The translations under genes were made by a program, and so were the position numbers. A stretch of DNA of 27,258 nt from a virus. Lineage: Duplodnaviria; Caudoviricetes. The stretch's first letter is position 1, and each line of letters begins with the position of its first letter. The DNA lies in the IMG/VR virus record IMGVR_UViG_3300012347_000169, positions 1 through 27,258 of that record; one strand, written 5' to 3'. This document shows, one piece after another, positions 1-27,258 of the stretch. The notes beneath the pieces were generated by a model, which was given only the letters and a program-made list of their open reading frames with translations, was not told where the DNA came from and ran no database searches.

Positions 1-26
1 TAGTTTTGCCTTGCTTCACGCTTCAT
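1..26 (-). CDS. Start of an ORF running off the window edge (MKREARQN...)
   Basis: ATG at 26-24 overlaps the nrdH stop (ATGA coupling). Only 8 codons are visible. Confidence 0.5.
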
Positions 27-268
27 TTGTTCTCTCCTAGCAAGTGTGAGGCCAGCGAGTGAATCTTGTCGTATTGAAAGCCTGACCAGATACGGCGGTC
101 TGTTGTGACGATAGGTGCAGATAGATAGCCCTTCGATCTAAATTCCTCTAGCTTGTCTGGGTGCTGCTCTAGTGCCATCTCGTCGTAGCGGATGCCGAGC
201 TTGTCCATGAGCTTCTTAGTGGTCATACATTGAACGCAACTTTTAGTTGTCCAGACTGTGACTTTCAT
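23..268 (-). CDS. nrdH: NrdH-like glutaredoxin
   Basis: CVQC redox motif, GYLSAPIV and WSGF motifs, 81 aa. Confidence 0.92.
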   Translation of the reverse strand: MKVTVWTTKSCVQCMTTKKLMDKLGIRYDEMALEQHPDKLEEFRSKGYLSAPIVTTDRRIWSGFQYDKIHSLASHLLGENK

Positions 269-450
269 TTCTTTCTCCTTTCAATTTTTTCTAGTGCCGA
301 TGCGAAACTAGCGTTTTCATCGTTCATCCATTCAGCCAGAATTGCCTGAATACGCTCACGCTCATCACGAGCCCCAACAGCTTTACCAAACATCAAGCCC
401 TTAGCCCAGGCAGCGTTGATCTCGGCTTCATGCCGTCTAAACAGCTTCAT
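265..450 (-). CDS. Hypothetical protein (G...ERERI motif)
   Basis: ATGA-coupled to both neighbours; helical GARDERERIQAIL. Confidence 0.7.
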   Translation of the reverse strand: MKLFRRHEAEINAAWAKGLMFGKAVGARDERERIQAILAEWMNDENASFASALEKIERRKK

Positions 451-614
451 AGCTCTAACGCCTGAACCAAATAATTAAGCACAGTTATGTCAATTTGAGT
501 CTGGATCAAAGCATCTTCTTTGAGGATCTTGAGGATACGCTCACGCTCACCAGCGACAGCTTCATTGATTGCGGTTGCTAAGGCTTTACCAAAACCCTCA
601 ACGCTAATTTCCAT
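447..614 (-). CDS. Hypothetical 55-aa protein not in the ORF track (MEISVEGFGKALATAINEAVAGERERILKILKEDALIQTQIDITVLNYLVQALEL)
   Basis: Translated by hand. Fills the gap between neighbours and its TGA overlaps the next ATG. Confidence 0.7.
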   Translation of the reverse strand: MEISVEGFGKALATAINEAVAGERERILKILKEDALIQTQIDITVLNYLVQALEL

Positions 615-786
615 TGTCTGCATTAGCGATCCTCTCCATAAGCTCTTTTATCTGAGATGAAGGTCGCTTGATTGATTGGATCATCTTTAGGATCTCAATC
701 TGAGCGGCTAGGTAGCCACGCTGGTATGCCAGCTTTGAAACATCGTCAAACATAGTTTTTACGGTGTCGTGAATTGGGGTAGACAT
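604..786 (-). CDS. Hypothetical protein
   Basis: Start revised to ATG 786, which forms a TAATG overlap with the upstream stop. Confidence 0.65.
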   Translation of the reverse strand: MSTPIHDTVKTMFDDVSKLAYQRGYLAAQIEILKMIQSIKRPSSQIKELMERIANADNGN

Positions 787-1076
787 TATGAACGCCCCCA
801 AACAGTAGTCCGGCGACCAGAGATTGTTTTGTCGAAGCCAGTCTCTTTGACTAAGCCCTCACGTACCAGTTCGGCACGGCGTGATCGGATACCAGAGTCG
901 CTGGCTTTAGGAGCTAGTTTCTTTTTTACTAGCTGGTAGTACGCAAGGATCAATTCCTCGTCTGTACGTGAGAACTCCAGCAATGTGTAAATTGCCTTCT
1001 TGGTTTCTGACAAGTGGATCACCGACTCGGCGGCCTCGTGGCTTGTCAGCCTATCTAGTGCTCTTGCAAATGGCAT
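786..1076 (-). CDS. Winged helix-turn-helix DNA-binding protein
   Basis: SDSGIRSRRAELVREGLVKETG recognition helix plus wing; GGAAGG RBS. Confidence 0.65.
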   Translation of the reverse strand: MPFARALDRLTSHEAAESVIHLSETKKAIYTLLEFSRTDEELILAYYQLVKKKLAPKASDSGIRSRRAELVREGLVKETGFDKTISGRRTTVWGRS

Positions 1077-1117
1077 TTGTTTCCCTTCCCTGAGAGTTAG
1101 CTTTTGCTAACAAGACC

Positions 1118-1146
1118 AGAGTAGAGAGTTTTTACAAGTGTGTCAA
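1118..1146 (-). promoter_or_regulatory. Sigma70/SigA-type promoter TTGACA-17-TACTCT
   Basis: Perfect -35 at 1146-1141, 17-nt spacer and TAnnnT -10 at 1123-1118, in an intergenic gap. Confidence 0.8.
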
Positions 1147-1150
1147 GTAT

Positions 1151-1570
1151 TTACAACGCTAATTTTGGGTAAACAGAAATTCGTGCCCCTGGGCAGTGAT
1201 AAGTGTTAGCTCCGATGTAAACCTCATCAACACGCAATGACACGACACGGGAGTCATCGACCCAAATAAGCCCAGTCAGTGCATCCTCTGTGGATCTGAC
1301 CAATTTTGATAGATCAGGGCTCACGGCTGGGTAATCAAACTTAGGTTTTGCTGGCTTGTCAATGTAGAAGGTAATCTCTAGCACCACAGGGCAGTCGTAG
1401 AGCGACACGTCTTGAGATTCCATGATCGCGTGTTTAGCAGCCAAAGCAACGGCATCACGCCACGGCTTTACATACTTACTAACCTCAATAAAGCGATTCC
1501 CCCCAACACTCCTTTTAGAGCCTTGGGGGGCAGGTCTACCTTCAACGATAAAACTGATTGATTCTCGCAT
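1151..1570 (-). CDS. rusA: RusA-like Holliday junction resolvase
   Basis: GRPAPQGSKR N-terminus and PDLSKLVRSTEDALTG..WVDDSRVV catalytic aspartates. Confidence 0.92.
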   Translation of the reverse strand: MRESISFIVEGRPAPQGSKRSVGGNRFIEVSKYVKPWRDAVALAAKHAIMESQDVSLYDCPVVLEITFYIDKPAKPKFDYPAVSPDLSKLVRSTEDALTGLIWVDDSRVVSLRVDEVYIGANTYHCPGARISVYPKLAL

Positions 1571-1950
1571 TAGAACGGCGTAGTGTCCGAGCCAGCTAGT
1601 AGACCAGTGTAGTTAGGAGCTGAGTTAGTTGCAGCAGAGACTGGGCGACCTTCAGGGATGAATGTTGCACCGTTGATGTTGATGTCTACAGACTGTCCAG
1701 GCTTGCCTGTGTATTGGTTCATTACAGGTAGCTTGGTTTCCTTGTCGATCCAGTCACGGATCTTGCCTGAGACGGTTCCGGTGAACGTACCAGTGACACC
1801 AGTGCCGAAATTGACTGGGGTCTCAAACCATGCGGTGTAGGTTCGTTTGCCTTGCTCGCCACCTTCTTTGGTGTAGAACTCAGTGACTTCGACTCCACAG
1901 TTTTCGTAGAAGATACGAGTGGCAGTGCCGTTTACAGTAATTGTTGCCAT
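1570..1950 (-). CDS. ssb: Single-stranded DNA-binding protein
   Basis: Beta-rich OB-like body, flexible tail ending DTTPF, next to rusA. Confidence 0.75.
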   Translation of the reverse strand: MATITVNGTATRIFYENCGVEVTEFYTKEGGEQGKRTYTAWFETPVNFGTGVTGTFTGTVSGKIRDWIDKETKLPVMNQYTGKPGQSVDININGATFIPEGRPVSAATNSAPNYTGLLAGSDTTPF

Positions 1951-1981
1951 TATTATCCTTTGTTATAGAGGTAATAAAAGC

Positions 1982-2254
1982 TTAGTCAGAACCACTGACA
2001 ATATGCAAACCATTCACACAGTCTGAGTGGCCACAGGATCTTTTGCCTGGCATGAATAGTTGTGAGTTTTTCATCGGGTTGTCATCGTGGTCAAATGCCT
2101 CAGTCCAAGGGATGCAACGTTCTGATCCATACTGAATACTCTTGACTGGGGTTGCTCGACAACTTGAGCAGAGGTAAGACTTTTGCTTGCGTTTATTCAG
2201 GGGTACGACGATAGTCCATCCACACCGTTTACAAACCAAGCGATTTTCTTCCAC
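1982..2254 (-). CDS. Zinc-ribbon plus degenerate His-Cys-box/HNH-like protein
   Basis: CKRC...CSSC, then CIPW...CGHSDCVNGLH; GTG start. Confidence 0.65.
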   Translation of the reverse strand: MEENRLVCKRCGWTIVVPLNKRKQKSYLCSSCRATPVKSIQYGSERCIPWTEAFDHDDNPMKNSQLFMPGKRSCGHSDCVNGLHIVSGSD

Positions 2255-2283
2255 CGAATCATGCTAACGCATCCGGCAGGTTC

Positions 2284-2606
2284 TGAGTTGAGAGAAAGGG
2301 CTTGTTTCCAGACCCTTTTCTTTACTCATCCGTATAGGACTTCGCATCGATTATGGGGGAATGTCCACTACAGACATCCCAGCCGCGCCAAATGTTGTTG
2401 AACTCCTTTCCCGAGGATCACGGCGACTCGAATACGAACCAACCCAACAACTCTTTCACTTCTCAGTGGCAGTCTTTCCTTGCTTGTCAACCCACGCTCA
2501 TCTTTTGGGTAAACCAGGCGATGCCCCTCTAACGGGCGATCTAGACGGTGATTAGCCGAATCTCGTTGACTTTACATCTGGCGAACGGGTAGACCCTCAG
2601 ATGAAA
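2284..2606 (-). ncRNA. Candidate large structured non-coding RNA (unassigned family)
   Basis: Largest intergenic gap. It holds many nested stems, GNRA tetraloops (GAGA, GAAA) and G-U pairs that work only on the minus strand, with an upstream promoter. Confidence 0.65.
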
Positions 2607-2610
2607 ACTA

Positions 2611-2638
2611 ATACTACTTACTTTTTGTCAGAGTGCAA
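2611..2638 (-). promoter_or_regulatory. Putative promoter TTGCAC-16-TAGTAT for the structured RNA
   Basis: The predicted start (~2604) coincides with the first stem. Confidence 0.5.
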
Positions 2639-3700
2639 ATCTACACCAACCAGTAGGTGACGTAGAGCCAGCTCTGCTTGTTGAGGCACTACTCCATTGC
2701 CACAAGCCTTTAGCTCCTCGACTCTTGATAGACCAATGTTCGTTAGCCATCCAGCAGGTACGCCCATCATCCATTCTGTGAACTCTGGGTTTAGGCGGTG
2801 TGAGTTGTCTTTTCCATCTGGGCGTGTCGGAGCAGGTGCAGGTCGACCAAGCAATTCTTCCCAACGGCGGATTGCTGGCTCGAACTTACCCCAAGTTGTA
2901 AGTACCTGATCTTCTAGACGTGCTTTAGGTGCACCAGCCGCAACTTGCACCGAGGATGAGTCGGCAGCATTGGCACGGGGAGTACCAAGTAGTACCTCAC
3001 CACTGTTGAAGATAGCTCTGGCCACGGTGTCGGTGCTGACTACGCCATCTCGACTTGTAGGTGCAGAACCATCTTTGTAGTCACGGGTAATAGGTGTCGG
3101 CAACAATTCATTGATGACTGACTCACGAAGATTGCGGTATCCGCCAGGCGACTTGGCTTTTAGCTCTGCTATCTGTTCTGGAGATTTGATCTCTCGATGT
3201 TCCATAGTGTTTGGCGTTGGCAGCAGATTGTCTGCAACTCGACTTACTTTCATACCCTGACTAGCGACCAAATCCATCACCTGATCGCGTACACCAACTG
3301 TGTTGCCTCGCTTCAATGCCTCGGCTTCACCAAGTGCTCCACCAGATCCTTCTGATGCTTTAGGAGATCGTAGAAGTACACCTTCATGTAGAGCTTTAAC
3401 CTGTGTGCCAAGTTGTGGCTGAGTGCGGCGTAAGCCAGCTTCAAAGCCCTCGGGTGCGTGGTCTCTAGCTTTCGGTGTTGCTAGGGTAGGCGATGACGAA
3501 AACTCTGAATCGGCTGTGAGGTGCTCCGGCATCTGAAGCCCGAACACTTGTCCATTTCGCATCGTACCCGAGGTCTGCCAAGTCTCCGAGAACAGCTCCC
3601 AGTGCTCGCAAAACAGGTTCGCCATCCCCTGTTTCTCCCATACACCACGGGCAGTGTTCCAAGTCAACGTGGGCTGTGGCTGATAAAAGTCCTCTAACAT
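2618..3700 (-). CDS. C5-cytosine DNA methyltransferase, C-terminal part (repeat/target-recognition region plus motifs IX-X)
   Basis: RLNPEFTEWMMGVPAGW (motif IX-like) and ELKACGNGVVPQQA (motif X). Start is uncertain: ATG 3700, TTG 3706, or a frameshift. Confidence 0.8.
   Translation of the reverse strand: MLEDFYQPQPTLTWNTARGVWEKQGMANLFCEHWELFSETWQTSGTMRNGQVFGLQMPEHLTADSEFSSSPTLATPKARDHAPEGFEAGLRRTQPQLGTQVKALHEGVLLRSPKASEGSGGALGEAEALKRGNTVGVRDQVMDLVASQGMKVSRVADNLLPTPNTMEHREIKSPEQIAELKAKSPGGYRNLRESVINELLPTPITRDYKDGSAPTSRDGVVSTDTVARAIFNSGEVLLGTPRANAADSSSVQVAAGAPKARLEDQVLTTWGKFEPAIRRWEELLGRPAPAPTRPDGKDNSHRLNPEFTEWMMGVPAGWLTNIGLSRVEELKACGNGVVPQQAELALRHLLVGVDLHSDKK
2894..3487 (-). repeat. Five tandem degenerate protein modules beginning (L/T)Lx(T/S)P
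   Basis: TLATPKARD, LLRSPKASE, LLPTPNTME, LLPTPITRD and LLGTPRANA, each module 33-50 aa. Confidence 0.75.
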
Positions 3701-4034
3701 TTTCAATAACTACCAATCTTGGTCGTAGAACATCAATTGCTTTATAGAACTCTGACCATAATCCTGATCGAGTTCCCTCTTTTAGTCCAGCTCGCTTGCC
3801 AGCCAAGGATAGATCCTGACACGGAAAACCACCAGTAAGGATGTCAACGGGCTCTACATTTGCCCAATCAACTTTTGATACATCTTTGAAGTTAGGTACG
3901 CCTGGAAAGTTGTGTTCCAAGATCTTTGACGGGGCATCTTCCCATTCACAGTGCCAAGCGACCTCTGCACCCGTGGTGTTTGCCACAGCTAGATCTAGAC
4001 CACCGTACCCACTAAACAGTGAGCCAATCTTCAC
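3465..4034 (-). CDS. C5-cytosine DNA methyltransferase, N-terminal catalytic part (motifs I-VIII)
   Basis: LFSGYGG (I), GGFPCQDLS (IV), ENV (VI), PHSRFRVF (VIII). Confidence 0.92.
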   Translation of the reverse strand: MKIGSLFSGYGGLDLAVANTTGAEVAWHCEWEDAPSKILEHNFPGVPNFKDVSKVDWANVEPVDILTGGFPCQDLSLAGKRAGLKEGTRSGLWSEFYKAIDVLRPRLVVIENVRGLLSATAHVDLEHCPWCMGETGDGEPVLRALGAVLGDLADLGYDAKWTSVRASDAGAPHSRFRVFVIAYPSNTES

Positions 4035-4261
4035 GACTGACCTGCTAACCTACGGACTTGCAAAGCAGCCTTCTCAGCCACTCGGTCTCTTGCTCCGGCT
4101 TCATAGCGACCAGCATCAAACCAAAGTTTGCGTTCAGCTTTTGTAAGCACAGGCGAGTGCTCGGGTGCGTACTTAAACGGCACTGGTGGTGGATTCTTAT
4201 AGCTTGTGTCTAAACGTTCGGCTTCAAGCATCTGAAGCCTCTCTTGGTATGAAAATTTCAT
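4031..4261 (-). CDS. Hypothetical protein
   Basis: Coupled to both neighbours by 4-nt overlaps. Confidence 0.65.
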   Translation of the reverse strand: MKFSYQERLQMLEAERLDTSYKNPPPVPFKYAPEHSPVLTKAERKLWFDAGRYEAGARDRVAEKAALQVRRLAGQS

Positions 4262-4684
4262 GGCTTGACCTCATTAAAAATGACAATGGCAGACGGAAAT
4301 GGTGCTGCGTTTTTACCATCATTAAATTTGAGACGACCACGGATAAATCGAATTTCACCCTTCATGGCGTAATCCCACCACCAAGCCGTGTCGGTTCTGG
4401 CTGGCACGAGGCAAACAACAGTTGCCCCCCCCCCCAGCCGATTCATAAGCTTTCTTCATCCACTTACCAATGGCTCGACCATACGGTGGGTTCATCCAAA
4501 CAACGCCAGTCCAATTTTGAACTAAAGCATCGTCGGCAATTGAAAAGTAATTGTCAACCTTATGGTTATGAGCGGATGCACAAGCATCAAGTGTAAAACT
4601 GAACTCTTTATTTAGTTCGTCAAATAATTTTTGAGGCGTACCCCAGTCATCAGTTAGTGACGACATCATTCCTGTATTTATCAT
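4258..4684 (-). pseudogene. Phage Dam-type N6-adenine DNA methyltransferase interrupted by a frameshift in a G11 tract
   Basis: DDWGTP, FTLDACA and WMNPPYG are in one frame; TVVCLVPARTDT and IRFIRGRLKF...APFPS are in the +1 frame. Deleting one G gives an intact 141-aa ORF. Confidence 0.88.
4425..4435 (-). repeat. G11 homopolymer (C11 on + strand)
   Basis: Read directly; lies exactly at the frame switch. Confidence 0.95.
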
Positions 4685-4707
4685 GGCTTTCCCTTCCATT
4701 TGCGATT

Positions 4708-5043
4708 CTAGTGTGGATCGTAGTGAGGAAGCAAGTACCTTCCCCATTTATCATCCAGAAGATACCACTGACCACCGAAGAAGATTGGCACTTCAGTAGT
4801 GCTTTCCCACTTGCTTAGCTTTAGGCCCATCTTGCGAGCAAACTCAGCCTGACCAGCGTTGCTTTCAATTAGTGTGTTGAACTTTGAGCAAAGCAGCACC
4901 AAATTCGAAGGTCGATCTAGAAGCTTACTTCCACCCATGCCTCGATTGATTCGATGCTGTGGAATCAAAGTGTCGTCATTCACACCACAGTGCTGACACA
5001 CCTGATCGCGGTCTAATAGCTTTTTGAACTCTTTTGGAGTCAT
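4708..5043 (-). CDS. HNH endonuclease-like protein
   Basis: RDQVCQHCG...QHRINRGMGGS...NLVLLCSKFN; the second Zn pair is degenerate. Confidence 0.8.
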   Translation of the reverse strand: MTPKEFKKLLDRDQVCQHCGVNDDTLIPQHRINRGMGGSKLLDRPSNLVLLCSKFNTLIESNAGQAEFARKMGLKLSKWESTTEVPIFFGGQWYLLDDKWGRYLLPHYDPH

Positions 5044-5378
5044 CGGAGAACTTTCAACTCGGTTTCTACTTGGCGAGCAATAGTCTGTGTGCTCATCTGA
5101 GCTAATTCAAGTTGTTTCATCTTCTGGCGGATACGGTTGTACTCTGCCTTAGCGATGTCTGCCTTTAGTCGTAGGTCACTTGCTTGCAATCTAGCAATAG
5201 CTGTGCGATCTGCGACCGACCCCTGGTTATTGATGTAAGCCAATTGCAGTTCTCGCTCGTGAGCGTGTTCCGCTTCTGCCAGCTTTACCTCAGCCTCAAA
5301 TAGTGCTTGCACACCCTTGGCGGCCTCAGCTTGGATTCGCTGTAGTTCCTGAACCAGACTTGCCGGAGTTATCTGCAT
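5040..5378 (-). CDS. Coiled-coil hypothetical protein
   Basis: Entirely helical heptad pattern; coupled to HNH gene. Confidence 0.7.
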   Translation of the reverse strand: MQITPASLVQELQRIQAEAAKGVQALFEAEVKLAEAEHAHERELQLAYINNQGSVADRTAIARLQASDLRLKADIAKAEYNRIRQKMKQLELAQMSTQTIARQVETELKVLR

Positions 5379-5529
5379 TGCTGTACCTAACTAATCTTTC
5401 CTCTTGCACATTTTCCCAGAGACTTTCAGCAGTGTTCTCTTGACCATTTTTCATTTGCTCGTCAATGCACTCCTGTAGCTCAACGATGCTACTTAGGAGT
5501 ATCTTTTTGTTGACGGACTTGATTTCCAA
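5326..5529 (-). CDS. Hypothetical protein
   Basis: Fills the 5379-5488 gap and overlaps both neighbours. Confidence 0.5.
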   Translation of the reverse strand: MEIKSVNKKILLSSIVELQECIDEQMKNGQENTAESLWENVQEERLVRYSNADNSGKSGSGTTANPS

Positions 5530-6025
5530 TGGCTGTGATTCTTTCTAAAGTGGAAGGATCTGCTTTTAGTCTAACTGCCTCGTTGTAAAGATTTAGTAAA
5601 CCGTCTATGTCTTCTTTCCACTGCAAGTCATCGGCAATTTTTAGCCAATCTTTGCTTGGAGCGACAGGGGTCACGCCTCGCTCAACCTTTGCCATCTCCT
5701 CACGAGTTGTTCGCTTGTTTCCCGAGTATCCAGCGTTAGCTAGGGCTCTACCAATCGAACTGGTCTCCGCATTTTCTAGGGCTGAGGTCTTGTTTGCCAT
5801 TCCAGCACCATCGATCTCAAATGCCATTCCCGTAGCTTTCGGCAAACCTGCTGCTTGATCTCCAGTGTTCAAATAAATTGATGCTTTCACGACCCAAGTT
5901 GATACCTGACGATCCTGAAGCGTGGTTAGGTTTTCGGTAATGATTCTGCCGTCACTGTGGTCGCTAAGAAAGCGTTTGATGCGTTGTTCAACAGTTTCAT
6001 AATCTGCTGGATTGAATTGTGCCAT
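5489..6025 (-). CDS. Putative ssDNA-annealing recombination protein (Rad52/Sak/ERF-like)
   Basis: DYETVEQRI and ENAETSSIGRAL motifs; in an operon with the YqaJ exonuclease. Confidence 0.65.
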   Translation of the reverse strand: MAQFNPADYETVEQRIKRFLSDHSDGRIITENLTTLQDRQVSTWVVKASIYLNTGDQAAGLPKATGMAFEIDGAGMANKTSALENAETSSIGRALANAGYSGNKRTTREEMAKVERGVTPVAPSKDWLKIADDLQWKEDIDGLLNLYNEAVRLKADPSTLERITAIGNQVRQQKDTPK

Positions 6026-6207
6026 TACAAAAGTCTCATTCCGTCTAGGGCTTGTGGTTTAGGTTGCTTGATGTAGCTAACGATAGCGATTCGACCTTCG
6101 GCGGTCTCAATCTTGTACTTCTTTGTATCTGAGGTCTCAATGACCTCTAGCAAAGTGCCAGTGACCTTGTTGATGGTCACTAGAGATCCAATGGTTGGTT
6201 CTGACAT
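6025..6207 (-). CDS. Small beta-rich (SH3-like) hypothetical protein
   Basis: Start revised to ATG 6207 (TAATG overlap, GAAGGG RBS). Confidence 0.65.
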   Translation of the reverse strand: MSEPTIGSLVTINKVTGTLLEVIETSDTKKYKIETAEGRIAIVSYIKQPKPQALDGMRLL

Positions 6208-7079
6208 TACTTTCCCTTCTTCATTTGTAATGTTGGTGCATAGCCAGCACGAGCTTGTCGCTGGCAAATGATTTCTTCATCGTAAACACCATACTTGGCT
6301 TCTCCAAGAGCATCAAGTGTTCTGCTCTGAAGTTCACGATAATGTGCCTCAGCAGCTTTGTAGTCGCTGTAGGCGTTTGACAGATGTATAGCCAAATCTC
6401 CAAGTTCTACCTTGTCATCTGGGTGTATCTCTTTTTTCAGGCTACGAATAGTGTCGTATGTGCTCACGCTGGTGTCAAATTCTGGTCTAATACCCTTTTG
6501 TACATTTAGGTAAAACCGCTTGACGGCATCCCAATGAGCATCTGACTTGAACTGATCAAATTCCAAAGGCTTCTCGACATAAGCAGAGTTGCACAACGCA
6601 ACGAGGTAGCCATGCTTGAGACCCAAGTGCCTCATGTAGTAAAGCATCTGTGCCTCGTACGAGGCTGGAATTTCGTTGAAGTAGTCACGGCTGAACTTGA
6701 CCTCAATAAGCCCCCAGTTGCCATCCTTGTCACGGTAAACAGCATCTGGGTTGACCACTACCCACTCATCAGTCTCGCTAGTGTAAGTGCCAACCTGGAA
6801 GACCTCTAGTTCGGGGTGCTCCTCGCAAAAGATTTCAAGAATGTCATCTTCTAGCTTCGTTCCAAGTCGCATCGACATAGATGGATTGTTCTCTGGCTGG
6901 TACTCGCCAGTCATCGTGTAATACTCGGTCATTGCTGAACGGTATTGATTTAGCCCAAGAATTGTGCCGACTGACGATCCGCCAATACGACTTTTACGTG
7001 CCTCGAACCACTCAGGACTGTGATTGTTAAAGTTGCCTAACAGCTTTCCTGTAAGTACACCATCTGGTACAAATTCCAT
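6207..7079 (-). CDS. YqaJ/lambda-exonuclease-family recombination nuclease
   Basis: EWFEARKSRIGGS, GTKLE, NPD...LIEVK (PD-(D/E)xK) and YEAQMLYYM. Start ATG 7079 follows GAAAGG. Confidence 0.92.
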   Translation of the reverse strand: MEFVPDGVLTGKLLGNFNNHSPEWFEARKSRIGGSSVGTILGLNQYRSAMTEYYTMTGEYQPENNPSMSMRLGTKLEDDILEIFCEEHPELEVFQVGTYTSETDEWVVVNPDAVYRDKDGNWGLIEVKFSRDYFNEIPASYEAQMLYYMRHLGLKHGYLVALCNSAYVEKPLEFDQFKSDAHWDAVKRFYLNVQKGIRPEFDTSVSTYDTIRSLKKEIHPDDKVELGDLAIHLSNAYSDYKAAEAHYRELQSRTLDALGEAKYGVYDEEIICQRQARAGYAPTLQMKKGK

Positions 7080-7108
7080 TTTTGCCTTTCCCAACGTTTT
7101 GTAGTTGA

Positions 7109-7137
7109 ATCATAGAATGACCCACCGACAAAGTAAA
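7109..7137 (-). promoter_or_regulatory. Putative early promoter TTTACT-17-TATGAT
   Basis: Upstream of the recombination operon, overlapping the whiB start. Confidence 0.55.
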
Positions 7138-7425
7138 GAAACCGCCCTGTTTGAGCTCAATAAGCTGATCATTGAGAACGGGGGTGTCGAGTGTGAGCAA
7201 GTGCCAGAAATCTTCTTTCCAGAGGATGAGCCAGCCGATGGCACTCGTCATCAAGGCATAGCGTTAGCCAAAGTTATCTGTGGGAACTGCCCAGTGAGCT
7301 ACGAGTGTCTTGAGTACGCTCTAATTGCAGAAGAACCATTTGGTATCTGGGGTGGCATGACCCCAAAGAATCGGCAGACTATTTTGTCAGCCAGAAAGCC
7401 TGGATGGTCAAAAGCCAAACAATAA
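7117..7425 (+). CDS. whiB: WhiB-family Fe-S transcription factor
   Basis: C...FFP...AKVICGNCPVSYECLEYAL...GIWGG with four Cys and a basic tail. Confidence 0.95.
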   Translation: MTHRQSKETALFELNKLIIENGGVECEQVPEIFFPEDEPADGTRHQGIALAKVICGNCPVSYECLEYALIAEEPFGIWGGMTPKNRQTILSARKPGWSKAKQ

Positions 7426-7427
7426 GG

Positions 7428-7673
7428 CTACTTAGAAGACTTCTTCTTGCTGATTTCTGCGAACGTGTTGTTGATTTCTTGCTCATCAATAAATCCATCC
7501 GCTAGGTAAGCCTTTGAAAGTGCCTCAGCAACCCGTAGGATGCCCGTGACACCAGCCATGAGTGCTGCTTGCCATAGTTCAATGCCAGCGATAGAACCAG
7601 CCGCTAGTGAACCGCTGACGAGGTAAATAACCGAAGCGAAAGTACGCTTTAGAACGGTTGACCAAAGTTTCAT
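7428..7673 (-). CDS. Putative holin
   Basis: Two hydrophobic segments and a Lys-rich C-terminus, directly after the endolysin. Confidence 0.6.
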   Translation of the reverse strand: MKLWSTVLKRTFASVIYLVSGSLAAGSIAGIELWQAALMAGVTGILRVAEALSKAYLADGFIDEQEINNTFAEISKKKSSK

Positions 7674-8179
7674 TGTGCTTCCTTTATCTTCTTGCGAATC
7701 TCAGCTCGTTGAGCAAATGACTTGTCAATCAGCTTGAACAGATCGCCCAGCTTCTCTCTTGGAGCAGCGTGAGGGATAGGGTCAATTGAGTGTGAGGCGT
7801 GTAGGTGAAATGCCCCAGATTGTGACAAAGCTGAACCAGTTGCACCGATCAAACCAATAGTGTGCTTGTTAGCCTCGACGGTCTGTCCGACCTTCAGAGC
7901 TGGCTTTCCGATCATGTGGTTGTATTCGATGTGCTTGCCGTTTTGACCGCATGAGTCATCGCAAACATTCTTGACAATCGCTGACCAACCAAGAGCTGGG
8001 TCGTTCCAGACCTTAGTCACTTTGCCTGTGTGGATAGCCCAGATTTCTTTGCCCTCTGACCCGTTGCTAAAACCCCAGTCCGAACCACGGTGAGGCTGTG
8101 AACGATAGGGTGCAGTGTTGCCAAGTTCATCACGGCGTTCGTTGCCAGTGCCCTTGACGGGTTCAAAGTAATGAGTCAT
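7670..8179 (-). CDS. M23-family peptidase endolysin
   Basis: HRGSD (HxxxD), YNHM and GATG...HLH motifs; no obvious wall-binding domain. Confidence 0.88.
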   Translation of the reverse strand: MTHYFEPVKGTGNERRDELGNTAPYRSQPHRGSDWGFSNGSEGKEIWAIHTGKVTKVWNDPALGWSAIVKNVCDDSCGQNGKHIEYNHMIGKPALKVGQTVEANKHTIGLIGATGSALSQSGAFHLHASHSIDPIPHAAPREKLGDLFKLIDKSFAQRAEIRKKIKEAQ

Positions 8180-8191
8180 AGGTCTATTTTA
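8180..8191 (-). promoter_or_regulatory. Leaderless promoter -10 (TAAAAT-6-ATG) for the endolysin
   Basis: TAAAAT agacct ATG with no Shine-Dalgarno. Confidence 0.6.
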
Positions 8192-8353
8192 CTCGTCTTT
8201 GCGAATCTGATAAGTGGCGAACCAAATGGCAACGGCAGCTAGGATAGCCCAGCCAACGATTGTTCTTGCATCGCCTTCTAGCACGATCCAGGCGACACCC
8301 ATACCCAGCAGGGTAAATAGCTGACCTAGAACATCTCTAAGAAAACCTTTCAT
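8189..8353 (-). CDS. 54-aa two-TM membrane protein not in the ORF track (MKGFLRDVLGQLFTLLGMGVAWIVLEGDARTIVGWAILAAVAIWFATYQIRKDE)
   Basis: Translated by hand; AGGAG RBS; fills the gap exactly. Confidence 0.8.
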   Translation of the reverse strand: MKGFLRDVLGQLFTLLGMGVAWIVLEGDARTIVGWAILAAVAIWFATYQIRKDE

Positions 8354-8355
8354 GT

Positions 8356-9822
8356 TTATACTCCTCTCCGATAACTCACTGAACTGACCATGCTTGCTGA
8401 CATAACTGCTTGACTGACTGCCATTGAAACCAAAACTTGCTTTTTAGCTTCTTCACGCTGTTTAGGGCTCATGTCTGCACCAATGTTTCCTAGATTATTG
8501 AAGTTGTCTAAAACCGCTGATGCCACACCGCCGAGAAGCGGAATGTTAGCTAACTCGGTTGGCAGTTCCTCGTCATCTGCTTCAGCTACAACGGCTAGTT
8601 GATCTAGTGCTTGTTCGTATTGTGCTGACCCTGGTTCTGACATCGCCAACGTGCTTACGGCAGCTTCTGTAAGTTGCTGTACTTCAACTTGGGTCAGTTT
8701 CTCTGGCTCAATAGTTTTTGGATTTAGTTGAGCAATTGGTGGCGGATCACTAGGCTTGGGCTCAGAAGGGAGTTCTATTGGTTTGGGTGACGGTGCTTTA
8801 TCTGCTAACGCTGGCGGCTCTGGCTTTGGCGTTGGTGCTATTTCTGGCTTTGGGTTCGGCTCTAATGCAGGTGGTGGGCTGGCTGGCACTTCCGGTTTTG
8901 ATGGCGGTAGTGGTGCTGGTGTTTCTACTGGTAAAGGCATAGGTGGTTCTGGTGCTGGGGCAGGGGCAGGTTCTGGAGCAGGAGCAGGATCTTGAGTAGG
9001 CTCAGGAGTCGGCATAGGCAACACAGTTGGCTGAGGCTCTGGCTGTGGGCTTGGTGTGTTTACGGGCTGAGGCGTAGGTTCTGGGCTCTGCGTAGGTGTT
9101 GGTTCGACTACTGGCGTAGCTAGAACTACTGACCACGTAAAGCGAGTGACCTTTACAACACCGCCACAAGGATCACCGAAAGTTCCATTGTCAAGGGCGA
9201 TAGTCGCTGAAGACTGCCCGACCAGAAGCGTTTGCAGAATAGTGGATACGTCTACTCCACAAGTGTCGTCTGTTGGTGAGCCGTACCAGCCACGAGCAGA
9301 TGCAAATACCCAACCTTCAGGGGCAGTAATCTCTCGGACTGTGCCTTCCCAAGCTTCTTCAGACCACCAGTTGGGCTCGGGGGTTGCCTGTTCTGTAGGC
9401 AAGGTGTAGATAATCGTTGGTGCTGAGATTATCGGGCCATACCAACCAGCCCAAAAACCGCGATCAATACCTGAGACGGTTAGCCTCACTGATCCCGTGA
9501 CGGGTAGCTCAATCACTCGGGTCTCTATTATGTTGCCTGTGATGGTCGTGTCATTTACCGACACTGACCAAGTATCTGCAAGTTCACCGCCACCAATACG
9601 GTTAGCAATCGTGTTGTTTACACTTAGGCGAACGCTGGCACTTATGGCATTATCAGGGATTGTAAAAGTCTGCGATGCCGAGCCACCACGGTAATCAAAT
9701 TGCACTGAACCATTGACAATGTTTGCGTTAGAGCCAGCCCAGTCAGCTTGTGATGGCATAGCTAGGAATAACGAACTAAAAGCCAGCGTAGTAGCCGCTA
9801 AGAAACGAGCGACCTTTGGCAT
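8356..9822 (-). CDS. Secreted surface protein: signal peptide, FBA-like and SUEL-like lectin domains, Pro-rich stalk, helical C-terminal domain
   Basis: Sec signal ending SQA, GIDRGFWAGWYGP, YGS...NGTFGDPCGGVVK, (EP/TP/AP)n stalk, and a hydrophobic end followed by RR. Confidence 0.7.
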   Translation of the reverse strand: MPKVARFLAATTLAFSSLFLAMPSQADWAGSNANIVNGSVQFDYRGGSASQTFTIPDNAISASVRLSVNNTIANRIGGGELADTWSVSVNDTTITGNIIETRVIELPVTGSVRLTVSGIDRGFWAGWYGPIISAPTIIYTLPTEQATPEPNWWSEEAWEGTVREITAPEGWVFASARGWYGSPTDDTCGVDVSTILQTLLVGQSSATIALDNGTFGDPCGGVVKVTRFTWSVVLATPVVEPTPTQSPEPTPQPVNTPSPQPEPQPTVLPMPTPEPTQDPAPAPEPAPAPAPEPPMPLPVETPAPLPPSKPEVPASPPPALEPNPKPEIAPTPKPEPPALADKAPSPKPIELPSEPKPSDPPPIAQLNPKTIEPEKLTQVEVQQLTEAAVSTLAMSEPGSAQYEQALDQLAVVAEADDEELPTELANIPLLGGVASAVLDNFNNLGNIGADMSPKQREEAKKQVLVSMAVSQAVMSASMVSSVSYRRGV

Positions 9823-10026
9823 TTACAATCCCAGAAGTTTGCTTAGAACAGCACCAGAAACGCCAGACAATCCAGCAACGCCTAGAAGCATCCAGCGGAA
9901 CTGCTCAAGCACTCGGATACGCTTTTCGTGATCTAGCACGTTGCGTTCTGTCCAGGTGATGTGATTCGGCAGTCGTTCATTGAGAATTGTGACCTGCCTG
10001 GTCAGCTCAAGGATTTGTTCTTCCAC
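9823..10026 (-). CDS. Small coiled-coil protein with a C-terminal TM helix (XhlA/holin-like)
   Basis: DHEKRIRVLEQFRW followed by a Gly-rich TM; AGGAG RBS. Confidence 0.7.
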   Translation of the reverse strand: MEEQILELTRQVTILNERLPNHITWTERNVLDHEKRIRVLEQFRWMLLGVAGLSGVSGAVLSKLLGL

Positions 10027-10072
10027 CGAATACTCCTAAAAATCGATCCGGCGTAGAACGGATAAGGCTATT

Positions 10073-10324
10073 TTACTCTGCTACTGGTTCTTCAATAATT
10101 ACAGGTGGTCGAGCAATGGTTGGCTCATCTGGGCTATTGCCAGCATAGTCAGCGGTTTCATCAGTTAGCGACAAAATTAGCTGTTCTGCCCAAGCTTCTG
10201 CTTCACCTGCACCCCAAGCCTGACCAGCAGGCCAATTTGGTTGCTTTACAAAAGGAAGCTCATTTACGCCGTCAAAAATCAAGACAGCACCGTCTTCGTC
10301 AATTTCAAAATAAAAGTTTTCCAT
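10073..10324 (-). CDS. Acidic hypothetical protein, possible fibre assembly chaperone
   Basis: Follows the fibre gene; QPNWP..W...EAEAWA. Confidence 0.5.
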   Translation of the reverse strand: MENFYFEIDEDGAVLIFDGVNELPFVKQPNWPAGQAWGAGEAEAWAEQLILSLTDETADYAGNSPDEPTIARPPVIIEEPVAE

Positions 10325-11301
10325 TAGAATCCACCCACTACATAAAGGTCGTTTGCTGTTCCAGATGACCTAGCTGTCCAAGTTATACCATCTGGTGATG
10401 TTGCAAGATAGCCACTAGAACCACAAGCGACATAAAAACCAGCAGCGTAGCCAAAGCCATGAATTGCACTTGAGCCAGCACCAGAAACTCTTGATGTCCA
10501 TGTGATGCCGTCACTAGAAGTATAAAGTGCACCAGATGAGCTCCCGAGAAACCACAAGCCATTTACAAATCTGACAGATGATTTTGCTTGCGGAGCTACC
10601 GGAAAGGTTCTAGATGTCCAACTGCTACCATTTGTAGAAGTGTAGTATGTTGAACCAACACCAGAACTACCCGTGTTCCAAGCCAAAAATTTATCTACTC
10701 CCCAGTTCACTCGAACTGTTCCCGTGCCATTAGTGACAGTAGTCCAAGTTATGCCATCATTAGTCGAGTAGGCAATGTTTCCAACTCCACCAAAACAAGC
10801 TACCCAAACACAGCTTGCTCCAGCTGCACCATTATTTGCAATGCCATAAATTGCGGCACTGAATGGGGAACTGCCAGCATTACCGCTGTAAACTGCATAC
10901 TCCCTGACTATGTGATTTCTAGTACCGCTGTAAAAAGAAGTCCATACAATATCGCCAGTAGCAGTTTGCTCATAGCAATAAACATTTGCGTTAGCATCAC
11001 CTGGAGTGCCTGTTGTCTGGTAGAAGTAATTGCCTTCATATGACCAGTTCCAGACACCAAAACTAGTGCCTGTAAAACAAATCATTCGCCCATTTTTAGT
11101 GACTGGGTAAAATGGGTCAGTAGCAGAAACGCTGGTAGTTGTGCCTAGTGTAGCTGCCCAGTTAGTGCCATCAGTTGATGTTATACGAGTTGAAGAAACG
11201 CCCCAAACAACAATGCGAGAAGTGCCTGAAAAGGCGGCAGACATTTTGGCGTAGCGAGCGTAGTTGTTTATGCCATCTTTGGCAATGGATGTGACAGCCA
11301 T
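10324..11301 (-). CDS. Putative receptor-binding/fibre protein with Asp-box (BNR) beta-propeller repeats
   Basis: TSTDGTNW, STNDGITW, TSTNGSSW, TSSDGITW and TSPDGITW; G/S/T-rich. Confidence 0.75.
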   Translation of the reverse strand: MAVTSIAKDGINNYARYAKMSAAFSGTSRIVVWGVSSTRITSTDGTNWAATLGTTTSVSATDPFYPVTKNGRMICFTGTSFGVWNWSYEGNYFYQTTGTPGDANANVYCYEQTATGDIVWTSFYSGTRNHIVREYAVYSGNAGSSPFSAAIYGIANNGAAGASCVWVACFGGVGNIAYSTNDGITWTTVTNGTGTVRVNWGVDKFLAWNTGSSGVGSTYYTSTNGSSWTSRTFPVAPQAKSSVRFVNGLWFLGSSSGALYTSSDGITWTSRVSGAGSSAIHGFGYAAGFYVACGSSGYLATSPDGITWTARSSGTANDLYVVGGF

Positions 11302-11633
11302 TAGACGATTTCTGCACCAAAGATTGAGAATGTAAAGTTTGCGGTCGATGCGTAAACCGTCACGACATCAGAAGCATCTAGGGTTAGACCAAGGGTCAAA
11401 GTAGTTGAATCTGCACCGTTGATGCTTACATCGTAAGCAATGTAGTGTGTGTTGGCTAGGGTTGCGGCATCTGGTCGAATTGCAATTCGGTATGTAGCAG
11501 CGGTTGCGGCACGATTGCAAATCACAAGCGTTGAAATGACAGTTTGCTTACCAGCACCAACGGTATAAATGTCGGTGTTAGATGTGGCTGACGGTGCAGC
11601 TTGAGCTAGAACTTTGTAGGTTGTTGTTGCCAT
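11301..11633 (-). CDS. Minor virion protein (beta-sandwich)
   Basis: All-beta A/T-rich sequence within the tail module. Confidence 0.65.
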   Translation of the reverse strand: MATTTYKVLAQAAPSATSNTDIYTVGAGKQTVISTLVICNRAATAATYRIAIRPDAATLANTHYIAYDVSINGADSTTLTLGLTLDASDVVTVYASTANFTFSIFGAEIV

Positions 11634-11636
11634 TTT

Positions 11637-11897
11637 TTATGCTCCCATTAGTAAGAATGTATCGAGGCTATTACCGCCACCACCGACGGCGTTCCATACA
11701 GCACCGTCATACGCTTGTAGTTCGTTAGTGTCTTTGAGAAACGCTACCATGCCTTCTGATACGGCAGTTCCCAAAGCTGATGATCGCGCAGCTGAAGATG
11801 CAAAAACCATTACGGTCTGATCCATTAGGTATCCCTGCACGTTGGCAGCGGTTAAAACTTCACCTGCTGTGAATGTTTTACGGCCTAATCCAGCCAT
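11637..11897 (-). CDS. Minor tail protein / fibre adaptor
   Basis: FTAGEVLTAANV N-terminus and EGMVAFLKDTNELQAYDGAVW fibre-type motif. Confidence 0.7.
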   Translation of the reverse strand: MAGLGRKTFTAGEVLTAANVQGYLMDQTVMVFASSAARSSALGTAVSEGMVAFLKDTNELQAYDGAVWNAVGGGGNSLDTFLLMGA

Positions 11898-11905
11898 GTT
11901 TCTCC

Positions 11906-13138
11906 TTAGAATCCTAGAACGTTGGTGTCTGTATCTAGCTTACCAAACACTGTGTCATCAAGCACAAGATAAGTAGTGTCAATTGTCGACAAGCCCAAAG
12001 TCATAATGTGCTGACCGTCTGGTTCAGCCTGGTTGTTAATACGGATCACTTCAGCGTATTTGACAACTGCTGGTGGGATGCCAGATGGAGTAAACGTCAC
12101 CTTTACAACATCACCAAGTTCAAGGTTCAAGAGCTTGGTCTGGTTTGCTTCAGATTGTGTGTTTACACGAACACTCAATGTATCAAAGCGGTACTCGGGC
12201 TGTGAATACTTAGAAGCCAAGAAGATAGCCAATGCTTCAACCTGAGCATCGCTATTCATCAATAGGTCGTTAGCTGTGTAGTTAAAAATGCCGTAGGTAT
12301 TTTGAGAATCAATGTCGACTGCAATTGCGGTACTAGCTGTGATGACTGACGAAACTACAATCTCGTTAGCCAGATTCTCAGATCCATAGTCAACGTTTAA
12401 TTCTTCATAGTTGATGCCAGTACCGTCATCTGCAAATTCGACTGAGATAGTAGATGTAATAGCCACATTTCGATCTAGGAATGTAAAATCGCCGTTTTTG
12501 GCAATAAATACAGACCCCAACTCAGTCTGTTCAATAAGTTTTAGGTAAGACAGGGCATTTGTTCCGGCAGAGATGACATCTGCACCCAAAGTAGCTGCAC
12601 CAGTGTCAATGTTTCGATACCCTGCTGGCCAATCCACGTCAGAGCTATCCAGAACGGCAGATACTCGTGCACCAGAAGTTTGTACTGTTGCTGTAGATGC
12701 ACTTAAAGTCTGGTTAGCTAGATAAACGAAACCATCCGAAGCTGTAAACGATGCACTTGCCAATCCGCCTGGCTGATACTGAAGATTCCAGTCATCGATA
12801 GAGCCACGGTACTGAACAATCCCATTAGACGAGATGCGAACATCTCGCTTCGGAATAATGTTTCCGTAATACGGAGATGCCGTGTACTCAGGATCAAAAG
12901 CACGATCATTGTTATTAAATTCAACAATTGCTTCACCAGCAGAGTAAGAAGACAAAAAGTTTGATTTACCACGATTGATCTCAATGCTTCTGACACGAGA
13001 AGTAATGTCGTAGAACAGCGTTCCACCAAGCACCCAGTCAGTATTATCTAGCTGACCTTGAACTGGGTTGTCTAATACAAGGAATGGGCCGTTGTTGCCA
13101 GCTAGATCGAAACCAACTTCTACTTTTTGAGTTGTCAT
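11906..13138 (-). CDS. Minor tail / baseplate hub protein
   Basis: Directly after tape measure; DITSRVRSIEINRG, SQNTYG and LELGDVVKV hub-type motifs. Confidence 0.75.
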   Translation of the reverse strand: MTTQKVEVGFDLAGNNGPFLVLDNPVQGQLDNTDWVLGGTLFYDITSRVRSIEINRGKSNFLSSYSAGEAIVEFNNNDRAFDPEYTASPYYGNIIPKRDVRISSNGIVQYRGSIDDWNLQYQPGGLASASFTASDGFVYLANQTLSASTATVQTSGARVSAVLDSSDVDWPAGYRNIDTGAATLGADVISAGTNALSYLKLIEQTELGSVFIAKNGDFTFLDRNVAITSTISVEFADDGTGINYEELNVDYGSENLANEIVVSSVITASTAIAVDIDSQNTYGIFNYTANDLLMNSDAQVEALAIFLASKYSQPEYRFDTLSVRVNTQSEANQTKLLNLELGDVVKVTFTPSGIPPAVVKYAEVIRINNQAEPDGQHIMTLGLSTIDTTYLVLDDTVFGKLDTDTNVLGF

Positions 13139-15810
13139 ACGTTTGCTCGTTCGTACTTGTTGAGCTCTGCAAGAATCGCCTGACCAACTGCCTTACCGTT
13201 TGTACCAACGCCAGCAGTGACATTCAAAACTATTGATTGAGCAGTTTTAGTTCTACCAAACGCTAGTGCTTCGTTGCGACTTGCACCACCTTCTACAAAG
13301 TAATCCTGAAGCTGAGACTGTACTTGGTTAGTTGTCACTACATTTGCAGATGGAATTGCCATGTTAGCCATCAAAGAGTTGAAAGTTGTAATAAACGAAT
13401 TAGCTAAAGTTTCAGCAGCTCTAATGATTGCATTTTCTTCTGCAATTAGACCATCAGCCAAACCAGTAGTGATGTTTATACCAGCGTTGTACATTACATC
13501 GGCTGTTTCTTTGGCGATGTCTGCACCAACGTTATTTAGATCGGCAAAAAGGGTGTTTAGCTCGGCTACAGTGCCAGTTCCACCAGCGATGATCTCAGAA
13601 GCTGTTAACGAACCAGCATCTACACCAGCATCGACGATTTGTTTGAAAAGATTTTGATCTAACCCAAGTGCACGAAGTTCTTTTAATTGCTTTGCAAAAG
13701 CACGAGTCTTTTCAAGCGTTTTACCAAGAGAAGATGCAATAGATTCGCCACCCTGGACTTCATCTATTGTCTTCTTGAGTGATACCTGTAAGCCACCAAC
13801 CATTCTGGTGATTGTTTGCTCAACCTTGACACTTTGGCTGTCGATCTTGCTTGTAATGTTTCCAAGACCAACAATTGTTGATTTGACATCAGCAAATAAC
13901 GCTTGAGCCAATGAACGCTTGTTAGCGATTTCATCACGCTGACGACCAAGCTCGGCTAATACAGCCTTTTCCTTGTTCGCATACTCAATTAGTGCATTTG
14001 CTGAATCATCAAATACACCGCTCTTAATCTGCTGGCTAAGTGCATTAGTAATTTCAGTAATAGAGTCAACAGCAGCTTGCTCGTATGTGCCCATCTCACG
14101 AATTGCAATACCCATTGGTTTGACAGCGTTAGTGAGAGACATGATCTCATCTTTAGTCGCACTAAAAGCTTCTAGTTGCTCACGTTGAGTTTCAAGGATC
14201 TTTGCGGTAGCCTCGGCAACTTGATTTGCAAATTCTCTTTCAGCTTCAGCAGCTTCTTGAGACATTTTCTTTAGTTCTTCTTGAGCTGCCTTGATTTCAC
14301 TCAGACCAGCCGCTGTTTGATTGAACCTCTTTTGGATTGCCTTTACGCCAACTTCACCAGATTTGTAAATGCGGTTAAAGACCTGTTCCCAGTCATCGCC
14401 AGTGCCAACAATTGAGTCAATTAGACCTTCTGAAGCTCCAAGTCGCTTTAGCTTTAGGCGAGCAATGTTTTGCTTCATCTCATCGGCAAGATTGTCAAAG
14501 AATGTCTTTACTGCATCCTTTGTGTCACCACCACCGCCAGGGCCAGTGCCACCAATAACGATTGATTCTGCAACACCCTGCAAGCGACGTTTGTTCAAGA
14601 ACGCTAAGTAGTCATTGGTCTCAGTCTGACGTTGCTTGGTCATGTCTGGCTGAGTCATTTTTGCAACAGTGTTATCCCAAATGTCACCAAGGGGTGTTAG
14701 GAATGGAAGTAGTCGCTCAATACTTTGTCTCATGCCATCGAAGAAAGCAGTGACTGGGCCACCGTCAAACTTGTTGAACTGCTCAAAGACATCGTTAATA
14801 ATGTCACCAAGCCAGGTAAACGCATCTGCAACAATCTGAAGCAACCTACCCAATAGAGCTAGAGTTTCCCCAGTCAGCACACCAAGCAACTTGAACAATG
14901 GCTCAAGTGCAGTAAATACAGCAGTTAAAATTTGAATAAGACTAAAGAAGATGTCCGCAACAGGCTTGATAACTGGAGTCAAATCTCTCATAATCAGACC
15001 GAGCTGATCAAAAAGCTTTACAAGCACAGGCGTTGCTTGGTCAACGATTGGCGTTAAGGCCATCATCAAGTCGGCAAGCACAGGTGTCAGAGAGCCACCA
15101 ACAGTTGCTTGCATATCGGCAAACGAGGCAGTGAGCTTTTTTTGCTCAACGAATAGCGTTCCAGCTCCACGCTCAAATGATCCCATGGCATCTGCTGAAC
15201 GCAAGAACAACTGTTCCAAACGAACTTGCTGTTGAGCGTTTAGCAAAGCTTGTCCGGTCAGCTTGCCCATTCCCTTAGCAGCAAGAAGCGTGTTTACTTC
15301 CTGTTGCTTTAGGGCAACACCAAACTTTTCAATTGGGTCATACTCACCACGGAAAAGAGCGGTCATGGCTGTCAGGGCTTCTGACGTGTCATAACCAAAG
15401 GTAGTCGCTAGGTCTTGAGCAAGAGAGGTCAGATCTTTGGTCTTTGTCTGCACGTCAGACATCTCAAAGCCAGCTTGCTTTAGAACAGAACCAAGATAGG
15501 TGACTGTTCTTGCAGTTTCAACTTGGCTAAGACCCATGTCTTTACCATTTTTGATAAACGTGACCATTTCGGCGGAAGATTCACCAAATACGGTTTTGAC
15601 CGAAGCCATGTTGCGTTCTAGATCGCGAGCAGCAGCAATCGCATCTCCAGCGAAGTTGACTGCACCGTTTAGAGCAGTAAGACCAGCGGCAGCACCAGCG
15701 GCAGCTAAACCAATGCCTTTTAGGTTCTTTCCAAACCCACCAAGAGAGGCAGTTGCTTGCTTGATTCCAGTGCTATTGAACGTAGAGAGAATTGGTAAGA
15801 CAATAGCCAT
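13135..15810 (-). CDS. Tape measure protein
   Basis: 891 aa, helical and Ala/Gly/Leu-rich, with RGEYDPIEKFGV and a central amphipathic repeat region. Confidence 0.92.
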   Translation of the reverse strand: MAIVLPILSTFNSTGIKQATASLGGFGKNLKGIGLAAAGAAAGLTALNGAVNFAGDAIAAARDLERNMASVKTVFGESSAEMVTFIKNGKDMGLSQVETARTVTYLGSVLKQAGFEMSDVQTKTKDLTSLAQDLATTFGYDTSEALTAMTALFRGEYDPIEKFGVALKQQEVNTLLAAKGMGKLTGQALLNAQQQVRLEQLFLRSADAMGSFERGAGTLFVEQKKLTASFADMQATVGGSLTPVLADLMMALTPIVDQATPVLVKLFDQLGLIMRDLTPVIKPVADIFFSLIQILTAVFTALEPLFKLLGVLTGETLALLGRLLQIVADAFTWLGDIINDVFEQFNKFDGGPVTAFFDGMRQSIERLLPFLTPLGDIWDNTVAKMTQPDMTKQRQTETNDYLAFLNKRRLQGVAESIVIGGTGPGGGGDTKDAVKTFFDNLADEMKQNIARLKLKRLGASEGLIDSIVGTGDDWEQVFNRIYKSGEVGVKAIQKRFNQTAAGLSEIKAAQEELKKMSQEAAEAEREFANQVAEATAKILETQREQLEAFSATKDEIMSLTNAVKPMGIAIREMGTYEQAAVDSITEITNALSQQIKSGVFDDSANALIEYANKEKAVLAELGRQRDEIANKRSLAQALFADVKSTIVGLGNITSKIDSQSVKVEQTITRMVGGLQVSLKKTIDEVQGGESIASSLGKTLEKTRAFAKQLKELRALGLDQNLFKQIVDAGVDAGSLTASEIIAGGTGTVAELNTLFADLNNVGADIAKETADVMYNAGINITTGLADGLIAEENAIIRAAETLANSFITTFNSLMANMAIPSANVVTTNQVQSQLQDYFVEGGASRNEALAFGRTKTAQSIVLNVTAGVGTNGKAVGQAILAELNKYERANV

Positions 15811-16430
15811 TAGTTAGCTCCCATACGCATTGTCGCATTGATTTCTTGCGACGTTTCTTCAATAAGTTTAGTCATTTTGGTGCTTGCTGCTGGTAGTGCT
15901 TTGCCAGCAGATGGGTAGACCATACGAGATGGCTTTGTCTTGCGTGGCAAGCCAGATTTGTTCAAAGCTTTGACCATGCCAGCACCTTGACCATTGATTC
16001 TGTGCCGACGTGTACCAGTTGGTGACAAAGAGTATTCGTACTCACGAGTCAATCTGCCGTTATTGCGTTCGCCGTTGGCAAGGTCGGCAATAACAGTTGC
16101 TGGAGACCATACCCAGACTGAAACGATTGATGTGCCACCGTTTTTACGCTTGATTCGAGTGTCTACCTTGAGGCTTGTTTTTTTGGGGTGTTGCACAGCT
16201 CCCCAAGTGACACGACCAGGCACTACCTTTGGTTTCATTCCGGTAATTGGTGATTTGTTTAGAATACCAGACTTAATTGCCTTTTCTACAGGCTTACCGA
16301 TTTCTTTAGCGTTTCTTTTAAATGTAGCTACAAGCTTGCGGTCTACTTTTCTTAGCTCTCGAACTAAAAAACGCCAGTCAGTGACTTCGATCTCCATTCT
16401 GGAGTCTTTTTTAACAGTCACGGTAGCCAT
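15810..16430 (-). CDS. Basic tail-completion-like protein (HK97 gp10-like)
   Basis: Lys/Arg-rich with helical ends; assignment from composition and position only. Confidence 0.45.
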   Translation of the reverse strand: MATVTVKKDSRMEIEVTDWRFLVRELRKVDRKLVATFKRNAKEIGKPVEKAIKSGILNKSPITGMKPKVVPGRVTWGAVQHPKKTSLKVDTRIKRKNGGTSIVSVWVWSPATVIADLANGERNNGRLTREYEYSLSPTGTRRHRINGQGAGMVKALNKSGLPRKTKPSRMVYPSAGKALPAASTKMTKLIEETSQEINATMRMGAN

Positions 16431-16449
16431 TACTCTATTCTACCGCCCA
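16424..16449 (-). promoter_or_regulatory. Leaderless late promoter, copy 1 (TGGGCGGTAGAATAGAG-nn-ATGGCTA)
   Basis: TAGAAT 6 nt before ATG; 24/26 identical to 18330-18355. Confidence 0.75.
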
Positions 16450-16454
16450 ATAGC

Positions 16455-16477
16455 AAAACCCCCTCTAAAAGAGGGGG
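16455..16477 (-). terminator. Intrinsic terminator after tail chaperones
   Basis: CCCCCTCT-TTT-AGAGGGGG followed by TTTT. Confidence 0.8.
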
Positions 16478-16482
16478 CTTCA

Positions 16483-16886
16483 CTAATGACGAGGAAGGTT
16501 TTTTGCAACCAACCATCGGTGCATCGTATAGAGCATCCGATCACTCAGCAACAATAGTTCACGCGGAGAGATACCAGTTTCGCAAGCTAGGCCAGCGATG
16601 AACCAGTGTTCTGAAGTTTCGCCTAAGCCGACAATTTTGGGTCGATTTCACTCGCCCCAACGTTAGCTACGGTGTCGATCCAAGCTTCGAACTCAAGAGC
16701 AGTGCCCTTAGTACGAAACTCCGAGTGCCAAGCCAAGTAAAGAAGGTGAGTTAGCTTACTTTCTTCATTTAGTCTGGTGACGCTTAGATTGAACTTTTCC
16801 TCAAAGGCAACCAAGTCGCTTGCAGAGCAAGAAACTTCCTTTGGAGAAAGAGCGTTGTTGTATTCAATGCGTAGATTGAGTTTCAA
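16483..16886 (-). CDS. Tail assembly chaperone, long form via -1 frameshift at CCCAAAA (16641-16635)
   Basis: The -1 frame adds 50 aa (IVGLGETSEHWFIAGLACETGISPRELLLLSDRMLYTMHRWLVAKNLPRH) and ends just before the terminator. Confidence 0.85.
16623..16886 (-). CDS. Tail assembly chaperone, short form
   Basis: Follows the major tail gene and ends ...DPKLSA just after the slippery site. Confidence 0.85.
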   Translation of the reverse strand: MKLNLRIEYNNALSPKEVSCSASDLVAFEEKFNLSVTRLNEESKLTHLLYLAWHSEFRTKGTALEFEAWIDTVANVGASEIDPKLSA

Positions 16887-16899
16887 TTTAGTTCCTTAA

Positions 16900-17313
16900 T
16901 TAAGCGGTTGCTTTGGTGATTGCACCCGAGGTAGGCCAAGTCACTGATACGGTGCTTAAATCGCCGACAGCACCAGCCACGGGGTTCCAAGAGTTTACAA
17001 GGCAGATCGCCGTGTACGCAGGTGTGGTTGAAGATGCGACAGTACCGTTGCCAGCAATGATAACTGCCGTTGCAAGAGTGCCGACTAGAGGGAAGATAGT
17101 AGCTTCTACTGAAGCTGCTGCATAGTCCTGGTGGAAGTCGATCGAGATTGAACCCGACTTTAGACCACCAGTTAGCTCGGTGTAGCCAGCAGAACCAAAG
17201 CTTGTCACATCAACGTCAGCAACGTTAATAACAAGTTCAGCTCGGGCTACTGAAGATGATAGGTTAACACCATTGATGCTTACCTTGTTTCCAGTGACAA
17301 CATACTTTGCCAT
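16900..17313 (-). CDS. Major tail tube protein
   Basis: DVTSFG...GLKSGSISIDF...GAVGDLSTVSVTWP tube-type pattern; AGGAG RBS. Confidence 0.85.
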   Translation of the reverse strand: MAKYVVTGNKVSINGVNLSSSVARAELVINVADVDVTSFGSAGYTELTGGLKSGSISIDFHQDYAAASVEATIFPLVGTLATAVIIAGNGTVASSTTPAYTAICLVNSWNPVAGAVGDLSTVSVTWPTSGAITKATA

Positions 17314-17326
17314 TTGTTAGTTTCTC

Positions 17327-17740
17327 CTAGCTTGCATACACTACTACCGAGAACTCGGCAGCAAGGTATTGATTTTCGTTTGCAGAGATTGAGCCATACG
17401 AGCTAATCTCAGTCACTCGGCAGTCGTTTGCAACGCCACCAAGAGTCCTATCATATTCTATCGCCTCTTTTACTGAGTACGATCCTGAACCTGCACAGTA
17501 AGCATCCAGCTTGTTCTGTGCTGATCTCTCATCGGCTCGGGCAACAATGATTTGTACTGTGAATCTAAACTGATCTAAACCACGGTTCATCGCAATGTCA
17601 AAGGTGACTGGAGTCGAGTCTGGCTCGACAATTGCGATAGGTGGGTTTACTAGATCAGGAACAGTATTAGTGGTTCGTAGACCGTTGATACGGGCAAGGT
17701 TAGCCGCTATGCCAATTCTTAGGTCTGAGATACTTGCCAT
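17327..17740 (-). CDS. Tail terminator-like protein
   Basis: Position before the tube gene; PPIAIV and DRTLGG motifs. Confidence 0.7.
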   Translation of the reverse strand: MASISDLRIGIAANLARINGLRTTNTVPDLVNPPIAIVEPDSTPVTFDIAMNRGLDQFRFTVQIIVARADERSAQNKLDAYCAGSGSYSVKEAIEYDRTLGGVANDCRVTEISSYGSISANENQYLAAEFSVVVYAS

Positions 17741-18336
17741 TACCCGACGTTCCTCATCATCCGGTAAGGGTTGAGCAACTGGTCTACGTCTGGGTCGAAT
17801 CGACCAACACGCACGACACCCATGTCACCAAAACCAGCTACACCGAGAGGTGAGTCAAGTCGCTTGAAGATACGAGATGCAAGTAGTACACATGCTTGCT
17901 TGACTGCCATAGGAACTGCTGACCAGCCCCATACACCAGTCACGGTAACAAAAGCAATTTCATTTGCGTACGGAAACCAAAGATCCTTACACGCACGAAT
18001 TTGAGTGTATGGAGCAGCCAAACCATCAATACGAGAGTTGACTGGCTCTAGCTGGTAGTCATCGGCATCCCAGGTAGTAGAGACTCCACCAATTTCGCTG
18101 ACTGTAGATAAGCTACTAAGCGATTGTAGGTCTTCTACATAAGTCGTGTAGTTGTCTGAGGCAGCAAACTTCTTGGTTGCAGTTCCACCGTTGTAAAAGT
18201 ATCGGTTGGTGTAGCCGTCAATTTCACGAGAAGCAGACTCGATTGCCATCTCAAGGAGCGTATCGTCGAGAGTGTCCGTAATTTTTAGTGCGGCTTTGAC
18301 CTCGGCTAACGAGGCATACCCATTATTAATAGCCAT
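17740..18336 (-). CDS. Head-to-tail adaptor (gp6/gp15-like)
   Basis: YASLAEVKAAL...ASREIDGYTNR...GWSAVPMAVKQA...LLNPYR. Confidence 0.85.
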   Translation of the reverse strand: MAINNGYASLAEVKAALKITDTLDDTLLEMAIESASREIDGYTNRYFYNGGTATKKFAASDNYTTYVEDLQSLSSLSTVSEIGGVSTTWDADDYQLEPVNSRIDGLAAPYTQIRACKDLWFPYANEIAFVTVTGVWGWSAVPMAVKQACVLLASRIFKRLDSPLGVAGFGDMGVVRVGRFDPDVDQLLNPYRMMRNVG

Positions 18337-18355
18337 AGCTCTATTCTACCGCCCA
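18330..18355 (-). promoter_or_regulatory. Leaderless late promoter, copy 2
   Basis: Same element as 16424-16449; TAG of TAGAAT is the upstream stop codon. Confidence 0.75.
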
Positions 18356-18783
18356 GACCGCAAACGCTCTTTAATCATTGTTGAGCTAATGCCCTGTGTG
18401 TAAGGTATGTAGGCCAAACCAATTTCACGCTCGTCAAGCCAGTCTTGCGTAAAGTTCATCTGAGCGTAATAATCACGCCGTGCCCAGTCTGATCCGATTA
18501 CAACCATGTCGGGCTTTACCAGATCAATAGCGATAGTAGAGTCAGCACCCCCAGTGTTAGGAATGACCCTATCCACATAACGGCAAGCTTCCAAGACATC
18601 TTTACGCTCCTGATAGTCCATAACCAACCCTTTGCCCTTGTAGGCAAGGATAAATTCGTCAGTGTTTAGGCTGACAATAACTTCACCACTTGTTCCTGCT
18701 ATTGCTCGACAACGAGCTAGGAAAGCAACGTGACCGCTGTGAAAAAGGTCAAACGATCCGCCAGTGTAAACGACTAATCCCAT
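18346..18783 (-). CDS. Cytidylyltransferase-family nucleotidyltransferase (TagD/RfaE-domain-II-like)
   Basis: GGSFDLFHSGH (HxGH), GSDW and PYTQGISST motifs. Confidence 0.9.
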   Translation of the reverse strand: MGLVVYTGGSFDLFHSGHVAFLARCRAIAGTSGEVIVSLNTDEFILAYKGKGLVMDYQERKDVLEACRYVDRVIPNTGGADSTIAIDLVKPDMVVIGSDWARRDYYAQMNFTQDWLDEREIGLAYIPYTQGISSTMIKERLRSGR

Positions 18784-19421
18784 CGGTTATCCCGTCTTAC
18801 CTTTAGCGACCATTCTCCAGCCGTGTAGTCTGCCTCAATCTGCTTCTTTGTATACCGTTGCTGATTAGCAATGTATGTTTTGGAGTTGGCTGTCTCAAAC
18901 CCAGCTTTTAGGGTAGAGCTGTTGTCGTGAAATACCTTGGCATCGATGTAGTTCTTTTTGACTCCGTGAAAGTCGATGCGACGTTCTAGATCGTTGTCAT
19001 CAAAGTACAAAGGGTAGAAGTTCTCGTCGTACAAACCGACCTTTTCGATCATGCCCTGACCAAATGCAACGGCTGACCATTCTGGTACGCAATCTAAGAA
19101 GTTAATTGCCTGGTCATCAATCTCAGCATTTAGCTTCTCTAGTGCACCTGCCTGGAAGTGAGCATCGTCATTTACTAATAGCCAATACGGGGCGTATGGT
19201 GTTGATTTGATGATCAGATTCCAAGCACCGACTAGCCCAAGACCAAATGGCACTTGAATAACCCACATTTTGTCTACTAGATCTGGTTTTTTAGGTTGCC
19301 AAGTTTGAGTGCCAGAATTGTCAACAATTACTAAGTGCTCTACTGGGTAATCAATAGATGCGAGTAGTCTGTCTGCCAGATCAAAGCGTTTTAGCGTACA
19401 AAATCCTAGAACTGGAATCAC
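18774..19421 (-). CDS. Glycosyltransferase, GT-A fold (GT2-like)
   Basis: IVDN, WN, LLVNDD and GLYDENFYPLYFDDND motifs. Confidence 0.88.
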   Translation of the reverse strand: MIPVLGFCTLKRFDLADRLLASIDYPVEHLVIVDNSGTQTWQPKKPDLVDKMWVIQVPFGLGLVGAWNLIIKSTPYAPYWLLVNDDAHFQAGALEKLNAEIDDQAINFLDCVPEWSAVAFGQGMIEKVGLYDENFYPLYFDDNDLERRIDFHGVKKNYIDAKVFHDNSSTLKAGFETANSKTYIANQQRYTKKQIEADYTAGEWSLKVRRDNRWD

Positions 19422-20599
19422 TTGAGCAACTTCTTCAGGATTGGTGTCCAGTATTTATCCCACACAAGGTCAGTATCAAATTGCGATGCAAATTTGATTG
19501 ACTCTTGGCTGTCTCCACGCTCTGCTTCGTACGCAAGCTCTAGGGCATCGACAATTGCTGGAATACTCGGAATCTGCCAGAAGGCATCCTGTCCGGCATC
19601 CCAACTTGGCTGACCATCGATTAGCCAACCGTCATTAGACACCAGATCCTTTGGTGCAGTCCAGTTAGATGCGATAACTCGTGTGCCACAAGCCTGAGCT
19701 TCGACGATAGGGATCTCAAATCCGCCCCCGTAGCTTGGAGCTAGTAAAACATCCATGCCCGTGTACAGGGCAGCTAGAGCCTCTGCTGGCATACCGTATC
19801 TGTAGTCAACAAACGGTGGAAACATTACAGCTTCTTTTGGGATCTCTAGGGCTTGTAGAAGCTTAAGCAAATTCCATCCACCAACTGAACCAAGTGGGTC
19901 AGTGTGCAGGTATAGTCGAGCGTTTGGGTGTCGCTTGTAGAAGATACTAAATGCAATCAAGTTCTCGCTAAATGCCTTGCGATGAATTAGACCAGATGCT
20001 TTGTTAGCTGCCACAGATCCGACTACGAACTCATCGTCAGTCACTCCCATGTACTCACGCACATTTTGACCATTGATCAGGGGCGTAGGCTTCATAATCT
20101 TGGTGTCAATAGAGTGCGGTGCGTACTCACACTCAATGCCCTTGGAGTTCATCTGCTCAACGCCAAATGGGGCCATAGCAATTGGTGTCACGTTATCTTT
20201 ACGCAACCAAGCTTCTACCTTTGGCGGCATGGTCATGTGATCTAGTGGAGTCCACGAGGCGATTGGCAGTTTGTCCAACGCCTTATTAGTCAAGACCCAA
20301 ACATCGTAAAGAGTGATTAGCAAGTCAGCTTGCTTTTTGTTCTGAGCTTTCCAATGTGCGTGGTGCATTGGCAACACGTCATTTGAGTAAGGGTCTAGCC
20401 CTCGTGGGTAATGTGGGATAACGCCGTACTTAGTCTGATAAGTAGATACGTTGCCTTCTAGCCCGTAGTTTGAAAATGAGGCGACATCAACGCCATCTCG
20501 TCGTAAATAGTTAACCAACATTTCTGTCTGCATACCGTAGCCAGTAGGTTGACCAGGCGAGTTGCTATAGACAGAAACCGTGCCCTTTAACTTTCCCAT
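19418..20599 (-). CDS. Glycosyltransferase, GT-B fold (GT4-like)
   Basis: PTGYG N-terminus, HSIDT, RK and DVLLAPSYGGGFEIPIVEAQACG. Confidence 0.9.
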   Translation of the reverse strand: MGKLKGTVSVYSNSPGQPTGYGMQTEMLVNYLRRDGVDVASFSNYGLEGNVSTYQTKYGVIPHYPRGLDPYSNDVLPMHHAHWKAQNKKQADLLITLYDVWVLTNKALDKLPIASWTPLDHMTMPPKVEAWLRKDNVTPIAMAPFGVEQMNSKGIECEYAPHSIDTKIMKPTPLINGQNVREYMGVTDDEFVVGSVAANKASGLIHRKAFSENLIAFSIFYKRHPNARLYLHTDPLGSVGGWNLLKLLQALEIPKEAVMFPPFVDYRYGMPAEALAALYTGMDVLLAPSYGGGFEIPIVEAQACGTRVIASNWTAPKDLVSNDGWLIDGQPSWDAGQDAFWQIPSIPAIVDALELAYEAERGDSQESIKFASQFDTDLVWDKYWTPILKKLLK

Positions 20600-20633
20600 T
20601 CTTGCCTTTCGTAGTAGGTACTACTACAGTAGC

Positions 20634-20673
20634 AAAAGAACACCCCCCGTATCTACGCATACGGGGGGTGTTC
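20634..20673 (-). terminator. Intrinsic terminator after major capsid
   Basis: Perfect 15-bp stem GAACACCCCCCGTAT/ATACGGGGGGTGTTC followed by TTTT. Confidence 0.9.
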
Positions 20674-20692
20674 AGCATGGGAGCTAAATGAT

Positions 20693-21871
20693 TTAGCTTG
20701 CTCCACCCTTGAAGTAGCCAATGTGAGTGGCGTGGGTTAGAGCACCGTCAACACGCAAGATACCACGGAAGGTGGTGACATCGGTGTTGAACGCGTAATC
20801 TGCTGACTGAGCGATCTGTAGACCACCAGCGATACGTACCTTGTATGAAGGTAGGTGACCGAATAGTACAGACTTAGCACCAGTAGCAACTGCTGGTACA
20901 GCAGGGTTCTCGTAAACTGCATAACCTAGAAGGGTAGCGGCCTGACCAGGAACGGCTGAGTCAGTCCAGATGTAGTTTCCTGCACCATCCTTCATCTTGC
21001 GAGCAGCAGCGATACCAGTCTTTGACATCTGGAAACCTAGACCGTTTAGAACACGAGCACCATCAGCGATGCCGTATACAAGGTCAACTAGGTTTTCGTA
21101 GGTCGCAGCACCAGAAACGCCAGTGCCACCAGTGACAACTGAACCTGCTGAGTTGACAACACCAGTTGACTCTACAGTTCCAGTACCAGTGGTTAGCATG
21201 GTGTTTACAGCCACACCTAGTGATTCACCAAGCTGCTGAGCAATGAAGCCCTCGATGTCGAAACCTGCATCAGCAATCAATTCGTTCGAGATTGCGACTA
21301 GGGCTGACTCTTTCCAAGCTCCAAGAGTGATGCTTGAGAAGGTTGGGTTTGACTCGGTGATTGCTGATCCGGCTGACTTAACAGTTGCAGTTGAGTAAGC
21401 AGTTGCAGTTGGAATAACTAGGTTCTCGCCTGAGCTGGTCTCAAAGATCTGAGAGGTTGATAGCATCGGGCCAACTAGACGGGCTACGCCGAATACCTGG
21501 TCGTAGAATGACTGACCAACGGTGTTAGCTGAAGGTACTAGAGCAGCACGGGTCTCGCTCTTGAACTCGTGACCACGGGTCTCGCCCATAGCGATTGAGC
21601 GAAGGATGCTTGCATCGGTCTGACGAGCTGATTCAACAGCAGGTGAGAATGAGGCAGCAGCTTCTGAAGCAGCAAGCTCACGAGCTTCTAGCTTCTTTGC
21701 GGTTTCGATTGCTGAGTCGCGTGACTCGATGTCTGCTTCTAGACGGGCAATCTTCTGGTTTTCCTCGGCAGTTAGTCCACGGTTCTCCGAGATTGCGAAG
21801 TCTAGGACTTCACGAACCTGGTGAATCAAGTTGTTGCGGACTTCAGCCTGAGTCTTTACGAACTCTGACAT
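20693..21871 (-). CDS. Major capsid protein, HK97 fold with N-terminal delta domain
   Basis: Coiled-coil N-terminus (RGLTAEE), ISNELIAD, KMKDGAGNYIW, LLGYAV, FG and RVDG motifs. Confidence 0.95.
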   Translation of the reverse strand: MSEFVKTQAEVRNNLIHQVREVLDFAISENRGLTAEENQKIARLEADIESRDSAIETAKKLEARELAASEAAASFSPAVESARQTDASILRSIAMGETRGHEFKSETRAALVPSANTVGQSFYDQVFGVARLVGPMLSTSQIFETSSGENLVIPTATAYSTATVKSAGSAITESNPTFSSITLGAWKESALVAISNELIADAGFDIEGFIAQQLGESLGVAVNTMLTTGTGTVESTGVVNSAGSVVTGGTGVSGAATYENLVDLVYGIADGARVLNGLGFQMSKTGIAAARKMKDGAGNYIWTDSAVPGQAATLLGYAVYENPAVPAVATGAKSVLFGHLPSYKVRIAGGLQIAQSADYAFNTDVTTFRGILRVDGALTHATHIGYFKGGAS

Positions 21872-21901
21872 TTTTTTCCTTTGTTAGAAATTAATTGGAT
21901 A

Positions 21902-21960
21902 CTGCCGCGGATACGCTGAACAGAGATAGGCCGTGACCCACAGAACCTGTGTTAATTCTA
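21902..21960 (-). promoter_or_regulatory. Capsid promoter (TAGAAT, 21960-21955) and 5' leader with two similar bulged hairpins
   Basis: AGGUU-CU-GUG-ggu-CAC-GGCCU and CUGUU-CA-GCG-uauc-CGC-GGCAG. Confidence 0.65.
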
Positions 21961-22001
21961 CAATAAGGTTGTAAGTTTCCTACAAAGACAAAGATCAGGT
22001 T

Positions 22002-22043
22002 AAAAAGAACCCCCACCGAGAAAGAGAGTGAACTCGGTGGGGG
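22002..22043 (-). terminator. Intrinsic terminator before the capsid promoter
   Basis: 11-bp stem CCCCCACCGAG/CTCGGTGGGGG followed by TTCTTTTT. Confidence 0.88.
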
Positions 22044-22062
22044 AAAGAAAGCTGGGGAAAGG

Positions 22063-22227
22063 TCAGCGTGTTTCTTTTGCTTCGACAACGCGAACTTCTT
22101 TGGCCGCTGACTTGTCAAAGTTTTTTAGTTCTTTAATAAGTTCTGCAATTGCACCAGAATCAGGTGAGCCTGAAACTTCGTCAATAACACGAATTGCAAT
22201 TTCGCGATCTTCATTGCTAATAGCCAT
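22063..22227 (-). CDS. 54-aa head-module protein not in the ORF track (MAISNEDREIAIRVIDEVSGSPDSGAIAELIKELKNFDKSAAKEVRVVEAKETR)
   Basis: TAATG overlap with the protease stop, AAGGA RBS, ends before the terminator. Confidence 0.78.
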   Translation of the reverse strand: MAISNEDREIAIRVIDEVSGSPDSGAIAELIKELKNFDKSAAKEVRVVEAKETR

Positions 22228-23594
22228 TAGATTTCCTTAATTAGTGCTAGGTCTAGCTTCTTGACCTTAAGAGCTAGTACATCTGTGTCTACAGTTTCTA
22301 CTACAACTGGCTTCTGTAGTTTCTCAACTACTTCAGTGATCAGCTTAGCTTGTTCTGCATCAAGTTCTTCACCTGATTCTAATCTAATCAGACTTTCTGT
22401 CAATAGATCAGCATCAATGTTTCGAGCTTCTCGAACGCTGGTTAGCCCAGCAGTTCCTTCGTACGCCGGAAAGCTAGTCAGCGAAACTTCGTGAACAGCT
22501 ACCTCATGTAGTGTACGGGTGTTGCCATCCTGTGACCAAGAGTCTTTCTTTACTTGGAATCCAAAGGACATAGCATCGATTGTGCCAGACCGCACGAGCT
22601 CGGCTACGTCTCGCCCAGTTTGGGTATTGGCTAGTGTAGCCGTGACTTTCAAACCTTTAGCATCTTCGACAAGCTTTAGTGACCCGTTGCGTGTTGATGC
22701 TAGTGGCTCTGAAGCGTTGTGATTCCAGAGCAACATCATGCGGTGACGACCTTGTAGCGAACGCTTGAACGCTCCAGGTTTAATTACCTCAGTAAATGGT
22801 AAAGGCTGGCTAGGTGAATTGAAAACAGCGGCGTAGCCCTCGAAGGTCATTCCATCGCCAGTTTCACGCAATTCAAGATCAAAGTGATTAGTGCGAGTCT
22901 CGACTTTACCAATAGAACGAGCTTCTTCTGGTAAGCCTTCTAGCTTTGCCTTGATAGCCCAAGCTGCTTTCATCCAGCGATCACGAGTTAGGTTAGTAGA
23001 TGCTTCTTCTTCTACCTCATCATCTGCAACAACAAGAGGATCAATTTTGTTTAGAGAAGCGATTGGGGCTTGAACTTCTGAGTCTGTCTCAGTCCACACG
23101 CCGTCTTCTTCTTCGTAGATCTTGACCGTGGCAGTATCTCCGTCTAGCTCGTAGACTTCACCTGCATAGGCTTCAGTTCCAACTAACCAAGCAACATAGT
23201 CACCTACTGCTAGTTCATTTGGCAAAGCTCGCTCTGTCATTTCACTTCTTTCTTGTTCTGCTTTAATTCTAGCAACAATGCCTTCAGCGTAGTTCAAGGT
23301 TCGTTGTGCAGCTGTCTTTGATGGGCCAGAACCCCAAAGTAAATGAGCAACTACTCCAGGCGATGGATAGTTGTTAGAGCTTGGGTTTGCATCCGGTGAA
23401 TCTAGGTCTCCAAGGTGTCTTGAAATCCAAGCTGCAATACGAACCCACTTGTCTTCGCTGACATTTCCAGCAGACATCTCTCTCGCCTCACGAATTGTCT
23501 TTTCAACAAGACCGTCTCCACCAAGACCTTCGGCGTAATACTTAAGTCCTCGTCGAGCAGCAGCTCTCATGTAGGTAGGTGGGCTGTATGGCAT
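22227..23594 (-). CDS. HK97-type prohead protease with two extra N-terminal domains
   Basis: FEGYAAVFN, EVIKPGAF, LWNH, MSFGF and EVSLTSFPAY. Start revised to ATG 23594 (TAATG overlap). Confidence 0.92.
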   Translation of the reverse strand: MPYSPPTYMRAAARRGLKYYAEGLGGDGLVEKTIREAREMSAGNVSEDKWVRIAAWISRHLGDLDSPDANPSSNNYPSPGVVAHLLWGSGPSKTAAQRTLNYAEGIVARIKAEQERSEMTERALPNELAVGDYVAWLVGTEAYAGEVYELDGDTATVKIYEEEDGVWTETDSEVQAPIASLNKIDPLVVADDEVEEEASTNLTRDRWMKAAWAIKAKLEGLPEEARSIGKVETRTNHFDLELRETGDGMTFEGYAAVFNSPSQPLPFTEVIKPGAFKRSLQGRHRMMLLWNHNASEPLASTRNGSLKLVEDAKGLKVTATLANTQTGRDVAELVRSGTIDAMSFGFQVKKDSWSQDGNTRTLHEVAVHEVSLTSFPAYEGTAGLTSVREARNIDADLLTESLIRLESGEELDAEQAKLITEVVEKLQKPVVVETVDTDVLALKVKKLDLALIKEI

Positions 23595-23854
23595 TAGGTC
23601 AGTTTCATCCATGAAATGTCGTGAGTGCCACTGGCAGAGATTACATACAATCCATCTAATGGACTTACATCAAGAGAGAGAGTTTCGTGAGAATGAATCT
23701 CTAATCCTGTTGTCGCTGTGACGGTTTCATTACCGAGAAACAAGTTCTGAGTAGCAGACATATTATGAATAATTACCTTGTAAGGATTTGCAGAACTACC
23801 TGCTATTTGAACTCGCTGAGTTCCAACTGAAACCTGTCCAGTAGTGACTGCCAT
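23594..23854 (-). CDS. Small all-beta head-module protein
   Basis: Coupled between portal and protease; beta-sandwich pattern. Confidence 0.65.
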   Translation of the reverse strand: MAVTTGQVSVGTQRVQIAGSSANPYKVIIHNMSATQNLFLGNETVTATTGLEIHSHETLSLDVSPLDGLYVISASGTHDISWMKLT

Positions 23855-25146
23855 TATGCCCCTGCTTGCAATGTAGTTGGGATACCACCATCGTGCTCGA
23901 TTGGTGGGAGACCAAGATTCTTCATGGTTGATGCTGGATCAAAGCCTGATTGGATTAGCTTGGTTGCCATAGCTACCTTGGCTTCCATCTCTGGAGTGTC
24001 GGCAGCAGTCAAAGCAACGTTGGCTAGTGGTACACGGTAAGCATCGCCACCTGGAACTGAGGCTAATTCCTCTTTGCGACGGATGTCGTTCACTGACATG
24101 AAGCCAGCTTGTGATGCAACCGAGTAGCTCTGGATACGAGTTTGGTAGTCACCACGGAGCAAGCCATCGACATTAAATTTAAAGTAAGCCGGAGTCGGTA
24201 GTAGCTGGGTGTAAGCCCATTCGATCTTCTCGATGTATGGGCGAAGTGTGTGCACAACAAACTGGATTGCGTTCTGTTCCACAGATGCGTATGAGGCAGT
24301 GTCTGGGATACCAAGCATATGCAATGGAATGTTGAAAGCTCGTGCGATCTCCTCTACCGAGAAGCGACGTGATTCTAGGAACTGAGCAGCATCGTTCTTG
24401 ACCTGAGTGTCAACGTACTTAGCACCCTCTGAGAGAACACCAGTCTTGTGAGCTTTTCTCCAACCCTTGTGACGGTTGTCAAATGCTTCCGACAAACTCT
24501 TTGCTTGGTCGCCTGTGAGTCGCCCTGGGAACTCGATGATGCCGTTGGTAGTTGCACCTTGGCTAAAGAAAGTAGCGGCGTATGACTGGAGTGCTGAAGC
24601 GACACCCAAAGCATCTTGCAACTTCGTGACACGGCTGATGCCTCGCAAAGCTCCAGGCTCAAGCAAGTCAGTGATGTGGATAACTTCACGGGTAGTGAGA
24701 GCTTCGCTTTCTCCAGTGATAACGAACATCTTGCGACCAAGTGCGTTTCGCTTGATCTCAACAGTGTTTGGATCTAGCACTACTAGGTTCACAACGTCAC
24801 CGTTGCCGTCACGGAAAACACGGGTAAACGAGTTGCCGTGCACCAAGAGGCTAACTAGAACTTGCTGGTAGTGACCTTGACGAGTTGCATCTACGTCTGG
24901 CTGGTCAACCCAAGTCGGGCGTGGGCGGTATGGGTAGCGTTCGCCATCTTTTTTGAAGAATGTGTCTACTGGCAAAGTAGAGATTGTGTCTGAGATTAGG
25001 CTGACGGCTGAGAAGAAAGCGGTAATCTCAAAAGCGGTTTTGCCGTTGATGTTTGCACCAGCTTTGTTGACGGTGACTAGATCAGCACCAGAACCCCAGA
25101 CTGACTGAAACGAAACTGCACGAGTCTCGGTGAGTTTACCCAACAT
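23854..25146 (-). CDS. Portal protein, HK97 family
   Basis: LLVHGN, EVIHI, GISRV, QFLESRRFSVEEIARAFNIP and TLRPYIEKIE. Confidence 0.95.
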   Translation of the reverse strand: MLGKLTETRAVSFQSVWGSGADLVTVNKAGANINGKTAFEITAFFSAVSLISDTISTLPVDTFFKKDGERYPYRPRPTWVDQPDVDATRQGHYQQVLVSLLVHGNSFTRVFRDGNGDVVNLVVLDPNTVEIKRNALGRKMFVITGESEALTTREVIHITDLLEPGALRGISRVTKLQDALGVASALQSYAATFFSQGATTNGIIEFPGRLTGDQAKSLSEAFDNRHKGWRKAHKTGVLSEGAKYVDTQVKNDAAQFLESRRFSVEEIARAFNIPLHMLGIPDTASYASVEQNAIQFVVHTLRPYIEKIEWAYTQLLPTPAYFKFNVDGLLRGDYQTRIQSYSVASQAGFMSVNDIRRKEELASVPGGDAYRVPLANVALTAADTPEMEAKVAMATKLIQSGFDPASTMKNLGLPPIEHDGGIPTTLQAGA

Positions 25147-25277
25147 TACTTACGCTCCAATGCGAGACCAAATAGGGTCAATCCAAGACCAGCGATAATG
25201 ACACCTGCTGGTAGAAACCATAGTCCGACACCAATTGCTATTACAGCAATGCCAGAAGCTTGTAGCACAGTAGCCAT
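25146..25277 (-). CDS. 43-aa hydrophobic two-TM protein not in the ORF track (MATVLQASGIAVIAIGVGLWFLPAGVIIAGLGLTLFGLALERK)
   Basis: Translated by hand; TAATG overlap with portal; a usual position between terminase and portal. Confidence 0.78.
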   Translation of the reverse strand: MATVLQASGIAVIAIGVGLWFLPAGVIIAGLGLTLFGLALERK

Positions 25278-25286
25278 AGAACCACC

Positions 25287-26813
25287 CTAAATAAAGAATC
25301 GAGGATCTGCCTCGACTTCCATTCTACCTGCTGTTGCTCGATCAGCTGCAACTACCGCTGCTACAGCAGCATCGATACGGCGTGAGCTTGCACGGTTTTC
25401 TTTGACGATACGAACGCCAAGGTTGTCAGTCTTGGTGACTGCGTTAGACAAGTGCCTAGTCAGCAACGGGTTGCCGTCATGGGTTATGCGTTTCTCGGTC
25501 ACGTAGTCAAAGAACTTTGCACACGAAGTCACCATGCGACGAGCTGAGGTAGACGGGTACTCAACAATTGGTACTCCTTGGTCAGCCAGAACTTCCATAG
25601 ATCGTTGCCAGCGGAATGGGTCACAGGCTACTTCTCGTACCTTGGGGTACTTCTGGCAGAAGTTCAAAATGGTTTCCTCAACCTCGGCAATGTTTACACG
25701 CCAAGTGTCATCGTGGATGTTTGAGTCTTTCTCCCATGCCTTGACCATGAAGACGTGCGGTAGCTCGTCATCTGCCTGTGGCACTGTACAACCAACAATG
25801 ACGGTAGAGTCACCGCTAAAAGATCCGTCAAAGCCAAGCATGATTTCATCGTCAGGGCTAATCTCACGATCAACAGCACATTCTTCCCAAGAGCCAGCAG
25901 GTAGCCAGCTAATCTGCGAAGACACCCATTGATTCAAACGCTTAGTACGGAACTCGGCTTCTGGCGTTCTACGAATAGCAGACTCAAAGTCAGACCTTGC
26001 AACAATGTCATCAAATCCTGGATTGGCTTTACGCCACTGCTCTGGGTCTCGGTGATCGCCGTCAGGATCTGCTTCCCACCAAGCCATGAACATAGACGTG
26101 TCTTGCACTTCACCAAGGGCTATCTTCTTGCCGTCTTGATAAAGCTTGTACGCAATAGAGTCTTGTCCGGTACTGTCAGATTTCACACCAGCAGTTGTGA
26201 TGGCTACGAGCTGTGCAATAGAGCCACGGTTTCCCATAGCCAAAGAGAACACGTCGTACAGATCACGTGTCTTGTGAGCGTGGAGCTCATCCATAATTAC
26301 TCGGCTCGGGTTCAAACCTTCTTTTGAGTAAGCCTCTGCTGATACAACCTTGAATACGCTGTTAGTACCAGTGACGAAGATTGAGTCTTTGTAAACCTGC
26401 ACTAGTTCAGATAACTCGGAGTTCTCCACCATACGCTTAGCTTCGCCAAACACGATGCGAGCCTGTTCCTTTTCAGCAGCTACGGCGATGACTTCTCCAC
26501 CGTTGATACCTTCAGCCAGCAATGAATACAGACCAATAGCCGCACTAGCCAAAGCACTTTTTCCACTTTTTCGAGGCATCCCTATGAGGGCAGTGGAAGC
26601 TAGCAATCCGCCTTTTTCATCTCGGGCATACAGATGACGAAGTAACTCTTTTTGCCACGGTCTTAGTACCAAGCTTTGACCAGCTCGACCAGCAATACCG
26701 TCTTTACCAATAGAGCCAAAGCTCTCGGCAAACATGGCGGCGAACTCACCGTCTCCACGATCAATTGCTTCTTGCGGTACAGGTGTTAGCCAGGTTGGTG
26801 GCCAGCTATCCAT
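25287..26813 (-). CDS. terL: Terminase large subunit
   Basis: LRPWQ, MPRKSGKS (Walker A), VIMDELH (Walker B), ITTAG, GFDGSFSGD and RIDAAVA nuclease motifs. Confidence 0.97.
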   Translation of the reverse strand: MDSWPPTWLTPVPQEAIDRGDGEFAAMFAESFGSIGKDGIAGRAGQSLVLRPWQKELLRHLYARDEKGGLLASTALIGMPRKSGKSALASAAIGLYSLLAEGINGGEVIAVAAEKEQARIVFGEAKRMVENSELSELVQVYKDSIFVTGTNSVFKVVSAEAYSKEGLNPSRVIMDELHAHKTRDLYDVFSLAMGNRGSIAQLVAITTAGVKSDSTGQDSIAYKLYQDGKKIALGEVQDTSMFMAWWEADPDGDHRDPEQWRKANPGFDDIVARSDFESAIRRTPEAEFRTKRLNQWVSSQISWLPAGSWEECAVDREISPDDEIMLGFDGSFSGDSTVIVGCTVPQADDELPHVFMVKAWEKDSNIHDDTWRVNIAEVEETILNFCQKYPKVREVACDPFRWQRSMEVLADQGVPIVEYPSTSARRMVTSCAKFFDYVTEKRITHDGNPLLTRHLSNAVTKTDNLGVRIVKENRASSRRIDAAVAAVVAADRATAGRMEVEADPRFFI

Positions 26814-27249
26814 TCTTCTTATCCTTTAGGGCAAGCAGTTCTTCTAGCTTGCTCTTGGTCTTGGCTGATACCAAACCAAGTCGGGTTCTGTCGGCAGGGG
26901 TAAAGCCAAGCAGTGACAGGTTGCGGACAATCATTGTCTCTGTGTCGTTTAGTTGCTTCACCATGTGCCACTCATCGGGGTGATCAAGTATGTGCTGCCT
27001 TAGCCACTCTCGGCGGTCTAGCTGTTCACACACCATCTGCACTAGCTGAGTATCGGTGCGGATAGAAATCCACAACTCGCCCTTACCAAAGATTGATTCC
27101 CATAGCTGAGTGCCAGCATCACCCAACGGGCGTAGTGGTTCTACGTAGCCATAGTCCAGTGGAGCTATGCCATCGTTCGTGCGGATCTTGTGCTGACCTG
27201 GATTGCCTTGCAGGATCTTCAGCTCTGCTGGCTTCGGTGGATTTCCCAT
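26806..27249 (-). CDS. terS: Terminase small subunit (P27-like)
   Basis: PKPAELKILQGNPG N-terminus and LGFTPADRTRL C-terminus. Confidence 0.9.
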   Translation of the reverse strand: MGNPPKPAELKILQGNPGQHKIRTNDGIAPLDYGYVEPLRPLGDAGTQLWESIFGKGELWISIRTDTQLVQMVCEQLDRREWLRQHILDHPDEWHMVKQLNDTETMIVRNLSLLGFTPADRTRLGLVSAKTKSKLEELLALKDKKNG

Positions 27250-27258
27250 GTGCCCAGC

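Follow-up and report, generated by a model that had tools for sequence, protein, structure and literature searches.

The window, by which we mean the whole stretch of DNA analysed, is an entire virus record of 27,258 bases. Its 40 scanned ORFs include genes for an HK97-type head, tail and lysis proteins, a RecE-like exonuclease, an HNH protein, a methylase and RusA, and ARAGORN found no tRNA or tmRNA in the window. Since the relatives measure 30-38 kb, the contig is probably incomplete and the absence of a Rep gene from the window alone is little proof. The gene behind the RNA described below has its nearest named relative in the Pontimonas phage phiPsal1 (43% identity), which points to an aquatic actinobacterium as the likely host. 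A WhiB-like gene (7105-7425, plus strand) runs opposite to all other genes, and the ORFs matching it in two complete relatives have WhiB family matches. A 488-aa proline-rich protein without a PHROG family is encoded near the lysis genes (8356-9822, minus strand). A second methylase (phrog_111; 4747-4258, minus strand) is split into two overlapping frames, by a frameshift or an assembly slip.

A non-coding gap (2255-2617, minus strand) separates a methylase half-gene ending at 2618 from a zinc-finger gene starting at 2254. The three minus-strand frames are all closed across it. The cytosine methylase consists of two overlapping ORFs (4034-3465 and 3706-2618, minus strand); in the relatives it is cargo that may be present or missing immediately upstream of either the RNA or the zinc-finger gene. 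Contigs from other sequencing runs cover the gap, one of them spanning the whole stretch with 11 differences in 1001 positions; in two further runs the differences listed fall mostly within the flanking genes. The zinc-finger gene (1982-2254, minus strand) encodes a 90-aa protein with CxxC..CxxC and CGHxDCVNxxH motifs, from a family of 240 representatives at 50% identity. It gave a weak match to zf_Tbcl_2, below the cut-off, and no RuvC family match; its HNH_3-like neighbours at 0.86-0.89 are a lead only. This gene marks the replication slot in phages with and without the RNA alike and is not RNA-specific.

Homologues were collected through the zinc-finger protein, taking the best 80 of 520 viral loci and the best 80 of 365 metagenome loci. 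An independent route, based on RNA patterns, gave true matches in 11 of 18, 10 of 10 and, in genome contigs, 1 of 2 cases. Seven of the 18 matches of the first DNA pattern were dropped for their unrelated contexts, and one of the two genome-contig matches (L220) was rejected, having no covariance-model match. Besides the window, 37 loci carry the RNA, several of them representing the same phage. The alignment holds 27 sequences with a mean pairwise identity of 58% (about 20 effective sequences); outside it were kept six near-duplicates and L039, L112 and L126, which have long inserts. A covariance model of the 5' half of the RNA (R1) gave that half a score of 89 bits and recovered L126, a homologue kept out of it, with 56.6 bits. 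L039, L112 and L126 form a subfamily with an inserted domain ahead of the second strand of the second pseudoknot, while L042, L054, L067, L080, L117, L125 and L132 have one or two additional 5' hairpins. A 31,670-base contig from a Saccharibacteria bin (L219), probably a misbinned phage contig, carries the RNA together with the same early genes.

The alignment outlines a predicted structured non-coding RNA of about 340 nt (2268-2604, ends approximate); the elements described next all lie on the minus strand. The gap and nearly all segments named in the original prediction were found where it had placed them. The promoter that it proposed, TTGCAC (2638-2633), a 16-nt spacer and TAGTAT (2616-2611), is present and overlaps the methylase gene's end. 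In 18 of 30 homologues, against 12% of control windows, a TAnnnT box stands 3-14 nt ahead of the first stem. The window's own promoter, a predicted one, scores 8 of 12 against the consensus and was not listed by the consensus scan. The first stem, P1 (2575-2603), has an outer helix (2603-2598/2580-2575), an inner helix (2596-2594/2589-2587) and an internal loop A / GUUCGC. It is 100% paired in the 27 rows, with two-sided changes in 7 of 9 pairs. From this loop, UCG (2584-2582) would pair with CGA in the linker (2565-2563) to form pseudoknot 1 (2563-2584), which covariation supports and MI-APC ranked first among the tertiary pairs; the window pairs were checked. Two of its pairs are canonical in 27/27 rows and the third in 11/27. 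Pseudoknot 1 was not part of the original prediction and takes up C2565, the last base of the proposed GUCAAC/GUUGAC helix. That helix is present, but with 5 bp, GUCAA (2570-2566) and UUGAC (2490-2486), and only in a subset of homologues, where it was seen by eye; it lies outside the covariation counts given below.

The predicted GUCAA/UUGAC helix (2486-2570) surrounds P3, P4 and a CCCA (2509-2506)/UGGG (2494-2491) hairpin. The GAUU/AAUC pairing proposed earlier for this domain is not conserved; the alignment places there instead P3 (2546-2558), a hairpin of CGG (2558-2556) and CCG (2548-2546) with a 7-nt loop. Its 2556-2548 pair has the highest MI-APC value, and the helix is 95.6% paired with two-sided changes in 6/6 pairs. 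The GCCC/GGGC hairpin was borne out by covariation. P4 (2520-2541) carries a near-invariant loop, GUUAGAG (2533-2527), and is followed by a variable middle domain with nesting that differs among subfamilies.

Downstream, covariation bears out P6 (2457-2468), the CACU-GAGA-AGUG hairpin, whose corresponding helix has two-sided changes in 5/5 pairs (the window row is shifted in the alignment). The same holds for the long stem P7 (2394-2451), which encloses a hairpin whose loop makes pseudoknot 2; two-sided changes occur here in 10/11 and 6/7 pairs. Pseudoknot 2 (2381-2428), anticipated by the original prediction, joins AGUCGC (2428-2423) to GCGGCU (2386-2381) and is 96.3% paired, with two-sided changes in 5 of 6 pairs; the window pairs are AU, GC, UG, CG, GC and CG. 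The P8 hairpin (2358-2380) is likewise supported by covariation, and by our reading a strain variant at 2373 would keep one of its pairs as U-G. The long terminal hairpin proposed at 2328-2284 recurs in its inner part (approximately 2322-2292), whereas the rest does not, and the conserved element extends to approximately 2270. This inner part is P9 (2292-2322), which is present, followed by a pyrimidine tract, in all aligned homologues, with a poorly aligned register and 77.8% pairing.

Two direct repeats of CGGATG, box 1 (2327-2332) and box 2 (2270-2275), flank P9 and the tract, box 2 following box 1 by 57 nt. Across the phages the spacing is 50-64 nt, and the boxes vary in sequence from phage to phage while matching each other within each phage. 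They covary, with a mean of 5.64 of 6 matches against 3.91 +/- 0.19 after permutation (0/20000, 22 distinct pairs; the test ignores phylogeny). No internal complement to the boxes was consistent among the homologous RNAs.

The original prediction had named a folding energy better than that of shuffled sequences, covariation among homologous regions and a search of Rfam as checks. The folding energy went against it, as single-sequence folding of the minus strand (MFE -99.6) was no better than shuffles (z -0.33), nor was that of the plus strand (z -0.24). We have rejected folding energy as a test because it does not model pseudoknots. Covariation was found, RNAalifold giving a covariation term of -13.9 kcal/mol and two-sided changes in 47 of 54 pairs (27 rows). 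When both pseudoknots were included (69 pairs), 90.9% of the cells in the 27 rows were paired, against 69.4% after shuffling (0/500) and 31-41% in slid controls, and 57 of the 69 pairs changed on both sides among the 27 homologues. These figures are not probabilities, given that the structure was drawn from the same sequences and that the shuffle ignores kinship. There is little doubt that stems such as P1, 100% paired with four pair types, are real structure.

The helices contain 116 G-U against 32 A-C pairs when read on the minus strand, an excess that fixes the minus strand as the working one, as had been proposed, and that favours RNA. The alternative that the fold belongs to single-stranded DNA at an origin could draw on the direct repeats as a DNA-level signal and on the replication context described below. 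We hold it to be highly improbable, as G-U exceeds A-C on one strand and a promoter-like box stands at a fixed distance from P1; moreover, both the GNRA loops and the two pseudoknots are features typical of RNA. Judged from the aligned homologues, a structured RNA with two pseudoknots that is conserved on the minus strand is real.

Searches of Rfam found nothing: the window had no match at the gathering score, positions 2200-2700 had none at E 10, and the RNA had none in eight homologous loci. Large pseudoknotted RNAs of 300 nt or more, such as HEARO/omega RNA, ROOL and GOLLD, occur in mobile elements and phages. The RNA differs from them in having no Rfam match at E values up to 10, and neither an IscB among the scanned ORFs nor a tRNA in the window was found. 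HEARO/omega RNA was rejected on the lack of an Rfam match and on the downstream gene, which encodes the 90-aa zinc-finger protein and not IscB/IsrB. Group I and II introns, RNase P, ROOL, GOLLD, tmRNA and small ribozymes were rejected as well, with no covariance-model match in the window or the eight loci and none by ARAGORN. The function of ribozyme offered earlier has no support, there being no match to Rfam ribozymes, introns or RNase P.

A further reading has the RNA regulate the zinc-finger/SSB/RusA operon in cis, as its 5' leader, or takes it for a HEARO/omega-type guide scaffold derived from a mobile element. In its favour are the placement right before one and the same gene in 32 of the 160 loci and a stem-plus-pseudoknot layout resembling that of HEARO. 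However, the zinc-finger gene has a predicted -10 box of its own, TAGCAT (2261-2266, minus strand), 6 nt ahead of its GTG, likely a leaderless promoter. Such a TAnnnT box, 5-9 nt ahead of the start, occurs in the window, in 24 of 24 distinct RNA-type junctions and in 56 of 93 others (background 5.7%), so the RNA is unlikely to be the leader of that gene. In three contigs (L203, L204 and L209) the downstream genes are different, the RNA is single-copy in each record, and neither an Rfam match at E values up to 10 nor any IscB, TnpB or transposase among the scanned ORFs was found. Both forms of this reading are very unlikely.

Outside Rfam, a blastn search of the RNA against 50,697 phage records gave no match, nor did the homologue from L204 against 72,556 plasmids at E 1. 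A description of the RNA family was not found in the open-access literature searched. In the accessible part of the Fremin et al. study, viral RNA candidates measure 29-151 nt, and our RNA motifs and contig identifiers were absent from seven of its supplementary files (PMC10690425); a fragment of the RNA may be among those candidates. On these searches, the family is uncatalogued. A novel multi-domain structured RNA with its own likely promoter, as originally predicted, is thus supported by the covariation, the absence of an Rfam match and the promoter box.

We have then compared the slot upstream of the zinc-finger gene in the 160 loci found through that gene, with slot queries derived from the non-RNA loci. 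The slot contains Rep, be it with DnaB, with a small partner or by itself, or DnaB together with a 363-aa gene, or else the RNA; PHROGs confirmed three slot representatives (replication initiator, DnaB). Rep and/or DnaB were found in 98/98 non-RNA loci with at least 1500 nt upstream, and in 20 of the 30 with a shorter flank, the other 10 being too short to tell. None of the 32 RNA loci had either gene. The unannotated gene of 363-377 aa between DnaB and the zinc-finger gene occurs in L093, L094, L099, L102, L103, L148 and L150.

This pattern extended to whole genomes. Four RNA-type genomes are rated complete, two of them having terminal repeats, and DnaB was absent from 4/4; the control has it. 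A tblastn search with 185 Rep-slot ORFs (92 of the DnaB, 75 of the Rep, 11 of the small partner and 7 of the 363-aa cluster) found none of them in those four genomes or in the window. The PHROG scan of 66 of 126 ORFs in two complete RNA-type genomes revealed no initiator, primase, helicase, polymerase or integrase. The initiator family phrog_270 was found in 5/5 Rep-type records and in 0/6 further RNA-type records (69-100% complete). R1 detected a single RNA copy in each RNA-type record; the 97 non-RNA sources and the five whole Rep-type records had none. A second lineage with another gene order, represented by L203, L204 and L209, carries the RNA away from the zinc-finger gene, which is also present; Rep and DnaB were absent from the two contigs of this lineage fetched whole (44 of 122 ORFs scanned with PHROGs). 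As the ORFs were scanned in part (66/126 and 44/122) and many small ORFs have no family, an unrecognised initiator in the RNA-type phages is possible. Among the loci examined, the RNA and the protein initiators are mutually exclusive.

The exchange can be followed at the gene boundary. A Rep-type locus (L124) and an RNA-type locus (L044) are 90% identical over 1299 nt, from the start of the zinc-finger gene onward. In the zinc-finger tree, whose 91 columns resolve little, the Rep/RNA label changes five times, at least three of these changes being forced by well-supported branches. The loci are redundant and related, and with the RNA rows grouped in a single part of the tree the number of independent swaps is small. 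The cumulative GC skew of three RNA-type and one Rep-type complete genomes showed no turn at the slot and is uninformative.

These data also bear on the reading of the RNA as a stand-alone, ornate phage RNA with another job, be it anti-defence, a sponge or an RNA cage like those of ROOL and GOLLD. The phages would then rely for their replication on recombination, or on a small protein that has escaped recognition, and the anticorrelation with Rep would reflect shared ancestry. The size and complexity of the RNA fit such a role, as do the phylogenetic clustering of the RNA-type rows, its position away from the zinc-finger gene in the second lineage, and the RecE, single-strand annealing protein and RusA genes present among the scanned ORFs of RNA-type phages. 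However, the RNA occurs together with Rep or DnaB in 0/160 loci, the exchange between L124 and L044 is exact to the gene boundary, and the second lineage lacks Rep as well. We consider this reading improbable.

Since these phages must start replication and the RNA appears when Rep disappears, we favour a cis-acting RNA origin. It would be a protein-free, ColE1-like element standing in for Rep/DnaB, a reading drawn from sequence comparison to which we assign a probability of roughly 0.6. Replication primer, one of the functions originally offered, thus has strong contextual support in the slot exchange and the absence of an initiator.

RNA-dependent, RepA-less origins have been shown in actinobacterial phages, as the accessible part of Wetzel et al. 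2020 (PMC7157519) reports: in RepA-less cluster A mycobacteriophages, non-coding regions of about 600 bp allow a plasmid to replicate, and the prophage depends on them for its maintenance whereas lytic growth does not. The term "secondary structure" occurs 0 times in the text of that paper, which gives no origin structure. Ten cluster A-type origin regions (L216-L218 and L221-L227) were compared with the RNA. In RedRock, Alma, Gladiator, LadyBird and Et2Brutus, too, a promoter-driven non-coding region of an actinobacterial-type phage replaces a Rep gene. The RNA and these origins share a hairpin with a 7-nt loop followed by a GUYAGAK-loop hairpin, a stretch where 17 of 18 nt agree with RedRock, and the 3' layout of both closes with a hairpin, then a pyrimidine tract and GAGA. 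The cluster A origins adjoin parABS and serve the prophage. The RNA, in contrast, has genes for a methylase, an HNH protein and a zinc-finger protein as its neighbours; it sits in the early replication slot of phages of 30-38 kb, whose scanned ORFs revealed no polymerase, primase, helicase, integrase or parABS cassette.

Common descent of the two was not supported. With nhmmer, the RNA had no match to the cluster A origins at E 10. R1 found only a 13-nt hairpin in the cluster A origins (E 0.5-3.3), and the cluster A model R2, run on 19 RNA loci, matched nothing but this hairpin, in 2 of them (E 0.67 and 1.3). The profile alignment scored 14.6, a value reached by 9 of 60 shuffles, and a search of the RedRock origin against the plasmids gave no match. 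No homology to the cluster A origin RNA could be demonstrated, none of the four tests being significant. By analogy the RNA may work like the cluster A origins, and we have not filed it as a member.

In ColE1, as described in the accessible part of PMC4412123, a transcript whose promoter lies upstream makes a hybrid that persists, aided by an rG stretch on a template dC stretch, which then primes Pol I or exposes a strand to helicase and primase. The RNA resembles RNA II in being, by prediction, a promoter-driven structured transcript at an initiator-free origin, and in that an RNA segment pairing with a template stretch would be seen as a direct repeat. It differs in that the alignment has no conserved G run, the mixed-sequence covarying repeats being found instead, and no Rfam or plasmid match revealed likeness to ColE1 origins or RNA I. 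Compared with RNA II and its antisense RNA I, the RNA is about 340 nt long, doubly pseudoknotted and phage-borne, with no antisense RNA evident. T4 oriF and oriG are likewise phage origins made of a promoter and a transcript kept on its template, but T4 encodes a replisome of its own and makes use of a DNA unwinding element, and the accessible part of the same source describes no comparable conserved folded RNA for them (PMC4412123).

As a cis-acting origin, the RNA could act as follows. Host RNA polymerase would transcribe it from the promoter at 2638-2611, and the 5' and central domains would fold co-transcriptionally, exposing box 1. Being identical in sequence to box 2, box 1 would pair with the box 2 template strand behind the polymerase and nucleate a persistent R-loop, like the rG/dC contact of ColE1. 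RNase H or a polymerase stop would then provide DNA polymerase I with a 3' end, or else the host restart primosome would be loaded by the displaced strand, and the phage SSB, recombinase and RusA would act in later steps. An RNA segment that pairs with the downstream template appears in the sequence as a direct repeat, as the boxes do. The 3' tail is pyrimidine-rich, and a weak RNA:DNA hybrid is expected of such a tail. The box-guided R-loop, argued by analogy, would be the likeliest form of this step and is also the weakest part of the scheme; we put it forward tentatively, below even odds.

The boxes could equally be protein-binding sites. This is the view taken by the RNP scaffold reading of the original prediction, which stays as a rival: the RNA would bind a host or phage protein (a factor for restart or for helicase loading, or else the zinc-finger protein), with the repeats as the DNA sites of the complex. 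It explains the Rep/DnaB exchange equally and is consistent with the near-invariant unpaired loops such as GUUAGAG, with the 50-64 nt spacing and with a zinc-finger gene in both RNA-bearing lineages. That gene, however, is equally present in Rep-type phages, the repeats lie within the likely transcript, and their sequences diverge widely from phage to phage, a variation that an unchanging host protein would not follow. Such a scaffold seems to us unlikely, if worth keeping in mind.

In its boldest form, the cis-acting RNA origin would mean that a lytic phage lineage swapped its whole protein initiation module (Rep plus helicase/loader) for a self-targeting, doubly pseudoknotted RNA of 340 nt. 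Its internal guide of 6-9 bases, free to vary, would invade the corresponding site in its own template and start replication, making it an R-loop origin that can be programmed; it may also be distantly related to the cluster A origin RNAs. We regard this extension as speculative and rather doubtful. Were the origin reading right, small aquatic phages would replicate without any initiation protein, large phage RNAs of unknown job would acquire a candidate function and actinobacterial genetics would gain an origin of less than 500 bp. There are precedents for RNA-started replication in ColE1 plasmids, in T4 and in cluster A mycobacterial prophages, and how an RNA fold drives hybrid formation is poorly resolved. 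The present family is compact and offers a covariation-based fold and a natural one-for-one exchange with Rep/DnaB.

The comparison also yielded two observations on the cluster A-type origins themselves. In the 90-kb Gordonia phage Daredevil (MH590603), a cluster A-type origin RNA region (L221:2419-2900, approximately 3400-3900) separates an HNH gene from the terminase region, and the annotation shows no parAB gene within 2.5 kb of it. Across L216-L218 and L221-L227, several stems of the cluster A origins show compensatory changes, and a loop may form a pseudoknot with a downstream GGGU tract.
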